IMG/VR virus record: IMGVR_UViG_3300031992_000067
Coordinates: 18,360-82,359 of that record
Strand: one strand, 5' to 3'
DNA length: 64,000 nucleotides
Source of the DNA: a virus
Taxonomy: Duplodnaviria > Caudoviricetes
Each line of letters starts with the position of its first letter. Within the stretch, counting starts at the first letter, position 1. The notes below the pieces were generated by a model. The model was not told the origin of the DNA. It did not search any database and saw only the letters and a program-made list of their open reading frames with translations. Position numbers and translations under genes: made by a program. This document shows, in pieces, positions 1 through 64,000 of the stretch.

Positions 1-15
1 GTGGTAAGGGTGTAA

Positions 16-465
16 ATGAGAAAACTGTCAAAACTGGTCAAGAAGATACCTGCCGTCGGCCACATGGCTGGCGACGACGTACCGAAGCGCGTCTTGATGA
101 AGTTCGAGGACGGCGAAACTGGTAAGACCAAGTGCGCGGCGTTCGTCGAGATAGCCGACACGCAGCCCCTGCGTACCAGGGGGCTCTCAAAAAGAGCTTC
201 GCTCGGCAAGTCGTCCGGTATGTACTTCGACTGCCACGGCCCGTTTTGGATGAAGGATGTGGAATTTCCGCTTGACCTGTGCTACCTGGATGAACGCGGC
301 GCCGTCACAGAGAAGGTGGCGATGGCCAAGGACAAACTTGGAAGGACCCTGTACCCGCGAAAAAGCGCCGATTCCGTGCAGGCGATCGAGCTTCCGGCTG
401 GATACTGCACCGAGCACGGCATAAAAATAGGGGACGTTCTAGTCCCAATGGTGAGGATAGACTGA
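16..465 (+). CDS. DUF192 family protein
   Basis: Motifs GMYFD, PFWMKDVEFPLDLCYLD and AIELPAG...GIKIGD match the DUF192 pattern. Confidence 0.75.
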   Translation: MRKLSKLVKKIPAVGHMAGDDVPKRVLMKFEDGETGKTKCAAFVEIADTQPLRTRGLSKRASLGKSSGMYFDCHGPFWMKDVEFPLDLCYLDERGAVTEKVAMAKDKLGRTLYPRKSADSVQAIELPAGYCTEHGIKIGDVLVPMVRID

Positions 466-1229
466 TGGACAACAGGTTCAAGCCTATAGGCGGAATGTTT
501 CAGGGTGTTCGAGGCTCGACCGTTGAAGGCGGGTCTGCCAAGCACGCCTCCAAGCTGGTGAAGCTCAACGGTTCTGGACTTGTGGACGTGTCATGCCTCC
601 CTGAAGGCGTAAAGGAGGCGTCAAAGCTGGCAGCTGACCTGGAGGCTGAAATTAGCGCCAGAAAAGAGGGTGACATAGACCTTTCGCTCCGCCAGGAGAC
701 GTATGAGAGCGCCGTTGCGGCCAAATTTGACCAAGTTGACGCTGGATTGTTGGATAACGCCCACGACATTGGCTGCCTTTCCGAAAAGCAGTCAGATGAC
801 ATGTCCTCCGTGAACGGCAGATTTGACAGCGTGGAATCCAGAGTGTCAAATGTGGAGGATCAGTCCGATAGGAACTCAGACGATATTTCAGCCCTTGGCA
901 ACCGGGTGTCAGGCGATGAAACCCGAGTACAGTCCCTGGAAGGGTCGGTCGCATCGCTGGATGGAAGAATGGACACCGCAGAGTCAGAGATATCGCAGCT
1001 TAGACGCGTTTCCGACTCCATAGCCTCTGACATCAGCACCGTTATGACACAGGTTTCCACGTGGGTAAACGGCCTTAACGACCTTACTCGCGACATGGCC
1101 GGGGTGAAGTCGGAACTCGCGGCGTTTGAAGAGAGCACAAGAGGCCAGTTTGACACGGTAACAATGGCAATAAACGACTTGAACCAGAGAATTTCCGATC
1201 TTTACAAGCGGTTGTTCCCGGACGGGTGA
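465..1229 (+). CDS. Long coiled-coil protein, possibly virion fibre or structural
   Basis: Heptad-like repeats (RVSNVE, RVQSLEGSVASLDGRMDTAESEISQL); TGATG overlap with upstream gene. Confidence 0.5.
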   Translation: MDNRFKPIGGMFQGVRGSTVEGGSAKHASKLVKLNGSGLVDVSCLPEGVKEASKLAADLEAEISARKEGDIDLSLRQETYESAVAAKFDQVDAGLLDNAHDIGCLSEKQSDDMSSVNGRFDSVESRVSNVEDQSDRNSDDISALGNRVSGDETRVQSLEGSVASLDGRMDTAESEISQLRRVSDSIASDISTVMTQVSTWVNGLNDLTRDMAGVKSELAAFEESTRGQFDTVTMAINDLNQRISDLYKRLFPDG

Positions 1230-1236
1230 CTTAGAG

Positions 1237-1584
1237 ATGTACTCGCGTGTTTTTAGCCATGCTTCGCTTGAAAAAAGAGAGCTTAAAAGACTGTTTATCC
1301 TAAAGTTCAGAGCCATGCACGACGTTAACCACATGACGTGGGACGACTGCGCTTCGGTTTACGAGTCTGAGACGGGCGAGCCAATTTCAGGCAACAAACT
1401 GCGCCTGAAGGTGAAAAGGGCGGCCAAGGACGCAGGTTTCGTGCATATTTCCGAGTTTCCGGAAAAAATCGTGGTGTCTGTGTTCGAGCTGTCGTTTTTT
1501 GGGTGTTTTTGGTGCGCTGTCCGGAAATTTTTCGCTAAAATCGGTGATTTTTGGAGAAAAACCGGGAAATTGGTGCAAAAATGA
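1237..1584 (+). CDS. Hypothetical protein
   Basis: 115-aa ORF in operon context; C-terminus encoded by the A/T-tract region. Confidence 0.5.
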   Translation: MYSRVFSHASLEKRELKRLFILKFRAMHDVNHMTWDDCASVYESETGEPISGNKLRLKVKRAAKDAGFVHISEFPEKIVVSVFELSFFGCFWCAVRKFFAKIGDFWRKTGKLVQK

Positions 1585-1654
1585 CCATTTTTGACCTAAA
1601 AACAGGCAAAAATCATGAAAAATTCGGCGAAAACGTAGCTTTTGCCGAAAATTT
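1495..1654. other. Phased A/T-tract region (predicted intrinsically bent DNA)
   Basis: A/T runs start at about 1495, 1506, 1525, 1537, 1548, 1557, 1567, 1577, 1588, 1598, 1608, 1618, 1630, 1640 and 1648, roughly 10-11 bp apart in a GC-rich genome. Confidence 0.65.
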
Positions 1655-2120
1655 CATGTCTTACGGCATCCCAGACGTCGCCGAACTCATATCACGCGCC
1701 GAAAAATACAAGCTGAAGCACCGCGAAGTGTTAAACGAGTTCACGTACGAGCAGATTTGCGACGAATTCAATGGAGTTGGGCCCGACAGATGGTCGCAGG
1801 AGCTTCGTGACATACTGTCCTGGGTGTTCCAGGACGTGCTGGAAGCCGTGATGGTGCATGACATGGACTACGTCAAGGGCGGAACGCACGAGGAGTTTCT
1901 TGAGGCCAACGCCGTGTTGGCCAAGAATGTGCGCCGCCTGGCGCGTAAAAAATACCACTGGTGGCAGGCGCGCCGTTATTTTCTTTACGTTTCATCCGTC
2001 AAGATGGAGCAGTTGACCAACGAGTTCGGCTGGGAAGGCTGGAACAAGACGGATGACGTTGAGTCTGGTTTCTGCGCGGATAGTTCAACAAAGGCGTATG
2101 CGACGACCTATGACGTCTAG
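1581..2120 (+). CDS. Phage protein with NGxG...HDxxY motif (DUF1353 / phospholipase A2-like fold, tentative)
   Basis: NGVGPDRW...VMVHDMDYVKGGT...EANAVL; ATGA overlap with upstream stop. Confidence 0.4.
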   Translation: MTIFDLKTGKNHEKFGENVAFAENFMSYGIPDVAELISRAEKYKLKHREVLNEFTYEQICDEFNGVGPDRWSQELRDILSWVFQDVLEAVMVHDMDYVKGGTHEEFLEANAVLAKNVRRLARKKYHWWQARRYFLYVSSVKMEQLTNEFGWEGWNKTDDVESGFCADSSTKAYATTYDV

Positions 2121-2239
2121 GAATCTGCAGCTCTACTAGACGGGGTTTGGCGCATATGCACGGAGAACGCCCTGAGGTTCCGGAGCCGACGGGAGATCTG
2201 GGGTGAAAAGCCCCACGCCTGCCTTTTGGAGGTAAAAAC

Positions 2240-3013
2240 ATGCTGATTGACAAGATAAAGCTACTTTGGAACATGCTGGTGGGCAAGGCGAAGCTCACGA
2301 GCCGCAAGGACACCGCCGTGGTGTGCGTGGGCATGCAGACGTCGGCAAAGTACGGTGCATGCCCCGGCGCGCAGGTGGATTCGACGTCAATGGCTAGCAG
2401 GCTTGGAAAGTACGGGTCGGTTACGCTTCTGCAAAGCCGTAACGCCACTACGACAGCCGTGTCAGAAGCGCTTAGAGGCGCTTTGGAGAAGGACCTTTGC
2501 ATATTCTATTATTCCGGACACGGTGGCCAGCGTAGGGACCCGAAGGGGGAAAACGGCATGTCTGAGTTCCTGTGCCTGAACAACGGCCCGCTGCCCGACT
2601 ACGAGATTTGGAACATGGTATCAAAGGCCAAGGGTAGGGTCGTGATGATATTCGACTGCTGCCACTCGGCAACCATGTTCAGGGAGGCCACAGCAAGCAG
2701 CGACGTGGAACAGCCAGAGGTAGTAAACCTCGGATTTCGGTTCAAGATGCTGGAAGGAGTGGCGACGGCCAGAGACAACTCCGAAGTGGAGGCAGCAAAG
2801 AGCCACGGCATCCTGGTGTGGTCCGGGTGTCCGGCAAATAGCTACTCATACGGGGACGACAACGGAGGCGTGCTGACCAACGGCATCAAAAAAGGCATGA
2901 AGTCAGGCGCCACGTACGACAGCGTGTGGGAGACGGCCAAGAAGGCCGCCAAGAGCCAAAACCCCGTGAGGACCGTCATCGGGTCAGGATTTGACGGACT
3001 TGTCTTCAGATAG
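2240..3013 (+). CDS. Metacaspase / caspase-like peptidase (C14)
   Basis: His motif YYSGHGGQ, Cys motif IFDCCHSAT, late SYSYG...GGVLT; RBS GGAGG. Confidence 0.88.
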   Translation: MLIDKIKLLWNMLVGKAKLTSRKDTAVVCVGMQTSAKYGACPGAQVDSTSMASRLGKYGSVTLLQSRNATTTAVSEALRGALEKDLCIFYYSGHGGQRRDPKGENGMSEFLCLNNGPLPDYEIWNMVSKAKGRVVMIFDCCHSATMFREATASSDVEQPEVVNLGFRFKMLEGVATARDNSEVEAAKSHGILVWSGCPANSYSYGDDNGGVLTNGIKKGMKSGATYDSVWETAKKAAKSQNPVRTVIGSGFDGLVFR

Positions 3014-3036
3014 GTTCAAATCAAACCAAATATCAC

Positions 3037-3066
3037 GGCCGTCCTTCGCAAGAGGGGCGGCCTTTT
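3037..3066 (+). terminator. Intrinsic terminator
   Basis: GGCCGTCCTTC-GCAA-GAGGGGCGGCC stem followed by TTTT. Confidence 0.8.
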
Positions 3067-3116
3067 AAGTTATTGACAGGTTGTAAACATATTGTAGAAA
3101 AAGGTTATAACAAAGT

Positions 3117-3755
3117 ATGAACACACTGTTAGCTCCCTCTGAGCCCGACGAGGTTAAACTCGGGCAAGTCCGTCAATTCTCGTTCGAAGGCAAAACCGCT
3201 CTCGGCTTGGTTTTCCGGGAGTGGATTAAAGAAGACGGTGACCCGGGAATTTGGCTGGTGTGCCCGGTAAAGGACATTGAGGAAAGCGGAGACGAAGACC
3301 CCACAGGGATTTCCGTCTACGCCCAGGGCGCGAACCCGATTGAGACCATTTTCGGGCTTACCGGCTGGGACGGCGGCTACGCCATGCCGTACCTTGGCGG
3401 AACCGTTGATGGGGAAATCATTCTCAAGACTCCAATTGTTGGTACTGTAATACCGGAAACGGTTGACCAGTGCTGGCGGTTGTTCCGGTCACAGTTCACC
3501 GGAAAGATGCCAGACCCTGAAAAGGATTTTTGGTACTTCTCCGAAAAGGAGCACTCGCAGTCCGACTGGGAAAAGAGTTTCATAGTCCTCTATGAACCTG
3601 ATTTCTGGGAGGACGATTGGACAGAGGCCTATGAGAATGACAGCGCAGGTCCATACGACACGACTGACAACTGGGGCCCGGTGTGCTCCGGCTGCCAGTT
3701 TTTCGGACAGTCACACAAACCCTGCGCGGCCTGCGAAAAGGCCAAAGCAGGATGA
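3117..3755 (+). CDS. Hypothetical acidic protein with C-terminal CxxC...CxxC
   Basis: 212-aa ORF between two terminators. Confidence 0.65.
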   Translation: MNTLLAPSEPDEVKLGQVRQFSFEGKTALGLVFREWIKEDGDPGIWLVCPVKDIEESGDEDPTGISVYAQGANPIETIFGLTGWDGGYAMPYLGGTVDGEIILKTPIVGTVIPETVDQCWRLFRSQFTGKMPDPEKDFWYFSEKEHSQSDWEKSFIVLYEPDFWEDDWTEAYENDSAGPYDTTDNWGPVCSGCQFFGQSHKPCAACEKAKAG

Positions 3756-3760
3756 ACAGG

Positions 3761-3798
3761 AAAATCCCCGCCGCCAAGGAGCCGGCCGGGATTTTTTT
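3761..3798 (+). terminator. Intrinsic terminator, possibly bidirectional
   Basis: AAAATCCC...GGGATTTT stem followed by a T run. Confidence 0.75.
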
Positions 3799-3812
3799 AC
3801 CTATTGGAAAAA

Positions 3813-3842
3813 TGGTTAAGATTTACCTTATACAGGTTATAA
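3813..3842 (+). promoter_or_regulatory. Putative phage promoter TGG(C)TTAA-N16-GTTATAA
   Basis: TGGTTAA at 3813-3819, 16-nt spacer, GTTATAA at 3836-3842; same geometry at 5019 and 6426. Confidence 0.6.
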
Positions 3843-3934
3843 AAAGATACCCAAGGAGCTTTCTCCATTGTACGGAGTACCCCGGTGTAAGAAAGGCGCC
3901 GGAAATTTAACCAAAGGTTCCAAGGGTCGTAATC

Positions 3935-4897
3935 ATGAACGAGAACATGAACACATACGCCCTCTCCAACCTCCCCTTCAACGGGGACCTTCTGACCTCG
4001 AAGGAGCGTGAGGTTATCGTCGAAAGCTGGGACGGGGAGGCCCAGCTCATCGACGACGTGGCGTCCATCCACGTCGCGGTCCATAGCGGGCAGGAGTTCC
4101 ACGCCGACGAGGCGTTGGCTCTGGCTCTCCTCCGCGTCCTCTCAGGCGCGGAGATCACGTGGACTAGGACCCGTGACCCCAAGGTCCTCTCCGAGGCCGA
4201 CCTCCGGGTCGACGTCGGGGAGGGTCTCCTCGACCACCACGGGGCCAGGGCCGAGGCCGGGGTAGCCGCCTGCACTCGTGTCTTCGCCCTCCTCCGCAAC
4301 TCTCGCACCCAGCCCCGCGAGGTGTGGGAGGTCCTGGAGCCGGTCGTGATCGCCACGGCCGCGATGGACACCGGTATGTCCACGGTCAATGTGAACCCCT
4401 GGGTTCACGCGGCGTGCCAGGCGGCCCGCGCCCGCGGCGAGAACCCCGACGAGGCGTTCGCGAAGGTCGTTGAAAAGATGACAGAGTTCGTCGTCGACCT
4501 CGTCGAGGCGGCCCGGGCGGCGGCCAAGGCGAAGGCCGCTGCGGAGCGCGAGATGGATGAGCTTGGTGACGCTCCAATCGTCATCTTCTCCTCCGCCTCG
4601 CGTCTGGCTGACGTGAAGAAGATGATGTGGGAGAAGAAGCGCGCCTGCATCTACTTCATCAGCCCCGAGTCCGAGTCGGATTGGCGCGTCCTCTGCGCCG
4701 CCGACCCGGATAAGCCCTACAGCCCGTTCGACTCCCGCCGTCTGATCCCGGAGAAGTTCCGGGGTCTCCGCGGCGTGAGCCTTGACGAGGCCGCTGGGAC
4801 GACTGGCGGCGTATTCTGCCATGCCGCCGGCTTCATCGCCGGGTTCTCCACGCGCTCGGCGGCCTTCCAGTTCGCCACGGCGTGTCTGGAGGACTAG
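3935..4897 (+). CDS. MYG1 family (UPF0160) metal-dependent hydrolase / putative RNA exonuclease
   Basis: HSGQEFHADE, RTRDP, DVGEG..DHH and C-terminal FCHAAGFIA are hallmark MYG1 motifs. Confidence 0.85.
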   Translation: MNENMNTYALSNLPFNGDLLTSKEREVIVESWDGEAQLIDDVASIHVAVHSGQEFHADEALALALLRVLSGAEITWTRTRDPKVLSEADLRVDVGEGLLDHHGARAEAGVAACTRVFALLRNSRTQPREVWEVLEPVVIATAAMDTGMSTVNVNPWVHAACQAARARGENPDEAFAKVVEKMTEFVVDLVEAARAAAKAKAAAEREMDELGDAPIVIFSSASRLADVKKMMWEKKRACIYFISPESESDWRVLCAADPDKPYSPFDSRRLIPEKFRGLRGVSLDEAAGTTGGVFCHAAGFIAGFSTRSAAFQFATACLED

Positions 4898-4967
4898 CCA
4901 CCGCACCCCATGCACGTGGGGGTTTCACAAACTTCAAGGCCCCGGCGCGTGCACGCCGGGAACAAAA

Positions 4968-4995
4968 GAGGCGGCTAGTAACCGCACTCTTTTTT
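4968..4995 (+). terminator. Intrinsic terminator after the MYG1-like gene
   Basis: GAG-GCGG-CTAGTAA-CCGC-A-CTC followed by TTTTTT. Confidence 0.7.
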
Positions 4996-5018
4996 ACCTT
5001 TTTGAGACATGGGTAAAA

Positions 5019-5049
5019 TGGCTTAAAAAACGCATAAAATACGTTATAA
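5019..5049 (+). promoter_or_regulatory. Putative promoter for the large ncRNA
   Basis: TGGCTTAA at 5019-5026, 16-nt spacer, GTTATAA at 5043-5049; first RNA stem starts at 5058. Confidence 0.6.
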
Positions 5050-5057
5050 GTATTTAC

Positions 5058-5990
5058 ACGGGGAAGATTACGCATCGGCATGGTTCGGTGACGAAACCGT
5101 TTCCCGTTGCTCTGGGGTCATCTGGAATGGGACGCACCCCGGATCCCGTGGAAGCGGGACACTTGAGAGCGGCAGGTCTGGCCGGCGAGCTCGTCGGTTA
5201 AGATAAAACTGCGTGGAGATGGATTACCACGCAGGACTTGTCGCACGCGCCCGGACGGCGCGTGACCTTCCCCCGGGTGGCGGTGAGGGGATGCCGGAAT
5301 CAAGTAACCGGTATGGAGTTCAGACACGGGCTCCGGCTTGTTGTGGTTTGGCAACGCAACAGGTTATAAGTCGTGAGGGCATGGCTTAGCGACTACGTGT
5401 CTAACCTCTAAGCAGCTCCTTAATCCGGGGAGCATAGGGGCTGATCAGGGATAGCCTTCTTCCAGAGGTGCCCAGGTGGAATGACGGTCCACCGGCTGCG
5501 GATCATAACGATGGTATAACTGCCGCAGCAAAAGACTGTTTCGGGCCAAGCCTGTTTCGAAGCAGTCCACGTCATTTCAGCTTCTCGGGCCATGTGGAAT
5601 TCTCGCATCCGCCCCATGGTCCATGTAAAGAGCGATCCCCCGCGCAAGTGGTTGGCAACATGCGCGGAAGGGTATGCGAGGTACGTCGGAACATCGGCAG
5701 CAATGCCATGTTTCTCGGGCGTAGGATAATTCCGGATGGGTGAGCGTCTCCCCTACCCGGGCATGCCAAAAACCCCTCGAAAGGTGAGGCTGGTTGAATG
5801 AGACGCCTGCACGGAATGTCCACGGTCCGTGCGAGTACACCGCGCCAACGGCGGTAGTGGAACGTTTTCCGGCTTAGGCCGGTAAAGCCCCAGGTCGCAA
5901 GGCCAGGGGCGAGGTGGAAGGCCAGGTGCTCCAGCGGACTTACAGGCGCACGTTGCGTCTGGGTTTCTGGAAGCTTGGTGGCCCACTAGG
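5058..5990 (+). ncRNA. Large highly structured non-coding RNA of unassigned class (boundaries approximate)
   Basis: No credible ORF over about 930 nt; about 20 consecutive hairpins; GNRA loops at 5088, 5150, 5700, 5779 and 5897; G-U pairs; two 7-bp pseudoknot-type pairings. Confidence 0.75.
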
Positions 5991-6018
5991 CTAGTAACCT
6001 TCATAGGAAAGGATTTTT

Positions 6019-6261
6019 ATGAAAACAACTGCGCCGTATCGCTCCTTCGGCAAGGGCAAGCCCGACAACCTCAACCGGCGTTTCGCCGACCGTACCCGTA
6101 CCGAACAGGTCGAGCGGGTCTCGGAGGGTGTGGTCGTCCACTGGGCGACCCCACGTCCGGACCGCCTGACCGAGAACAAGTCCGAGGAGGAACGCAAGTT
6201 CTTCCGGGACTTCGGTCCCAGGTACACCAAGAGGCACCCGGGGCCGCAGGCCCGCGGGTAG
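6019..6261 (+). CDS. Small basic hypothetical protein
   Basis: 80 aa, Arg/Lys-rich, RBS AAAGGA upstream. Confidence 0.65.
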   Translation: MKTTAPYRSFGKGKPDNLNRRFADRTRTEQVERVSEGVVVHWATPRPDRLTENKSEEERKFFRDFGPRYTKRHPGPQARG

Positions 6262-6380
6262 TCGGGTGGCAGTCGGGAAAGACCGACCCCAACGTACAGG
6301 CGTTGGGGGGTGAAAGCCCCCAGATGGAAAGAAGTGCATCGTCCGTGCGCCGCATCCAGCGGTGAATACGGACGATGCAC
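6261..6380 (+). ncRNA. Structured RNA element (hairpin cluster)
   Basis: Perfect 13-bp stem 6334-6346/6368-6380, CCCAACG/CGTTGGG stem, GAAA tetraloop hairpin. Confidence 0.45.
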
Positions 6381-6381
6381 G

Positions 6382-6411
6382 AAGGGAGCCGCGCCTGTGA
6401 GCGTTCCTTTT
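6382..6411 (+). terminator. Putative intrinsic terminator
   Basis: AAGGGA-GC...GC-G-TTCCTT followed by TTTACCT. Confidence 0.5.
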
Positions 6412-6425
6412 ACCTGTTATCCGTG

Positions 6426-6456
6426 TGGCTTAATAAAAGGCCTAACGGAGTTATAA
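6426..6456 (+). promoter_or_regulatory. Putative phage promoter TGGCTTAA-N16-GTTATAA
   Basis: TGGCTTAA at 6426-6433, 16-nt spacer, GTTATAA at 6450-6456. Confidence 0.6.
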
Positions 6457-6548
6457 CAATTTACCGGGGCCCGACTATTACGGACTCGGCCATGCGGGTG
6501 CATGGTCAGGACGCGTAATACGGCAGGTTCCACAACCAAGGAAACACA

Positions 6549-6764
6549 ATGAAGAAACGTTTCTTCGGCCGCGCCGTACAAGACGGCGTGGTAGTTTGCG
6601 AGGGGTTTGAGATCACCCCCCGCGAACATAAGGTCGCGATCTCCCCTAGGCTCGAGGCCCAGCGCCTCATGCGTGAGCAGGCACAGCGGAGGATGTCCGC
6701 CACCACGCGCAGCAATGTCGCGTGGAAACCCATCGTCGCCAAGGTGGAGGTGCAGAATGGATAG
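6549..6764 (+). CDS. Small basic hypothetical protein
   Basis: 71-aa ORF with AAGGA RBS. Confidence 0.6.
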   Translation: MKKRFFGRAVQDGVVVCEGFEITPREHKVAISPRLEAQRLMREQAQRRMSATTRSNVAWKPIVAKVEVQNG

Positions 6765-7179
6765 TAAGTTCTGCCCCTACTGCGGGTCGCCTCTTGCAGG
6801 CGACGGCCGCTACTGCGACGCATGCGGGAGCGAAATGCTCCCCGGCGACGCGCTGACGGCGGATCAGCTCCGTAACTGGGTGCGCCTGCCCCAGTCGGGG
6901 TTGCTCTGGGCCTTTGGGCTCGGGGCGGCCTCGGTCGGCATCGGCTACATAATCAGCATCCTGTCCATGACGTCAGTCGGCATTATGGGCGCGATGCTGG
7001 TAATATCAGCCGGCGCGACCCTCTCGGCGGGAGTGGCCTTCGCCGGCTACCTTGTCATCCGGCACCTCTTCGGACATCTTGCGGCTCGTCCGCTTGACCG
7101 AATGCTGGGTGCGTCTCTCAGCATGGCCGCGGCCTTTGGCTTCTGGCCGCTTCTCGGGCTGCTCATGGCTGCCCTGTAA
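6757..7179 (+). CDS. Zinc-ribbon membrane protein
   Basis: N-terminal CPYCG...CDACG followed by about 3 hydrophobic segments; ATG 6757 with GGAGG RBS. Confidence 0.7.
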   Translation: MDSKFCPYCGSPLAGDGRYCDACGSEMLPGDALTADQLRNWVRLPQSGLLWAFGLGAASVGIGYIISILSMTSVGIMGAMLVISAGATLSAGVAFAGYLVIRHLFGHLAARPLDRMLGASLSMAAAFGFWPLLGLLMAAL

Positions 7180-7183
7180 CACC

Positions 7184-7269
7184 GAACCGACCTAATACCT
7201 GGCGGTTCCTTAGATTAGTTCCTTCGCTGGAACGAAATCTCTGGAACTGCCACGGTATTAGGCCGGTTC
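7184..7269 (+). other. Long intergenic hairpin (86 nt)
   Basis: GAACCGACCTAATACC pairs with GGTATTAGGCCGGTTC (1 mismatch), and TGGCGGTTCC pairs with GGAACTGCCA. Confidence 0.7.
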
Positions 7270-7321
7270 AAAACAAGGGATGGGTGGGAGAACCGTCCCC
7301 TTTACCTATTGGAGAAACACT

Positions 7322-7588
7322 ATGACAAACGGAACTGAGCATCTTACAACAACTGAAATCCAGCAGATCATCCAAAAAGAGCGAGACACATCCAAGAACC
7401 GTAACAGGTTCGTGTCGCTTATATCAATTGACTACGGGGCGCAAGACCCGCTTGCCACAGATCCGGACGACCTTGAGTTCTTCAAGGGCCGTTTCGTGGT
7501 AGCGCGGTTTTCTGACGGGACAGAGTACATCCCAGTGGAGAACATTCTCTCCATCGGATTCAAGTACGACAACGAACATGAGGACTAA
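7322..7588 (+). CDS. Hypothetical protein
   Basis: ATG 7322 after GGAGA RBS. Confidence 0.6.
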   Translation: MTNGTEHLTTTEIQQIIQKERDTSKNRNRFVSLISIDYGAQDPLATDPDDLEFFKGRFVVARFSDGTEYIPVENILSIGFKYDNEHED

Positions 7589-7591
7589 CAA

Positions 7592-7813
7592 GTGGAGATC
7601 ATACGCAACGAAGACCGCACCATCACACTTATGGCCAGTTGCCGGCTGTGCGGCGAGAAGCACCTCATAAAAGTGCGCCCGCAGGATTTGGACGCGTGGA
7701 ATGACGGATCGCATTGTCAGGACGCCTTCCCATACCTTTCTCCGGGCGAGCGTGAGATGCTGATATCGCACACCTGCGACAAGTGCTGGAGCAAGATTTT
7801 CAGCGAGGAGTAG
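7592..7813 (+). CDS. Small Cys-rich (CxxC...CxxC) protein
   Basis: CRLC...CDKC; GTG start. Confidence 0.6.
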   Translation: MEIIRNEDRTITLMASCRLCGEKHLIKVRPQDLDAWNDGSHCQDAFPYLSPGEREMLISHTCDKCWSKIFSEE

Positions 7814-7816
7814 ACA

Positions 7817-8065
7817 ATGGCTAAAACATACTACATCGTTGAGACGGGCGCAATCAGCAACGCCGGCCGCGGCGAGCAGATCGTGGCTAACGTTCTTTTC
7901 GGGTCATTTTCCAGAAAGAACGCGGCGGAAAGAAAGATCCGCGAATACTGGGAAAAACATTATTCAGACGCTGCGGACGTCCCGTTTGACGACAAATTTC
8001 ACAAGTTCTACATCGAGGATGGAGACAGCGTCTGGACCGTACTCATAGCGGAAAGGAACTCATGA
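7817..8065 (+). CDS. Hypothetical protein
   Basis: ORF with RBS, tight spacing. Confidence 0.6.
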   Translation: MAKTYYIVETGAISNAGRGEQIVANVLFGSFSRKNAAERKIREYWEKHYSDAADVPFDDKFHKFYIEDGDSVWTVLIAERNS

Positions 8066-8439
8066 AACGTGACGTATGCGGGGTCTACACGGCCCTTGAG
8101 GAACGGGCCAAGCTCGAGACGTCCCACTGGGACTTCAACGCCTGGTACCAGGACGGTGTCGACTGCTATCTGGCGCGTGAGGTCATCTACCTGTGCCTGG
8201 AGTGGAACGAGCCGGAGAAAACCGGCATATCATTCGACAAGTACACGGACTACCAGATCGCGCTGATGGCCTGGGAGTACAACCAGGAGATGGACGACTT
8301 TACGCGTTTCTGGAATTCCGACGAGACGAAACTGGAGGTGCTGAAGGAGTGCAAGCTCTGGATACAGAATGCATATCCTCAAGTTGAAGGATGGTTCGGG
8401 AGGGACGACAATGGAGACAACGGAAACGATGACGAATGA
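8062..8439 (+). CDS. Hypothetical protein
   Basis: ATGA overlap. Confidence 0.6.
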   Translation: MKRDVCGVYTALEERAKLETSHWDFNAWYQDGVDCYLAREVIYLCLEWNEPEKTGISFDKYTDYQIALMAWEYNQEMDDFTRFWNSDETKLEVLKECKLWIQNAYPQVEGWFGRDDNGDNGNDDE

Positions 8440-9211
8440 CACACACGGCGCAGCCGGCAAGGGCTGGTACGGGTTCGACCTCGACGGTACACTGGCCATG
8501 TACGACGGATGGAAAGGCATCGACCATATAGGCGAGCCAATCACCCCGATGGTCCAGCTCATGAAGCGTATGCACGACGCCGGCGATGTCGTCAAGATCA
8601 TGACGGCCCGCGTGGCACCGAGGGACGTTCCGGAGCTGCGGCCCAACCCATACTTCGAGTCCGGAGTACCTGGTTACGTCCGTCAGAATGACAGCACGCT
8701 GAAGTACCTGTACCACACGCGCCTTTGGAATGCCAAGACATTCATCATGGATTGGTGTCTTAAGAACCTCAGGTTCATCCCAGAGATCACGCACCAGAAG
8801 GACGGGCTGATGATAACCCTGTACGACGACCGCGTGAAGCAGGTCGTGCCGAATGAGGGAATTCTTGTAGAGGACATGGTTCCGAAACCTGAGCCAGACT
8901 CTAACTGGGAAGACACATGTGCGAAGTGCATGGACGGCGAGATAGAGCCTCTTCAGTGCAAGTACTATGGAGACCCCAACGGGTGCAATTCGCCTATGTA
9001 CGGCTGTCATCCCAAGATGTGTTCCTGGGATGGCGGCGCCGTGTACATGGCGTTGCGCAACTTGGTAGACGCGGTTCACGACTACCACGAGAACGCGGCG
9101 AAGTACGTCGGGAAAAGCGTGCTTTCCGTGCTGGCTCCGCAGCTGAATGCCGCGACAGACGCGCTTTCCACGTGGCGGACGAAGCAGGTCAAGGAAGAAG
9201 GTGAGCAATGA
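8429..9211 (+). CDS. HAD-superfamily phosphatase (polynucleotide 3'-phosphatase-like) with C-terminal extension
   Basis: DLDGTLA motif I, IMTAR motif II, K...LYDDR motifs III/IV; start uncertain. Confidence 0.75.
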   Translation: MTNDTHGAAGKGWYGFDLDGTLAMYDGWKGIDHIGEPITPMVQLMKRMHDAGDVVKIMTARVAPRDVPELRPNPYFESGVPGYVRQNDSTLKYLYHTRLWNAKTFIMDWCLKNLRFIPEITHQKDGLMITLYDDRVKQVVPNEGILVEDMVPKPEPDSNWEDTCAKCMDGEIEPLQCKYYGDPNGCNSPMYGCHPKMCSWDGGAVYMALRNLVDAVHDYHENAAKYVGKSVLSVLAPQLNAATDALSTWRTKQVKEEGEQ

Positions 9212-9807
9212 CCAGTAAGAGTCCTACTCCGTGGACGCTCGACCTGGACAAGGTCGGGCCTGAATTCACGGATTGGCCGATTCGTGACGCGAACGGCAAC
9301 CCGGTTGTCCAGACCGATTCTGGCTGCTACCCGCCGGACAACGAGACGGCCGCAATGATTGTGGAAGCTGTCAATGAACACGCGATGGCAAGCAGAAATT
9401 TCAGAATCGAGCTCGACATCAAGGACAGCGAGGGTGACGCACGGTACGATTACACTGAGGAATACCTGGTGTCGTCTGACGTGAAGCCGGATGGATTTGA
9501 AGATGCTGTGAAGGAGTTTAAGAACCGTGTCAAGGCGGCCATCTCCGATCTTGTCACTGTTGACCCGGATCTGGCGGAATACATCGTGTGCAACTACGGA
9601 TACGCCAGTGGCATTAACTTAGACGACCCGGAGGATTTTCTACCATACATTCTAAACAACTTCCCGCTGAGGGGAGTCGTGCAGATACCATCTGAGATTC
9701 TATTGAAACACGGAATCAAGGCGGTTGCACCTCCGGAATACCAACTTGTATCGTACGACGACTCGTTAATTTTCGAGGAAGACGATGAATGTTCCGGTGA
9801 AGGATGA
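9208..9807 (+). CDS. Hypothetical protein
   Basis: ATGA overlap, 199 aa. Confidence 0.6.
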   Translation: MTSKSPTPWTLDLDKVGPEFTDWPIRDANGNPVVQTDSGCYPPDNETAAMIVEAVNEHAMASRNFRIELDIKDSEGDARYDYTEEYLVSSDVKPDGFEDAVKEFKNRVKAAISDLVTVDPDLAEYIVCNYGYASGINLDDPEDFLPYILNNFPLRGVVQIPSEILLKHGIKAVAPPEYQLVSYDDSLIFEEDDECSGEG

Positions 9808-10048
9808 AGTCACTATCCCATGGATAAGCACCAGGGAGATACCCGCGGTCAAGCTCATGCTCTCCGCGTGGCGGAAGCTGAGGCGAGACCCCGAGGCCAG
9901 AAGGCGCAAGGCCGAGTTCGTGTCTTCCATCACCAACGTGGACAGCGTGGCTGTCGACGAGACGGCCGGGATGTGCGCGGAGTTCATGGAGGAGCTGGCG
10001 CTGTTACATGAACGTGTAAAGAAGGAGAAGAAAAATGGCAAGCGATAA
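9785..10048 (+). CDS. Hypothetical protein
   Basis: ORF in operon. Confidence 0.55.
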   Translation: MNVPVKDEVTIPWISTREIPAVKLMLSAWRKLRRDPEARRRKAEFVSSITNVDSVAVDETAGMCAEFMEELALLHERVKKEKKNGKR

Positions 10049-10559
10049 AGATCTGGCATTCGACTTTTGCCTGAATCTGGCGGGTCGAGTCGCCACAACG
10101 AAGGTGAGGCTGTACAATATCATCAGGGATGTAGGGTACGGCAAGCTATCGGCTGACCGTGCCCTTCACCAGCTCATCGAGGACTACCACGAGCTTGGCA
10201 GGACGGTCGACTCAATGCACGACCTCGCGGACAAGATAGACGAACTGGCCGTAACGGGGGCCGACTCGCAGAAGGACGACGATTACGACACGGGATTCTA
10301 CGTGATTGACATGCCGAAATGGAAGGAGGTCACGCGCAGCAGGACCAGGGGCAAAAACCACCCCAGGCTTACAAGACGCGACCTCTACAACGGCCGAATG
10401 GACATCGCCGAGTGCAATTACGCGCACGAGTTCATGTGCAATGCGTTTCCGTCGGATGATGACCCAGACCGCCCGTCGAAGGATAGGTGGCTCGACATGG
10501 CGCCATACCCATTCGAGGTTGATGAGTTCCTGTCCGAGAAACTGTTTCCGAGGACTTGA
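10035..10559 (+). CDS. Hypothetical protein
   Basis: ORF in operon with RBS. Confidence 0.6.
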   Translation: MASDKDLAFDFCLNLAGRVATTKVRLYNIIRDVGYGKLSADRALHQLIEDYHELGRTVDSMHDLADKIDELAVTGADSQKDDDYDTGFYVIDMPKWKEVTRSRTRGKNHPRLTRRDLYNGRMDIAECNYAHEFMCNAFPSDDDPDRPSKDRWLDMAPYPFEVDEFLSEKLFPRT

Positions 10560-10561
10560 AG

Positions 10562-10852
10562 ATGAGTAGCTACACCGAAATCAGAATCGACCGGTGCCCC
10601 ATGTGCAGGCGCCGGCCGTCCGTGCACTGGGACCGGTCTCCGGGCGGGGCGTCCGTAAAGATTGTCTGCAAACCTATTTTTGGCGCCATGCACATGGAGG
10701 TTGAGCGGGGAGGCGCGTCCGACTCGTGGGCCATGGCCAAGGCCATGCAGGCCTGGAACATGAAGGCCGCAAGAGTCAAGAAGGCGCTAACCGACCCGGT
10801 CGACGAGATGAAGTGTTGGAATCCTCAGAAACGGAGGTTTGAGACTGTATGA
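10562..10852 (+). CDS. Lar-like (restriction alleviation family-like) zinc protein, tentative
   Basis: RCPMC near N-terminus and AMQAWN near C-terminus. Confidence 0.4.
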   Translation: MSSYTEIRIDRCPMCRRRPSVHWDRSPGGASVKIVCKPIFGAMHMEVERGGASDSWAMAKAMQAWNMKAARVKKALTDPVDEMKCWNPQKRRFETV

Positions 10853-11028
10853 ACATGGACACTGAAAAGGATGCGGTTCTGCCGCACTGGCACAAGTACG
10901 AGACGTCTGGGCTCTTCAACTACGTTCCCGACTGCGGGAAGGAACCGAAGAACCCGAAGTTCGCAAGGCCCAGCCAGAAAAAGATCCGCCTGAACAAACG
11001 CCGGGTCAACGGAGGCAAGAGGAAGTGA
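10849..11028 (+). CDS. Small basic hypothetical protein (59 aa, not in ORF track)
   Basis: ATGA and GTGA overlaps at both ends; frame checked open. Confidence 0.55.
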   Translation: MNMDTEKDAVLPHWHKYETSGLFNYVPDCGKEPKNPKFARPSQKKIRLNKRRVNGGKRK

Positions 11029-11681
11029 AAGTGGATTCACGAAAGTACCCCGAACTGGTAATGACTGACGATGAACTGTTCAATACCAGCCCGAACTGGG
11101 ACGTGATGAACGAATTTGTGACCGGGATCATGGATTATTGCCAGGCGGCCGGGTTTAAGGTCGGTCCTATCGCGGCAGCAGAAGACTTCATCCCGGAATG
11201 CCTTCAGCACCTGTACCAGGAGTGGCACTGCTTCGGCGAGTTCACGAGAGACTCGTTTACGCTTGCGATGCTCAACGGGTGGATGAATGAATGGCGTGAC
11301 CTCATTGAAAACGGCAACGCCACCGACGATCTGCTTGATAACAGGAGGTCGTACACGATAAGAGATGCCAGAAGACGGGCAAGGTATGCGTTCATGCGCG
11401 TCAAAAACCACGACGGCTGCGGAAGCGCCGCCGAGTTCAGGAAGCTTGTCAACGACAACGTCCGCAGCTGGGTGCGCGAACAGCTCCGCAAGCGTGAGGA
11501 GGCCAGCGCACACAGGGCGAAGCTGGCCCAGACGGTGAGGGTGCGCCTTCGCAAGTCCGACATAGACCTCCTGTCAGGAATGCTAAAGGACGGAAAGAAC
11601 GTCAGCTTCCAGAAAGAGTTCGCGGACAGGGTCGTCGCGTGCCTGTCCGGAGACGAGAACGCGGCATTGGAGGGATTATGA
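11025..11681 (+). CDS. Hypothetical protein
   Basis: GTGA overlap, 218 aa. Confidence 0.6.
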   Translation: MKVDSRKYPELVMTDDELFNTSPNWDVMNEFVTGIMDYCQAAGFKVGPIAAAEDFIPECLQHLYQEWHCFGEFTRDSFTLAMLNGWMNEWRDLIENGNATDDLLDNRRSYTIRDARRRARYAFMRVKNHDGCGSAAEFRKLVNDNVRSWVREQLRKREEASAHRAKLAQTVRVRLRKSDIDLLSGMLKDGKNVSFQKEFADRVVACLSGDENAALEGL

Positions 11682-12136
11682 AACCTATTGATACGCCAGC
11701 CCTTATGGAGCTGAAATGTGCGAACTGTTCGCGCTACCGGTGCTCCAAGGAAGGCGGCGTGTACTGCCGCCGTGGGGTGACCGGAGTGGCGGCCGAGCGC
11801 CCAGCGTGCCCTGAGTTCATCTTCTCAAAGGAGATGACGGAGAAGAGGCTTCAGCACTGGCGCGAGTTTGTAAACGGATTTGGCACAGCCGACAAGCTTG
11901 ACATGCTCAGGAACCCGTTCTCACAACCTGAGCCAAACCATTTCGAGACCGCCGTGGACCACATGCTTGAAGAGCTGTCGTGGTCCGAGGGGAACCTGAA
12001 GGAGTGGTATCAGGACTCGGTGGACAGAACTGTCGAACCGGTATGGACAGACAAGCACATCGAGGAGGTATGCAAGGACTTCTATCTTGTGCCAAGGCCA
12101 AGGAGGGACAATGGGGAGGAAAAGGAAAACAGCTGA
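11678..12136 (+). CDS. Hypothetical protein with N-terminal Cys cluster
   Basis: CANCSRYRC...C...C; ATGA overlap. Confidence 0.6.
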   Translation: MKPIDTPALMELKCANCSRYRCSKEGGVYCRRGVTGVAAERPACPEFIFSKEMTEKRLQHWREFVNGFGTADKLDMLRNPFSQPEPNHFETAVDHMLEELSWSEGNLKEWYQDSVDRTVEPVWTDKHIEEVCKDFYLVPRPRRDNGEEKENS

Positions 12137-12476
12137 TGCCACGGTCGTAAAAGACAAGGCCAAAGCTTCGAAGCCCAAGAAGCTCAGGGTGGTGTTCCCG
12201 CAGGAGCACCGGGAGCACATAGCCAGAATTCTTCGGAATACCTTCATGCACTGTGGGCTCTCGATGGAGCAGGCCGACAAGGCCCGCACCGCCGGTTCGC
12301 AGGGAATGCAGAAGTGGATCGAGTGGTGGATCGGCAGGCACACCGACTACCTTGAGACCAAGAAGTCCGGAAGAATCACCAACTCCCAGATCCTGCAGGG
12401 GCTGGGAGCCTGGATTTACTACAAGTCAACCGTGGAGGTCGTCGACAAACTCGGACCTACCGCCGCGGATGAATAG
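12111..12476 (+). CDS. Hypothetical protein
   Basis: ATG after GGAGG RBS. Confidence 0.55.
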   Translation: MGRKRKTADATVVKDKAKASKPKKLRVVFPQEHREHIARILRNTFMHCGLSMEQADKARTAGSQGMQKWIEWWIGRHTDYLETKKSGRITNSQILQGLGAWIYYKSTVEVVDKLGPTAADE

Positions 12477-12485
12477 GAGAAGACA

Positions 12486-13067
12486 ATGCCTAAGTTTACA
12501 ATTGTAGAAATCACCGACTGGGAGCGGGACGAGCATGAAATGGCCGGTGACGGCTGTCACATGCCGGAGTCGGAGATACTGTACCGGCTTGCCAAGGAAA
12601 CCGAGGAAAAGGTCGAGAACAACAAATGGCCAGGTCTTCCGTTTACCTGTGAGACAGAAGACGAGGATGCGGCGCTAGAGAAGTACCGCATGAAGTTCTG
12701 CGACGGGGACTACATAGTTCCGATCGGCGCGGACATAGAGAAAGTCGCTTACAGAGTTGTCTGGAGCAACGAGCACTGCGCCGACGCGTTCGACGCCGGC
12801 GACGACCTTGATTCAGCCAAGGAGGAGGCGCTCAACCTCCTTCGCGCCTGGATGTCCCAGTTCATGGAGGAGTTCCACGAGGACCGCGCCGCGGCATGGG
12901 ACATGATGATCCTGAACTCCGAAGTCGGGGTGTACGAGTGCGACAGCGAGGAGGCGGCATGGGAGCCCGACGACAATGACCTGTCCAAAATCGGATGGGT
13001 TGTGTCCGACGAGCTCGACGACGACATGAAAAAGACCTATCTTGGAAAACTGGAGGACAAGCCATGA
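12486..13067 (+). CDS. Hypothetical acidic protein
   Basis: AGGAG RBS, 193 aa. Confidence 0.65.
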   Translation: MPKFTIVEITDWERDEHEMAGDGCHMPESEILYRLAKETEEKVENNKWPGLPFTCETEDEDAALEKYRMKFCDGDYIVPIGADIEKVAYRVVWSNEHCADAFDAGDDLDSAKEEALNLLRAWMSQFMEEFHEDRAAAWDMMILNSEVGVYECDSEEAAWEPDDNDLSKIGWVVSDELDDDMKKTYLGKLEDKP

Positions 13068-14047
13068 TCTATTTCATTACGAAAGCCGAGGCGAAGAGTC
13101 TTCTGACGCCCGACGAGCACGGCAAGTACCACGGTCCAAAACCCGGAATGGAGTTCGACTGGTACCTGGTGTTCGATGATCCGGGATGGACGGCGATCGA
13201 CAACTCCAGCGGCGACGCGTGGACGGAGGACTTCAAAACCATTGAAGATGCCATTCGGTGGCTGGAGTCCGGGGAGTCAAAGGAGGACATGTACGATGAA
13301 TATGAAAAGAAAGAGGATGAACCAGCGACGCTCGCCAACAGCGGGAATTCGGAACGCGACTACTCAGCCGACGATGGAGAAACAGACAACTTGAAGCACG
13401 ACTTCGAGACGGCCTTCGACCAGGACCGGCTTCTCCATCTCCACGAGTCCGACGTTGATCTGACTGGGTTGATAACAGACTTCTATGAGAAAGAGACTGG
13501 TCAGTCATGCGTATCCTGGGGTGCTTGTGGTGAAGAGGCGGAACGCTACGGCGTGGAGATCAGCGAAGACCTGCCAAGGCCTGATGAGTTCCAGACATTC
13601 GGATATACCGAGGACTTCTGGAAATGGATGGGTGAAATAGAGGGCAAGGCCATCGAGTCAGGGGCTGAGACCGTATTTGAAATGGCGTCCTTCTTCCTGG
13701 GGTACCTGATGCCTGAGGCTGCCGAGAGGCGAGGGAAGAAACTGCTTGAGAAACTCGCCAATGAGGAGCCGTCAGGAGACGGACCGCACAAGCCCACGCT
13801 CGGAGAATTGCTTCCGCTGATCTACGGGGCGGTAGAGGTCCATACCATGAAGCCAGGACCATTGACATGGAGTGCGTGGTTCAAGGACTCGGCCGAAGCC
13901 GTGGAGGCGCTGAGCAAGTACGAGGACGGGAAACTGCTCGGGCAAGAGGTAGTGACCGTCATGGCGTACTCCGCCAACGCGACGCTCACGAACGGGTCGA
14001 CATGTCTCGACGGTGATCCGAAAACCGTCGTGAGTGTAGCCGGGTAG
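13064..14047 (+). CDS. Hypothetical acidic, probably multidomain protein
   Basis: ATGA overlap; ends convergent with the terminase gene. Confidence 0.65.
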   Translation: MIYFITKAEAKSLLTPDEHGKYHGPKPGMEFDWYLVFDDPGWTAIDNSSGDAWTEDFKTIEDAIRWLESGESKEDMYDEYEKKEDEPATLANSGNSERDYSADDGETDNLKHDFETAFDQDRLLHLHESDVDLTGLITDFYEKETGQSCVSWGACGEEAERYGVEISEDLPRPDEFQTFGYTEDFWKWMGEIEGKAIESGAETVFEMASFFLGYLMPEAAERRGKKLLEKLANEEPSGDGPHKPTLGELLPLIYGAVEVHTMKPGPLTWSAWFKDSAEAVEALSKYEDGKLLGQEVVTVMAYSANATLTNGSTCLDGDPKTVVSVAG

Positions 14048-14048
14048 C

Positions 14049-15953
14049 CTATTCCCGGGCCATGTAGTCCTTCGGGTCAACCAGGACATCCTTGGGCTTT
14101 CCGACCGCGATGCCGCCGGAGAAGGCGGACTGCGGGATGAGGTCGAGGATGTCCAGGCCGGCTACCTTTACAGCGGCCATGAGGACAAAGCACAGAGCCA
14201 TCGCAAAGTCGTCAGGTCTTGCGGGATCCCGGTGATACACAATTGTCGTAAGCCCGCCTGACTCTATGATGTGCTCGAACGGTGACAGCAGGTCTGCGGT
14301 GTACGGCTCGAACTCAAGGTACGGCGGAAAGTATATCCTGCCGTACTTTATGGCCAGGAACATCGCCCTAAGCCCGGAGGTCTTGTCAATGGTCCACCGT
14401 TCGTTGCCGCGGTTTGTTGTGGAGAAGCCCAGAGGCGTATTCTGACGCACAAAGTTCATCTGCACAACTGGTATTTCGAACCGGTCCATCATGATCAAGT
14501 TGTTCTGGAACCCCAGCCCGTAGTCGGCGGCCATTATCCCGCACTTGTACAGACGATGGGCCTTGGCTATGTTCAGGAACATGCGGTCTGGGTCAAAGGC
14601 GTGGTACCGCTGTGCGTATAGCACGTCCACACGGCCGTCCAGGCGTATTCCAATGATAACGTGGACCGTGAATGAGCTTTCCTCCGCGCCGCCCCAGTCA
14701 ACACCAGAAAGGGTCATGGCGTAACGGTCTAGATTGTTTCTGAGAACTTCCATGGACGGGAGCGTGGACTGCTTCCTGATGTGGGTCTCGTCGATGATGC
14801 GGGTTCCGGAAGATTCTGAAATCCCGAACACCTCCTGCATGACCAGCGATTCCGGCAGCTTCTGGATGTCAGCCCAGATCTGCCCCCACCGGCCCTCGTC
14901 CTCGACCATGAACGGCACCACTATCTGGGGGATGTGGAAGCCGCGGAACGACATGTCCTTCTCCGGAGCGAACGCAATCCAGCGTCCTTGGCGGACGTCC
15001 AGCTTGCCACGGCACCGTGGGTTGACGCAGTGCACTCCGTCCGGCTGCGGCATGTCCATTATCCGGCCGTCCTTTGTCGGAATGTTCTCATAGCCGCAAT
15101 GCGGGCACTTCATGACCCATTCGCGCTTGGAGCTTTGCTGCCATAGCCGCTCTATGGTGTTGTCAAGCGTTTTTGCAGTGCCCGTGAACTTGCGGATTCC
15201 GTACTTTGACGCCTTCAGGGACTGGGATATGATCGGGACCGAGTCGAAGAGCTGGTCCTGGATCTCGTCGAAGTCTATTCTGTCGGCCATGATGCCGCGT
15301 GCGCGGTCAGGGGATGTCTTCGCGTACATGAGCTGAAGGCCGGCGCCGTTTGCAAACGACTGGTGGCCGACGGCCTTCATGATCTTTGAATCTGCAAGGA
15401 CGCCCTCCAACTCCTTGGACTGAAGCTTCAACGCGAAAGGACAGGACTGGATGGCCTCCTTGATATACAGCGTCGAGTAGCGTTGCGCCTGAGACTGCAG
15501 GGGCGCAACGTACAAGAGCTGCATGTTGGGAGTGGTGATGCAATCGAAAATCTCACTATAGCTGAGGCTCTTTGACTTGGATACCTGACGACCGCAGCAC
15601 AGTATCGTGTTGCGCACGTACTCCTTGTCGAAGAACTCCCTCATCTGTATGTGGTCCTTCAAAGTGTATGGCGCGCCACCCAGCTTAAACAGGAATGGAA
15701 GTAAATCTGCACGACGCATGTCCCGGAATCTGCTGACAAGGTCCGGGCGCGTGAATTGAAACAACAGGTCAGGTAAGGAAAGGCCACTCGAAAATGAGGG
15801 ATCCAAACCACCTGAAATACCGCCGACGTTACAAGAATTCACACCGTAGCCGTCAGCCACGCCCCCCTGAGTTTCCCGAGAAGTTCGGAATGAGGGAGGC
15901 GATTGGCGTATGCCGGCTTTCGCTTGCTGAATGCTTGCTGTCTGTGGTATCAT
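14049..15953 (-). CDS. terL: Terminase large subunit (GpA-like)
   Basis: Walker A-like GRQVSKS, LLYVAP, Walker B RIDFDEIQD, TGTAKT coupling motif, CPHC zinc motif, nuclease GVDWGG. Confidence 0.85.
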   Translation of the reverse strand: MIPQTASIQQAKAGIRQSPPSFRTSRETQGGVADGYGVNSCNVGGISGGLDPSFSSGLSLPDLLFQFTRPDLVSRFRDMRRADLLPFLFKLGGAPYTLKDHIQMREFFDKEYVRNTILCCGRQVSKSKSLSYSEIFDCITTPNMQLLYVAPLQSQAQRYSTLYIKEAIQSCPFALKLQSKELEGVLADSKIMKAVGHQSFANGAGLQLMYAKTSPDRARGIMADRIDFDEIQDQLFDSVPIISQSLKASKYGIRKFTGTAKTLDNTIERLWQQSSKREWVMKCPHCGYENIPTKDGRIMDMPQPDGVHCVNPRCRGKLDVRQGRWIAFAPEKDMSFRGFHIPQIVVPFMVEDEGRWGQIWADIQKLPESLVMQEVFGISESSGTRIIDETHIRKQSTLPSMEVLRNNLDRYAMTLSGVDWGGAEESSFTVHVIIGIRLDGRVDVLYAQRYHAFDPDRMFLNIAKAHRLYKCGIMAADYGLGFQNNLIMMDRFEIPVVQMNFVRQNTPLGFSTTNRGNERWTIDKTSGLRAMFLAIKYGRIYFPPYLEFEPYTADLLSPFEHIIESGGLTTIVYHRDPARPDDFAMALCFVLMAAVKVAGLDILDLIPQSAFSGGIAVGKPKDVLVDPKDYMARE

Positions 15954-16057
15954 GTATCTCCAGGTTCAATAGAGTGCGCAACTCTATAAGATACACCATT
16001 TAGGATGAAAGGTCAACCTGGAAGCCTTGATTCCGACTCTGCAAGGAGTAAAACGCA

Positions 16058-16345
16058 ATGAATCTCAACCCGATCCGCCCATGCGATGGACGTGACAACT
16101 GTTCTGCAACTCCGCCGCCGCGGCCTAAGATACGCGTACGCAGAAGCAAGTCAGCCCTTCTATACCTCAGGGTGCAGGACGCCCGGAGAAGCGAAGAAGG
16201 CAGAAAGTGCGGCTGCGCAAGGTGTCTGGGGCAACGTCTTGGAAAACGTGACCGCCGTTACGGCTTCCCGAAGCGGTATGGTTTGAAGACCACTGTGACG
16301 ACACGCAGGGTGGACAGGGTTGACCCGGTGAGAAAGCTGTACTGA
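16058..16345 (+). CDS. Small basic Cys-containing hypothetical protein
   Basis: AAGGAG RBS; otherwise uncertain. Confidence 0.4.
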   Translation: MNLNPIRPCDGRDNCSATPPPRPKIRVRRSKSALLYLRVQDARRSEEGRKCGCARCLGQRLGKRDRRYGFPKRYGLKTTVTTRRVDRVDPVRKLY

Positions 16346-16455
16346 TGCTCGCATTGACATTACTTGGTGGCGTATATTGCTATCTTCTGTACGGTCCATT
16401 CCTGAGGGAGTCCGGCAGGGCGTGCAAGGCGCTTGAGAAGAAGCTGTCTGAATAG
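16345..16455 (+). CDS. Small membrane peptide (36 aa)
   Basis: TGATG overlap; MLALTLLGGVYCYLLYGPF hydrophobic N-terminus. Confidence 0.35.
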   Translation: MLALTLLGGVYCYLLYGPFLRESGRACKALEKKLSE

Positions 16456-16474
16456 CGGCGCACACAATTCAACC

Positions 16475-16530
16475 GAGGCCACTTCGCACGTGTTTTTGCT
16501 TTTCATGGCGTGCGAGTGGCCTCCATTTTT
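16475..16530 (+). other. Intergenic hairpin, terminator-like or processing site
   Basis: GAGGCCACT-T-CGCACG pairs with CGTGCG-AGTGGCCTC, followed by CATTTTT. Confidence 0.55.
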
Positions 16531-16543
16531 CACAGGAGGATTT

Positions 16544-16927
16544 ATGAATCTGATTGGAATGGCCGCCATTGGGGCGGCCGTTCTGGCCTTTGGACCGGGA
16601 TTCCTGGTCCAGGCCGGAATAGGCTATGTGCTTGGCACCGGATGCGGCGCCTACGCGCAGAGCAAGATGAAGAAGCTCCACAATGAGATCTGCCGCCATA
16701 CCGGCGACAGGACTTCGGACATGGACGAACTGTCGGAATACGCCGTCAAGGCCAGTCAGATAGGCGGTGTGATATGCCCCGTCATCCCGCTGGTCTCGGT
16801 CGGCGTTGGCATGGTGTGTGACCGCAGGGCCGAAAAGCTCCGTGCGCAGTCGGCCATTAAAACCGTGAAAGAGGAACGTCCTGCGATAGCCTGCGGCATG
16901 TCAGGGGCGCATGGCGTAAGACTTTAA
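16544..16927 (+). CDS. Gly-rich membrane protein
   Basis: AGGAGG RBS; hydrophobic glycine-zipper-like segments. Confidence 0.65.
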   Translation: MNLIGMAAIGAAVLAFGPGFLVQAGIGYVLGTGCGAYAQSKMKKLHNEICRHTGDRTSDMDELSEYAVKASQIGGVICPVIPLVSVGVGMVCDRRAEKLRAQSAIKTVKEERPAIACGMSGAHGVRL

Positions 16928-16937
16928 GGAGAAACAC

Positions 16938-17210
16938 ATGGCAAAGATGGCAAAGCCCGGGTCTTTGATCCACGGCACGGGACGGTCGCGCCAAGACGTG
17001 GTCGACGACAACGATGTGGAAACAGTATTCAATCATATCATATGGAACGCTGTTGGCTCGGACGCTTATGACAGAATAGCCTGTCTCCTGTGGAGCGATG
17101 TGCTTCAGGACGTAAAGGAGTGCAGCGAGTTCCCTAAGAGGTTTAATGACGATGACGTACGAATGGCCATTGGAAGGGCCCTCTGCAAGAAGCTTGGACT
17201 GGAGGAGTAA
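16938..17210 (+). CDS. Hypothetical protein
   Basis: AAGGAG RBS. Confidence 0.65.
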   Translation: MAKMAKPGSLIHGTGRSRQDVVDDNDVETVFNHIIWNAVGSDAYDRIACLLWSDVLQDVKECSEFPKRFNDDDVRMAIGRALCKKLGLEE

Positions 17211-17214
17211 TGAC

Positions 17215-17808
17215 ATGGTACGCATGGTAGCAATCGGCGCCGCGCTGTTCATGTGCGCTCTAAGCGTGGTGTTTGCCAGAGGCGCATACTACGTCAAAAC
17301 AGATCCAGTTCCGGCATTCGTGTCGGACGACGCCTCGAATCTGTCGGTGGAGACGGTGGAGTGCATGTACCTAAAGCCGGACTTGAGATATATCGAGGCC
17401 GGAGATACGCATTGCGTGATCAACGCGACCGTGCACATAAGGCAGGTTTCGTCAAACTTCTATGACTATGCCTACGCACGCAAGCCTGAAAACAACGCGG
17501 TGGAAGGCGTAATGGCGAGATTTCTGGATTCCGATGGCCGCAGACTGCTGTCGGTGCCATGCGTCGTAACCGGGTCAGACATGATGTGGGGCATGGACGG
17601 CGTCAGGCTGGTGCAGTTCACGTGCTCGTTTATAATGACGCATGGGAGACTGGAGTATCTGCTGGGCCGGGCGTGCAAGGTGTGCTTCGCGGATTCGCGT
17701 GGCAACTTGCTTGACCAATCAGGCAAGCCCATCGAATACACGCTGTCTGATGAGGATATCGAAAAGCTGCGCAATCTGATGTCACTGGTTAAGCGCAACA
17801 TAGGATGA
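17215..17808 (+). CDS. Hypothetical protein with N-terminal signal or TM segment
   Basis: MVRMVAIGAALFMCALSVVFA; GGAGG RBS. Confidence 0.6.
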   Translation: MVRMVAIGAALFMCALSVVFARGAYYVKTDPVPAFVSDDASNLSVETVECMYLKPDLRYIEAGDTHCVINATVHIRQVSSNFYDYAYARKPENNAVEGVMARFLDSDGRRLLSVPCVVTGSDMMWGMDGVRLVQFTCSFIMTHGRLEYLLGRACKVCFADSRGNLLDQSGKPIEYTLSDEDIEKLRNLMSLVKRNIG

Positions 17809-17812
17809 TGAG

Positions 17813-18199
17813 ATGATAACCGAGAAGGTTGTCGAGCGGCTGCTCGACCTGTTGGACGAGTCGGTAAGCAAGTTCCGGACGCATATTACGCCGGGTCCAG
17901 AATGGCTGAGCGAGGTAAACTGGCTGGTTCACGACCTACGACGTGACCTGGATTTGCAGCGGTTTGAGTTCGAAGGTCTGGCCCCGTACTCCGAGCTGAA
18001 GAAGCTCAAGGACAGGATCGACGAACTGGAGAAGGACAACAACAAGCTTGAAGACGAGCTTGACGAGGCCCCTGACCAAGACGAGTTCAACGAGCTGGTC
18101 GAGGATAACGAGGATCTCAGGAAGCGGCTGTCCGAGCTGGACAAGCTAATCGACGAGCTCACAAAAACCGGCATGGAGGACAAGGGTGTTCACGCATAA
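17813..18199 (+). CDS. Coiled-coil hypothetical protein
   Basis: Heptad-rich acidic C-terminal half. Confidence 0.6.
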   Translation: MITEKVVERLLDLLDESVSKFRTHITPGPEWLSEVNWLVHDLRRDLDLQRFEFEGLAPYSELKKLKDRIDELEKDNNKLEDELDEAPDQDEFNELVEDNEDLRKRLSELDKLIDELTKTGMEDKGVHA

Positions 18200-18485
18200 A
18201 TTCTCGGATGTCAAAGGGGACGAATGCCCAAACAGCTATGACTACAAACAGGTTAGAAAGAAGTACGAGGCAGGCGGGTACTGCAACTTCGGTATGGACA
18301 AGCTTCTGGCCTATGGTTTCATAGACTATCGCGGTTGGAGATACGTATTCCACGACAAGGGCGAGCTACGCCGGTACCTGTATCTCCTTGACAACGGGGA
18401 CACCGGAACGGGCTGGGCTCCGAGCATAAAGCTGCTTGAAAGGAACCTGCACCACAAGTTGGCAAGGGCATTCAGGATAAGCTAA
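18186..18485 (+). CDS. Hypothetical protein
   Basis: GTG start after GGAGG. Confidence 0.6.
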   Translation: MFTHKFSDVKGDECPNSYDYKQVRKKYEAGGYCNFGMDKLLAYGFIDYRGWRYVFHDKGELRRYLYLLDNGDTGTGWAPSIKLLERNLHHKLARAFRIS

Positions 18486-18498
18486 AAAGGGACCAAAT

Positions 18499-18882
18499 AT
18501 GATGGTATGGCTTGAAGGCGTTGAAGGCGCCTCGCTGGCAGGCATCCAGGTGTTCAGGACCTGGGAGAACCTGCGTGAGCATTGGCGTTTGAATCACAAC
18601 GCCAGTAAAGCGCTGCTCGCCAGTCTTGACGAAGATGTGCGGAAGCTTATGAACGGCACCGCCATGTTCGCGGAGGTTGGATTTTACACGCAGGGAGACT
18701 ATGGAGCAATACACTATTGTGCGCGACCCGTGGTCGTGGACGACTGGTACGAAACCCCGGCCGATCGTGTCGAGGCGCTCAAGGGTGCTAGATTCACGCG
18801 GGACGAGATTGAGGACGCCCGTGGCATTCTGAACACCGTTGAGCAAGTGTTAAACAAGGAGGAGAACGATGACAACCAATGA
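18499..18882 (+). CDS. Hypothetical protein
   Basis: ORF in operon. Confidence 0.6.
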   Translation: MMVWLEGVEGASLAGIQVFRTWENLREHWRLNHNASKALLASLDEDVRKLMNGTAMFAEVGFYTQGDYGAIHYCARPVVVDDWYETPADRVEALKGARFTRDEIEDARGILNTVEQVLNKEENDDNQ

Positions 18883-19381
18883 ACCTACCGGCGTTGAACT
18901 GCCGGTGACACAGGACGAAATCAACAAGTGGATCGTTGACGCAGGTCTCAAGGCCGTCACGGCCAAGCGCCTGTGCAACGTGATCGACAAGCTCGGAATC
19001 GACGGATTCGCGGCGTCAGGCAAGGGCGTATGGAACGAGACGTACCACACGTGTGTTGAATCCAACGTAGACCTTGGAAAGGCCGGGCTCAAGGTCTTCG
19101 AGGACTGCGCCCGCTTCATCAAGGAGCGCAAGTTCCAGAAGAAACTCGAGATCCGCAAGCAAGAGAAGGCCAAGGCCGAAGAGGCCGCAATGGAGGCCGA
19201 ACTCGCCAAGAAAGTGGCCGAAGACGAAAAGCGGATCAACCCGAAGTTCACACGTGCGCAAATGAAGAAGGTCGCGGACTTCATGGAGATGGAGGACATC
19301 CCGGAGGTCGACCTGAGGTGGGTCAACGACTTCTTCAAGATGTTCCCCGTCAAAGAACCGGAACAAACCAAGGAGAACTAA
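18869..19381 (+). CDS. Hypothetical protein
   Basis: GGAG RBS, 170 aa. Confidence 0.65.
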   Translation: MTTNEPTGVELPVTQDEINKWIVDAGLKAVTAKRLCNVIDKLGIDGFAASGKGVWNETYHTCVESNVDLGKAGLKVFEDCARFIKERKFQKKLEIRKQEKAKAEEAAMEAELAKKVAEDEKRINPKFTRAQMKKVADFMEMEDIPEVDLRWVNDFFKMFPVKEPEQTKEN

Positions 19382-19581
19382 TGAAGGCCAAGCCATGCAC
19401 GGTATATGCCAACAACCGCTGGGGCTACTGCTACCAGCCGTTGAAGTGCGGCAGTATCAAGGAGGCGAAGGAACTTGTGCGAAACGCCGGGTTCTTCTTC
19501 GCCAGGATTGTCCCAGACAAAGTTCCAGGCACTACTGAGAAGGCGTGCGGGCGTGTTATCCGCATGTACGGGAGGTACTGA
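19381..19581 (+). CDS. Hypothetical protein
   Basis: TAATG overlap. Confidence 0.6.
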   Translation: MKAKPCTVYANNRWGYCYQPLKCGSIKEAKELVRNAGFFFARIVPDKVPGTTEKACGRVIRMYGRY

Positions 19582-19934
19582 TGGGATCTGGAAACAGGAT
19601 AAAGCAGAGGCACACGAACGAACAGTTCCTTGAGATGGTTGAATACTACTACAAGGACTGGGAGGAGGCCAAGGACAACCTCAAGCACACGACGCTGAAC
19701 CTGATCGTTGGAATGCTGGGCATGTTCCACAACAAGACATGCTGGCTGACCACTGTATACTGGGGCGCGAACGACGTGGTGTACGTCAAACTGGTAAGCC
19801 GTGACAGGGATCCTCAGGTCGTGTTCGGGTCCGACTTAGACAAGGTTGAACGCGATGTGTTCGACCTGCCATTCGAAACCATGGCCAGTATCGCCGAGGA
19901 ACTGCACGACGTTGTGACCCATAGGACGGTGTGA
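19581..19934 (+). CDS. Hypothetical protein
   Basis: TGATG overlap. Confidence 0.6.
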   Translation: MGSGNRIKQRHTNEQFLEMVEYYYKDWEEAKDNLKHTTLNLIVGMLGMFHNKTCWLTTVYWGANDVVYVKLVSRDRDPQVVFGSDLDKVERDVFDLPFETMASIAEELHDVVTHRTV

Positions 19935-19935
19935 C

Positions 19936-20352
19936 ATGACGATTCCAGAGGTTGTAAAGGCGATGCGCCACTCCGTTCGGCCGGTAAGCTACGGCGGCGA
20001 CATAGTGAGCGCCACGATGCCCGTTCCGGCCGACATCGAACTGTGGGCATGCCGAATCGACGAGGCATACGGAGAGCTGGTGTCGGAACTGGTCAAGTTG
20101 AGTCGCGGCATTGACGGCATGCATCCGAATGACTGCGACGGCTGCGAACCGTCGGACGAGTACCTCAAGGAATACGCCGAGTCCGTTGACGCCAAGTACC
20201 CTCCGGAAGAAAGGAACGACGCCTGGACCGAAGACGCCAGGTGGGACATGGACTGTTGCGAGCAGTGCGGTAACAGCGACTGCGCCACGGTCAAGCTGCG
20301 CGAGTTCGTGGCTGCGCTCAAGTCAGAAGTCGGTGAAAAGGAGAAGAAATGA
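19936..20352 (+). CDS. Hypothetical protein with two CxxC motifs
   Basis: CDGC and CEQC...C. Confidence 0.6.
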   Translation: MTIPEVVKAMRHSVRPVSYGGDIVSATMPVPADIELWACRIDEAYGELVSELVKLSRGIDGMHPNDCDGCEPSDEYLKEYAESVDAKYPPEERNDAWTEDARWDMDCCEQCGNSDCATVKLREFVAALKSEVGEKEKK

Positions 20353-21428
20353 AGATAATGCACGTTTCAGACCTCCACCTGGGCTGCCGCCAGTACGGCA
20401 TGGCCAGGCGCGAGGAGGACTTCTACACGGCGCTGGACAACATACTTGCCATTGTCAGTGATAAAAAAGTCGATAACGTAATCCTGGCTGGTGACGTATT
20501 TGACAGCCCGAAGCCGCCGGCTAAGGCCGTGCTGAAAATGACGGAGTTCGTGAGAAACCTCTCGTACGCCGGAATCCCGGTGTACGGAATCGAGGGAAAC
20601 CACGACAAGACTCAGGACAGCTACTGGCTTCGGGTGTGCGGTATACGACCGCTATACGGGGACAGCAAGTGGAATCTCGGCGACGGCGTATTCGCCTTCG
20701 GCCTTAACTTCGACCGTACCGAGGAGGTGCTTTCCTCGCTGGAGAAATTGGCGTACAACGCAGGCAAAATCCAGCTGATGGCGCTTCATCTGGGCGTGGC
20801 CGAGATGGGGGCCGGGTTCAACCCGGACTTGTCGCTGGACCAGCTGGCACCGCTCCTGGAGGAGCTGGGCGTACAGTACTGCGCGCTCGGGCACATTCAC
20901 GTGCCGTCGGCGCAGAAGCGAGGGAACATCTGGTTCGTCCAGCCAGGCTCCATCGAGATGAAGTCCATTGACGAACCACAGGAAAAGGGCGTCGAAATCG
21001 TGGAGTTCAAGGACGGCAAGGTCATGAGCATGGAGCGCGTGGGCTTCCCCACCCGCAGGGTGCAGTTCCTTGACATCCGCTATGACGCGGACCTCGATCA
21101 GCTGACAGCCGGGCGTGCGGATGAACTAAGGGACGCGCTCGTAGTGGCGTATGTCCTGAACTCCATTCCAGACGGGGTGCGCCGCGTGACGGACTGGGGG
21201 CGCGAGCACGAGCTTATGTGCCGCGTGATGCCGGTCGGCGATGACGCAAAGGTTCAAAAGGAGTACGACAGGTCAAACTCCATGAATCTTCTCAATGAGG
21301 CCGTGGAGACCTTCTTCGACGAGGACTCCGAGCAGTACAAGCTCGTCCTGGACATCCTCCACACCGGAAATCCGAGGCTGGTGATGGAGCGCTACATGAA
21401 TTCGGACACAGACAAGGAGAACGCATAA
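20349..21428 (+). CDS. sbcD: SbcD/Mre11/gp47-like metallophosphoesterase nuclease
   Basis: SDLHLG, AGDVFD, GNHD, ALGHIH and PGS motifs. Confidence 0.9.
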   Translation: MKIMHVSDLHLGCRQYGMARREEDFYTALDNILAIVSDKKVDNVILAGDVFDSPKPPAKAVLKMTEFVRNLSYAGIPVYGIEGNHDKTQDSYWLRVCGIRPLYGDSKWNLGDGVFAFGLNFDRTEEVLSSLEKLAYNAGKIQLMALHLGVAEMGAGFNPDLSLDQLAPLLEELGVQYCALGHIHVPSAQKRGNIWFVQPGSIEMKSIDEPQEKGVEIVEFKDGKVMSMERVGFPTRRVQFLDIRYDADLDQLTAGRADELRDALVVAYVLNSIPDGVRRVTDWGREHELMCRVMPVGDDAKVQKEYDRSNSMNLLNEAVETFFDEDSEQYKLVLDILHTGNPRLVMERYMNSDTDKENA

Positions 21429-21868
21429 TGCAACTGACAATCGAGATACGACTGAACAATGGTGACCCGTGCCGCGTGGTTTATGAGGACGGCGCGATTC
21501 GCAAGTTCAACATCGAGATCCCCGGAACGTCCAAGGACCAGGTTAACGAGGCCAAGCTCATCCAGGCCGCACAGGGTCTGGCAGCGTATGAGGATGTCAT
21601 CCCGTCACTCGTCAATGAGCTAAACGATATGATGAATGTTCCGGAAGAGCCTCCTCAGCCTTCTACACCACCTCAACCACCGGCCGGCATCGCCATCGAC
21701 ATGTCCGGGGAGCCGCATGTTGTTTCCACCGAAATCACCGAAGCCGAGGCGGAGAGCATGGACCCGGACAGTTCTGGCTATGAAGACACAACCCGTGCAG
21801 AGGCGGAGCTGGAAAACGACCCGGTAGCCAAGGACGCTTTTCCGTTTAATGGAGGGGAGCCGGCATGA
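21428..21868 (+). CDS. Hypothetical protein with Pro-rich acidic C-terminus
   Basis: TAATG overlap. Confidence 0.6.
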   Translation: MQLTIEIRLNNGDPCRVVYEDGAIRKFNIEIPGTSKDQVNEAKLIQAAQGLAAYEDVIPSLVNELNDMMNVPEEPPQPSTPPQPPAGIAIDMSGEPHVVSTEITEAEAESMDPDSSGYEDTTRAEAELENDPVAKDAFPFNGGEPA

Positions 21869-22347
21869 CATACCCTCTCTTCGTAGACGTTGACTTCGAG
21901 CCCGTCGGAGAAGGTGAGACCCCCACGCCGCTTACCCCGGTGTCGGGGGTTTACCTGGGATACGAGGGCGAGAACGGCCTGGAGGCGTCGGAGTACTTTG
22001 ACTGGGCTGCCGTCGCCGAGTACATCCGGGATTTCACATCCCAGTTCACCACGCGTATCGTAGGGTGGGACTTGAGGAACCTTGTGTGGCCGGCCATCGT
22101 CATGAACATCGTGTCGATGGGAGTCGATTTCCCGTCCAAGCTTGTAATTCCAATGGAGCGCAAGTGGAACGACGTTCCGATGGTGGACCTGAGGAACGTA
22201 GTGCTCCAGGGAGGGTTCTCGGATCGGAACATCAGCCTTGGAGACGCGTATCTGGCACTGACAAACTCAGCGGCTGACTTGAGCGGATCCAACAGGCTCA
22301 TCGCGATACGCGACATTTACAACATGTACGTGAAGTACGACAAGTAG
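21865..22347 (+). CDS. Hypothetical protein, possibly degenerate DnaQ/PolB-exonuclease-like fold
   Basis: FVDVDFE, IVGWD, VDLR and ISLG resemble DEDD exonuclease layout without a full catalytic set. Confidence 0.35.
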   Translation: MTYPLFVDVDFEPVGEGETPTPLTPVSGVYLGYEGENGLEASEYFDWAAVAEYIRDFTSQFTTRIVGWDLRNLVWPAIVMNIVSMGVDFPSKLVIPMERKWNDVPMVDLRNVVLQGGFSDRNISLGDAYLALTNSAADLSGSNRLIAIRDIYNMYVKYDK

Positions 22348-22356
22348 GAGACAAGT

Positions 22357-22599
22357 ATGCGAAACATACCAGACAAGGACATGGCGATGATAACCGACTC
22401 CGTCGAGAGCCGCATCGTCGAGGCGCTTACGCCTCTGTACAACCAGCTGGCAGAACAGTATGGATTCCCAAAGACCAACGCGGACGACATGTACGACGAG
22501 GGGATCGACACCGGCAAGCTACAGGAGATGCGTGAGCTCGCCATCCAGATGTTCTACCACTTAGGAATGGACATCCAAGGTGACGGAAAGGGATTCTAG
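22357..22599 (+). CDS. Hypothetical protein
   Basis: AGGAG RBS. Confidence 0.6.
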   Translation: MRNIPDKDMAMITDSVESRIVEALTPLYNQLAEQYGFPKTNADDMYDEGIDTGKLQEMRELAIQMFYHLGMDIQGDGKGF

Positions 22600-22612
22600 G
22601 AGGAGAAAAACG

Positions 22613-22903
22613 ATGACGAAAGAAGCTGAAGTAAAGTTATGCAAGGCCGCGGAAAAGGTGTTTGAACTCCGCGCCCAGAAGAAGGCAATTGAGGAAGAAC
22701 TCAAGGGCTATGAGGATGAACTCAAGCAAGGGCTCAACGAGAACAGCCTGATTTCTGGCAGGTTCGGGTACTACAACGTGAAGCTCACGAAGGTTGCAGC
22801 GTCAAAGGTGGTGGACACCGTGGCGCTCAAGGCCGCCGGGCTCTTCGAAAAGTACTCAAAGGACAAGGCCGGGTACGACAAGCTCACCGTGGAGAAGGCG
22901 TAA
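22613..22903 (+). CDS. Hypothetical coiled-coil protein
   Basis: GGAGG RBS. Confidence 0.65.
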   Translation: MTKEAEVKLCKAAEKVFELRAQKKAIEEELKGYEDELKQGLNENSLISGRFGYYNVKLTKVAASKVVDTVALKAAGLFEKYSKDKAGYDKLTVEKA

Positions 22904-23443
22904 ATGGATCTTGGATTTCTAGACGGCCTTGCCGAGCCGACAAAGTCGGAATGCCGGCGGTTGATTGCCGCCGCAATCGACATCAAGTCCGGCAAGCTGG
23001 CCGATGCCGTGATAAAGCTCCAGGCCTTCGCGGCCAACTGGCGTGTGGACCATCCGGACCTTCCGCTGGTACCCAGGCCGGACTACAAGAACGTCGAGGA
23101 CAACCGGACGCCCACGGACAAACAGAAGGAGTACGCGCTCAAGGTGTCGATGTATACCGGCGTGCGACTCCCGGCGAAGTTCACCAGGTCGGAGATCTCA
23201 AAGTTCCTCGACGAGAACGCCCCGAAGTTATACAAGATCCTGGCGGACGCCAAAGAGCAGGGTGAGAACGCCGAACCGTTAATAACGGAGGAAGAGGCCG
23301 TTATGGACCTGAAGTCGGGTGCGTCCTGCGGCGTCGGTTCAGGAAGCTCCGGATGCAAGCGGTGCCAGGAGCGCCAGAAGGAATACACGGAGAATCACAA
23401 GGACGACGGAGAAGTCCAATACGCGGATGAAATGCCATTCTAG
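22904..23443 (+). CDS. Hypothetical protein
   Basis: Abuts upstream stop; 179 aa. Confidence 0.6.
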   Translation: MDLGFLDGLAEPTKSECRRLIAAAIDIKSGKLADAVIKLQAFAANWRVDHPDLPLVPRPDYKNVEDNRTPTDKQKEYALKVSMYTGVRLPAKFTRSEISKFLDENAPKLYKILADAKEQGENAEPLITEEEAVMDLKSGASCGVGSGSSGCKRCQERQKEYTENHKDDGEVQYADEMPF

Positions 23444-23445
23444 GA

Positions 23446-23766
23446 ATGGTTATGAAGAAGTACACGCTTAATGGCATACGAAAGTCGGAAAGACGGCTTA
23501 AAAAGTGTCCGTTTTGCGGTAAGAGGCCTAAAATCGTCTTCACGGACGACGAAGGCAATCCCAAGAACCAGGACTCCGAGGAGTATCTGGACGAACCGTG
23601 GTCTGGGCTTTATTTCTGGATCTCGCATCCGGAGAAGGATTGCGTAATCAGAACGGACTGGCGCGATCGTGACCACTACACGTGGGCGTACGACGCGCCT
23701 GAAGCCGCCGTCAGGGACTGGAACAGGAGGAAAAATGACAAAGTTGCCAAACCCGCCAAAAAGTAA
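23446..23766 (+). CDS. Lar family restriction alleviation-like protein
   Basis: LKKCPFCG near N-terminus and AVRDWNRR at C-terminus. Confidence 0.6.
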   Translation: MVMKKYTLNGIRKSERRLKKCPFCGKRPKIVFTDDEGNPKNQDSEEYLDEPWSGLYFWISHPEKDCVIRTDWRDRDHYTWAYDAPEAAVRDWNRRKNDKVAKPAKK

Positions 23767-24013
23767 AAAGCTGACCAAGAAGGTCGGTCTTGAATGCCTG
23801 GCGATACTGAACGACATTGACCGCGTGCTGTTTGACAGCATGGCGCTGTGGCGTCCCGCCATGTGGATGACGATAGGCATCGCCGCAAAGACGGACGATG
23901 TAAACACATGGCTTCAGGAGCTCCACGACCGGATAGGCGCTGCGCGTGCGAACCTCAACGCATGGCACGACGCCGAGAAGGAGAAGGCGAAATGCCGAAA
24001 AGGGAGGAAGTGA
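23735..24013 (+). CDS. Hypothetical protein
   Basis: AGGAGG RBS. Confidence 0.6.
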   Translation: MTKLPNPPKSKKLTKKVGLECLAILNDIDRVLFDSMALWRPAMWMTIGIAAKTDDVNTWLQELHDRIGAARANLNAWHDAEKEKAKCRKGRK

Positions 24014-24213
24014 TCTCCGTTGACAATCCGGAGTTCGCCATTCTGGTACTGGGCGTGGAACGTCTGAACCGCGCCCGGTACCTGTGGAAGGGCAAGGATA
24101 GGACATACCCTGTAGACGAGATGACCGATGAGCATCTGGAGAACACGATAGCCCTGTTGCACAGGGTCATCGAGAAGAAAGACACCGTACTCGAGAACAA
24201 GGAGGAGCTATGA
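24010..24213 (+). CDS. Hypothetical protein
   Basis: GTGA overlap; EMTDEHLENTIALL motif. Confidence 0.55.
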   Translation: MISVDNPEFAILVLGVERLNRARYLWKGKDRTYPVDEMTDEHLENTIALLHRVIEKKDTVLENKEEL

Positions 24214-24785
24214 CACGGGAAGAAGAGGAATTGTGCGCCAGGATCAGGGAGACTGGCATGAAAAAGCTGGCGGAACGGCTTGACCGCCTTTCAGAGGTGA
24301 CTGGCGTGCCGTGGTCGCGTGATTGCCTGGAGCACAGCGTATATGCGGCGACAAAAGCCATGTGCGAGGCCGTATACGACTGGATACACGAGGTGTACTG
24401 CGAGCAGCGCGCCGGACGGGATACGTTCAGGAACCATGGCATAAGAGTCGACGACCTGGACTACGCCTATTACGGAGGCGACGTCTCAGGGAACATGACT
24501 CTTGGCGACGGCGACTCCAGAAGGGAGATCAAGCTCGGGGGGCACGCCACCTGTTACGGCGGCAGGATCGCCTACCCGAGCATGAGGTGGAGCTACAAGA
24601 ACGACAACACGTCTACACAAGTCCTTGACCTTCTGGCCGATGATCTGAGGTACGTGGACGACCTTGTCGATTTCTGCGTCCGCTACAAGGCCGCAAAAGG
24701 CGAACTTGACGGCATCAAGGTCAACGAAAGCCTGGAGCGCGCCGCAAAGGCCCGACACCAGCTGGAGCTGCTGGAGAAACTTTAG
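24210..24785 (+). CDS. Hypothetical protein (paralog of 32455-32997)
   Basis: C-terminal KARHQLELLEKL vs KAMHQLELLRKL. Confidence 0.65.
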   Translation: MTREEEELCARIRETGMKKLAERLDRLSEVTGVPWSRDCLEHSVYAATKAMCEAVYDWIHEVYCEQRAGRDTFRNHGIRVDDLDYAYYGGDVSGNMTLGDGDSRREIKLGGHATCYGGRIAYPSMRWSYKNDNTSTQVLDLLADDLRYVDDLVDFCVRYKAAKGELDGIKVNESLERAAKARHQLELLEKL

Positions 24786-24793
24786 GAGGCGGC

Positions 24794-25144
24794 ATGAGCT
24801 TTAATGACTGTTTGTCCGGACTGCCCAAAATCAACTGGGCCAGGGTCAACCGGGAGAACGCACAGTATTACGCGGAGTCATACTGGTGCGTGGTTCACTA
24901 CGAGACAAACCGCGTGTGGCGCCACGGGTATCCGAGCGACATCACCAAGAACTGGGACAAGACGCATCCCATACGAGGGTTCGACCATGCCGAACGCCGT
25001 ATGCGCTGGCTAACCACTGGCGACAGGGGCCTGTGGAAGATTCGAGAAGTGTCTCCATACGAGTTGGAGCACGACTGTATCAGCAGCAAGGACAACCTTG
25101 GCAACGACGTCTACACGTTCAAAGACCTGAAGTACCCAGCGTAA
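24794..25144 (+). CDS. Hypothetical protein
   Basis: AGGAGG RBS. Confidence 0.6.
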   Translation: MSFNDCLSGLPKINWARVNRENAQYYAESYWCVVHYETNRVWRHGYPSDITKNWDKTHPIRGFDHAERRMRWLTTGDRGLWKIREVSPYELEHDCISSKDNLGNDVYTFKDLKYPA

Positions 25145-25166
25145 TACGCAACTGTAAGCAAGGATA

Positions 25167-25412
25167 ATGGACATGCCAAACTTGGAAGATGTCTCAGAGT
25201 ACATGAAGGGCGTGGTGTGCAAGCCTTACAGCGATGGCGTGGACTATGACAAGATGGCCGAAAAGTTCCGGAAGCTAATATCCAGCACCCTTGGCACTGA
25301 TAAGTTTGAAATCACCAAAGGTGAAACTCCAGGATCTCTCGTCGTCAATCTGTCGCCTGAGGCTATCGCGGCATACAATACCTTTATGGGGGAGGGATGT
25401 CATGAAGCTTGA
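25167..25412 (+). CDS. Hypothetical protein
   Basis: ORF in operon. Confidence 0.55.
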   Translation: MDMPNLEDVSEYMKGVVCKPYSDGVDYDKMAEKFRKLISSTLGTDKFEITKGETPGSLVVNLSPEAIAAYNTFMGEGCHEA

Positions 25413-25812
25413 TTTTGACAAGCTTGACAACCGGATGCGTCTGGCGTTGAAGCAGAAATGCCTGATCGAGAAGGCCAGTCCGCGATGGCCTGGCGAGTAT
25501 GAGAGACAAGAGGCTGACAAAAGAATTTCAGACTCGGAGCTGAAAGAATGGTTCGACGGCTATGACGGCGAGTTTTCTGAAGACGACTTGTGGCCCGAGG
25601 ACACAAAACTTGTCGAATCAGGTGTGTTTCGCAGCCTCTCCGAAGACGAACAGATGGAAGCTCTTGAACTTCTTTCGCAGGCCTGCTCGGATCTTGATGC
25701 GTATGCATGCGACCGAGGATTCAGTTCATCCGCCGATGCTGACGACCCGAAGGCGTTCCTGCTGAAAGTCGGGTATTTCAAAAGGGTGTGGGATGGAAAG
25801 GACAGGACATGA
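25402..25812 (+). CDS. Hypothetical protein
   Basis: ORF in operon. Confidence 0.55.
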   Translation: MKLDFDKLDNRMRLALKQKCLIEKASPRWPGEYERQEADKRISDSELKEWFDGYDGEFSEDDLWPEDTKLVESGVFRSLSEDEQMEALELLSQACSDLDAYACDRGFSSSADADDPKAFLLKVGYFKRVWDGKDRT

Positions 25813-27050
25813 CATATCTCGCGGGTGACCTCTTTTGTGGATGCGGGGGCATGGCAACCGGGTCCATAAACGCGCTGGTGAAGCGTGGCCTTCCGTATGA
25901 GTTCTGGGCCGTTAATCATTGGTATAGGGCGGTGCAGACGATGCAGCTCAACCATCCGAACGTCCATGTCTTCGAGGCCGACCTGTCATCGGCCAGGCCC
26001 CAGGACATCGTGACGTGCGGAAGGCTCAACCACCTTCATGCAAGCCCGCAGTGCACGCACTTCAGCAGGGCCCGCGGGGGAAGGCCAAAGGACCCGCAGC
26101 TCCGCGCCCAGCCCAACTGGGTGCTGGACTGGCTGGACGCCCTAAACGTGGACCGGCTGTCCATCGAGAACGTGCCAGAGTTCACGACGTGGGGTCCGCT
26201 GGACGAGAACGGGAAGCCGATCAAGTCACAGAAGGGGACGCTGTTCGACATCTGGCTCAAGTCCATCGAGGCGAGGAACTACAAGCTGGAATGGCGCGTG
26301 GTCAACTGCGCCGATTATGGCGACGCGACCACAAGGAAGCGCTTCTTCCTCAAGGCCGTCAAGAAAGGCTGCGGTGAGATACGTTGGCCGACTCCCGAGT
26401 TCTCGAAGGACGGGTCCACTGGCCGCAAGTGGCGCGGCGTCAGGGAGTGCATCGACTTCTCGGACATCGGAACGTCGATATTCAACCGGAAGAAGCCGCT
26501 GGTCAAGGCGACAATGGAGCGGATAGCCGTGGGGGCGAGGAAGTACTGGGGCGTTGACCTGGAGCCGTTCATCGTCAGGATGAACAACCACTGCTACGCG
26601 GAATCCATCGACGACCCGTGCTCGGCGCTTACGACTTCAGGGGCGCACCACATGCTGTGTACCCCTATAATCGTTGACCACTGCAACAACGGTGGGTGCC
26701 AGGACGGATCGAAGCCCACGGGCGTAGTCATGACGCACGACCGGTACTCACTGGTTACCCCGATGGTGCTGGGGCAGCAGGGCGGAGCCGCGTGCAGGCC
26801 GACGGACGAGCCGTGCCCGACGCTGTCATGCGCGGGTGCCGTACGCGGGATATTCCCGCAGTTGGCTGACGGAAGGATTATCGACATCCACATCAGGATG
26901 CTTCGTCCAGACGAGCTGGCGAAGGTTCACTCGTTCCCGGACAGCTACGTGATTACGGGCAACCGGAGCGAGAAAGTCAAGCAAATCGGGAACTCGGTTC
27001 CCGTCAGGACGGCAGAGGCCATGATGGCCGCCGACTTGGAAGTGGCATAA
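25809..27050 (+). CDS. DNA (cytosine-5)-methyltransferase, orphan
   Basis: Motif I DLFCGCGG, IV SPQCTHFS, VI IENVPEF, VIII TRKRFFL, X QIGNSV. Confidence 0.9.
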   Translation: MTYLAGDLFCGCGGMATGSINALVKRGLPYEFWAVNHWYRAVQTMQLNHPNVHVFEADLSSARPQDIVTCGRLNHLHASPQCTHFSRARGGRPKDPQLRAQPNWVLDWLDALNVDRLSIENVPEFTTWGPLDENGKPIKSQKGTLFDIWLKSIEARNYKLEWRVVNCADYGDATTRKRFFLKAVKKGCGEIRWPTPEFSKDGSTGRKWRGVRECIDFSDIGTSIFNRKKPLVKATMERIAVGARKYWGVDLEPFIVRMNNHCYAESIDDPCSALTTSGAHHMLCTPIIVDHCNNGGCQDGSKPTGVVMTHDRYSLVTPMVLGQQGGAACRPTDEPCPTLSCAGAVRGIFPQLADGRIIDIHIRMLRPDELAKVHSFPDSYVITGNRSEKVKQIGNSVPVRTAEAMMAADLEVA

Positions 27051-27070
27051 ACAACAAGGAGGACAAGACC

Positions 27071-27493
27071 ATGAGAATGTTTGAAAAGCTGAAAGTCGGC
27101 ACGTCGTACAAGTACGTAACCGAAGACGAGCTGAAATACGCGAACGAGGTGTACTCACGGTACGCCGACTACGCGAAGGAACGAGGGTGCAAAGTGCGTA
27201 CTCTGGCAGAGTTTCTGCTGGAAAACGTTGAGCGCGACCAGTTGGACAGCTTCATCTGGGACAAGGGGCAACTGGTTAAGACATCGGACGGCAAACTGGG
27301 TATGACCACCGGATGGACACGTATAGGATTCGGCACGTCGCATTTCGCCGTGTCAGTCAAGACGGCTAACGGGAATGTATCGTATCTGGCGGACGCCCTT
27401 ACCAAGGCTGATGTGCCACCGGAGGTTCTCGAATACGTCAAGTCGACACTGCAGGACAAGGTACACGACAAGGTGGACGAGGCGTTCCAGTAG
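27071..27493 (+). CDS. Hypothetical protein
   Basis: GGAGG RBS. Confidence 0.65.
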   Translation: MRMFEKLKVGTSYKYVTEDELKYANEVYSRYADYAKERGCKVRTLAEFLLENVERDQLDSFIWDKGQLVKTSDGKLGMTTGWTRIGFGTSHFAVSVKTANGNVSYLADALTKADVPPEVLEYVKSTLQDKVHDKVDEAFQ

Positions 27494-27768
27494 TGTACGA
27501 CACGTTTCTGGTGAGGTGCTCCGGGTGCCGCAAGTGGCACCCGTACACCTCTTCGCCGATGATACGTGACGACCTGTGGAAACGAGTCTCCAACGAGCAC
27601 TGGAACGGTGACGCATACGTGCGCGAAATCCTGTGCCTCGAGTGCATGGAGACAAGGCTCCGCAGGAAGGTTACGCCGAAGGACTTCGGGATGTATGACG
27701 GGTCGTACCACAACGACATGTTCATGAAGAACTACTATAAGAAGAACCATGAAACATCCAAGGCTTAA
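27493..27768 (+). CDS. Small zinc-binding protein
   Basis: CSGC...CLEC. Confidence 0.6.
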   Translation: MYDTFLVRCSGCRKWHPYTSSPMIRDDLWKRVSNEHWNGDAYVREILCLECMETRLRRKVTPKDFGMYDGSYHNDMFMKNYYKKNHETSKA

Positions 27769-27988
27769 AAAGGAATACGCCGGGTGCTACACGTACACCG
27801 GAAACGAACACGTCTACAGAATCAGCGAGACCTACGACACCGGGGTGCACCAGCGGGTGTGGCGCGTGCTGTACAAGCCTGGAACGGTGTTCAGGTTAAG
27901 GTTCAAGGCCGTCTCGTTGAAGGAGGCGGTAAAGATTCTGGACGAAACTGACGGAGGTTACAATAATGAATGTGACAATCAACATTGA
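27749..27988 (+). CDS. Hypothetical protein
   Basis: ORF in operon. Confidence 0.55.
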   Translation: MKHPRLKKEYAGCYTYTGNEHVYRISETYDTGVHQRVWRVLYKPGTVFRLRFKAVSLKEAVKILDETDGGYNNECDNQH

Positions 27989-28376
27989 CGACGACACGCT
28001 GTCGGACCTTATCAAGAAGGGCATCGCGGGGCTGTCTGAGGCAACTATCGGAACCATTGCCAAGGAGGCGGTGGAGCGTGCGTTCTCCGACAAGGAGGTC
28101 GTAGAAGGCCTCCTTTTCAAGAAGGAGAGCGGATGGGGTGGCACCACGCAGCTGGAACTTCGTAGCGGCATCGTTGACATGCTCATGAAGTCATTCAATG
28201 ACGAAGACCTTGCGAGGTATCGAAAGCTCATGCTCGATACGCTGGACGAAAAAGGAGGAGACCTTGTCATCGACGCGCTTTCGAGGACGCTTGCCAGAAA
28301 GCTGTTCGATGAACAGTATGGACTTATAAATGACGTGTACAACGAGCTTCGGGCTACAATGGAGGGAAGACGATGA
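27966..28376 (+). CDS. Hypothetical protein
   Basis: GGAGG RBS. Confidence 0.6.
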   Translation: MNVTINIDDDTLSDLIKKGIAGLSEATIGTIAKEAVERAFSDKEVVEGLLFKKESGWGGTTQLELRSGIVDMLMKSFNDEDLARYRKLMLDTLDEKGGDLVIDALSRTLARKLFDEQYGLINDVYNELRATMEGRR

Positions 28377-28669
28377 CGCTGTATGCGGTTTCATTGACAA
28401 CGTTCGACAAGGTGTCGAACAGGTTCAGCAACGTTGAGCCGGACATCTGCGTGAAGCAGGACGAGGCCATTGATCTTGCCAACTACATGATCAATAACGA
28501 AGTCAGCCGGCATCTGGACACAGACCCGAGAGACGCCGCCGGGTATGCAGACGCCATAGCCCGCATACACCATGTGACCAGTGTGTGCTATGGAAAGTTC
28601 CACAGGGACAGCACCTACATAGACGACGAAATGGCTGTTATAGCAGCAGTTCAGGAAACGGAGGTATAA
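28373..28669 (+). CDS. Hypothetical protein
   Basis: ATGA overlap. Confidence 0.6.
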   Translation: MTLYAVSLTTFDKVSNRFSNVEPDICVKQDEAIDLANYMINNEVSRHLDTDPRDAAGYADAIARIHHVTSVCYGKFHRDSTYIDDEMAVIAAVQETEV

Positions 28670-28670
28670 C

Positions 28671-28898
28671 ATGACACACGACCAAGTCAACGCCTGGGAG
28701 AAGAAGCTGCGCGACGCCCAGAAACTGGTAGAGGAGGCCGGCCAGGACATCTGCAGCGTCCGCGGCATGGCGGATGTGTGGAGCCTGTGCAACACCACGT
28801 CCGAGCTCATTTCTCAGATCATCGGGCAGCAGCACCGTCTGCGCCCGTACAACGGGCCGGAGGACTGCCCGAATAACGAGGAGCTGAACAATGGCTGA
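28671..28898 (+). CDS. Hypothetical protein
   Basis: GGAGG RBS. Confidence 0.6.
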   Translation: MTHDQVNAWEKKLRDAQKLVEEAGQDICSVRGMADVWSLCNTTSELISQIIGQQHRLRPYNGPEDCPNNEELNNG

Positions 28899-29097
28899 CG
28901 TGGTTCTGCAGCCGCTTCAGCGGAGCTCGGTCCAGCTGGCCGACAGCATAGCCCAGCTCACCGGAAGGCTCAACAAGCTCAAGGCGGAAAAGAAGTCCCT
29001 GGTGAAGGACTACAACGACCGCATCAAGGACCTTGAAGCAGAGATCGACGGCGAGCAGCGCCAGTACGACCTGATGAAGGCGAAGGAGGAGGCATGA
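28891..29097 (+). CDS. Small coiled-coil protein
   Basis: Heptad pattern. Confidence 0.6.
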   Translation: MADVVLQPLQRSSVQLADSIAQLTGRLNKLKAEKKSLVKDYNDRIKDLEAEIDGEQRQYDLMKAKEEA

Positions 29098-29342
29098 GTG
29101 ACTGTTTTTGGCCAGGATTCGTGATGGGGGCCATTACGACGGGTTTCATAGCGTTTCTCGTCCTTTGCATCGTATCAAAGGAGACAGGGTCGTCCGTGAT
29201 GGCGACAGGGTACTGGCAGCCACGTGTGCACAGGGTCTACGTCGGAGACAACCTGTGGGTGAGTGACTTCACGTATGACGTGTCACCGTCAAACGCGCTT
29301 GTCACGGTGAAGTTCGCGCCGAAGAACGAGGTTGCGAAATGA
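29094..29342 (+). CDS. Small membrane protein
   Basis: N-terminal TM segment; ATGA overlap. Confidence 0.6.
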   Translation: MSDCFWPGFVMGAITTGFIAFLVLCIVSKETGSSVMATGYWQPRVHRVYVGDNLWVSDFTYDVSPSNALVTVKFAPKNEVAK

Positions 29343-29587
29343 CATTCACATACGACACGACTCCGACGAAGTTCCTGTACAGGTTCAACCTCGACCACGC
29401 CGTGATACAGGACTTCATAGACAGGCTCGAAAATTCATCGTTCTCGGACGAGGAGTTCGACGAGTACGCGTCCGACGAGTGGGACTACGAGTGCGACGAA
29501 AGCGCGTTCTACGACTGGATCAGATTTGACTCTGACAAGATATTCCGCGGGATGGAGGAACGTTATGGGAAAAAAGAGCGCTCATGA
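29339..29587 (+). CDS. Hypothetical acidic protein
   Basis: ATGA overlap. Confidence 0.6.
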   Translation: MTFTYDTTPTKFLYRFNLDHAVIQDFIDRLENSSFSDEEFDEYASDEWDYECDESAFYDWIRFDSDKIFRGMEERYGKKERS

Positions 29588-29921
29588 CGAACCTGGTTAC
29601 ACGATGGAGCCGAAAGCCATGGGGGCCAAAGGATGCGACGTGTGCGGACGCACCGGCATAGAAGGCAAGTGGGGAGTGGTTTACTCATCCACCGTTGACA
29701 AGAAAAAGCTTCACGCGTGCCTGGAATGCTTTGCTCACCGCCACCTGCCATTACTGCAGGATCAGTGGAAAAAGGCCGTCGACAAGGCTTTTCCGAATCT
29801 GGTACAATACTGGGCCGACAAGCCAAAGGAGGAGGACAATGATGAAAAGCAAGAAGGAACCGAAGGAACAGAAACAAAAGAAGACAAGAAAGACTGGCAA
29901 GACGGGCACCGCGAAGACTGA
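29565..29921 (+). CDS. Hypothetical zinc-binding protein
   Basis: CDVC...CLEC; GGAGG RBS. Confidence 0.55.
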   Translation: MGKKSAHDEPGYTMEPKAMGAKGCDVCGRTGIEGKWGVVYSSTVDKKKLHACLECFAHRHLPLLQDQWKKAVDKAFPNLVQYWADKPKEEDNDEKQEGTEGTETKEDKKDWQDGHRED

Positions 29922-30231
29922 TCAGCCCGACGATGTGCAGCAGCTGATTACCGAGGAGTTCAAGCGAAGCCAAAGAATGGAGTCGCTTCTGCTTGAAATC
30001 CGCAACCTGCTAAACGAGATCCGCGACAATCAGGTCAAATGGCCGTTCAAGATGCATGACCACGACTACAATGACAAGCGTGGCTGGGACAGGAACACCA
30101 CGCCTCCAGACGATCCGCCCGCTAGGCACTGGCCTTCGCATACGCCGGGCACACCGGGGTGGCCTACGGACATCTGGGGTAACCCGTTGCCGTACGCCGT
30201 GTACTGCGGCTGCAATGAAAGGAAGAGATAA
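29839..30231 (+). CDS. Hypothetical protein
   Basis: GGAGG RBS; 83-nt overlap with upstream ORF. Confidence 0.55.
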   Translation: MMKSKKEPKEQKQKKTRKTGKTGTAKTDQPDDVQQLITEEFKRSQRMESLLLEIRNLLNEIRDNQVKWPFKMHDHDYNDKRGWDRNTTPPDDPPARHWPSHTPGTPGWPTDIWGNPLPYAVYCGCNERKR

Positions 30232-30233
30232 CC

Positions 30234-30671
30234 ATGGCAACACTCGACGAAAAGGTAAAAGACTACCTAACTGGAAAGACGGTTGTTCCAGAGGGCAAAA
30301 AGACCGTTCTCTGCCAGGTGTGCGGCTTGTTTGAACCTAAAAGCATCGTATACGACGGGTCAATAGAGTCAGTGCTTTGCGACAAGTGCCTTAACCAATC
30401 TAAAAGGGATGGCCTGGCATACTTGATGTGCAGAAAGTGTGGTAAGTTTCTCGGATTCTACAAGCCAGGCGTGGTGAAACTGGAGTCTGGCGTGCGGGTG
30501 CTGGTAGAGCCGGGTGACACCCTTCATACCGAATGGTGCGGCCACTGCAATCCGAACGAGCCAAGGGCTGACGTGTCCGAGTTTAAAGACATCATGAAGA
30601 TGAAGCACCTTGAGGCGGTAAAGGACTCAATAGTCGACCGGGGCAAGGAGCTCAAGGTGGAGGGTGTATAA
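30234..30671 (+). CDS. Double zinc-finger protein
   Basis: Four CxxC motifs: CQVC, CDKC, CRKC, CGHC. Confidence 0.65.
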   Translation: MATLDEKVKDYLTGKTVVPEGKKTVLCQVCGLFEPKSIVYDGSIESVLCDKCLNQSKRDGLAYLMCRKCGKFLGFYKPGVVKLESGVRVLVEPGDTLHTEWCGHCNPNEPRADVSEFKDIMKMKHLEAVKDSIVDRGKELKVEGV

Positions 30672-31270
30672 TGGCCAAGGCAAACTGGCAGAAGCGCGCA
30701 GAGGTCTACGCCGGCGACGTAAAGCGCAACAAGGAGGAGGACTTCACGGCCAGAAGGCTGCTGCGTGGCCTGGGGTGGACGGAGCGGGGCCTCCCGCTCC
30801 TCTGCTCACAGCTGGGAATGGAGTTCGACCCTGAAGTCCCGACGCTGACGACCGTCATAGACGTGCTGGACTCACTGTCCGGAGGGTGGTTCTCCCCGGC
30901 GTCTCCGTACCGGCGTTTCATCATCGACACCAGGACGCTTCCAAAGACAAGGGCCGGCTGGGACAACCCGGCCGTGCAGGCCTTGGCGCATATGGCCGGT
31001 AGTATGCCGGTTGGCAATGGTGTGATCGTGGTGTCCAAGGTGGACGACACCGCTGGCGGAGCCAAGTGCATGGCCACTGTGTTCTTGCACGACAGCTACT
31101 GCGTCGAGAACATTCCGAAGTGGCTGCTGATGCCGGTGTCGGTGATCAAGGCACGCGTAGGCGGTGGAATGGTGTCCGTATGGACAAGGGATGCCGAGGA
31201 ACTTATACGGGATATGGCCGTCGTTCATGACTGGCCAATCCCGGAAAGGAGCGAGAATAACAATGCCTAA
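30671..31270 (+). CDS. Hypothetical protein
   Basis: TAATG overlap. Confidence 0.6.
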   Translation: MAKANWQKRAEVYAGDVKRNKEEDFTARRLLRGLGWTERGLPLLCSQLGMEFDPEVPTLTTVIDVLDSLSGGWFSPASPYRRFIIDTRTLPKTRAGWDNPAVQALAHMAGSMPVGNGVIVVSKVDDTAGGAKCMATVFLHDSYCVENIPKWLLMPVSVIKARVGGGMVSVWTRDAEELIRDMAVVHDWPIPERSENNNA

Positions 31271-31862
31271 TTTTGTAATGTGCAACTGCACGATTACCGG
31301 TCCTGCCGAGTCTAAATGCCGATTCGTTGACGCGGGATACTTCAAGAACAACGACAATGGATACGAGTACATGGACTTCGACATGATCGTGCCGCAGCCG
31401 CGCACCGCTAGCGAATGTCCTCCTGAATACGTGGTTAACCAGAACAGACCCGGAATTGAGCTGGAAAAGGACAGGCCGTGGTTCAACTGGTACAAGTGGA
31501 ACTGTGACAACTGGGGTACGAAGTGGACCGGTGAAACAGTGTGTAAGCCGCATGACTCCGATGATGGTTCAAGCACCATGTTCACGATGCAAACCGCGTG
31601 GAGCTTTCCTGCTCCAGTAGTCGCCAAACTCGGACAGCTATACCCTGATCTTACGTTCAAGTGGACATACGCCGACGAGGACATCGGTCACAATTGCGGG
31701 GAGGTTACCGTGCACGGCGACAACTTCGAGTTCACTGACCGGGAGGGGGATTGCAAGTTCGCGTGCGAAGCATTCGGGTACAACTATGAAGAGTTCAAAG
31801 CGGGCTTGGACGACTGCGATGAGTATGAATCGGAGAATGGGAACCCGGATGAAAAGCAGTAA
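31263..31862 (+). CDS. DUF1281/YubB-like ferredoxin-fold phage protein
   Basis: MPNF..., DFDMIVPQP, NWGTKW, QTAWSFP, YPDLTF..TYADED.G. Confidence 0.7.
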   Translation: MPNFVMCNCTITGPAESKCRFVDAGYFKNNDNGYEYMDFDMIVPQPRTASECPPEYVVNQNRPGIELEKDRPWFNWYKWNCDNWGTKWTGETVCKPHDSDDGSSTMFTMQTAWSFPAPVVAKLGQLYPDLTFKWTYADEDIGHNCGEVTVHGDNFEFTDREGDCKFACEAFGYNYEEFKAGLDDCDEYESENGNPDEKQ

Positions 31863-32058
31863 AACTGCAAAAGTGCGCACTAAGTGCTACGACAAGGAAC
31901 GTGAATGGCCGTCCAGGCAGGCGGCCATTGACTTTTTCACGGAGGGAATGTGGTCCTGCGACCCCAACTCCTCCGAACACGAACGCTACGCGACAATAGT
32001 CGCCAAACTTGAGTCAGGTGCGGATTACGCCACCGACGAATACTGGGAGACGGAATGA
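31849..32058 (+). CDS. Hypothetical protein
   Basis: ORF in operon. Confidence 0.55.
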   Translation: MKSSKTAKVRTKCYDKEREWPSRQAAIDFFTEGMWSCDPNSSEHERYATIVAKLESGADYATDEYWETE

Positions 32059-32411
32059 CTGTTTTAAGCAAACCAAAGGACGACAATGTCAAGGCCGCAA
32101 AGCTGAGGCCGGTGTGGGTTGTTGCCAACGTCTACCTTGAACGTGACAACGACAACAATCTCGTGACATGCGGAGTGGTGTGCAAGTCACTCAAGGAGGC
32201 CAAGGACATTGCATTCGAGAAGGCCCAGGGCCTTCTGGAGGTCATGAACGAGGACATGCGGTTCAATGGCATGCCTGAGGTCAGGTTCGACGAGGCCTGG
32301 CGCCGCGTTGACCACTATGACGGGATTGAGCAGGAATACGGCTACGACCCTGTCGACGGACGTGTTTCATACGCCTCCATCCGAGTGTTCAAATGCGAAG
32401 TGGTGAAATGA
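32055..32411 (+). CDS. Hypothetical protein
   Basis: ATGA overlap. Confidence 0.6.
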   Translation: MTVLSKPKDDNVKAAKLRPVWVVANVYLERDNDNNLVTCGVVCKSLKEAKDIAFEKAQGLLEVMNEDMRFNGMPEVRFDEAWRRVDHYDGIEQEYGYDPVDGRVSYASIRVFKCEVVK

Positions 32412-32454
32412 AGGACCGTTCTAGATCTGGTTGAGACGATGGAGAAGAGCTCAA

Positions 32455-32997
32455 ATGATCACTGAAAAGGAGGAGAACCTCGTAAACGAGATATTCGACG
32501 AGGGAAGCCGCAAGTACAACGAGAAGCTGGCTGTACTGGCCGACGTGATCGGCTGCGACGTGGGTCTGGCACTTGACCGCTGCAGCTACATCGGCAGGTG
32601 GCTGATTGAAAACGAGTCAAAATACCGGTGCGAGTTCAAGAGGCACGGCCTCGCCGTCAGGAACACCGACGATGACGGAACGACGTTCACCATGCACGGC
32701 AACTACGGTTCCGGCGGAGACAGCCCAGTTGTATTCCACGTTCACTGGTATAGGGTCTGCGGCGACGTGAACGCAGTTCACTACATGCATCCTAGCGAGG
32801 AGCGAACACGGTTCAAACATACAGCCGAAGACGCCGTGGACTCTGTTGCCGGTACGTTGAGAAACATAACGATGTGGACTCTGCTGGCGGCCAAGTACAA
32901 GGCCATCAAGGCGGACGTCGACGACATCGAGGTCAAGAAGTCTGACGCAAGGGTCGAGAAGGCCATGCACCAGCTGGAGCTGCTGAGGAAGCTATGA
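32455..32997 (+). CDS. Hypothetical protein (paralog of 24210-24785)
   Basis: Shared N-terminal EEE/L..L..V.G pattern and C-terminal HQLELL.KL. Confidence 0.65.
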   Translation: MITEKEENLVNEIFDEGSRKYNEKLAVLADVIGCDVGLALDRCSYIGRWLIENESKYRCEFKRHGLAVRNTDDDGTTFTMHGNYGSGGDSPVVFHVHWYRVCGDVNAVHYMHPSEERTRFKHTAEDAVDSVAGTLRNITMWTLLAAKYKAIKADVDDIEVKKSDARVEKAMHQLELLRKL

Positions 32998-33350
32998 GCG
33001 ACACGGCAGAAAACCACAAGGTCCTGCAGAAGTTCACGACCCAGGATCTCTTCAACGAGCTCTGGGCCCGCGACGACGTGGCCGCGATTAAGATGTGGAC
33101 CCGCACCGACATATTCGAGCAGGCCGCGGACCTGGTATCAGACTTATACCCGGAGCTTATGGACGACCTCGACGAAATCGTCGACATAGCCATGTCCGGC
33201 GACTACGACTATCTCAAGGACTGCACCGACGCGGAATGGGACCACATCGCCAGCCAGATAATCGAGGCGGCCCAGGAAGTGCAGAAGGAGAGGGACGAGG
33301 AAAACGAGAAGAAGGAGGAAAACGATGGCGACTGCAAAGAAGAACAATGA
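32994..33350 (+). CDS. Hypothetical acidic protein
   Basis: ATGA overlap. Confidence 0.6.
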   Translation: MSDTAENHKVLQKFTTQDLFNELWARDDVAAIKMWTRTDIFEQAADLVSDLYPELMDDLDEIVDIAMSGDYDYLKDCTDAEWDHIASQIIEAAQEVQKERDEENEKKEENDGDCKEEQ

Positions 33351-33702
33351 GATGATGGAGGTAGATGTCGGGATGAGGTTCGGCCTCATCGAGGACAAGG
33401 ACCTCGCGGAACGCGCCGTATACGGCACTCGTGCGATTCTCGACAAGGTCGACAGGGGGTACAGGATCTCGTTCGTGCCGGGGCGCACAAGCGTCAAGGG
33501 GTACACGAAGGACCTGGACAAGATGGAGAAGTTCCTGAACAAGGCCTCCACGAAGAAGGAGATCAACAAGTTCGCGAGCAAGGTGGGGACAATGTCCCGC
33601 GAGAAGCTCGAGCTGTGGTCCCCGGACGGCTTCAGGCTGACCGCGACCCCTAACGGCTCCGGGGGCTACATCTACGTGAAGATGGTGTGGCCGGAGGACT
33701 AG
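33325..33702 (+). CDS. Hypothetical protein
   Basis: GGAGG RBS. Confidence 0.6.
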   Translation: MATAKKNNEMMEVDVGMRFGLIEDKDLAERAVYGTRAILDKVDRGYRISFVPGRTSVKGYTKDLDKMEKFLNKASTKKEINKFASKVGTMSREKLELWSPDGFRLTATPNGSGGYIYVKMVWPED

Positions 33703-33704
33703 GC

Positions 33705-34058
33705 ATGACGAGGAAGCAGTACCTCGAAAAATGCATACCCGTGTTTGAGTACTATCTCGAGGGAATGCAGAATGACGGCGTCATGGCCGTGGCCAACGCG
33801 TTCGACATCGCCGTGGTCAAGGAAGTTCTGTTCCGACTAAACTACGACGCCGACGACAAGGACGACGAAGTCCCGGAGTTCGCCGAGATGACTCCGGAGT
33901 TCTTCCTGCAGGACATCCTCAACATGTGCGAGGACTGGGACAACATTGGCGAGATTTTCGTCAATGACTGCGGTCAGGGCTACGAGACATATTGCCAGAT
34001 TGTCAAGACCGCCGGAAAAGACTGGGAGGCAAGAGGTGAAGAAGACGAAGAAGGTTAA
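33705..34058 (+). CDS. Hypothetical acidic protein
   Basis: GGAGG RBS. Confidence 0.6.
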   Translation: MTRKQYLEKCIPVFEYYLEGMQNDGVMAVANAFDIAVVKEVLFRLNYDADDKDDEVPEFAEMTPEFFLQDILNMCEDWDNIGEIFVNDCGQGYETYCQIVKTAGKDWEARGEEDEEG

Positions 34059-34581
34059 AGAGCCGGTCCATGCCGGCAACGCGTGCTCAGTTGTATGCGC
34101 CTTTCAGGGCGTTCCATGCTCAATCGACGTATACGAGAACGAGAAGCAGGCAATCAAGGCATATCACAGGCGCGTCGACATTCATGCCGAAATCAAGAGA
34201 CGCGAGCTGGGCCGCGACGAGAACATGAGGGAGGAGTGGAATGACAGGAGCCGCGTGAAGACATCGTGCTCCGGGCTTCCGCATTGCGTGTTCGATGACG
34301 GCTACGGAATCGCGGTTGTCAGGGGCCCGATGTACACGACGATGAAGGCGACGATGCCTTTCGTTGCGGTGAACTATGATGACGGTCGGTTGAACGTTGT
34401 TGGATTCGAGGATACCGCAAAGGCATATGAGACATACGACACGATACTCAAGTCGCATGACGGCTCCGACATCCAGGAGATGGAGGACGGAGCGTACAAG
34501 GCGTTCTCGACTGACGAGATCTCAGTGGCGGTGGGAATCGCGGACGTGGTGGCGAGGGGCGACGAATGCCGGCTGGTGTAG
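34036..34581 (+). CDS. Hypothetical protein
   Basis: GTG start, uncertain. Confidence 0.55.
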   Translation: MKKTKKVKEPVHAGNACSVVCAFQGVPCSIDVYENEKQAIKAYHRRVDIHAEIKRRELGRDENMREEWNDRSRVKTSCSGLPHCVFDDGYGIAVVRGPMYTTMKATMPFVAVNYDDGRLNVVGFEDTAKAYETYDTILKSHDGSDIQEMEDGAYKAFSTDEISVAVGIADVVARGDECRLV

Positions 34582-34598
34582 GCGTAACATCCGCGGTC

Positions 34599-34820
34599 AT
34601 GATGGGGCCGGCGGCGTTCGAGGACGAGCTGATGAAGCTGTGGAACGCCCAGCGGGAGCTCACCGACAGGATCGGCGGCCTGCTGGACGTCTGCGGGTTC
34701 AAGTCCGAGGAGTACGTCGACTGGCTTAACGACTACTGCCTCGGCGAGAACGAGCAGATAGAGAGGCTGGTGGACATGTACAATGAGAAGTACGAGAAGG
34801 AGTCTGAGAAATGTCAATAG
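34599..34820 (+). CDS. Hypothetical protein
   Basis: Start uncertain. Confidence 0.5.
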   Translation: MMGPAAFEDELMKLWNAQRELTDRIGGLLDVCGFKSEEYVDWLNDYCLGENEQIERLVDMYNEKYEKESEKCQ

Positions 34821-35146
34821 GGGCATGGGTGCTGGCATATCTAGTGGTTGGCGTTGTCACGGCGTTCGTGATCATGTTCCTTTCGAGACTGCTGTCATGT
34901 GACGTGGACTCGGTGTTCATACCGGCGTTCGTAGTGATGTGGCCGCTCTGCATGCTATTCGGCATTCTGTTCCTGTTCGTCTCTTTGATAGAGAACGCGG
35001 CAAATAAGGCTGCCGACGCGTTCGAGGACTGGCGTAACAATGCCAGATACAAGGCACGTGAACGGGAACGTGAAATCGAGCTCGAGCAGACCACCAGACG
35101 AATGGAGGAGGCGCGGGCAAGAAGAGCGGCAAGGGAGGCGAAATGA
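34811..35146 (+). CDS. Membrane protein with C-terminal coiled coil
   Basis: Two TM segments followed by an R/E-rich helix. Confidence 0.65.
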   Translation: MSIGAWVLAYLVVGVVTAFVIMFLSRLLSCDVDSVFIPAFVVMWPLCMLFGILFLFVSLIENAANKAADAFEDWRNNARYKAREREREIELEQTTRRMEEARARRAAREAK

Positions 35147-35505
35147 ACTGGCAAGTGACATTGGTGCTGATGCTGGCCGGTCACCTTGTGGCGGACTACA
35201 CGCTGCAGGGGTTGCTGATCGACTTGAAGCAGAAGTCGTGGTGGTTCAAGATCTGCAACGGAAACCTGCCTGACAAGTACAGGTATGACTACATCGCGGC
35301 TCTTGTGTGCCACTCGCTGTACTGGAGCATATTCGTGTGCTCCGTGTTCTACAAGTCGAGCCTGTTCCTTGCGGCTATAGCGGTGAACACGTTGGTTCAC
35401 GCCGTTGTCGACGATCTCAAGGCCAACAGGATGAAGATAAACCTGATTGCCGACCAGCTGCTGCACCTATCGCAGATTCTGGTCACGTTCTCAGTGCTTA
35501 ACTAA
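35143..35505 (+). CDS. DUF3307 family membrane protein
   Basis: GHLVADYTLQ, CHSLYW, HAVVDDLKA, DQLLH. Confidence 0.75.
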   Translation: MNWQVTLVLMLAGHLVADYTLQGLLIDLKQKSWWFKICNGNLPDKYRYDYIAALVCHSLYWSIFVCSVFYKSSLFLAAIAVNTLVHAVVDDLKANRMKINLIADQLLHLSQILVTFSVLN

Positions 35506-35514
35506 GGAGAAGCT

Positions 35515-35865
35515 ATGGCAGGAAAAAAGGTACCGAAATCAATGACGCTGCAGGAAATGCGCGACGATGCCGAGATGCGACTCAAGCAGGGAATGGACCC
35601 CGATGCCGAAGTCGTAATTCTCGGTAATGGGCACACGGCCCGTATTATCGCTACAACGCCTATTCGCGGCAAGTTGCATCTGCATCGTTCAAACGAGCGT
35701 AATTGCGACAGGTTCGCCAAGGGTATGGATGCTGTAAGGGCATTCGCCGACGAAATTGGAGAAACGCTTAACGGACCTGAAGATGTGTTTGCAAACTTCA
35801 GGAATTTTGTGGACTGGCTTTACAAGAAGCCGTCAAAACGCAGAGCTAAGAAGGGAGCGAAGTGA
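35515..35865 (+). CDS. Hypothetical protein
   Basis: AAGGAG RBS. Confidence 0.6.
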   Translation: MAGKKVPKSMTLQEMRDDAEMRLKQGMDPDAEVVILGNGHTARIIATTPIRGKLHLHRSNERNCDRFAKGMDAVRAFADEIGETLNGPEDVFANFRNFVDWLYKKPSKRRAKKGAK

Positions 35866-36989
35866 TGGCAAGAAAACTGGCAAGTGTTGTTGAGATTGAA
35901 TCGGTAGAGCCGATTCCCGAGACGGAGCGGCTCTCCGTGGCTACCATGCATGGCAAGGGCTGGAAGGTCGTCGTGGGACGAAACGACTTCCGGCCTGGTG
36001 AAAAAGCGGTCTACTTCGAGATCGACTCGTACCTTCCGGACGAGGAGCGCTACGCATTCCTTCGCGAGCGCTGCATGCGGAAGTTCTGCACCAAGGGCGG
36101 AGAAGTCCTGAAGCAGGGTCTCCGCATCAAGACCATCAAGCTCCGGGGCGTAATCTCCCAGGGGCTCCTGATGCCGGCCACCAAAGAGCTGTTTCCGGAA
36201 TGCTACGACGAGCGCGGGTTCAGATGCGTCTTCGACGCTGACCTCACGGAAACCCTGAAGGTAGAGCACTTCGACGAGGTGAAGGCCGCGCTGGTCCCGG
36301 CGATGGGCAATCCGATATCGGCAGAATCCGCCGGTTCGTTCCCGTCGTACGTCCCCAAGACCGACGAGGAGCGAATCCAAAATCTGGTCGAATACTTCAC
36401 CACGATGAAGAACCGCACGTTCGAAGTCACGGTTAAGGCCGACGGTAGCAGCGTCACGATGCTGTACGCGCCGAACGAAGATCCGGAGGCGCCGTTCAAG
36501 GTCTGCTCGCGCAACCTCAACCTGAAGCCGGAGAAGGCGGACGGAACCAAGCCGCTGCCATGGCAGATGGCCTTCAAGTACGACGTGGAGAACAAGCTCC
36601 GCAAGTACTGGGAGGACCACGGGGTTGAGCTGGCCGTGCAGGGCGAGCTCATCGGCCCGGGCATCCAGAGCAACCGCGACATGCTCACCGAGCATGAGTG
36701 GCGGGTGTTCAAGATCTATGACATCACCAACCAGAGGTACCTTCTTCCTGGCATCGCGAAAAAGGTCTGCGACGACCTTGGGCTGAAATACGTCACCATC
36801 GTCGCCGAGTCGATGCCGGTCTTCCAGAAGTTCAGGAACGTCGACGAGCTACTGCTGTTCGCCGAGGGCAAGACCGACCGCGGCAACGAGCGCGAAGGGC
36901 TGGTGTTCAAGACCACGGACGAACCCTACCGCACGTTCAAGGCGGTCAGCAACCGCTACCTGCTCAAGCAGGCGGCAAAGGAGGACTAG
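35865..36989 (+). CDS. ATP-dependent RNA ligase (Rnl2 / DRB0094-type)
   Basis: N-terminal RKLASV..I, YFEIDS, SQGLL; motif I KADGSS, GELIGPGIQ, EGLVFK, FKAVSNRYLL. Confidence 0.88.
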   Translation: MARKLASVVEIESVEPIPETERLSVATMHGKGWKVVVGRNDFRPGEKAVYFEIDSYLPDEERYAFLRERCMRKFCTKGGEVLKQGLRIKTIKLRGVISQGLLMPATKELFPECYDERGFRCVFDADLTETLKVEHFDEVKAALVPAMGNPISAESAGSFPSYVPKTDEERIQNLVEYFTTMKNRTFEVTVKADGSSVTMLYAPNEDPEAPFKVCSRNLNLKPEKADGTKPLPWQMAFKYDVENKLRKYWEDHGVELAVQGELIGPGIQSNRDMLTEHEWRVFKIYDITNQRYLLPGIAKKVCDDLGLKYVTIVAESMPVFQKFRNVDELLLFAEGKTDRGNEREGLVFKTTDEPYRTFKAVSNRYLLKQAAKED

Positions 36990-36990
36990 C

Positions 36991-37572
36991 ATGAAGCTGC
37001 ACGAACTCATGGCAGAATTTGCTAGAATATGCTCCGACAAACCTGGCGGCATAACCGATGACACAGATGTCAGGGCGTATAACGGAAAAACCGATGGCGT
37101 CGAGCGGGAGGTGCTTCACGCCAGGCCCAGGCGGTTTGGTGACTGCGTGCTGCTTGAAATCGGGGACGAACACGATGACCTCGATGGAGACATGAGGGAA
37201 CTTGCCGCCGATAAGGCGGACAAGGAGACCAAGGAGTCGAACGAGAAGGAGAATGTGAAGGTCACCAAGTACAGGCTGACCTGCTACGAGGACTCGGAAC
37301 CGTATGAGCCCGGAACGCGCACGCTAGCCGAGTTCGAGGACGACACAGGCGGAATACTGTGCAGGACCGCCATGTCCAAGGCCGTGGACTATATCCACGA
37401 CCTCCTGGCGGCCGTCACCGACTCCAGGTTCGACCTGACGCACGAACTGCGCAAGATCGCGGATGACATCACTGTTCCAACCGGCCTCCGGCAGTTGTCT
37501 GTGTACGACCTTCCGCTGTCGGTCGTGAACTTGCTGATTTCCAAGTACGGCCTTGAGCTGGAGGTAGCCTGA
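36991..37572 (+). CDS. Hypothetical protein
   Basis: GGAGG RBS. Confidence 0.6.
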   Translation: MKLHELMAEFARICSDKPGGITDDTDVRAYNGKTDGVEREVLHARPRRFGDCVLLEIGDEHDDLDGDMRELAADKADKETKESNEKENVKVTKYRLTCYEDSEPYEPGTRTLAEFEDDTGGILCRTAMSKAVDYIHDLLAAVTDSRFDLTHELRKIADDITVPTGLRQLSVYDLPLSVVNLLISKYGLELEVA

Positions 37573-37889
37573 TGCCGCTGCTGAAGCTGCATGACGAGAA
37601 AGGCAGCCCTGTGTACGTCAACCCTGACTACGTGACGTTCGTCAGCAAGTCACCCACCTCCCGCGGGACGGTGGTGGGGCTTGTCGGCGACGACCTCGGG
37701 TGCGACGTGGCCGAGACTGCCGACCAGGTGGCCCGGATGCTCTGCTCGGGTCAGGACACGACCGAGAACAAACCGGAGCCGCCACCGCTGCAGCAGAGGC
37801 AGCGGCGGAGGTTCCCGACTTTCAAGAGGGAGATAGACAATGCCGGGAAAGAAGAAACGAAACCAGGGAATCAAGACCACGACCATTGA
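37572..37889 (+). CDS. Hypothetical protein
   Basis: TGATG overlap. Confidence 0.55.
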   Translation: MPLLKLHDEKGSPVYVNPDYVTFVSKSPTSRGTVVGLVGDDLGCDVAETADQVARMLCSGQDTTENKPEPPPLQQRQRRRFPTFKREIDNAGKEETKPGNQDHDH

Positions 37890-38121
37890 GCGCGTCCCGC
37901 AATGGGCGGCCTACTACCTTGAGTACGGAGAGTCCGAGGGGCTCTCCGACAAGGAGAAGAAGATGGTCGACGACTGGGTCGAGGGGCTGCGCAAGGAGGG
38001 TTACCGCCTGCTCGGCCCAGTCGACGGCACCGAGAACGAGTTCGACTCGTGGCCGGCCTTCGGGCTTCCGTGCGCCGTCCAGGACTGGACCGCGGAGGTC
38101 GTTGGCAAGGAGGAGTTCTGA
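37840..38121 (+). CDS. Hypothetical protein
   Basis: GGGAG RBS. Confidence 0.6.
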   Translation: MPGKKKRNQGIKTTTIERVPQWAAYYLEYGESEGLSDKEKKMVDDWVEGLRKEGYRLLGPVDGTENEFDSWPAFGLPCAVQDWTAEVVGKEEF

Positions 38122-38462
38122 TGGAGCTCAAGTGGACCAAGGTGGAGGACGGGCTTCCGTCCTCCACGGGGTGGTACCTGACGTATTCCCCGGACTACTG
38201 GCGTGCCAACGCCTTCACAAACCGCGAGAAGTGCGATGGCCTCGTATTCGCCAAGTTCGCGGTGTCCAAGAACGGAAACAAGTGCTGGAGCATTGAGGGA
38301 CCCGAAGGTTGCATTAACCACGGCGTCGTCAAGGCCTGGATGCCGCTTCCGCTGCCCGAGTGGGCGAATCCGTGGACGGACGTGCCGTTCGACGCCACAC
38401 CCGGCTATCCAAGCGCGAAGTTGGAAGATGAACTCAAGAGGAAAGGCATGGAGGAGCCATGA
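38121..38462 (+). CDS. DUF551-like phage protein
   Basis: WTKVEDGLP...VKAWMPLPLP. Confidence 0.6.
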   Translation: MELKWTKVEDGLPSSTGWYLTYSPDYWRANAFTNREKCDGLVFAKFAVSKNGNKCWSIEGPEGCINHGVVKAWMPLPLPEWANPWTDVPFDATPGYPSAKLEDELKRKGMEEP

Positions 38463-39091
38463 TAAGGAACGCAACTGTATTCGAGTACGACCCTGGATGG
38501 ATGGAACACATGTCCATCGGGAACTTGTCAGATTTCTACAGGTTCGTCAACATACTGCGGGAAGTTGCGCGGCTGTCCGGGGCTCGCGTCAAACTCAACG
38601 TGGTTGAGCCTGGGTCGGAGTGCTATACGTACTCTCTGGTGTTCGTGAACTGGACTGAGAAGTCTATGGGAGACCTGGAAGCGTGGATTCGCGTACACCC
38701 GCATGACGACATATTCCTGAAAAAACGTTTCGACATGCCCACAATCATGTCAGAGCTCAGAAACCTAATTTCAGGAAAAGACAGGTTCGGATATGACATG
38801 CCGCCACGCTTTCCAGAGGCTGCCTGCAGGGATGACGAACCTCAGAAAACGCTGCGCATATTAAGACCAGTTAAAAGGGAGACCATGTGCACGGCGGACG
38901 GTGTGTTCGCAGGCATGTCGTTGGACGAACTTGTGAAGATAATTGCAAACATCTACGCCGATTCTGAAGCAGGCTGCCCAATGCCACTGACTGACAGGGA
39001 AACCGGGTACCTGGCCGTAAGGGAGGCGATCAGACGTCTGAAGGCGCTTGACGCCACACCTGAGAAATGCCGGCCTGAATGGCTGGGCTGA
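38459..39091 (+). CDS. Hypothetical protein
   Basis: ATGA overlap. Confidence 0.6.
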   Translation: MIRNATVFEYDPGWMEHMSIGNLSDFYRFVNILREVARLSGARVKLNVVEPGSECYTYSLVFVNWTEKSMGDLEAWIRVHPHDDIFLKKRFDMPTIMSELRNLISGKDRFGYDMPPRFPEAACRDDEPQKTLRILRPVKRETMCTADGVFAGMSLDELVKIIANIYADSEAGCPMPLTDRETGYLAVREAIRRLKALDATPEKCRPEWLG

Positions 39092-39134
39092 ACAAGGAGA
39101 ATGAACTGTGAGGCACAGACAAAGATACGAGAGA

Positions 39135-39578
39135 ATGAACGCACGAAAGGTGCGTGACGCCGTCAAATGGCTCATCGACACACAGGAGGGGTGCGTCCAC
39201 TACCAGGTTGGCGCGACCAGCCTCATGGACGTCTTCGTGGCCATTGGCTGGCGCGAATGCGATGATGCGCAGCCGGCGCTTGACGGAAGATTCGAGCACA
39301 AGCCGGTATGGCGCGTGTGCTGGAAAATCGGTGTCCAGACCGCCGGTTACTATCACATGCAAACCGACTTGGATGTAGACTTTGACTACCCGTGGGGCGG
39401 AGAGTATGACGACTGCTACGTGGTCGACGGCGAGATCTGCGACCAGAACGGCCCTGTACCCACTTGGAAGGCCTGCCAGCGCATCTCAAAGTACATCAAC
39501 GGGGAGATCATGGGCGTCATCAAGTTCCAGAAGGAGATGGAGCGCAATAACGAGGGCTCCGGAAAGGCGAAGGAATGA
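39135..39578 (+). CDS. Hypothetical protein
   Basis: Start uncertain (39108 or 39135). Confidence 0.55.
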   Translation: MNARKVRDAVKWLIDTQEGCVHYQVGATSLMDVFVAIGWRECDDAQPALDGRFEHKPVWRVCWKIGVQTAGYYHMQTDLDVDFDYPWGGEYDDCYVVDGEICDQNGPVPTWKACQRISKYINGEIMGVIKFQKEMERNNEGSGKAKE

Positions 39579-39579
39579 C

Positions 39580-39933
39580 ATGGAAGCTGTAAAATGGGTG
39601 CTCGGGTACCTCGGCATAGGCCTGGCGGTGGCCACGGCATTCGGATGCTGGTGCAAGCTGGGTAGCTGGCATGACCATCTGATGGATTGCGATCTCGAAG
39701 GCCTGTGGATGACGTTCCTGCTCTGGCCGCTGGTGGTGCTGGCGTTTCCGATATTTGTCATCATTACGGTCTTCGAGGAACTTGAGAAATCGCAATGGTG
39801 GCAGAAGCTACCGGACAGCAAGGACCTGTACCCGGTGGAATGGCTGTTCTGCTGGCCGGTCAAACTGTATGAACTCTGGAGGAAGAGACATGACGGACGA
39901 AAAGAAGACGGAGATGGAGACAGCGGCAAGTGA
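39580..39933 (+). CDS. Membrane protein
   Basis: Two hydrophobic segments. Confidence 0.6.
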   Translation: MEAVKWVLGYLGIGLAVATAFGCWCKLGSWHDHLMDCDLEGLWMTFLLWPLVVLAFPIFVIITVFEELEKSQWWQKLPDSKDLYPVEWLFCWPVKLYELWRKRHDGRKEDGDGDSGK

Positions 39934-40240
39934 CGTCTCAAAAGAGACCAGCAAACTGACAGACAAGGCACTCGACGACACGGCTCTGGACAAGCTGTTG
40001 GGCGTCATAAAGGACGCAATGGTCGAGATGAAGGACTCCATCACCGGCCTTGTCCTGGCCGGGATGGACGAGGAGGCCATCGGAAAGTCGGTAAACACGA
40101 TAATGCACATCTCGATGGAGCTGGCCAAGAAGGCCTTCGCCATCGGCGTGCAGTCCGGCGGCGACGCCATGAACCAGTCGTGGATGGCGTCCCTGGAGAC
40201 AGTCCAGAAGAACTTCCTGAAACGAACCGGGGGCATGTAA
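39890..40240 (+). CDS. Hypothetical helical protein
   Basis: GGAGG RBS. Confidence 0.6.
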   Translation: MTDEKKTEMETAASDVSKETSKLTDKALDDTALDKLLGVIKDAMVEMKDSITGLVLAGMDEEAIGKSVNTIMHISMELAKKAFAIGVQSGGDAMNQSWMASLETVQKNFLKRTGGM

Positions 40241-40522
40241 ATGGACTACAGGAACAACGGCAACGGCAGCTGGACATGGTTCTGCGAGGATTGCGGCAAG
40301 GAGGAGATCGTCTTCAACGGAAACAGTCCGAAAAAGATAAAGTCATTCTCTGGGTGGTGCGAGAGCATACTTCCAAAACTGAATCTCGACTGGTATATCA
40401 GACCGAGAGTATGGGAGTGGATGCTCCACTGGGGCGGCATGGGGCTGTGCAAGCGGTGCGCTACGAGAAAGATCGATTACTGCACCAACCATCCGTCCCC
40501 TGAGGAAAGGGAACTGGCATGA
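40241..40522 (+). CDS. Small zinc-binding protein
   Basis: CEDC...CKRC. Confidence 0.55.
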   Translation: MDYRNNGNGSWTWFCEDCGKEEIVFNGNSPKKIKSFSGWCESILPKLNLDWYIRPRVWEWMLHWGGMGLCKRCATRKIDYCTNHPSPEERELA

Positions 40523-40752
40523 CTGTACGCGAGATGAAAGAACGGCTTGACGCCATGGTCAGAGATTGCCCATGGCTTCTAGACGCCAACGTGTGCACCT
40601 GGAACGACGAGTTCCAGAGATGGGATAACACCGATACCGTGGAGGACCTGAATGTCATACGGTACAAACCTGAGGGTGGACGTTTTCTTGGAGTAGGTAT
40701 CAGGCCATACGACTGGGAGGATGAATACGAGGTCATTTGGCCTGAGAATTGA
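40519..40752 (+). CDS. Hypothetical protein
   Basis: ATGA overlap. Confidence 0.6.
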   Translation: MTVREMKERLDAMVRDCPWLLDANVCTWNDEFQRWDNTDTVEDLNVIRYKPEGGRFLGVGIRPYDWEDEYEVIWPEN

Positions 40753-40763
40753 AGGAGACCGAA

Positions 40764-41054
40764 ATGAAGGTTAGGTGCACTCATATAGACTGGGACATCT
40801 CTGACGAGGACCTGTTCGATAACTTCGGCAGCACCGTTGACAAGAACGGGTTGCCATACACCGCCAAGGCCCTTGGTCTGCCGGCATACGATGCGATTGT
40901 AGAGGTTGAAGTCGATGACGATGACTGGAACGACGCCGTGGAAAACTTCGAAGAATCGTCGCTTATCGCAGACGCATTGTCAGACGAGTATGGCTGGCTT
41001 GTGAACTCACTCCTGGTATTGGAGGATGACGCTGGAGACCCTGGCGACCTATGA
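40764..41054 (+). CDS. Hypothetical acidic protein
   Basis: AAGGAG RBS. Confidence 0.6.
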   Translation: MKVRCTHIDWDISDEDLFDNFGSTVDKNGLPYTAKALGLPAYDAIVEVEVDDDDWNDAVENFEESSLIADALSDEYGWLVNSLLVLEDDAGDPGDL

Positions 41055-41293
41055 CGGAGTATGCCATCAAGATAGGCGGAAGCATATGGGATGGCGGGTA
41101 CGTCGGTGAAAAATGTCGTTTCGACACCTACGAAGAGGCCCAGGCCGCAGCGGACGAAATGCGTAGACAATCCGAGTTATTTCGTACGGAATTCAACATG
41201 TTAAAGCTTCCAAAGCTTCCAAAATGCACGTATACCGTGGTTGAACGAGAAGTGACGCCATGGAGAAAAGCCAAGAAGGAGAAGAAGTTATGA
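41051..41293 (+). CDS. Hypothetical protein (tandem paralog of next gene)
   Basis: YAIK.G...REVTPW. Confidence 0.6.
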   Translation: MTEYAIKIGGSIWDGGYVGEKCRFDTYEEAQAAADEMRRQSELFRTEFNMLKLPKLPKCTYTVVEREVTPWRKAKKEKKL

Positions 41294-41499
41294 GGCAGTA
41301 TGCAGTAAAGTCAGGACGGACAGTCCTGGACAACAACGTGTGCAAAACCAGGAAGAAGGCCGAGGAATACCTGGCCGATCTGGAAGCTGCGGACAGGGCC
41401 TACGACAGGCCAAACACGACTAGGCGCGTCATAGTATGGCGCGAGGTGACGCCGTGGATTGAGTCCAAGGAGGACAACAATGATTCTAAGAAGCATTAG
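41290..41499 (+). CDS. Hypothetical protein (tandem paralog of previous gene)
   Basis: YAVK.G...REVTPW. Confidence 0.6.
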   Translation: MRQYAVKSGRTVLDNNVCKTRKKAEEYLADLEAADRAYDRPNTTRRVIVWREVTPWIESKEDNNDSKKH

Positions 41500-43606
41500 C
41501 CTGCGCAACTACAGGCAGCATCGTGAACTGGACATTGACTTCACCGGACACATGATCGCGGTCATAGGCCGTAATGGGTCCGGCAAGTCTAACTTCCTTG
41601 GAGCCATTCAGTTCGCGCTCACCGGAGAGCAGCCGGGGTTCAACAAGGAAGACCTTCTGAACTGGGAGGCAGCCAAGTCCAATGAAGGCGGGTACGTCGA
41701 CTTGTCATTCGAGCACAACGGCGTGGAATGCAGGATCCAGCGCCGAATCGAGAAGCCGGCCGTCACTCTGACCGTCGACGGGGAGAAGTTCACCGGTACG
41801 AAGAAGGTTCAAGAGCATCTGGAGCTGATGGGAATAGACAAGGACGTACTAAGACAGTCCGTGTTCGTCCGGCAGACCGAGGTTGAGTCTGTCCTGTTCG
41901 ACGACCCGCGTGAGCGCGAGCTGGCCTTCCAGAAGCTGGTAGGGCTTGGCGACGCGGCCAAGCACCAGAAGTTCCTGACGGACTTCCTGGCCGCGCTTGC
42001 GGAGCCGAAGAACCTCAACGACGAGATCGAGCGCCAGAAGGACACCATCGAGTCCCAGAAGGCGTCGCTCAAGGAACTTGAGAACCGGTCGCGTGAGATG
42101 GATGACACAATGGCCAAGGCCGGCGACGAGTCTTCCATCATGTCGAAGATGTCCACGCTGGATTCCCGCATCTCGCTCATCGAGAGCGCCATATCGAAGC
42201 ACGAGGCGCATGACGCGGCCGTAGAAGGGCTTGCCCAGACCATGCTGTCCCAAAATGGAGTCAACATGGCCGAGACGGATCTTCAATGGTTCGACGACCA
42301 GATAGACGCCGTCAAGGACGCAATCGTTAAAAACGATGCGGTTATCGAACGGAACAAACAGCGTTCTGACGCCGTATCCCGTCTTGAATCCGCAAAATCC
42401 TCGCTGGGACAAATCCCTAGCAACATCGGGGAAGTCGCCGACATGGTGAACTCGGCCAAGTCCGACCTTGCGGAAACCCGTGGTCGAAAGGCCCAGCTGG
42501 AAAAGCTACTGGCGGACGCGCCTGACGGCAACGTGTGCCCGCTGTGCGGATCTACAACGGATCACAATATCAAGGCGGAGATTCAATCCGAGCTTGACAA
42601 GGTAAAGCAAACCGAATCAGACCTGGCGTCAGTGGTGAAAGACCACGGCTACGCCCCGGCGCTCCTGCTTGAAAAAGGCCGTAGGGAGGACGAGGTAAGG
42701 CGTCTTGAGGAATATGTCGACGGGCTTGGACCAAACGAGGGGTATCAAGACCGGGAAGTCATGGCCAGCAAGGAACGGGAACTTCGAGAAGAGCGTGCTA
42801 AAGCCGCAACTGGAAACGAGCGCATCCGCGCCGCAAACACCAGGCTGGCGGCCGCGAAGATAGCGGTTGACCGAGCCAAGGAGGAGATGGACAAGGCCAT
42901 GGCCAAGATTCCTGGAAACCACACGGTGGACGAACTGGGAACGGCCCTGCAGGCCATCCGAGGCCAGCGCGAGACCTTGTTTGCAAGTCTGGGCGCCCTG
43001 TCACAGCTTAAGGCCCAGAAGGCCGAGCTCGATGGTGGCATCTCCCAGCTGAGGAAATTCATCACCGACGCCGAGAACGGGCTTGCCGAGCTGGAGCGCC
43101 TGAACGCCGAGAACCAGGTCAAGACAAAGAAGATCCAAGTTATCCGTGACGTCAAGGACTGGTTCAGCTACAAGAACGGGCCGAGGGTGATGTCACAGGC
43201 TGTAATGGGTATGCTGGTGGATGAAACCAACAAGTTCCTGAACCAGTTCGGTTCTCCGTTCGTGGTGACGCCAATGGAGGAGGGGATGGGGTTCCGGTGC
43301 GTCTTCACCGACGGTCGTGTAACCTCCGAACCCCCGCCTGAGGCAACCATGCTCTCAGGAGGCCAGAAGATCGCGCTTGCGGTAGCGTTCAGGTTCGCGG
43401 TATACATGATGTTCGCTGGCAAGCTTGGGCTGCTCAGCCTAGACGAACCGACTGCGTATCTTGACGACGAGACGATCTCCAGGTTCGCGGACCTTCTCGG
43501 AAAGATACGTGATCTCGCCGCAAACATGGGCGTCCAGTGCCTTGTGTCAACTCACGAGTCGTCGCTATCTACGGCGTTCGACCAGACCATCTCGATCGGG
43601 AGGTAG
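41480..43606 (+). CDS. sbcC: SbcC/Rad50/gp46-like SMC ATPase
   Basis: Walker A GRNGSGKS, Q-loop RQ, coiled coil with CPLCG zinc hook, signature LSGGQ, Walker B LDEPT, H-loop STH. Confidence 0.92.
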   Translation: MILRSISLRNYRQHRELDIDFTGHMIAVIGRNGSGKSNFLGAIQFALTGEQPGFNKEDLLNWEAAKSNEGGYVDLSFEHNGVECRIQRRIEKPAVTLTVDGEKFTGTKKVQEHLELMGIDKDVLRQSVFVRQTEVESVLFDDPRERELAFQKLVGLGDAAKHQKFLTDFLAALAEPKNLNDEIERQKDTIESQKASLKELENRSREMDDTMAKAGDESSIMSKMSTLDSRISLIESAISKHEAHDAAVEGLAQTMLSQNGVNMAETDLQWFDDQIDAVKDAIVKNDAVIERNKQRSDAVSRLESAKSSLGQIPSNIGEVADMVNSAKSDLAETRGRKAQLEKLLADAPDGNVCPLCGSTTDHNIKAEIQSELDKVKQTESDLASVVKDHGYAPALLLEKGRREDEVRRLEEYVDGLGPNEGYQDREVMASKERELREERAKAATGNERIRAANTRLAAAKIAVDRAKEEMDKAMAKIPGNHTVDELGTALQAIRGQRETLFASLGALSQLKAQKAELDGGISQLRKFITDAENGLAELERLNAENQVKTKKIQVIRDVKDWFSYKNGPRVMSQAVMGMLVDETNKFLNQFGSPFVVTPMEEGMGFRCVFTDGRVTSEPPPEATMLSGGQKIALAVAFRFAVYMMFAGKLGLLSLDEPTAYLDDETISRFADLLGKIRDLAANMGVQCLVSTHESSLSTAFDQTISIGR

Positions 43607-43711
43607 GGTCTGTATTCGCCGATCCCGCATCACGTGCTGGAGCACGACCCGATGCGGGACGCCAAGTAACAACAGGCTGTCCTACCGGCCATACGGGGAA
43701 AGGAGAAAAAC

Positions 43712-44275
43712 ATGGGACAATACTACAAGGTCCTTGCGGAAGACAAGGACGGAAAACGCACGGCCTATGACCGGAGCGTGGACGGGAACTACACTATGGC
43801 CAAGCTCATGGAGCACTCGTGGTGGAACAACAGTTTCTGCCGTGCTCTTTCGGAAACGCTGGTCGACAACCCAAGGAGGATCGCCTGGGTCGGGGATTAC
43901 GCGGAGGAAGACGAGTGCAAGGCGCTCGGGTTTGAATACTGGGAGGTGTGGGGCAGCGAGGACCAGGACCCCGCAGTCGGCATCAGCTCGACCGACTTCA
44001 CGCTCGACCGGGTCAAGTATCTGGTCAACGTCACCAAGAAGCTGTACGTAGACCTGGCCAAATACAAGGAGTCAAGCATGGATGAGAACGGCCGGACCAT
44101 ACACCCCATTCCCGTGCTTACGTGCATCGGGAACGGACGCGGTGGCGGGGACTACCATCCTGCGGACGGCGTTTCCGGCGAATGGATCGGGGCATGGGCG
44201 TTCGACGCGATCATGCTCACGAACGACAAGCCAGAGGGCTGTGCCGAAGTCTGCCCGGTTTTCCGGGAAAACTAG
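43712..44275 (+). CDS. Hypothetical protein
   Basis: AAAGGAG RBS; MGQYYK...KLMEHSW...GNGRGGGDY. Confidence 0.7.
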   Translation: MGQYYKVLAEDKDGKRTAYDRSVDGNYTMAKLMEHSWWNNSFCRALSETLVDNPRRIAWVGDYAEEDECKALGFEYWEVWGSEDQDPAVGISSTDFTLDRVKYLVNVTKKLYVDLAKYKESSMDENGRTIHPIPVLTCIGNGRGGGDYHPADGVSGEWIGAWAFDAIMLTNDKPEGCAEVCPVFREN

Positions 44276-44393
44276 AACCAACAATAAGTGGTTTCGTGTT
44301 ACCCCTCTGCCACCGTCTCGGGGAATGCCGGCCAGTGAGATGGCGCCGTACATGCGGGGAGCGACCCGCACAACCATTTTCAGGAGGACAACT

Positions 44394-45251
44394 ATGAACA
44401 CCGACTACAAGGAACTGGCCATGTATCTGGCCAACAGAATGTATAAGTGGTTTGAAAAGGAAGCCGGGTACAAGAACAAGAAGGATTACAAGGCTGTCAT
44501 CGGCATCTCCGGAGGCAAGGATTCAGCAGTGGCGGCGGCCATAGCCTGCGAGGCGATCGGCAAGGAGAACGTGTACGGAGTGCTGATGCCGAACGGCGAG
44601 CAGGCCGACATCGAGGATTCAGAAAAGGTCTGCAGGTTCCTGGACATCAAATGGGGCGTGTGCAAGATTGACGGCCCATACGTAGCGATGCTCGCCGCGC
44701 TGAACGTCTCTGACGTCGACATCAGAGACAGGGAGAAGTGGTGGAACCCAGACAAGTTCGAATGCGACACGAGAGTCACGACGAACCTGCCGGCCAGACT
44801 CCGCATGTGCGCGCTGTACTCGATCGCCGCCAGAATCAACGGCCGCGTCATCGGCACCGGAAACTTCTCCGAGGCCATCGCCGGCTACACCACGCTGTGG
44901 GGCGACTCGGCCTGCGACTACAATCCGTTGGCCCGCATGTACGCCGACGAGGTCGTGGAGGTGGGGCGTGCGCTGGGCGACCTGCCGGAGGAGGTACTGT
45001 CAAAACCGCCGTCCGACGGAATGTCCGGGAAGACAGACGAGGACAACCTCGGCTTCACCTACGCGGAGCTCAAGGCCGCGATGCACAGGACTGGCGACGA
45101 GGTCCCGCCGAAGTACGACGAGGTGATGAAGCGGGCGACTGCCGCATCGTTCAAGCGCAGGCTTCTAATAGGGATACCGCATCCGAGCGTGGAGCGCCAC
45201 CTTGACGGCTCAATCGACATGATACGCACGATGGACGCCTGGAACAAGTAA
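44394..45251 (+). CDS. nadE: NH3-dependent NAD+ synthetase
   Basis: GISGGKDSAV, N..ARLRM..LY, VIGTGN.SE..GYTT.WGD, KPPSDG...TDED.LGFTY. Confidence 0.9.
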   Translation: MNTDYKELAMYLANRMYKWFEKEAGYKNKKDYKAVIGISGGKDSAVAAAIACEAIGKENVYGVLMPNGEQADIEDSEKVCRFLDIKWGVCKIDGPYVAMLAALNVSDVDIRDREKWWNPDKFECDTRVTTNLPARLRMCALYSIAARINGRVIGTGNFSEAIAGYTTLWGDSACDYNPLARMYADEVVEVGRALGDLPEEVLSKPPSDGMSGKTDEDNLGFTYAELKAAMHRTGDEVPPKYDEVMKRATAASFKRRLLIGIPHPSVERHLDGSIDMIRTMDAWNK

Positions 45252-45299
45252 CGCCGGCGCCCGGTTTGTGGTATCATATACGGGCTTAGGAGAGACAAA

Positions 45300-46871
45300 A
45301 TGAAAAACAACCCCAACGCGGTGGAGGTGATTCTGCGCGACGGGTTCATGGAGGTGGTAGGCGAATGCCAGCGCCTCAAGAACAAGTTGCGCTATTTCCG
45401 CAAGGAGGTCGAACTGGTCGGCTACGAGCGGAAGGTTACAAAGCACTTCGAGGAGCTGTTCACGGAGGGTTCAAACGACGAGAACTATATCGTCACGATG
45501 CCCGGGTTCGCGCACAAGGTCCTGGACTTCTTCAGGAAGTCCGGGCGCAAATACGTGTTCAAGGATGCGCGAACCCCGTTCCCGGCCCCGGACTACAAAA
45601 AGGCTTTCAATGGCCTAAGACCGTATCAAGTACCTTTAGTGGGAAAGATGGTAAAGTCCGGAGGAGGGATTCTACGGGGCTCTACCGGAATGGGAAAGAC
45701 ATGCTGCGCCGCGGCCATAATCAGGGCATTCGACAAGGATGAGCTGAGGGCTAGAGGCACTCCTACCTGCGTGTTCGCGTGTCCCGACAGGGACATCAAC
45801 CGCAAGAACTGGGAGGAGTTCCAGCGCTGGCTTCCCGACAGGGAGATCGGCCTCATAATGTCCGGGTCCGGTAACATTCCGTCCGACGACGTGGTGTGCT
45901 GCACCATCGACTCCCTGGAGCATATAGACCCGGATCAGGTTGGGATTCTAATCGTCGATGAGATGCATGCCTCGGCGTCGTCAGGCAGGGCTGAGAAGAT
46001 ATCGGCCTTCACAAAGGCCAGGCGATGGGGGGTGTCGGCAACGCCTACGGGAAGGTTCGACGGCGCCGACATCGTGGCAGAGGGTCTGTACGGGCCTATA
46101 GTGGCCGAGTTCACCTATCAGGACGGGGTGGATACCGGGGCCTTGGTGCCGATAACGGTGCTATGGCTCGACGCTCCACCCCCTACATGCGGGCTTGAGA
46201 TGTACGGCAAGTTCAAGAAGCGCGAGGCCAAGATCAGGCACGGTAGCCTCGTAAACGAGGACTTCACGCGAATGGTGGCCGACATCATGAACTGCATCCC
46301 GCCGTCATTGCAGACGCTGTGCATGCTGCAGTTCATAGAGCAGATGCACTACATCAAGAAGTTCTGCTCCGACAGGATAGGCGTGGTCCATGCCGAGACC
46401 AACCCGGACAAGCTCCGGTCGTTCCCCTCCGTGCCGGCTATAAAGCCCAAAGAGAGGAAGCAAATATACGACGATTTCAGGAACGGGAACATCACCTCAA
46501 TAATCTCCACTCATTGCTGGAAGCAGGGGGTTGACTTTCCGGGACTGTCGGTTGTGATCAATGCAGGCGGCGGGGGATCCGAGATCGTCGCCAAGCAGGT
46601 CCCAGGACGTGCGTCGAGAAAGACGGATGGCAAGGACCAGGCATACATCATAGACTTCGTTCACAAATGGGACAGAGAGGATCCGGTGACTTTCTCGGGG
46701 AAGCCTGGTCCTCTCCTGTCGTGCGACTTCGCTCGCAGGAAGGCATATAATGACCTGGGGTTTACGCAGGTGTCATGCAGCAGTTTGACAGACATACCGT
46801 TCGTGGAACGGGACGAGATAATGAAGACTCCAACCTACCAGCGGAGTCGCCACCAGGGGATTCAGCTGTAG
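45300..46871 (+). CDS. Superfamily 2 DNA helicase (UvsW-like)
   Basis: STGMGKT, IVDEMH, SAT, GVDFP, Q..GR..R. Confidence 0.85.
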   Translation: MKNNPNAVEVILRDGFMEVVGECQRLKNKLRYFRKEVELVGYERKVTKHFEELFTEGSNDENYIVTMPGFAHKVLDFFRKSGRKYVFKDARTPFPAPDYKKAFNGLRPYQVPLVGKMVKSGGGILRGSTGMGKTCCAAAIIRAFDKDELRARGTPTCVFACPDRDINRKNWEEFQRWLPDREIGLIMSGSGNIPSDDVVCCTIDSLEHIDPDQVGILIVDEMHASASSGRAEKISAFTKARRWGVSATPTGRFDGADIVAEGLYGPIVAEFTYQDGVDTGALVPITVLWLDAPPPTCGLEMYGKFKKREAKIRHGSLVNEDFTRMVADIMNCIPPSLQTLCMLQFIEQMHYIKKFCSDRIGVVHAETNPDKLRSFPSVPAIKPKERKQIYDDFRNGNITSIISTHCWKQGVDFPGLSVVINAGGGGSEIVAKQVPGRASRKTDGKDQAYIIDFVHKWDREDPVTFSGKPGPLLSCDFARRKAYNDLGFTQVSCSSLTDIPFVERDEIMKTPTYQRSRHQGIQL

Positions 46872-47437
46872 AGTCGGCGGCCCTGCAGGCGGAAGACGCA
46901 TACTGGGACGAGGCGGCGCGAAGGTATCGCCTTCCGCGTCCTGACAGGTCGGACCCTACGTCTGGATGGGACGAGTTCGTGCAACTGGCCGTGCTTTGCA
47001 TAGCCAGGGGCTGGGACGTCGTGGACTACGTGCGGTCTGTTCTTGGCAGACCCCATTCAAGGGTTGTGCTGGCGCATGACATCGTGTCGCATCCAAACGT
47101 GGTCTGGTACACCGCCAAGAAATCCGCCAAGACGGAATGCAACGCCGAAGCCGAGTACCGGCGATGCGTGGAGCTCGTCATACAGCAGGAGCTGGACGGG
47201 ATAGACGAGAAACCCATTCTGCTGTCGCCGTCTACAGGGTTGCCGGCGTGGTTCAGGGTGGTGTACCCTGAAAGGCCGGACATCGAGATAATCGACCTGT
47301 GGGGCGACGCAGCAAAGGCCGAGTTCGACGCCGCTCAGTCAAGGGTTGAGCTGGTAAAGAAGCTGTTCCCTGACAAATGGGAGCGCATCAAGAAGATGCT
47401 GTGGTTCTACGGAAAGGAGGGCGAAAATGGTCTGTGA
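46775..47437 (+). CDS. Hypothetical protein in replication module
   Basis: Sits between helicases; start uncertain, overlaps upstream gene. Confidence 0.55.
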   Translation: MQQFDRHTVRGTGRDNEDSNLPAESPPGDSAVESAALQAEDAYWDEAARRYRLPRPDRSDPTSGWDEFVQLAVLCIARGWDVVDYVRSVLGRPHSRVVLAHDIVSHPNVVWYTAKKSAKTECNAEAEYRRCVELVIQQELDGIDEKPILLSPSTGLPAWFRVVYPERPDIEIIDLWGDAAKAEFDAAQSRVELVKKLFPDKWERIKKMLWFYGKEGENGL

Positions 47438-48929
47438 CAATGAAATGCAGACAAGACTACTGTGCGCCCTCGCGGCGGACCCGGAGTTCTTTGAGCAGAA
47501 TGTGAACAAGCTCCGTTTGTCCGACTTCCCGTCGGCTACCGTGAGGTTGTTGTTCGAGACACTGCGCGCACACTGGCGCCAGTATGGGAGGCTTCCCACT
47601 TCACGGGTGTTCCCCGAGGAGATGAAGAACTCCATGCGTGGTATCGGTCCGGACGGGCAGGAGTCAATAACCACGTCCGTTCCGGCCACCTTGGTAAGCG
47701 CCGTGGCCGCTGGGATAGGAAGTGTCTTCAAGGCCCTGAAGGAACCTGACAACCGTGACACGGCCTATTTCCGCGACAGGCTTAGGGAGTATCTGTCCAC
47801 AGTCCGTCTTAGCGCCATGCCTGGTCAGGACATGAACGCCACCGAGCAGCTGGAGGCGGCGGCCCAGATAAAGGCCGAGGTCGACCAGATAACCGGCGGC
47901 GGGAAGAAGGGCAAGGCCACTTCCGCCAGGAAGAGGGTAGTCATGAAACGGCAGATGCTACCTCCGAAGTTCGGAACCGGAATCTGGCCGATAGACATTC
48001 GCATGAACCGCGGGCTTGAACTCGGTGAAATCGGATGTGTATTAGCCGGATCAGGCGTTGGCAAGTCCAACATCCTCGTGAACATAGCGGCAAACTCGGC
48101 GCTTCGAGGGCAAAGGAGCCTGTTCCTGACGCTCGAGCTGTCGGAGGAGGTCATACTCCGCCGTCTCCACGCGATGATGGGCAACTTCCCGATGTCGCTA
48201 ATGGGAACACCAGAGGAGGAATGGCCAAAGTCTGATCTGGCGAGATACGACTGGATGCTGTCCGACTCGTTCCCGAACATCGACTATGTGACTATCAACT
48301 CCGAGTACGTGGACAAGACGCCGACGTGCGAGGACCTGGACAGGGAGATAACGGACTGGAGGGAGTCGCTGGAGAAACAGGGCATAGGTCCGGAACAGGC
48401 ACCGTTCGTACTGGTGGACTACATACGCCAGATTGACCCGGGAAAGCTGTCGACCAAGAACGACAACACCAACACGAAGTATGGCGCAATCATGCAAAGC
48501 CTGAAGAGGCTGGCCATGAAACACCATTGCGTGATATGGACTGCGCAGCAGGTGACCCGTGCGGCCAACCGCAAGGAGCATATCCGGAAGGACGACATAG
48601 CCGATTCAATCGCGATCGTCAACCACTGCGACGCCGTGCTGGGATTCGTACCGGTCGGCGACCAGGGCAACGACGCGCCCACTACCGAGGAGTCAGAGGA
48701 CGACACGGTGTCAAACCATGCCGACAAGGAGCGCCAGATGAACGTGGACTTCGTCAAGCTGAGAAACGCCGGTGAGACGGGGTCGTTTTGCACGGTGTTC
48801 CAGAACCGCAGCCTCAGGCTGTGGACCGCGGAGCCTTACGCGCAGGTGGTTGAAAAGCTGGCCAAATCCGGGGACTACGAGAAGTTCTTCTCCGTGATGC
48901 GTCCCAAGGAGGCGAAGGTGGTGCAATGA
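47427..48929 (+). CDS. dnaB: DnaB-like replicative helicase
   Basis: AGSGVGKS, FLTLEL, VLVDYI, WTAQQVTR, DIADS. Confidence 0.88.
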   Translation: MVCDNEMQTRLLCALAADPEFFEQNVNKLRLSDFPSATVRLLFETLRAHWRQYGRLPTSRVFPEEMKNSMRGIGPDGQESITTSVPATLVSAVAAGIGSVFKALKEPDNRDTAYFRDRLREYLSTVRLSAMPGQDMNATEQLEAAAQIKAEVDQITGGGKKGKATSARKRVVMKRQMLPPKFGTGIWPIDIRMNRGLELGEIGCVLAGSGVGKSNILVNIAANSALRGQRSLFLTLELSEEVILRRLHAMMGNFPMSLMGTPEEEWPKSDLARYDWMLSDSFPNIDYVTINSEYVDKTPTCEDLDREITDWRESLEKQGIGPEQAPFVLVDYIRQIDPGKLSTKNDNTNTKYGAIMQSLKRLAMKHHCVIWTAQQVTRAANRKEHIRKDDIADSIAIVNHCDAVLGFVPVGDQGNDAPTTEESEDDTVSNHADKERQMNVDFVKLRNAGETGSFCTVFQNRSLRLWTAEPYAQVVEKLAKSGDYEKFFSVMRPKEAKVVQ

Positions 48930-49915
48930 CCGAGAGACAGCTCCGCAAGGCCCTTGCGGCCAAGTTCGGGGATGTCACGGTGGCGAGTGGCGGGAACGGA
49001 ACGGAACTCATAATCGACTGCCCGTTCTGCGACCGCCACAAGCTTTCGGTCAACGTCTCCAAGGGATGCTATCAGTGCTGGCACTGCCATGAGACCGGAA
49101 TGGTCGGAAAGCTTCTTGGCTACCGCGTGGTGGTGGACAAACCGGAGAAAAGGCCGAGGCCGAAGGCGCTGGGGTACATGGCCCCAGGAGACCTGATACC
49201 GCTGGACGAACTCCCAGAAGACCACGAGGCCACGCTGTACGTGAAACGCAGGAAGTTCGACCCAGGATACCTGTCAAAGGTGTTTGGGTTGTGCTACTGC
49301 TCACGCGGCCGTGAATATGGCGGAGGTGTGTTCAACACTTCCGGGACCATAGTGATACCTGTACGTGAAAACGGAAAGGACATAGCGTGGCAGGCCAGGC
49401 TGCTCTACGACCCTGACAAGGTACGTGAGGGCGAGGAGTCCGCATACGGGTGGAAGTTCGAGGACGGCAAGTTTAAAAAGCCGCCCAAGTACTTCACATC
49501 GCCTGGCTTTCGCAAGGGCGAGCACTTCTTCAACTTCGACCAGGCCTCAAAGTGCGGTTTCGTCGTGGTCACGGAAGGGGCGTTCGACGCCATGCGTGTT
49601 GGACGTTGCGCGGTAGCCGCGTTTGGAAAGAGCCTCACGGACACCCAGGTACAGATACTTAGGGACAGGTGGCCGCTAATAGTGCTGCTGCTGGACCCTG
49701 ACGCAGAAGAGGACCAGTATGTACTGAGAAGGCGTGTCGAGGGATCAGGACCGTTCGGTGGTGCATCCTCCGGTACGCGGTGCGTGTCGGTCAAGCTGAC
49801 CGGATACAAGGACGCCGGCGAGGCGCCAGAATCTGAAGTGCGGAGGCAGATCGTCCTCTCCGCAGCCGCAGAAGGTGTTGACCTGTCGCGGTATTCACGG
49901 ACGAATCCGTTTTAA
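48926..49915 (+). CDS. DNA primase (zinc finger plus TOPRIM)
   Basis: CPFC...CWHC; TEGAFDA; LDPD. Confidence 0.85.
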   Translation: MTERQLRKALAAKFGDVTVASGGNGTELIIDCPFCDRHKLSVNVSKGCYQCWHCHETGMVGKLLGYRVVVDKPEKRPRPKALGYMAPGDLIPLDELPEDHEATLYVKRRKFDPGYLSKVFGLCYCSRGREYGGGVFNTSGTIVIPVRENGKDIAWQARLLYDPDKVREGEESAYGWKFEDGKFKKPPKYFTSPGFRKGEHFFNFDQASKCGFVVVTEGAFDAMRVGRCAVAAFGKSLTDTQVQILRDRWPLIVLLLDPDAEEDQYVLRRRVEGSGPFGGASSGTRCVSVKLTGYKDAGEAPESEVRRQIVLSAAAEGVDLSRYSRTNPF

Positions 49916-49927
49916 GGAGGACTTAAA

Positions 49928-50191
49928 ATGCATGCGCTTAGAGCAATGGCCGCCGCAAAGGCGGTTGAGCCATACTTTGACGATATTCTCCACTCATGCG
50001 CATTTGGCGCAATCGGAAACGCAGTCGCCCATGCCAGAACCCAGGTAAAGTTCAACGTTGACGGCGACATAAGGGCGCAAGACGCACTCGCAACACGGCT
50101 AAAAGGAGAAGGGTATAAAATCGACTGGGATACATCCGGCGGACCAAGAACCGATGACTCGGCCGTGATGATCATTTCATGGGGGGAATGA
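49928..50191 (+). CDS. Hypothetical protein (tandem paralog of next gene)
   Basis: C-terminal KIDW.T..GPRTDDSAVM.I.W. Confidence 0.65.
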   Translation: MHALRAMAAAKAVEPYFDDILHSCAFGAIGNAVAHARTQVKFNVDGDIRAQDALATRLKGEGYKIDWDTSGGPRTDDSAVMIISWGE

Positions 50192-50195
50192 CGAC

Positions 50196-50483
50196 ATGGA
50201 CAATAAAACAAGAGGGGAAACGGGCGTGACGGCCGAGCAGGCCCGCAAGATCACGGAGTCATGCGCGCCACGGGTGGACAGGGAGCTGTACGGGCAGGCC
50301 TGCCGCGAGATACGCTCCGCTGCGCAGGTCGGCAAACATTCGTGCCTGCTTCCCATCGAATACGGCTACGAGCAGCAGAACGCTCTGGCCAAGCGGCTGG
50401 TGGGCGATGGATTCAAAGTGGACTGGGTCACCGGCAACGGACCGCGCACGGATGACTGCGCAGTCATGAAAATCAAGTGGTAG
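50196..50483 (+). CDS. Hypothetical protein (tandem paralog of previous gene)
   Basis: C-terminal KVDW.T..GPRTDDCAVM.I.W. Confidence 0.65.
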   Translation: MDNKTRGETGVTAEQARKITESCAPRVDRELYGQACREIRSAAQVGKHSCLLPIEYGYEQQNALAKRLVGDGFKVDWVTGNGPRTDDCAVMKIKW

Positions 50484-50492
50484 GAGGTTGAC

Positions 50493-51038
50493 ATGGGACG
50501 CAAGATGGTGTATGTTGCGACTGGTCTGACAGAGTACAGGAAGTACGCGAAGAACGACGAGGACAAGATAGACCTTGCCAACCTCGTCGACTCCGACACC
50601 CTGTACGACTACCTTGACAAGACGGCCGAGGGCGTCGACTTCGTAGACTCGGTGGAATCGGTAGACGAGTTCGACGCCGGGTACGGGTGGCTCAGGGCCA
50701 ACCCAGCTCTTAAGTTTTCCGACGAGGGCGACTTCTTCAAGATAAGCTTTCCGTCGGCCAAGGCCCATAAGGAGTGGTTCAGGAAACCGTACGAGACGTA
50801 CATGCGCGAACTGCAGGCCGTGCTGGGAGGCGCATGCCTGGAGAACTTCGCGAAATACGAACTTCTCAGTCCAGACTACCTGATTAAGACGGCGTACAGC
50901 CGGCAGTGGAGCGGGTACGTGGCCGTAGTCGGTCCGTCGGGATGCATCGAGGAGCTCGACTACCCGATGGAGTTCCTCAGGTCGATAAAGCCACGTGAAC
51001 AATGGCTTGTTTCAAAGAAGGGGTGGACATACAAATGA
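50493..51038 (+). CDS. Hypothetical protein
   Basis: AGGAGG RBS. Confidence 0.65.
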   Translation: MGRKMVYVATGLTEYRKYAKNDEDKIDLANLVDSDTLYDYLDKTAEGVDFVDSVESVDEFDAGYGWLRANPALKFSDEGDFFKISFPSAKAHKEWFRKPYETYMRELQAVLGGACLENFAKYELLSPDYLIKTAYSRQWSGYVAVVGPSGCIEELDYPMEFLRSIKPREQWLVSKKGWTYK

Positions 51039-51340
51039 TGACAGACTCAATGTGGCAGTACACACAGGGCGAAGTCGTCCTGTCGGTTCCGCAGATCACG
51101 GAACGGATCGTGGTGACGGGCATCATAATCAATGACGACCCGCTTCCTGAAAACATGGTGCACATACCGTTGTCAAAGGTCGACTACGTAATAACCAATG
51201 CCGAGTACCGTAAAAAGTACGCGGAGTTCTCAATTGGGGAAAGGTCGTTCTACGTGATCGACTCGCCAGAAGTGAGACAGGCGCTTGAGAACACAATGTT
51301 CGAGAACGTTTTCTCCGGAGGCTTGGATGACCAGGACTGA
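51035..51340 (+). CDS. Hypothetical protein
   Basis: ATGA overlap. Confidence 0.55.
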   Translation: MMTDSMWQYTQGEVVLSVPQITERIVVTGIIINDDPLPENMVHIPLSKVDYVITNAEYRKKYAEFSIGERSFYVIDSPEVRQALENTMFENVFSGGLDDQD

Positions 51341-51602
51341 AGAAGCTTTTGAAGAGGCTAAGAAATGGGAGAATCTGGCTCTCAGGTACGCCGAGTCCAT
51401 CGGAGTGTACGAGTACGAGGTGAACGACCATTTCATGGAGTACTGGTCGTTCTACGGCAATGAGGGCTGGTACTTCATCCGGTACGACCTTGAGGCAGGC
51501 AAGGAGGTATTCCGCGGCGCCAACATTCCGTGGGATGGTCTGATTCCCAGGTTCCTTCTGACGGAATCTGGGGCAACAAAATACAACTACTTGGAGGGTT
51601 GA
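51327..51602 (+). CDS. Hypothetical protein
   Basis: GGAGG RBS. Confidence 0.6.
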   Translation: MTRTEEAFEEAKKWENLALRYAESIGVYEYEVNDHFMEYWSFYGNEGWYFIRYDLEAGKEVFRGANIPWDGLIPRFLLTESGATKYNYLEG

Positions 51603-51603
51603 A

Positions 51604-52185
51604 ATGGAAGACAAAGACAACAAGTCTGTATCGCAGAGAAATGACTTCAGCTACAGGGAGGTTGAGACGTTCGGGCAGATGATGCTGTCGCTCCCGAACA
51701 TATGCAACGACCAGGCGGCCATGGACATGTCCACGCCTGAAGTGGTGCATCAACTTGTGCGCGTGGCATCAGAGTTCGATGCGGAGTGGGTGAAGCTCAC
51801 TGATGAGGAGCACGATGAACTGCATGAGGACTGGCTGGAGGAGGTAGACAAACTGGCAAGGTGGGTTAAGGACCACCTGTACGACGTGCTGCACAACGAG
51901 CTCGAGTACGGAATGTATCGGGCCAGAAGGCGCGTATGGGGGTATTCAATATACCAAACCGGGTGCGGAACTAGTGAAATATGGGTGTCGGCAGACAGGA
52001 ACGACGCATTGTCGCTCATGCTTGGAGAAGCCACCTACAAGGTTGGAGTCAAAATGAGTTCTGCACCAATACACTTTGAATACTGGGATAAGACATGTGA
52101 TTCGGACGCTTTGCCATCAGCAACGGTACGAATAGGCGATCAACGGGTTGAGTACCGGTTGATAAGCAAACTGAAGGAGGACTAG
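51604..52185 (+). CDS. Hypothetical protein
   Basis: ORF in operon. Confidence 0.6.
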   Translation: MEDKDNKSVSQRNDFSYREVETFGQMMLSLPNICNDQAAMDMSTPEVVHQLVRVASEFDAEWVKLTDEEHDELHEDWLEEVDKLARWVKDHLYDVLHNELEYGMYRARRRVWGYSIYQTGCGTSEIWVSADRNDALSLMLGEATYKVGVKMSSAPIHFEYWDKTCDSDALPSATVRIGDQRVEYRLISKLKED

Positions 52186-52188
52186 ACT

Positions 52189-53136
52189 ATGACAATCGAG
52201 ACAAGCACAGATATCGTGCCGCTCATCAACGTGGGCACGTACTGGGGTCCATTCGAGTACGAGCGGATCTGGGGTAACGACATCTACAACTACAAGGAAG
52301 ATGAGGGCGCTATAGTCTGCGACGACTACGACCATGCCAAGTTCGGCGAGATGCTGGTAGAGGAGTCCAACAGGATCTTCGAGGATGAGAAGCCCATGTC
52401 AGAGTACGGGGTTCTGTCGATCAAAGCCACGAAGTTCTGGTCTCCGCGTGAATACAACTTCACGGACGACAGGCTGTACCTCGACATCGAGGTAACGGAC
52501 GACTTCCTTGAGAAGGCGGTCAAGATCATCATGGCGCCCGAGAACAAGGAAAAGGTGTCCAAGTACATGGAGGATAACTGGAAGACGCGTGACGGGTTCA
52601 TCAGCAGCATGCCGGCCGAGAGCTACTGGGAGCTCGAGCAGCTGTTCCAGGACCTTGGAGACGGCACCATAGAAAGCTACGACTACGAGCTCGGGTGGGG
52701 TTCCGTAGTGGCGCTACTGTGGCTGGTTACGGAAAACAGCTCAGAAGATCTTACAGAAGGCGAGGGATACCTGACCGAACTACTTGAAGAGCGCGTGACA
52801 GGCAACCACTCGCTGTCCGAGTTCTGCACGATTCTCGGCCGGCAGGAGGCCATCTCCACCTACAAGGAGCACACGATGAACTTCGGCAAGTTCAAGGCGC
52901 AACTTGACCGTGACATCGCCAAGTATTGTGAATCCGGTGTTCCGAAGGATTCGTGCGAGAAGGCCGAACGGTACAAAAAGCGCGTGCTTGACCTCGTAAA
53001 CGACTATGAGGAGAGGCAGGACGAGCTGATAGCGAGTTTCCATCCGGACTACGAACAAGTCACCAAGTACCTTGACGAGCTCCGCGAAGAGTGGGAGGAG
53101 ACCAGGGACAAGAAGCTTGAGGAACTGTGGAAATGA
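52189..53136 (+). CDS. Hypothetical acidic protein
   Basis: 315 aa, GGAGG RBS. Confidence 0.65.
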   Translation: MTIETSTDIVPLINVGTYWGPFEYERIWGNDIYNYKEDEGAIVCDDYDHAKFGEMLVEESNRIFEDEKPMSEYGVLSIKATKFWSPREYNFTDDRLYLDIEVTDDFLEKAVKIIMAPENKEKVSKYMEDNWKTRDGFISSMPAESYWELEQLFQDLGDGTIESYDYELGWGSVVALLWLVTENSSEDLTEGEGYLTELLEERVTGNHSLSEFCTILGRQEAISTYKEHTMNFGKFKAQLDRDIAKYCESGVPKDSCEKAERYKKRVLDLVNDYEERQDELIASFHPDYEQVTKYLDELREEWEETRDKKLEELWK

Positions 53137-53288
53137 ACCACACCCCGTCATGGCTTGTGATTCTAGTCGCCACTATCCCCAGCCTGGCGTTCATAACGGG
53201 TTCAATACTTATGGCGCTTGATGAAAAAGGATTGGAGTCAGTAGTGTTCCTGCTTATGGCGGTATGCACGCTCCCGAGATGGAGATAA
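53133..53288 (+). CDS. Small two-TM membrane protein (51 aa, not in ORF track)
   Basis: ATGA overlap; frame checked open; hydrophobic. Confidence 0.5.
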   Translation: MNHTPSWLVILVATIPSLAFITGSILMALDEKGLESVVFLLMAVCTLPRWR

Positions 53289-53310
53289 TCTGTATTGAAA
53301 GGAGGCCATT

Positions 53311-56052
53311 ATGGCAACTCATGCGAATGAAGGGCCCGGATGGTTCTCCGGGCAGACTACTGAACTGGAAGGCAGAAAGTGCCTGAACGGGATGGGACCT
53401 GTGCCGGCGGACATACTGTTCGTAGACAAGGTCCCTGACCAAAAGGAACTGTGGCTTGTAAAGCCGTATACGTCCAAGCAGGCCCAGTTCCTGATGAAGA
53501 GGCTGAGGGACGCTGGGTTCCCAATAAACTCGGCGAGGTTCACGTACGCCACGCATCACTGTCCCAAGCGGTACACGGCTACGGAGGTAAACTGGGGCAA
53601 GCGCATGTTCCGGGAGGAGCTTGCCGCTGTGAATCCGGGTCTAGTTGTGTGCTTCGGCGCAGAGCCACTGAAGGCCGTAGTTGGAACGTCGTACCGCTGG
53701 GACGATGTTCACGGATGCTGGTTCACCCCGGACTCGATTCCTGGATGCCAGTTCCAGGTGTTCGCCACGTTCAATCTGGAGCAGGTGCTGTACGGACCTA
53801 AGTGGGACGAGTACTTAGATGCCGACATCAGACGCATAACAGACAAGCTCCTGAAAGTGCCTGACCCGACGCCGAAGTGCGACAACGCCGTGGTAACGTC
53901 CATACAGGGTCTGTCGTCGTTTGTTGACTGGTTCCTGTCTAGAGAGGGCGTTAAGACCGTGACACTTGACTGCGAGTGGAACGGTAAGAACTGGATGGAC
54001 CCGGACAGGTATTTCAGGACCATCCAGATCGGATACAAAAAGGGCAAGGTCATCACAGTTGAAATCGCCAGGGAAGGCGGTGAACGATGCTTCGATGAGA
54101 TTGACGAGAAGCTGATCTACCAGGAGCTGAAACGATTGCTTGAAAACCCGTCGGTTGGCATAGTTGGACACAACGTCATCGCCGACGGAGAGTGGCTGCT
54201 CAGCTACGGTGTCGACATACGGCGTAACGTCAGGTGGGACACCATGCTTGCCGAGCACCTGATAGATCAGAACGGGCCGTTCGGACTTGAGGCCCTGTCC
54301 ATGAAGTACACGCCTTACGGCAGGTACTCCACGGATGTGGAGGTGTGGGTAAGACGGCATCAGAACGAGAAGCTGTCTGACACGTCGGCGCTTGGCTATG
54401 GCTGGGTTCCAAGGAACAAGCTACTACAGTACGGCTACATAGATGTGGACGTGCTGTGGTACATACTGGACAAGCAGTTCGACATACTCAGGGAACGCGG
54501 GTGCTTCAAAAAGCGAGGCGTAAACAATGAGTATCCGAGCCTGCTGCAGACAGTTCTGGACACGCAGCGCGTGACATACGACCTTGAGATAAACGGGCTG
54601 CCGGTGGACATGGCCCAGCTTGACATGCTGACGGAGAAATACCAGGCCGCAAGGTCTGAAACTCTATCGAAAGTCATGCAGCTGGCCAGAGCCGCTGGGT
54701 TTGAGGACTTCAATCCCAGGTCTGTCATGCATCTTCGCAAGATGCTGTTCGATGTGCTGGGGCTGACGCCTGTAAAGACCACTGACGGTGACGACTGGGG
54801 AGAGGTTGCCGGCGAAATGGGAATGGACTCCGAGGAGGACGTGTCGGCGGCCACTGATAAGACCACCCTGCAGATACTGGAGGGCCAGCACCCGTTCGTG
54901 GACGCTCTGTTGGACTTCCGTCGAGTTGACCAGGTGTGCAAGACATGGCTCACCAAGGAGAAGGATGGAAAGCCGGCTGGGCTGTATGCCCTGCTGTGGC
55001 CGGACTGCGCCCTTCACCCGAGGTATTCCATGTTAACCACGACTGGCCGAATGAGAGTGTCGGCTCCAAACAGCCAGAACTTCCCGAAGGCCGCCGAGTC
55101 TTACTTGACCAAGATATTCGGAGAGGGTAATGAACCACCGATGATCCGCACCATCGTGAAGCCGCGCAATGACTGGATACAGATCGAGGCCGACTTCTGC
55201 GCTGCCGAGCTGAACATCCTCGGAAACCTGTCGCAGGACCCGAACATGCTCAGGGCGCTAAACACACCCGGGCTGGACCTGCATGACAAGACCGCGGTTG
55301 ACTCATTTGGACTCCTGATGTTCGACGAGAACGGCAAGGAGGTCGTAGAGGACGACCTGGTTCGGCTGGCCGCCGAGATGGGAGAGGAGTCTGACGATTA
55401 CCAGCACTTCATGAAGTCGCTGACGTATGTGGACAAGCAGGGCAAGCGCATGACAAGGTCTGAGATGAAAAGCTCCATACGTGTCATAGCAAAGAGCCTG
55501 AACTTCGGAATCGCCTATGGGCGTGGCGCTAGGGCCATTGCCCTGGCGGTCAAGGCCCAGACAGGGACAAAGGACCCGCTTGACTCGATAATACCGGGCG
55601 TGGCGGCGTCTGTGGAAGGCTGGAAGACAAAGGCGTATCCGACGGCATGGAAGTGGCTAGTGGACCACCAGCAGATGGTGTACAATCCGGGGTACGTTGA
55701 GAACCCGTGGGGCCGGCGTAGGTACTTCCACCTGCGACCTGGTGAGAAGAACGCGTCAATGGAGAGGGAGGCCGGAAACTTCCCCATCCAGAGCTGCTGC
55801 GCGGACTCCGTGCAGATAGCCATGGGAAGGCTGAAGAAGTTCCAGCAGGAGGCTGACTTCCCGTTCCGGCTGCAGAACCAGATCCATGACGCGCTGATGG
55901 TGGAATGTCCAAGGAACTGCATAGAGCAGGCCAAGGACGTTCTGAGGAAGTCCATGTCGGAGATAGACATCCCAATCCCGGGCACGTACAAGACATTCAG
56001 GCTCGGCGTCGACATCGACGTGTACGAGCGCTGGGGTGTTAAGATGAAGTAA
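53311..56052 (+). CDS. polA: Family A DNA polymerase with N-terminal UDG-like domain and 3'-5' exonuclease
   Basis: Exo I LDCE, Exo II HNVIAD, Exo III YGYID; TTTGR, motif A ADFCAAEL, motif B R..AK..NFG.AYG, motif C QIHD. Confidence 0.92.
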   Translation: MATHANEGPGWFSGQTTELEGRKCLNGMGPVPADILFVDKVPDQKELWLVKPYTSKQAQFLMKRLRDAGFPINSARFTYATHHCPKRYTATEVNWGKRMFREELAAVNPGLVVCFGAEPLKAVVGTSYRWDDVHGCWFTPDSIPGCQFQVFATFNLEQVLYGPKWDEYLDADIRRITDKLLKVPDPTPKCDNAVVTSIQGLSSFVDWFLSREGVKTVTLDCEWNGKNWMDPDRYFRTIQIGYKKGKVITVEIAREGGERCFDEIDEKLIYQELKRLLENPSVGIVGHNVIADGEWLLSYGVDIRRNVRWDTMLAEHLIDQNGPFGLEALSMKYTPYGRYSTDVEVWVRRHQNEKLSDTSALGYGWVPRNKLLQYGYIDVDVLWYILDKQFDILRERGCFKKRGVNNEYPSLLQTVLDTQRVTYDLEINGLPVDMAQLDMLTEKYQAARSETLSKVMQLARAAGFEDFNPRSVMHLRKMLFDVLGLTPVKTTDGDDWGEVAGEMGMDSEEDVSAATDKTTLQILEGQHPFVDALLDFRRVDQVCKTWLTKEKDGKPAGLYALLWPDCALHPRYSMLTTTGRMRVSAPNSQNFPKAAESYLTKIFGEGNEPPMIRTIVKPRNDWIQIEADFCAAELNILGNLSQDPNMLRALNTPGLDLHDKTAVDSFGLLMFDENGKEVVEDDLVRLAAEMGEESDDYQHFMKSLTYVDKQGKRMTRSEMKSSIRVIAKSLNFGIAYGRGARAIALAVKAQTGTKDPLDSIIPGVAASVEGWKTKAYPTAWKWLVDHQQMVYNPGYVENPWGRRRYFHLRPGEKNASMEREAGNFPIQSCCADSVQIAMGRLKKFQQEADFPFRLQNQIHDALMVECPRNCIEQAKDVLRKSMSEIDIPIPGTYKTFRLGVDIDVYERWGVKMK

Positions 56053-56076
56053 CCAACAACCAACAGGAGTAAAACC

Positions 56077-56487
56077 ATGAACAAGGTAGTTAAAGAGTAC
56101 GTGGAGCGTAAGATCCGTGAAGGTGCGCAGCCGACCATCGACAAACTTGAGAAAGCCAAGGTGGACGCGCTTGAAACAGCCTTTTCCGAAAACGAATTGG
56201 AGAAAGTCATTTTCAACAGCAAGGAGTACAAAGCTGTAAACGCGCTCATCCATAAGATCGTCAAAGAACATGGGTCGATCGTTGTGCCGTATTACAAGGA
56301 TGAACAACTCCTTCGTCTAAACACGCGTGTGAACTCGAATGCGGTAACCAAGGCAGAGAACGAGCTAAAGAGCTACCGAGACAAGGTTTGCAACGTTGTC
56401 CAGGAATCCCTCGTAGCGATAGAACTGTCCAAGTCCAAGGATGACGTGGACCAGTTGATTGCGAAAGCCGTGGCGAATCTGGTATAA
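56077..56487 (+). CDS. Hypothetical helical protein
   Basis: AGGAG RBS. Confidence 0.65.
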   Translation: MNKVVKEYVERKIREGAQPTIDKLEKAKVDALETAFSENELEKVIFNSKEYKAVNALIHKIVKEHGSIVVPYYKDEQLLRLNTRVNSNAVTKAENELKSYRDKVCNVVQESLVAIELSKSKDDVDQLIAKAVANLV

Positions 56488-56573
56488 TATTTCCCGCACG
56501 CTGATGGCCGGGTGGCTGTAGGCGTATGCAGGACAATGGGCCAAGGCCCGAACCACTAAAAGAAAGGTACAAC

Positions 56574-57902
56574 ATGGCATTCAACTTTGGAAATGCCCAG
56601 GGTTCCGAGGTGTCTCAGAACCGTCTCTTCAAGAACGGAGTAAAGTACTCCTTCCCCAAGGCCGACGAACGCCGGCCAATCACGTTTAGGATACTGCCCG
56701 CCTTCCCGGAGCATGATGGAGAACTCAGCGACGAGGACAAGGCGGGCTCTTACGTTCCAGCCGTGACTATGGTAGGTGGAAAGCCTGTCGTCTCCGACTG
56801 GATTTTCGCGCTGCGCGTATCGCGCTCGTATCAGAAGGGAGCATACCCAATCCTGTCCCGTACCACTATCATCGAGTTCGACAGCGACGGTACTCCTGTC
56901 CAGCAGGTTGATCCACTGACGCAGCTCCATGCGTTCATCCGCGGGAACGACAAGGACTGGGGATACATCGCCCATGACATCGGAGAGTGGGGCTCCAAGG
57001 ACCGACGAATCGCCAAGCTCCCGTACTGCCGCCCTGAGTACGTGATGAATGCACTCACCGTGGACGATGACAAGCCAGGCGTCAAGCTGGTCGTATTCAC
57101 GAGCAGCATGGCCATCGCGGACCTTGTCAGCACACGCGAAGGGCGCGAGGGAATCGCCGTCAAGCAGAAGCCCGATGACGGGTCCGAGAGCGACGACATC
57201 TTCCTGTATGGTGATATCACCGACCCGAACAACGCGCCGTTCTTCAAGTACTTCAAGGGACCGTCCGACGACGGCGGCAAGAAGGTCTACAAGATCGCGC
57301 TGTCCATGGAGACCGACCCGGTGTCCGGACGCCAGCGCATAGAGAAGGCCGGGCTGACTGGCGAGATGATGGCGCTTCGCCAGGACCTGGCGCACCCGGA
57401 GACCTACGTCAACGTCCCGACGCCGGAGGAGCAGATGCACCAGATCATCGCCGCCCTCAGCGGACGCAATGACGACGGCATCCACGAGTACGATCTGATC
57501 CGAGCCGCGGTGCCTGACTTCGCGTACATGGTGCCTGAGATGCCGTCCGCGCCTGGAGCCGTCAACCAGGTTCAAGGGGCACGTCTGCCGGCTGCCGAGC
57601 CTCAGCCTCAGCCTCAGCCTCAGCCCCAGCGTCAGTTCAAGCCGCAGACGGCCGCTGCGTCAACGCCTAGGTTCAAACCGGCAGCTACACAGGCAAAGCC
57701 AGTGACACAGGCAAAGCCCGCGTCCCAGCCCAAGGCCGCGACGGCGTCCACTCCGAAGTTCGTGCCGAAGACGGCCGGTGTTGCAAGGAAGCAGCCCGCT
57801 CCTAAGCCCCCGGCAGAGGAAATCCCCGAGGTTCCCGGAGAAGCCGGTGAATTCGACCAGGAAGACTGGGTGTCGCAGTACAACGCGTCTCAGGAACAGT
57901 AG
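56574..57902 (+). CDS. Putative single-stranded DNA-binding protein (gp32-like) with long P/Q/A/K linker
   Basis: FRILPA motif, acidic/aromatic C-tail EFDQEDW, position between polA and recA-like genes. Confidence 0.5.
   Translation: MAFNFGNAQGSEVSQNRLFKNGVKYSFPKADERRPITFRILPAFPEHDGELSDEDKAGSYVPAVTMVGGKPVVSDWIFALRVSRSYQKGAYPILSRTTIIEFDSDGTPVQQVDPLTQLHAFIRGNDKDWGYIAHDIGEWGSKDRRIAKLPYCRPEYVMNALTVDDDKPGVKLVVFTSSMAIADLVSTREGREGIAVKQKPDDGSESDDIFLYGDITDPNNAPFFKYFKGPSDDGGKKVYKIALSMETDPVSGRQRIEKAGLTGEMMALRQDLAHPETYVNVPTPEEQMHQIIAALSGRNDDGIHEYDLIRAAVPDFAYMVPEMPSAPGAVNQVQGARLPAAEPQPQPQPQPQRQFKPQTAAASTPRFKPAATQAKPVTQAKPASQPKAATASTPKFVPKTAGVARKQPAPKPPAEEIPEVPGEAGEFDQEDWVSQYNASQEQ
57600..57629 (+). repeat. 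(CCTCAG)x4 plus CCCCAG, encoding (PQ)5
   Basis: Read directly from the sequence. Confidence 0.9.
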
Positions 57903-57909
57903 GTGAACC

Positions 57910-59247
57910 ATGGCCAAGAGGCAGCTTAACACCCCCGAGAAGGGGTCTATAGCCGCGCTCATGGGAAGGATGGCGGAAATGTCCGGTCTAAAGGCCTTCA
58001 CTGGTGACGACTACTCCAGCGACTGGAGGTATCTCACCTTTGTTGACCCGAAGACCGGGCTTCCGTCCATAGCCCACGAGTATCTGGTTGGCGCCGCCGG
58101 CTTCAGGGCCGGCACAATCAACCAGCTCCGCGGTCTGGCCGGCACAGGCAAGTCGTCTCTGTGCATGCTAGAGTATGCATCCGCAATTCGAAATGGCGGA
58201 GCGTACTGCGCCCATCTGGAGACGGAGGGCGCCGGAATGCGCAGTGGTCGCATAGCAGAGTTCGGCATAAATCCAAAGAACCTTGTGATCCCGGACGACA
58301 CAAATTCGTTCGAAAAGGTCGTGGAGTTCATAGATACGCTTCGGTGCCTTATACGAGGAGGCGACGGCGGTTCCATAAACGATCTGGGACGACGCTCCGC
58401 CACCAAGTTCAGGCGCGAGGACGCCGAGGACCCGGACCGCACGAAACCGATACTGATAGGCATTGATTCCCTGTCTAACCTCGGCAAGGACGAGGACACG
58501 AAGAACGACATCTCCGACATGTCCAAGGCCAAGCAGCCTGGGTGGCTTCCGCGCCAGATAAAGGCGTGGTTCAGGGAGAAGGCCAAGAAGTACGAGCGAG
58601 ACTTGCTAACGTTGTTCCTGACGTCCCAGGAGACCACAAAGATCCAGACTGGCGGCGGTGCGTACCTGCCTCCGGAAAAGACCTCGGTCGCCGGCGACGC
58701 CATCAAGTTCTTCGACACGATCGCTATTGACATGTCGATAAAGGACTGGAAGGACGACAAGACCAAGGTCAAGCTTGGAAGGGAAATGACGCTGAAGGTG
58801 TTCAAGAACAAGCTAGCCGGCGGCGAGGGCAAGAAGGTAGTGTTCTACCTCACCAACCACGACGGCTTCGACATGATCCACACCGACGCGATGTTCCTCC
58901 TGGACAAGAGCGTGTCTCCGTTCGGAGAGGCTGCTGGCATATTCAAGGGGTCTGATCTTATAAGGAGAGATTCCGGAGGTATAACCTGCAAGCCGCTGAG
59001 CGACAGCAAGTTCAGGACCGAGGAGGAGTTCGTCAGGGCCTTCTACGACAACAAGGACCTTCTCTCCACCGTGAGAGACGGAATGCGCATCTACGGGTAC
59101 GGATTGCCACACGAGGACAAGTACAAGTCCAACTATGACAAGGACGGATCGTGGATCGGCGACGGCGAAGAGCCAAAAGAGTCCAAGCCTGAAGAGCCCG
59201 AGCCGGAAGAGCCACTAGAATATAACTCGCTCTTCAGCGTTGAATAA
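57910..59247 (+). CDS. RecA/UvsX-like recombinase
   Basis: GLAGTGKSS, HLETEG, IGIDSL, TSQ, GDAIKF, VFKNK. Confidence 0.85.
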   Translation: MAKRQLNTPEKGSIAALMGRMAEMSGLKAFTGDDYSSDWRYLTFVDPKTGLPSIAHEYLVGAAGFRAGTINQLRGLAGTGKSSLCMLEYASAIRNGGAYCAHLETEGAGMRSGRIAEFGINPKNLVIPDDTNSFEKVVEFIDTLRCLIRGGDGGSINDLGRRSATKFRREDAEDPDRTKPILIGIDSLSNLGKDEDTKNDISDMSKAKQPGWLPRQIKAWFREKAKKYERDLLTLFLTSQETTKIQTGGGAYLPPEKTSVAGDAIKFFDTIAIDMSIKDWKDDKTKVKLGREMTLKVFKNKLAGGEGKKVVFYLTNHDGFDMIHTDAMFLLDKSVSPFGEAAGIFKGSDLIRRDSGGITCKPLSDSKFRTEEEFVRAFYDNKDLLSTVRDGMRIYGYGLPHEDKYKSNYDKDGSWIGDGEEPKESKPEEPEPEEPLEYNSLFSVE

Positions 59248-59315
59248 CTGAGAATATCCCACCGGCCCCCGAAACCGCGCCACCGGACAAGGCGCGTAGG
59301 TAGGGGGCCATTCAA

Positions 59316-59391
59316 GGGCCCTTGGCGCAATGGTTAGCGCGTGGCACTCATAATGCCTTGGTTGCAGGTTCGAGTCCTGCAGGGCCCACCA
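59316..59391 (+). tRNA. tRNA-Ile2 (anticodon CAT, lysidine type; Met not fully excluded)
   Basis: 76 nt; GGGCCCT/AGGGCCC acceptor stem, A73, CCA; loop CT-CAT-AA; T-loop TTCGAGT; resembles bacterial Ile2 tRNAs. Confidence 0.85.
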
Positions 59392-59395
59392 TTTC

Positions 59396-59472
59396 GGACC
59401 GGTAGCTCAATAGGACAGAGCGTAGGATTCCTAATCCTAAGGTTGCGGGTTCGATCCCCGCCCGGTCCGCCA
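59396..59472 (+). tRNA. tRNA-Arg (anticodon CCT)
   Basis: 77 nt; GGACCGG/CCGGTCC acceptor stem, G73, CCA; TAGGA-TTCCTAA-TCCTA anticodon arm. Confidence 0.92.
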
Positions 59473-59487
59473 TTCAAGGAGAACATC

Positions 59488-59892
59488 ATGAGCGAGGGTA
59501 TGATAATCCTGGCTACGCTTCTGCTGTTAGCCATCGTAATGGCAGTGGTGTCGTATTTCAGACTGCGCAAGCCTGACGCGTATATATACGTGCCTGAGGG
59601 CGTGGCCATGGCCGAGTGGCAGTACAAGCAGCTGCCTATGCACGAGTGCAAGTTTTGCGGTTCGAAGGTAAATCTAAACAGGCACCACGTTATTTCACAG
59701 CTTGCCTGCCCGGAGAGAAAGAATGACCCGAAAAATCTGATCGTGCTGTGCCGGTCCTGCCACCAGGTGGTGGGGCATAAGAACAACTGGAAGAAGTTCA
59801 ACCCATACGTATCTGACATCTGTGAGAAGTACGGAGGTCCTCCGGTTGATTCAAAAGAGTGGAGACAGCAGCATGAAAATGCAGTTCACTGA
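59488..59892 (+). CDS. HNH endonuclease with N-terminal transmembrane segment
   Basis: TM IILATLLLLAIVMAVVSYF; CKFC...RHHV...NLIVLCRSCHQVVGH. Confidence 0.75.
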   Translation: MSEGMIILATLLLLAIVMAVVSYFRLRKPDAYIYVPEGVAMAEWQYKQLPMHECKFCGSKVNLNRHHVISQLACPERKNDPKNLIVLCRSCHQVVGHKNNWKKFNPYVSDICEKYGGPPVDSKEWRQQHENAVH

Positions 59893-60271
59893 GGAGCAGC
59901 TCAGAGGCGTGATAGCCGAGGCGTGTGGTGAATGGTACAGTGAGGTGCTTAGCGACAGGCAGGTCGGTACCAGAACGTCCACAAGAACACCAGCTGAGTT
60001 CGCGGAAGACTTCGTGAAGTATGTGTCATCCACATGGAACGACACAGTGGAGTGCCCTGTGATAAAGGTAAACTGCTGGTCGTGTTCGCGATTGCGAGGC
60101 ATCCCCACATGCTGCACGAACGGTGTAAGCACAAAGTACTGTGACAAGGGTCATATCGGAAACGACCCGGACTACAGTCTGCGCGCAAAGTGGTGCCCGG
60201 ACTACAAGCCGTCTGCGCGTGCCGCGGTTTACGCGGTTGCAGACTATAACCGCAGCAAGGAGAAGCAATGA
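59873..60271 (+). CDS. Hypothetical Cys-rich protein
   Basis: CWSC...CC...C...C. Confidence 0.6.
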   Translation: MKMQFTEEQLRGVIAEACGEWYSEVLSDRQVGTRTSTRTPAEFAEDFVKYVSSTWNDTVECPVIKVNCWSCSRLRGIPTCCTNGVSTKYCDKGHIGNDPDYSLRAKWCPDYKPSARAAVYAVADYNRSKEKQ

Positions 60272-60645
60272 AGTTTCGTAGATACCACCCGGCGTTCATT
60301 GAATTGGACGACGAAGAGGAGAAGGAATACCAGAAATGGCATGACGTCAACGGTGTCGCAGACTGCCTGAAGGTCGTATTCCCGGCGGGTCCGTATATTG
60401 CCTGTCATGACGGGATGCCTGAGGAGAAGGTGGTGTGTGTGGCAGAAGGGCACAAATACTTCATAGACCCGGATGCCACATCGTTTGTTTGCGGAGACAG
60501 CATGTACGTCCTAATGGACTACGCGCCTGATGGACGGTGGTTTGCAATCGGCTTCGTGGACAAATGTGACGGCAAGACCGTAGAATGGGACAAGGACCGG
60601 GAAGAGTGGAGGATAACCGATGGACTTCCAGACAAGCGATATTGA
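60268..60645 (+). CDS. Hypothetical protein
   Basis: ATGA overlap. Confidence 0.6.
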   Translation: MKFRRYHPAFIELDDEEEKEYQKWHDVNGVADCLKVVFPAGPYIACHDGMPEEKVVCVAEGHKYFIDPDATSFVCGDSMYVLMDYAPDGRWFAIGFVDKCDGKTVEWDKDREEWRITDGLPDKRY

Positions 60646-60937
60646 TAAAACCTCCAAACCGTGGGAATTCGCAAGGCCTATAAATCCAACTCCTTGGAGC
60701 TTGTATCTTTCGGCGCGCTCGCTCACCATTGAAATACTGGACAATAACGGTTACAAGGTTGGCGAGGTATGGGACAAGGCGAACGCGGATTATCTGGTTA
60801 ACGCCGCGAACACGCACATCGCTCTCTGCGAGGCCGTTCAAAAGTACAAAGCCATTGCGGATAGATACAAAGCCATTGCGGATAGATACAAATCCGAGTT
60901 CGGTGAACTGGAGGACTTGCATGACGGAAGACCCTAG
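60620..60937 (+). CDS. Hypothetical protein
   Basis: GGAGG RBS; contains a tandem duplication. Confidence 0.55.
   Translation: MDFQTSDIDKTSKPWEFARPINPTPWSLYLSARSLTIEILDNNGYKVGEVWDKANADYLVNAANTHIALCEAVQKYKAIADRYKAIADRYKSEFGELEDLHDGRP
60845..60892 (+). repeat. Perfect 21-nt tandem duplication (YKAIADR x2)
   Basis: TACAAAGCCATTGCGGATAGA twice, then TACAAA. Confidence 0.95.
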
Positions 60938-61271
60938 ATCAGACTTCGAGTCGCTGGTAACCACGATATGCAGCATCTACGAGCTGCGTGGGATAGGTGT
61001 CTCGTATGTCAAGGTATGCCGCGACATATGGGAGTGGCTGTTTGACCAGGACACGCTTGCGCCATTTGGAAAATCGTATAACTCAGCCGAGCAGTGCTTC
61101 TCGGAGGCAGATGTAAGGATACGTCATCGGATGATCGATGAAGACAAGCATCTGCACGAGTACACAATTACGATTAAGCCATACGGTGCCGACAGGAGAA
61201 TACCTGTAGGCATAAAGACGTCGGGAAACAATCCATGGTCGATAACCGTGGAATACAAGAAGGAGGACTAG
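60921..61271 (+). CDS. Hypothetical protein
   Basis: GGAGG RBS. Confidence 0.6.
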   Translation: MTEDPRSDFESLVTTICSIYELRGIGVSYVKVCRDIWEWLFDQDTLAPFGKSYNSAEQCFSEADVRIRHRMIDEDKHLHEYTITIKPYGADRRIPVGIKTSGNNPWSITVEYKKED

Positions 61272-61272
61272 A

Positions 61273-61542
61273 ATGAGCATGGCAAGTAAGTTCCGCTAAT
61301 GGAAGCTTGAGCACGACGAGTTCTGGTACATGTTCGTCGTGCCATTTATAATTGGCGCCGTGGCAATACCGACCATCGTTACAGTGGTGTACGCCGTGAT
61401 TAACACGGCATTTCTTAAAAAGGCCCTGCTGTTCGTGCTTGGCGCTGTGGGAATAGTATTTGCCGTATGGTTCGTCGGCCTGGTGCTATTCCTGCTGTAT
61501 GAAACCCTGTCGGGAATGTTTGACAGAACAACTGGAGAATGA
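61273..61542 (+). pseudogene. Small membrane protein gene interrupted by an in-frame TAA at 61297-61299, or restarting at ATG 61330
   Basis: AGGAGG RBS before ATG 61273; reads MSMASKFR*WKLEHDEFWYMFVVPF in one frame. Confidence 0.45.
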
Positions 61543-62258
61543 GAGTGAAAATGGAAGAAAAGAAGAAAGATACCGTTGATACTGCTGAAGCTGCGAAGCC
61601 GAAGCACATCAGAAACTACTCCAAGGCGCTCAAGATGATACGTGACTACCACAGGAAATGGCGCTCTGGAAAATTGACAAAGTTGGATTCGGAGACGGAC
61701 GAGCAGTTCGAGAAACTCGTGAAGGAACACCTGAAGGCCTGCGACAAGTCCGAGGCGAATGCCATCAGACGCCTTGAGAACGCCGACAAGGCGGGAAGGC
61801 TGAAGGAGATCGAGGCCGAGGTCAACTGGGGAAGCAACCGAGGCGTGTACGGGTATCAGTGCCACGCGCACGTCTGGGTGTCGTATGAGCACCCGGAGCA
61901 CGGCACGGCCAGCTCCCACGTCGAGGGACCGCATACCAACGGATGCGGCTACGACAAGGCCAGCACGGCGCTTAGCGACGCGTTCATGAGGCTGGACGCG
62001 CCCGGGCGCGGCGCGCTTGACCGGTGGGTGATCGAGGCCGGGGCCAAGGTCTGGGCCGAATACGCCATCGAGAGCAGACCGTATCCGCACTTCGAGTTCG
62101 GCGGAAAGGGAATGTCAACGTTCACTGGGATGTTCCACCGGCTAGGATGCAAGCACTACAAGGGCGACAAGTTCGCGTTCCCGAAGTTCGAGATCGACTA
62201 CCGGCAGAACAGGAACGAGGACTACTTCATCCACGTGATCCGAAAGGACCTTATTTGA
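61539..62258 (+). CDS. Hypothetical protein
   Basis: ATGA overlap, 239 aa. Confidence 0.65.
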   Translation: MRVKMEEKKKDTVDTAEAAKPKHIRNYSKALKMIRDYHRKWRSGKLTKLDSETDEQFEKLVKEHLKACDKSEANAIRRLENADKAGRLKEIEAEVNWGSNRGVYGYQCHAHVWVSYEHPEHGTASSHVEGPHTNGCGYDKASTALSDAFMRLDAPGRGALDRWVIEAGAKVWAEYAIESRPYPHFEFGGKGMSTFTGMFHRLGCKHYKGDKFAFPKFEIDYRQNRNEDYFIHVIRKDLI

Positions 62259-62270
62259 AAGAGGTATGGG

Positions 62271-62564
62271 ATGGGCATTTCGGTGTCCGTGCTTCTAAGT
62301 AGATATAAAGACTACGAACCAGACATTCTCGGTATATTCACGTCCCATGATACAATGAGGCCAGCGTTCGAAGCTGTTGTGGAAAATGCCCACAAACTAA
62401 GCGAAAACGAATTGTCTGACGCCTGGGACGACATGGTGGCAGGAGGAGGATTCGAATGTGGAAGAACCTTCTACTGGTACGAGAACCATACGCTGGATGA
62501 GTTGTCAGTTACTCTAATCAAGGAGGAGTACGATGGAAAGACAAAGAGAGACGATAGTGATTGA
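62271..62564 (+). CDS. Hypothetical protein
   Basis: GAGGT RBS. Confidence 0.6.
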   Translation: MGISVSVLLSRYKDYEPDILGIFTSHDTMRPAFEAVVENAHKLSENELSDAWDDMVAGGGFECGRTFYWYENHTLDELSVTLIKEEYDGKTKRDDSD

Positions 62565-62742
62565 ATCGCCCGAGACAACCAGAGAGCACGCCAGATACGC
62601 GTGGGAGGGGCTTAAAATGGTTGTAGGAAGCTCTGCCGTTCTCGCGTGGCGGGGGGTAAAGGCCGCGTATGGCAAGATTCGCGGCGCGATTAAGAATCGG
62701 AAGGGAAGTGGCGATGGAGATCGAACGGAAGGAGCGGCGTAG
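62533..62742 (+). CDS. Hypothetical protein
   Basis: AGGAGG RBS. Confidence 0.5.
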   Translation: MERQRETIVIESPETTREHARYAWEGLKMVVGSSAVLAWRGVKAAYGKIRGAIKNRKGSGDGDRTEGAA

Positions 62743-63280
62743 CAGCCGCAAGGTGGTGATAAGGGCCCTTAAAAAGACAACTAAGTCAATATCGGAACAG
62801 CCTAACACCAAGCTGGTGTACGCCGAGGACCAGACTTTCGGTGTGATGATCGTATACGCCTATTCGGACTTCAAGACTTATAGGAAGTTGTCAAACCTTC
62901 TGTTCAAGAACCCGAAGCCAAGCGAGTTCCCGGCAAACGGATTCGCGGCGTTCGGGCCGTCCATAGACGAAATTGACAAGATGCTATGCCTTGTATGGGT
63001 AAGCAACAGGCAGCCTCTAAACGAGACGCTCCCGGTGTTTGTGCACGAGATTTCGCACCTGTCACAGGACATGCTGGACCACGCAGGCGTGCAGGACAAG
63101 TCCGGCGAGGTCCAGGCGTACACCATAGAGCGCGAGACCGTAAGAGTAATGAGGGAGATGCTGGGCATGAAGGTTTCCAGATCTCCGTCGATAAAGAAGG
63201 TAAAGGAGATAGTCGATGGAAAATCCGCTGAGGTACGACCCTGTCCCGAAGACGGTCGCCCAGGAGATAAAGACCAATAG
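62714..63280 (+). CDS. Zincin-like (HExxH) protein
   Basis: VHEISHL...GEVQAY. Confidence 0.5.
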   Translation: MEIERKERRSSRKVVIRALKKTTKSISEQPNTKLVYAEDQTFGVMIVYAYSDFKTYRKLSNLLFKNPKPSEFPANGFAAFGPSIDEIDKMLCLVWVSNRQPLNETLPVFVHEISHLSQDMLDHAGVQDKSGEVQAYTIERETVRVMREMLGMKVSRSPSIKKVKEIVDGKSAEVRPCPEDGRPGDKDQ

Positions 63281-64000
63281 CGTCGGTTTCTCTGAGTTCA
63301 GCTCCTGGTTCGACAAGAAGGCCGCTGAAAAAGCCGCAGAGTTGAAACCGGGTCAGGATGCGGGAAAGGCCGAAGGCCAGAAGGGGATGGCCGCAGCCGC
63401 GACAGCCCACGCCAACATCCTCCAGGCCGCGCAGGCAATAGCCCGCAAGCTGGCCGTGAACGGCGTCGTAACAATAGACGACGTGGTGCACGAGATGCGC
63501 CGCCTCGGCTACCGGGAGTCCGACATCGAGGCCGGCGACAAGAAGGCCAAGAACTGGAAGGGGTCTGTGTTCGCGGATGCAGACTGGGTGTGCATAGGGT
63601 CCATAGCCTCAAGGGAGAAATCAGCGCACGGACGGCACGTCCGGCAGTGGGTCACCAGGGGATGGCTTAACCTGCACCCGGTTAACGGGAGCGAAAACAC
63701 AGAGGCCGCGTTCCACCTGTTCAAGCTGTATAACGAGGCAAGGCATTACTACCCAGTCGGCACAGAGCTGTGCTTCATGCTTGGAGAGGACATGCTTGAC
63801 TCGTCGTTCGACGAGCTAAGGGAGGTTAGGGACAAGTTCGCGCCTGACGGAAGCATTGTCGCTGTAAAGCCGAAGAGACTGTACGGCCTGCTTGTGTTTC
63901 CGATGAAGGGAGTGGGGGCTGTATGCCTGCCTCGCCGAAATGTGGAGTCGGAGCTTAGGCACGTGTCGCTAACCAACAGGCTGACGGATCCTGATGAATC
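63216..64000 (+). CDS. Hypothetical protein (runs off the window end)
   Basis: ATG 63216 after AAGGAG; frame checked open to 64000. Confidence 0.65.
   Translation, partial: MENPLRYDPVPKTVAQEIKTNSVGFSEFSSWFDKKAAEKAAELKPGQDAGKAEGQKGMAAAATAHANILQAAQAIARKLAVNGVVTIDDVVHEMRRLGYRESDIEAGDKKAKNWKGSVFADADWVCIGSIASREKSAHGRHVRQWVTRGWLNLHPVNGSENTEAAFHLFKLYNEARHYYPVGTELCFMLGEDMLDSSFDELREVRDKFAPDGSIVAVKPKRLYGLLVFPMKGVGAVCLPRRNVESELRHVSLTNRLTDPDE

Follow-up and report, generated by a model that had tools for sequence, protein, structure and literature searches.

What is made from the ~1.1 kb of DNA that separates a MYG1-type nuclease gene from the gene for an 80-aa basic protein in this phage, and which of its neighbors belong with it? 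In the window, by which we mean the whole stretch of 64,000 nucleotides that was analyzed, positions 4898-6018 are closed in all six frames, with 7-19 stops per frame. A sequence-only reading of the locus had joined the nuclease, a large non-coding RNA, the basic protein and a structured 3' element into one RNA-centered system. Our analysis points to a smaller assembly. The reading we favor, which we regard as evenly poised between right and wrong, is that 4964-6411 is a self-contained, shuffled early transcription unit that combines a novel modular structured RNA (RNA-A) with a small basic protein, possibly as an RNP. The cassettes of the locus are bounded and filled as follows.

~3761-3798, + strand: terminator hairpin and T-run, directly upstream of promoter P1
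3796-3842, + strand: promoter P1 of the MYG1 cassette, with TTTACCT, -35 GGTTAA (3814-3819) and -10 TTATAA (3837-3842)
3935-4897, + strand: MYG1/UPF0160 gene, 320 aa, in its own cassette of the P1 promoter class, outside the RNA unit
4964-4995, + strand: terminator hairpin and T-run ending the MYG1 cassette; homology with the relative L003 begins exactly at its first base
4993-5049, + strand: promoter P2, with TTTACCT, -35 GCTTAA (5021-5026) and -10 TTATAA (5044-5049); identical in L003
6005-6013, + strand: strong Shine-Dalgarno sequence AGGAAAGGA, 5 nt upstream of the ATG
6019-6261, + strand: gene for the 80-aa basic protein, an orphan family with 4 known members
6262-6380, + strand: structured 3' UTR, with hairpins at 6272-6287 and ~6288-6307 and a long hairpin at 6334-6380
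6382-6411, + strand: terminator-like hairpin and UUUU; overlaps the following cassette's TTTACCT
6409-6456, + strand: promoter P3 of the following cassette, with -35 at 6428-6433 and -10 at 6451-6456; kept in L003 and L006

The pattern TTTACCT...G[CG]TTAA-N17-TTATAA occurs at only three sites in the 82-kb record (control, 0), and these sites, P1, P2 and P3, are the heads of three successive cassettes. The earlier observation that the adjacent MYG1 and RNA cassettes have a common promoter motif is thereby confirmed for P1 and P2. At three successive joints (~3761-3842, 4964-5049 and 6382-6456) a terminator stem-loop is directly followed by a promoter, an arrangement also present in three relatives (L002, L009 and L022). 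Homology with L003 starts at 4964 and the MYG1 homology with five relatives stops at 4897-4908; the cassette joints are therefore the places where homology breaks. Transcription from P2 is predicted to start near 5056. A motif scan found no promoter of the G[CG]TTAA-N17-TTATAA class inside the unit, and a candidate internal promoter at 5358-5371 (GGTTATAAGT) was rejected because its -35 spacing is 22 instead of 17. No hairpin with a T-run was seen in 5950-6018, in agreement with the earlier view that no clear terminator separates the RNA from the ORF; the first one after the ORF is that at 6382-6411. From these promoter and terminator positions, one transcript from ~5056 to ~6411, or ~1.36 kb, is predicted to span the RNA, the ORF and the 3' element, close to the single transcript of ~1.35 kb suggested before.

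Recoding of stop codons does not turn 4898-6018 into a coding region: several kinds of stop close every frame, and since all three stop codons occur in five of the six frames, no recoding opens it. The stretch folds in a strand-specific manner, with an energy of -424 kcal/mol (z -4.2) on the + strand vs -354 (z -2.0) on the - strand, a difference of 70 kcal/mol. Five domains can be delineated.

5060-5273, + strand: RNA domain D1, multi-branch, closed by GGGGAAG/CUUCCCC; kept in L003
5276-5576, + strand: RNA domain D2, multi-branch, with ~9 hairpins; the end of its closing helix is the exact point where L003 homology stops
5577-5800, + strand: RNA domain D3, a variable module
5807-5868, + strand: RNA domain D4, which has 92% identity with L006 and an unchanged block of 26 nt; absent from L003
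5869-6004, + strand: RNA domain D5, hairpins running up to the ribosome-binding site

L003 is 91% identical to the window over D1-D2 and then carries 262 unrelated nt in place of the 439 nt of 5577-6015. The divergence of D1-D2 between the two is 0.09 per site, against an ORF dS of 0.18. In this two-sequence comparison, D1-D2 with the real substitutions folds at -235.5, against a mean of -220.7 when the same substitutions are placed at random (P = 0.02). Structural support for D1-D2 is nevertheless modest, because, judged against the window-only MFE structure, the L003 substitutions disrupt 10 pairs and preserve 15, which is not better than expected by chance (P 0.28, again with two sequences). 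Conservation of D4 is more striking: its 26 nt are identical in L006 though dS is ~1.3 and the proteins are 41-48% identical. The loop UCCAC of a D4 hairpin has its complement, GUGGA, further downstream, so that a pseudoknot could form, and the D5 hairpin CAGGCGCA/UGCGUCUG covaries with L006. A decaying gene or functionless spacer at 4898-6018 would fit the rarity of the stretch and its failure to match any known family. Conservation beyond that of synonymous sites, the preserved fold energy and the strand-specific folding argue against such decay, as do the spread of stops across all frames and the finding that no translated fragment resembles a protein, and we consider it extremely improbable.

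The best reading of RNA-A is a novel modular structured RNA. It remained unmatched in Rfam 15 (4227 families, among them GOLLD, ROOL, OLE, HEARO, raiA, group I/II introns, RNase P, tmRNA and 6S), searched at the gathering score and then at E up to 10; the best match in 4850-6550 was a chance-level sRNA hairpin (E 0.35, 25 bits vs a gathering score of 70). ARAGORN found nothing in the same interval. Blastn and tblastn against GenBank phages recovered neither RNA-A nor MYG1. Searches of viral, metagenome and genome contigs with exact patterns for three RNA motifs gave zero or chance matches only, and L008 and L013-L021 showed no similarity beyond the pattern. The non-coding stretch of L002 showed no homology to RNA-A by blastn or nhmmer.

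The 80-aa ORF downstream of RNA-A is a real gene, because it is the only frame open across all three lineages in which it was compared, every indel in it is in frame, its GC3 is 0.80-0.86 vs a GC2 of 0.51, its dN/dS is ~0.5 and its C-terminal half is conserved. The dN/dS value indicates only weak purifying selection. The protein has 19 K+R vs 11 D+E; its pI of 10.6 and the strong Shine-Dalgarno sequence bear out the earlier description of an Arg/Lys-rich ORF at 6019-6261 with a good RBS. It is hydrophilic (GRAVY -1.5) and has no membrane helix. Searches of Pfam, PHROGs and PDB profiles gave no significant match to a known family or an RNA-binding domain. The predicted structures have confidence values too low for a fold search (AF2 pLDDT 56, ESM pLDDT 0.40), and the protein is therefore probably disordered when alone. 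A 591-aa repeat protein (P0003, E 4e-4) was dismissed as a homologue, since the match is merely to a short WSTxRPD word. A type III toxin-antitoxin system, in which the gene for an endoRNase toxin of ~170 aa follows a set of tandem RNA repeats, was likewise rejected: the RNA has no tandem repeats, and the ORF is of 80 aa and belongs to no family.

The hairpin cluster that had been noticed after the ORF is real and conserved at 6262-6380, and is followed by the terminator-like hairpin at 6382-6411. It contains an invariant GGGUGAAAGYCCC at 6308-6320 and the hairpin GGGUGAAAGCCCC. A covariance model built from the window and L003 finds the element in L006 with an E-value of 7e-6. In an alignment fitted to the model's own structure, pairing covers 98% of cells, and compensatory changes are present at 19 of the 56 pairs, a count that none of 500 shuffles reached and that compares with 0-3 in slid controls. 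The same model did not detect the element in the L002 3' UTR, despite a common 12-mer, GGTGAAAGYCCC.

The RNA, the ORF and the 3' element were found together in all three lineages: the window; L003, with D1-D2, the ORF and the 3' element; and L006/L007, where D4 and the RBS region precede the ORF and its 3' element. These sequences support one co-inherited unit. The evidence for co-inheritance is limited, because it comes from three lineages, of which two are on contigs shorter than 2 kb, and the relatives are few and partly close. The source assemblies of the relatives are ENA ERZ12302819, ERZ27257205, ERZ28633425, ERZ27297584 and ERZ27280503, together with Logan DRR5955xx and SRR296884xx. 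A search of IMG/VR with the 80-aa protein, both flanking proteins and the MYG1 alignment returned only L002. The co-occurrence of parts anticipated by the sequence-only reading thus holds for the RNA, the ORF and the 3' element and fails for MYG1. Eight loci with a MYG1 gene 70-84% identical to that of the window (L002, L009, L010, L011, L012, L022, L023 and L024) lack the RNA and the ORF over the 1.1-6 kb examined downstream of MYG1. In L003 the left neighbor of the cassette is AT-rich repeat DNA instead of MYG1, an instance of the RNA without an adjacent MYG1; homologous RNAs without MYG1 are what that reading had itself named as counter-evidence. Its further suggestion that the ORF loops out of a closed RNA did not survive either, since the predicted pairings between leader and 3' UTR are wholly different in the window and L003; a closing helix was rejected for this inconsistency.

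The nuclease gene itself was correctly recognized. It matches Pfam PF03690 in two stretches (E 1e-31, 111 bits vs a cut-off of 22.1) and solved 'MYG1 exonuclease' chains such as 24ah (E 5e-21), with HxDEAL, RTRDP, DVG and HA[AS]GFI aligned. The DHH-type metal-binding motifs in the translation, aligned to the solved chain, are FHADEAL, RVDVGEGLLDHHG and CHAAGFI. The gene thus encodes a full-length family member with conserved metal-site motifs and, by homology, a predicted exonuclease activity. MYG1 is a 3'-5' RNA exonuclease (PMC6582341). GenBank phages and PHROGs yielded no MYG1-type gene, and an identical MYG1 protein occurs on a contig of ~190 kb. Unlike known MYG1/UPF0160 proteins, that of the window is phage-encoded, and it is unlinked to the RNA unit.

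A module of three parts, with the RNA and the basic protein as an RNP and MYG1 as the enzyme trimming the RNA or turning it over, would account for the adjacency of the genes and for a promoter class with three sites in 82 kb; a terminal hairpin cluster would stall an enzyme with the reported 3'-5' RNA exonuclease activity (PMC6582341), and an unrelated large folded RNA (RNA-B) often lies 0.6-3.4 kb downstream of MYG1 in relatives. We consider such a module very unlikely in view of the eight MYG1 loci and the L003 cassette. In addition, ~50 phage-type MYG1 proteins were found vs just 4 members of the small-protein family. The MYG1 cassette has a hairpin-rich 3' end of its own, and such tails are therefore generic to these cassettes. 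From the comparison of loci, MYG1 is taken as a separate cassette, not a component of the RNA unit; by virtue of the common promoter class, it is probably co-timed with it.

With MYG1 set apart, the relation between the RNA and the ORF has to be considered. They could be functionally unrelated passengers under one promoter in a mosaic cassette, given that the RNA is modular and recombines internally and that the cassettes of the region are shuffled at their joints. A homologous RNA lies upstream of the ORF in 3/3 lineages, even at ~55% protein divergence, which makes the passenger relationship decidedly improbable. A stronger contender is that the ~950 nt are only a cis-acting mRNA leader, whose stacked hairpins protect the early transcript from host RNases or control translation, with the 80-aa protein as the real product. 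Other early cassettes of the clade also have folded non-coding RNA between promoter and gene: in L009 a different ORF-free stretch of ~1.1 kb lies between a promoter and the RBS of a gene for 185 aa, and a leader of ~140 nt precedes a 35-aa ORF. The middle of the leader is replaceable, as seen in L003. On the other hand, the leader is ~4x the length of the ORF and has ~25 helices in two closed domains, far beyond what stabilization needs, and D4 is better conserved than the 80-aa protein. The only structure predicted for the Shine-Dalgarno sequence is a weak local hairpin of A-U and G-U pairs, and long-range sequestration is predicted neither for this sequence nor for the AUG. A leader function alone is therefore possible, though on the whole we doubt it.

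In the early transcription unit that we prefer, the cassette would sit in the variable early region of a large phage of an uncultivated clade (contigs up to ~200 kb). A sigma-70-like promoter would fire near 5056, and the 5' part of the transcript would be a modular, highly folded non-coding RNA of ~950 nt (D1-D5). The transcript would run on, with no visible terminator, into the Shine-Dalgarno sequence and the ORF for the basic protein, and end in the conserved hairpin cluster, which may shield it from 3'-5' exonucleases, and an intrinsic terminator. Bounded by composite terminator-promoter joints, the cassette could move between phage genomes. RNA-A may have a function of its own, and the 80-aa protein, made from the same transcript, may bind it to form an early RNP. 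The protein has no recognizable RNA-binding domain, and the proposed binding is therefore purely something we infer. A bolder and unlikely proposal is that the clade keeps an immediate-early slot beside MYG1 for interchangeable ornate RNAs of ~1 kb, with RNA-A there in the window's phage and the unrelated RNA-B nearby in most relatives. RNA-A would then be a new class of large structured RNA and, with the basic protein translated from its 3' end, would serve as an early RNP for host takeover or counter-defense, and MYG1, under the same class of promoter, would mature or recycle such RNAs generally, not RNA-A in particular.

Dual-function RNAs, such as S. aureus RNAIII/hld and E. coli SgrS/SgrT, are structured RNAs that also encode a small protein. 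They resemble the unit of the window in combining a large folded RNA body and a small translated ORF in one transcript; the phage-encoded unit differs in being at least 2x the size and in having its ORF on the 3' side. Type I toxin mRNAs such as hok are long folded mRNAs for a very small protein, with activity controlled through 3' end structure and processing. Length, extensive folding and a very small encoded protein are features that the transcript of the window shares with them. Unlike hok, it encodes a hydrophilic basic protein with no membrane helix and has a several-fold longer leader; at the unit, no sign of an antisense promoter was seen. The large ornate RNAs GOLLD and ROOL are often borne by phages or prophages (PMC5737381; bioRxiv 10.1101/2024.12.08.627333). 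Like RNA-A, they are several hundred to ~1000 nt long, multi-domain, heavily paired, ORF-free and phage-borne. RNA-A differs in that it matches neither covariance model at E up to 10, does not lie beside tRNA genes (two tRNAs are 53 kb away) and is predicted to be co-transcribed with a protein gene. Since it is represented by three lineages only, it has no statistically solid consensus structure.

For RNA-A, the promoter is defined, the ends are predicted, a candidate partner protein is encoded beside it and domain swaps occur naturally among its relatives, and it is therefore directly testable in vitro. Very few bacterial or phage RNAs of >500 nt with complex folds are known, and each of them has led to advances in RNA structural biology. 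The phage-encoded MYG1 nucleases form a sizeable undescribed clade. The joints recall the PeSLs, composite promoter-terminator cassettes of T4-type phages (PMC2839356, PMC4122927), in which every cassette border of a hyperplastic early region joins a terminator stem-loop directly to an early promoter, with breakpoints of gain, loss and replacement at the joints; recombination at the joints of the window is deduced from the breakpoints only. The motif TTTACCT...G[CG]TTAA-N17-TTATAA differs from PeSLs by eye, so that the likeness is one of mode of working and not of membership, and the phage is unrelated to T4 (best DNA polymerase matches ~24% identical). The early regions of MYG1-bearing phages thus seem to be built of interchangeable cassettes with terminator-promoter borders, a PeSL-like layout in phages other than the T4 group.

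The window covers bases 18360-82359 of the source record, an 82-kb IMG/VR sequence that is estimated to be 55% complete. A 190-kb contig carries a MYG1 protein identical to that of the window, and contigs of close relatives reach up to 203 kb. The best matches of the DNA polymerase are at ~24% identity, and the phage is distant from cultured phages. The window also holds genes for a stand-alone caspase-like protease (2240-3013), an RNA ligase (OB fold plus RNA_ligase; 35862-36989) and NadE (44082-45251), as well as tRNA-Met and tRNA-Arg(CCU) (59316-59472).

Features of the MYG1 and RNA cassettes (window positions)
3814-3842, 5021-5049, 6428-6456: promoter copies, G[CG]TTAA-N17-TTATAA with TTTACCT ahead
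3935-4897: MYG1/UPF0160 gene, full-length, Pfam E 1e-31
5060-5273: D1, closed multi-branch RNA domain, consensus fold
5276-5576: D2, closed multi-branch RNA domain, consensus fold
6019-6261: 80-aa ORF, pI 10.6, 19 K+R
6262-6380: 3' element, four hairpins and the motif GGGUGAAAGCCCC
6382-6411: terminator-like hairpin with UUUU

At the cassette borders, the T-run of a terminator hairpin merges into TTTACCT, and the promoter pattern follows. The 82-kb record has exactly three copies of the pattern, and the control has 0. The three copies head adjacent units: MYG1, the RNA and the following gene are therefore cassettes in a row, with promoters of one class. The sequence-only reading had given MYG1 and the RNA the same motif, and the copies at 3814 and 5021 are indeed of one pattern, which might mark a class of immediate-early promoters or be the site of a regulator. 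A TTTAC-like word is repeated just past the -10 of these promoters. The third cassette (6549-7179) contains two ORFs that overlap in different frames. The first encodes 71 aa and has a conserved ATG and an RBS; the second starts at a TTG, and its 190 aa include a zinc-ribbon match and a hydrophobic tail. Either of them may be expressed, or a frameshift may connect the two.

Between the RNA and the 80-aa ORF, neither a promoter of this class nor a hairpin with a T-run was seen, so the ORF would be reachable only from the promoter at 5021-5049. The predicted product is a single transcript of ~1.36 kb, in agreement with the earlier proposal of ~1.35 kb with no clear terminator before the ORF. The stretch 4898-6018 has 7-19 stops per reading frame and all three stop codon types in five of six frames, and it is therefore non-coding whatever the stop-codon reassignment. 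Its folding energy is -424 kcal/mol (z -4.2) on the plus strand versus -354 (z -2.0) on the minus strand, a difference that would fit a plus-strand RNA rich in G-U pairs. Rfam searches at the gathering score and at E up to 10 returned only chance hairpins for this stretch.

The Shine-Dalgarno sequence AGGAAAGGA lies 5 nt ahead of the ORF ATG. Across the three lineages with the cassette (the window and the relatives L003 and L006/L007), the ORF frame is the sole open one, and its indels (15, 6 and 3 nt) are all in frame. GC3 is 0.80-0.86 versus a GC2 of 0.51, dN/dS is ~0.5, and the C-terminal half holds an invariant core (GV.VHWA, ERK, RHPG). The ORF is conserved, small and basic. Pfam, PHROGs and the PDB hold no family for its protein, which is predicted to be mostly disordered. 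The Shine-Dalgarno sequence and AUG are predicted to lie in a weak local hairpin only, so translation looks possible. The parts observed in the sequence-only reading were borne out by the promoter and terminator layout, closed frames, fold, RBS and 3' hairpins.

Two separate searches, of 5.8 billion proteins and of 1.84 billion cluster representatives, found only P0001 (98% identical), P0002 (76-83%) and P0004 (41-48%) as relatives of the small protein. P0002 is encoded on L003, a 1.7-kb contig. L003 aligns to window 4964-5576 at 91% identity, then has 262 unrelated nt in place of the window's next 439 nt, and thereafter aligns at 84% over the ORF, 3' element, next promoter and next leader. 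The homology breakpoint is the end of the D2 closing helix. P0004 is encoded on L006 and L007, contigs of ~0.6 kb. The 186 nt upstream of it contain a 63-nt block, D4, that is 92% identical to window 5807-5868 (with a run of 26 identical bases) and absent in L003; downstream of it come the RBS region, ORF, 3' element, terminator and promoter. L003 and L006/L007 share different RNA blocks with the window, and the RNA is therefore modular.

Between the window and L003, D1-D2 have 47 differences over 536 sites (0.09), versus a dS of 0.18 in the ORF. The real substitutions leave the D1-D2 folding energy unaffected (-235.5 vs -234.3), whereas the same substitutions placed at random cost ~14 kcal/mol (mean -220.7, sd 6.8, P 0.02). 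A stricter pair test on the window-only MFE structure was not significant (15 kept, 10 broken, P 0.28). Helix-level support for D1-D2, from two sequences, is modest. D4 is nearly identical between lineages with saturated synonymous sites (dS ~1.3) and <50% protein identity, which amounts to strong constraint. A covariance model of the 3' element, derived from the window and L003 copies, detects L006 at full length (31.7 bits, E 7e-6). The alignment was fitted to this model; 98% of its cells are paired, with compensatory changes in 19 of 56 pairs, a level reached by 0/500 shuffles; slid controls gave 0-3. At the sequence level, RNA and ORF form one promoter-to-terminator unit, in which the modular, folded RNA is under constraint and the 3' hairpin cluster covaries. 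The 12-mer GGTGAAAGYCCC (6309-6320), part of the 3' element, recurs at L002:4619-4630, where an unrelated 67-aa ORF adjoining MYG1 has it in its 3' UTR (chance expectation ~0.03 over the loci examined); the whole-element covariance model has no match in that UTR.

The RNA has ~4x the length of the ORF, and D4 is better conserved than the protein, suggesting that the RNA is itself a product. The main alternative is an unusually long leader with no more than a stabilising or regulatory role, and folded leaders are also present in other cassettes of the clade. The basic disordered protein may bind the RNA in cis, and the 3' hairpins may shield against 3'-5' exonucleases. The proposed looping out of the ORF was not upheld, as the predicted long-range pairing of leader and 3' UTR is not conserved. 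The cassette is a new, rare combination of structured RNA and small protein, known from three lineages.

The MYG1 protein matches solved MYG1 exonuclease chains (E 5e-21) with the metal-site motifs aligned. A protein search with it found ~50 phage-type homologues at 38-84% identity (P0005-P0053). Together they make up a clade of ~50 phage-encoded proteins on contigs up to 203 kb; no members were found in GenBank phages or PHROGs. The window gene is a GC-rich island (GC 0.67 and GC3 0.88 vs 0.55-0.58 and ~0.73 in core genes). Its 3' UTR (4898-4963) has two GC-rich hairpins ahead of the terminator, and hairpin-rich 3' ends thus seem generic to these cassettes. Upstream (left) of MYG1 are a conserved late-type block and then variable accessory genes.

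DNA was obtained for eight MYG1 loci at 70-84% identity (L002, L009, L010, L011, L012, L022, L023 and L024). None has any similarity to 4900-6560 in DNA that extends 1.1-6 kb past MYG1 on its downstream side, nor does the whole 36-kb record behind L002. MYG1 homology stops at 4897-4908. L003 homology starts with the first terminator base (4964), and to its left L003:1-224 consists of AT-rich repeats, not the MYG1 3' end. The repeat words are GTCAATAAC, GTTAATAAC and TTGACA-like, and the region could be origin-like or regulatory. By synteny MYG1 is an unlinked neighbour and no part of the RNA-plus-protein cassette; the proposed module is supported in part, as that cassette with MYG1 removed. 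The cassette is apparently mobile at its joints. Variable accessory genes and breaks at joints are the pattern of T4-type hyperplastic regions, in which PeSL promoter-terminator cassettes have been described (PMC2839356, PMC4122927).

Most MYG1 relatives carry a second, unrelated, strongly folded ORF-free stretch of 0.75-1.1 kb, RNA-B (L002:4735-5480, z -8.0; L009:9895-11040; L012:9480-10295; also L023 and L024). Identity among these loci is 84-96% over a 270-nt core, with some compensatory changes, and the stretch is promoter-driven, 0.6-3.4 kb downstream of MYG1. RNA-B matches no Rfam family, and neither the window's genome nor G000 carries it. Phage MYG1 and large early RNAs may be associated in general, with no specific tie of MYG1 to the RNA upstream of the 80-aa ORF. 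Directly after RNA-B in L002 is a DUF2828/DUF7788 gene (L002:5540-7486), presumably TROVE/vWA-like, preceded by four spaced CAGCAAYCCAAC repeats with hairpins.

Follow-up and report, generated by a model that had tools for sequence, protein, structure and literature searches.

We consider it probable, on balance, that the gene-free region at 5058-5990 of the DNA analysed here forms the untranslated leading part of an accessory early unit of ~1.36 kb, which opens with an autonomously folding RNA module of ~520 nt. This DNA, referred to below as the window, is a stretch of 64,000 nt corresponding to bases 18360-82359 of an 82-kb IMG/VR record (G000) that is estimated to be 55% complete. In the unit that we propose, the promoter P1 would fire early and transcription would end at a terminator near 6412; 5058-5580 would constitute a lineage-specific RNA module of two multi-helix subdomains, with the 5' end of the transcript buried in the first closing helix; and behind the module there would follow a rapidly evolving linker of 230-410 nt with weak structure and one conserved 21-nt core, the gene of a basic and probably disordered protein of 80 aa (ORF80), and a hairpin-rich trailer. 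The region is non-coding, and the module has a common fold that is conserved in one diverged homolog. Compared with the first proposal, the RNA is less common, covers fewer nucleotides and is less of an independent unit: an earlier note on this DNA had described a discrete non-coding RNA of ~930 nt, whereas structure and conservation span ~520 nt (5058-5580) and the predicted transcript runs on into the 80-aa ORF. We infer a dual-function or giant-leader RNA, and not a non-coding RNA of 930 nt that stands by itself.

The early region and its transcription unit

The window encodes a family A DNA polymerase, a DnaB-like helicase, an SbcC-like ATPase, an RNA ligase and a large terminase, and nearly all of its genes lie on the + strand. 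The family A DNA polymerase of G000 is less than 26% identical to the polymerase of any GenBank phage. The features of the early region that surround the RNA are collected in Table 1.

Table 1. Features in and around the RNA region (positions in the window unless another sequence is named)
Feature	Position	Strand	Description
MYG1-family gene	3935-4897		own promoter copy at 3813-3842 and own terminator
Intrinsic terminator T1	4965-4999	+	GAGGCGG-CTAGTAA-CCGCACTC, then TTTTTT, then TTTACC; L011 copy identical
P1, promoter-like	5019-5049	+	TGGCTTAA-N16-GTTATAA; conserved in L011
Subdomain D1	5058-5275	+	closing helix 5060-5071/5262-5273; hairpins including GUGA (5088) and GGAA (5150) tetraloops
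Subdomain D2	5276-5580	+	closing helix 5276-5285/5568-5576; about nine hairpins
Variable 3' leader	5581-6018	+	438 nt, against ~260 nt in L011; unalignable except for the core
Conserved core	5769-5789	+	AAAACCCCTCGAAAGGTGAGG; L009 ~5144-5164; L011 ~905-925
19-codon uORF	5798-5857	+	behind the core
ORF80, small basic protein	6019-6261	+	80 aa; 19 K+R, 11 D+E; AGGAAAGGA ribosome-binding site
3' trailer	6262-6415	+	four hairpins, then terminator T2 and TTTTACC

The promoter-like sequence TGGCTTAA-N16-GTTATAA, which the earlier note had placed ahead of the first stem, is indeed present. There are two exact copies of it in the whole 82-kb record (5019-5049 and 6426-6456), against none expected by chance, and a third, which lacks one base (TGGTTAA-N16-GTTATAA, at 3813-3842), stands ahead of the MYG1-family gene. 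All three copies belong to the early region and are found 20-30 nt past a hairpin, a T-run and TTTACC; because each lies directly past a terminator and TTTACC, the copies resemble promoters that each serve a self-contained early cassette. Judged from their sequence and setting, P1 and its siblings would be active promoters, with a transcript that probably starts near 5056-5058. The leader behind P1 is ~960 nt long, versus ~90 nt behind each of the two sibling promoters. Neither a terminator (5580-6019 checked) nor a recognisable processing site was found between the RNA and ORF80; with no terminator there, the unit should begin at P1, extend for ~1.36 kb and end at the terminator near 6412.

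ORF80 has a positive coding score under the codon-usage model, its L011 homolog (76% identity) differs by an in-frame indel of 15 nt, and the codon changes between the two in the C-terminal half are six synonymous and four non-synonymous; on these grounds it is probably a real gene. No Pfam or PHROG match to its product was found, and the ESM Atlas model, with a pLDDT of 0.40, suggests that the protein is probably disordered. The 3' trailer behind it (z -6.27, reached by 0 of 200 shuffles) is thermodynamically more exceptional than the large RNA itself; it is 93% identical in L011, and a 13-bp hairpin within it carries a compensatory change from C-G to U-A.

The MYG1-family gene just upstream has a G+C content of 66-70%, versus ~55% for the genome, and has no counterpart in L011 or G001. 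A linkage of the RNA to this gene was considered and rejected because of that absence, and the gene looks instead like a recently acquired cassette, unlinked to the RNA. Two further features of the early region were observed. The operator-like words CAGGTTGTAAACATATTGT, TTGTCAATAAC and TGTTGACAG are repeated upstream of early promoters at 3080-3112 and at ~4965-5000 of L009, and form a dense array in positions 1-200 of L011. A near-perfect long hairpin (CCTAATACCTGGCGG ... CCACGGTATTAGG) is found at 7190-7265, in the gap after a zinc-ribbon membrane gene, and the 300 nt around it fold with a z of -8.7.

Coding capacity, homologs and distribution

All six reading frames of the region hold a mixture of TAA, TAG and TGA stops, so that no single stop-codon reassignment opens a frame, and reassignment was ruled out for this reason. 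In a codon-usage gene call over the 82 kb, no gap that is truly free of ORFs exceeds 4898-6018 (1121 nt); a single 'gap' is larger, and it is a 428-aa open frame of atypical composition. This agrees with the earlier description of the region as the only long stretch without a credible gene. Chance ORFs in the region reach 91 aa, and its open segments are not common to L011. Between the window and L011, the module (5058-5580) has undergone five indel events, each of 1 or 2 nt, and its substitutions are spread 17/17/9 over the three phases with no codon periodicity. As an observation on the genomes at large, the open frames of 428-434 aa at 480-1767 of G000 (outside the window) and at 148520-149855 of G001 have a low G+C content (44-49%) and atypical codon usage, and are classed as non-coding by the codon model of the genome itself.

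L011, a 1718-nt ENA contig that was reached via the downstream ORF (76% identical protein), is the only diverged copy with DNA. It carries T1, P1 and the first ~520 nt at ~92% identity; similarity collapses at ~5585-6000 and then resumes in the ORF and the 3' trailer (~93%). The identical stretch recurs in five or more other assemblies: two JGI contigs with 100% identity, the 190,627-nt ENA contig ERZ27257202 and two Logan runs. Two sequence variants of the module are known, those of the window and of L011. Both G000 and L011 hold the module, ORF80 and the trailer together, and the 5' module and ORF80 are missing from the two relatives with complete genomes, G001 (polymerase 77% identical) and G002 (63%).

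Wider searches returned little else. In four relatives found via the neighbouring caspase-like gene (G003-G006), blastn of the four whole records gave no DNA match to the module, and among 18 loci of caspase-gene relatives there was no nhmmer match except to G001's own leader; blastn against GenBank phages likewise gave no match to the region. Patterns run against IMG/VR (promoter-plus-start, two 18-mers of the 5' module, and the 19-mer core) found only G001, by the core alone; the core pattern in JGI metagenomes found G001's own source contig and three chance matches in coding DNA, and the 19-mer in GTDB genomes found one chance match without nhmmer similarity. A homolog search by ORF80, ORF71 and the zinc-ribbon gene recovered L011, identical copies (L034 and L035), and one contig without upstream DNA. 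Contig ERZ27257205 has an ORF80 that is 98% identical. This narrow distribution, with the module missing from six relatives, fits a dispensable insert.

Homology of a small ORF of G001 to ORF80 or ORF71 was tried and rejected, as was the idea that the large 'gaps' of G001 and G002 hold analogous RNAs; these gaps are atypical ORFs or a tRNA array. The array of G002 comprises ~20 tRNA genes (L032 16771-19285, equivalent to G002 156771-159285, - strand), and its non-tRNA spacers of ~120-390 nt (for example, 18825-19212) have no Rfam family match. Downstream of the caspase-like gene of G002, a proline-rich tandem-repeat coding region of the PQPRPAPARPA type (133358-134018, - strand) fills the slot of the accessory cassettes of G000.

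The 3' leader between the module and ORF80 behaves differently from the module. Its identity to L011 per 50 nt drops to 10-50%, with large gaps, and in fold tests that used 410 nt of the window and 230 nt of L011 it gave z values of -2.8 and -0.6, respectively, with +0.1 for the leader of G001. The L011 3' leader is homologous to the 235-nt leader of G001 (nhmmer E 0.0016). The core AAAACCCCTCGAAAGGTGAGG is all of the leader region that is retained in G001: it is matched at 21 of 21 positions there and at 19 of 21 in L011, amid otherwise unalignable leaders. It is a single-copy element in each genome and is missing from G002; a role as general phage promoter was rejected, since the core occurs only once per genome. 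An ATG follows 7-11 nt past the core in all three lineages, where the peptides are unrelated. The CCCCTC half of the core is complementary to GAGGGG at 5287-5292.

Folding of the 5' module

On the + strand, 5058-5990 folds at -418.9 kcal/mol (z -4.9), against -342.1 kcal/mol (z -1.2) on the - strand, which upholds the earlier view that the structure belongs to RNA of the + strand. The signal above background comes from the 5' module, where z is -4.9 on the + strand, -2.25 on the - strand and -5.9 for the L011 copy; D1 (z -6.0) and D2 (z -3.9) were each reached by 0 of 100 shuffles, and 5581-5990, with a z of -2.8, folds at the level of ordinary coding sequence. Folding that is better than both shuffles and genomic background, in a strand-specific manner, was accordingly found for 5058-5580 and not for 5581-5990, so that the claim that almost all of the region pairs holds beyond background for the former part and fails for the latter. 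Better folding than in shuffles is a general property of this genome: ten coding control segments of 933 nt gave z values from -0.1 to -4.7 (mean ~-2.3). Among 11 segments of equal length the full 933 nt ranked first and had the largest energy excess (-41.6 kcal/mol), without forming a class apart. Some 300-nt coding segments of this genome reach z values of -5 to -6.6, and because coding sequence also attains such values, thermodynamics alone is weak evidence.

The homolog allowed a comparative test of the fold. RNAalifold, applied to 5058-5580 of the window and 319-843 of L011 (a single diverged homolog), gave a consensus of 165 pairs. Fifteen of these differ between the two sequences, and all fifteen are still canonical, with none broken: in three, both bases differ (G-C to U-A or A-U), and in the other twelve one base differs, via G-U. 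The consensus energy is ~-221 to -223 kcal/mol on the + strand versus -164.8 on the - strand. When the same 43 substitutions were re-placed randomly at positions of the same base in 150 trials, the null consensus energy was -195.6 +/- 6.0 kcal/mol, and the observed -223 was reached by 0 of the 150. The null remains valid if the changes are shared out between both lineages, since a break in either sequence is enough to remove a pair from the consensus. Taken by itself, the number of compensatory pairs does not reach significance (null mean 1.25; 12% of trials reach three, p ~0.12). Of the five indel events, four are located in predicted loops or junctions, and several changes in L011 turn a mismatch or wobble of the window into a Watson-Crick pair, for example in 5060-5071/5262-5273. 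A comparison of MFE values (p 0.005-0.01) was set aside because it does not tell selection apart from shared inheritance of an ancestral structure; part of the fold signal could be a legacy of this kind rather than maintained.

Each of the two subdomains is closed by a long-range helix, and the probable 5' end of the transcript is paired from about its third base, within the closing helix of D1, which is improved by the L011 changes at 5264 and 5266. The compensatory pairs of D2 are located in helices 5413-5420/5436-5443 and 5534-5548/5553-5567. The seven stems that had been proposed from the sequence are all fully complementary, G-U pairs being allowed. The five GNRA loops listed with them (GTGA 5088, GGAA 5150, GCAA 5700, GAAA 5779 and GCAA 5897) are likewise present; two of them, GUGA and GGAA, are kept as tetraloops in L011, but the remaining three lie in the non-conserved 3' part, and none of these is conserved as a hairpin. 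GAAA at 5779 has only ~2 closing pairs and is part of the conserved 21-nt core, not of a tetraloop hairpin.

Interpretation and comparison with known RNAs

The folding of the module appears to be autonomous, since the linker between it and the ribosome-binding site of ORF80 is unalignable and folds at background level. In the reading that we prefer, the module would work at the RNA level, perhaps as a stable RNA scaffold or a decoy partnered with the basic protein that the unit also encodes; alternatively, it might be a cis element that stabilises or controls the ORF80 message. No partner, target or catalytic motif of the module was identified in the sequence analysis.

The same anatomy could be read as that of a free-standing, trans-acting large ornate non-coding RNA, of a new class analogous to GOLLD and ROOL, that is released by processing and possibly assembles. 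In favour of this reading, the module is a compact element with a closed 5' end that folds autonomously, has two conserved GNRA tetraloops, and is parted from ORF80 by the non-conserved linker; moreover, such RNAs of unknown function are known in phages (PMC12286853). Against this stand the lack of a terminator or recognisable processing site before ORF80, the restriction of the support to ~520 nt rather than 930, a family of two sequence variants only, the loss in L011 of the palindromic AGCU loop at 5188, and the position of the tRNA genes, of which Rfam covariance models and ARAGORN found only two in the window (59316-59472), 54 kb from the RNA region. We regard this reading as unlikely. 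That the module represents a new, autonomous class of trans-acting phage RNAs and is its first member, released from the early transcript, also seems unlikely; if it were true, the module might form a particle with the ORF80 protein or an RNA-only assembly, interfering with a host function or defence.

A non-functional spacer, or the decaying remnant of an insert, whose structure would reflect composition and shared ancestry, agrees with the absence of the module from six related phages, with the free evolution of the adjoining 3' part, and with the tendency of coding sequence in this genome to beat shuffles as well. It accounts poorly for a consensus energy kept far better than under random placement of substitutions, for the absence of broken pairs among those that changed, for the asymmetry of the z-scores between strands, for the retention by a compact phage genome of 1.1 kb behind a strong-looking promoter, and for the identity of the stretch across at least five independent assemblies, and we consider it improbable. 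A coding gene hidden by recoding, frameshifting or several micro-ORFs could draw on the chance ORFs and on the uORF behind the conserved core, but the mixed stops in all frames, the absence of shared open segments in L011, the small indels, the lack of codon periodicity and the unrelated uORF peptides of the three lineages make it scarcely credible. Size, phage origin and many GNRA-looped hairpins do recall the ornate RNAs, yet it is very unlikely that the module is a highly diverged ROOL, GOLLD, OLE, HEARO, group I or II intron, tmRNA, RNase P or 6S RNA. Among all 4227 Rfam families (cmscan, Rfam 15), raiA included, the whole window gave only the two tRNAs at gathering score, and 4850-6700, searched at E up to 10, gave four weak and irrelevant matches, all outside 5058-5990. 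G000 had no match to the group II D1-D4 model, and no tmRNA was found by ARAGORN. The ROOL covariance model (RF03087) gave no candidate in G000, G001 or G002; as it likewise gave none in control genomes, the ROOL negative rests mainly on the search of 4850-6700 at E up to 10. The earlier note was correct in matching the region to none of tmRNA, RNase P, 6S and the group I and II introns; the kinship that it inferred with GOLLD, ROOL and OLE, as a new or diverged member, was not found by covariance models.

Two functional types were also tried and rejected. A CsrB/RsmZ-type sponge for CsrA is not indicated by the 27 GGA in 933 nt, versus a genome mean of 27.0 +/- 5.2 per 933 nt, and an rrn-type boxA leader was dismissed because 5000-6500 holds no TGCTCTTTAACAA-like match with three or fewer mismatches, this boxA being of the E. 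coli type, which may not be the host's.

To our knowledge, very few natural RNAs of more than 500 nt with elaborate folds have been described, and the function of the phage ones is still open. Another RNA of this kind would be useful, especially in a self-contained early cassette beside a candidate partner protein, and the arrangement of RNA and ORF80 offers a compact system for tests of expression, probing, binding and deletion. Its value is limited for now by the tiny family and by a transcription that is deduced from sequence, and a giant structured 5' leader, the conservative reading, is just as likely as an RNA that acts in trans.

ROOL and GOLLD are phage or prophage RNAs of unknown function that are usually found near tRNA islands (PMC12286853). 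The module resembles them in being phage-encoded, longer than 500 nt and devoid of coding capacity, with a multi-junction fold of many helices. It differs in having no covariance match and no adjoining tRNA island, and in being fused to the mRNA of a small protein; hundreds of sequence variants of ROOL and GOLLD are available, against two of the module. OLE is a large chromosomal RNA of bacteria (Bacillota), with adjacent genes for partner proteins that have been demonstrated experimentally. The likeness to OLE lies in a large structured RNA that stands beside, and co-occurs with, a small protein gene whose product could bind it; there is no similarity in sequence or model, and the binding of the ORF80 protein to the module is purely conjectural. 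Finally, RNAIII of Staphylococcus aureus is a dual-function RNA of 514 nt with defined targets of regulatory base-pairing. In both RNAIII and the proposed early unit, one transcript joins extensive conserved structure to a short translated ORF, with the difference that the structured part of the module lies wholly upstream of ORF80.
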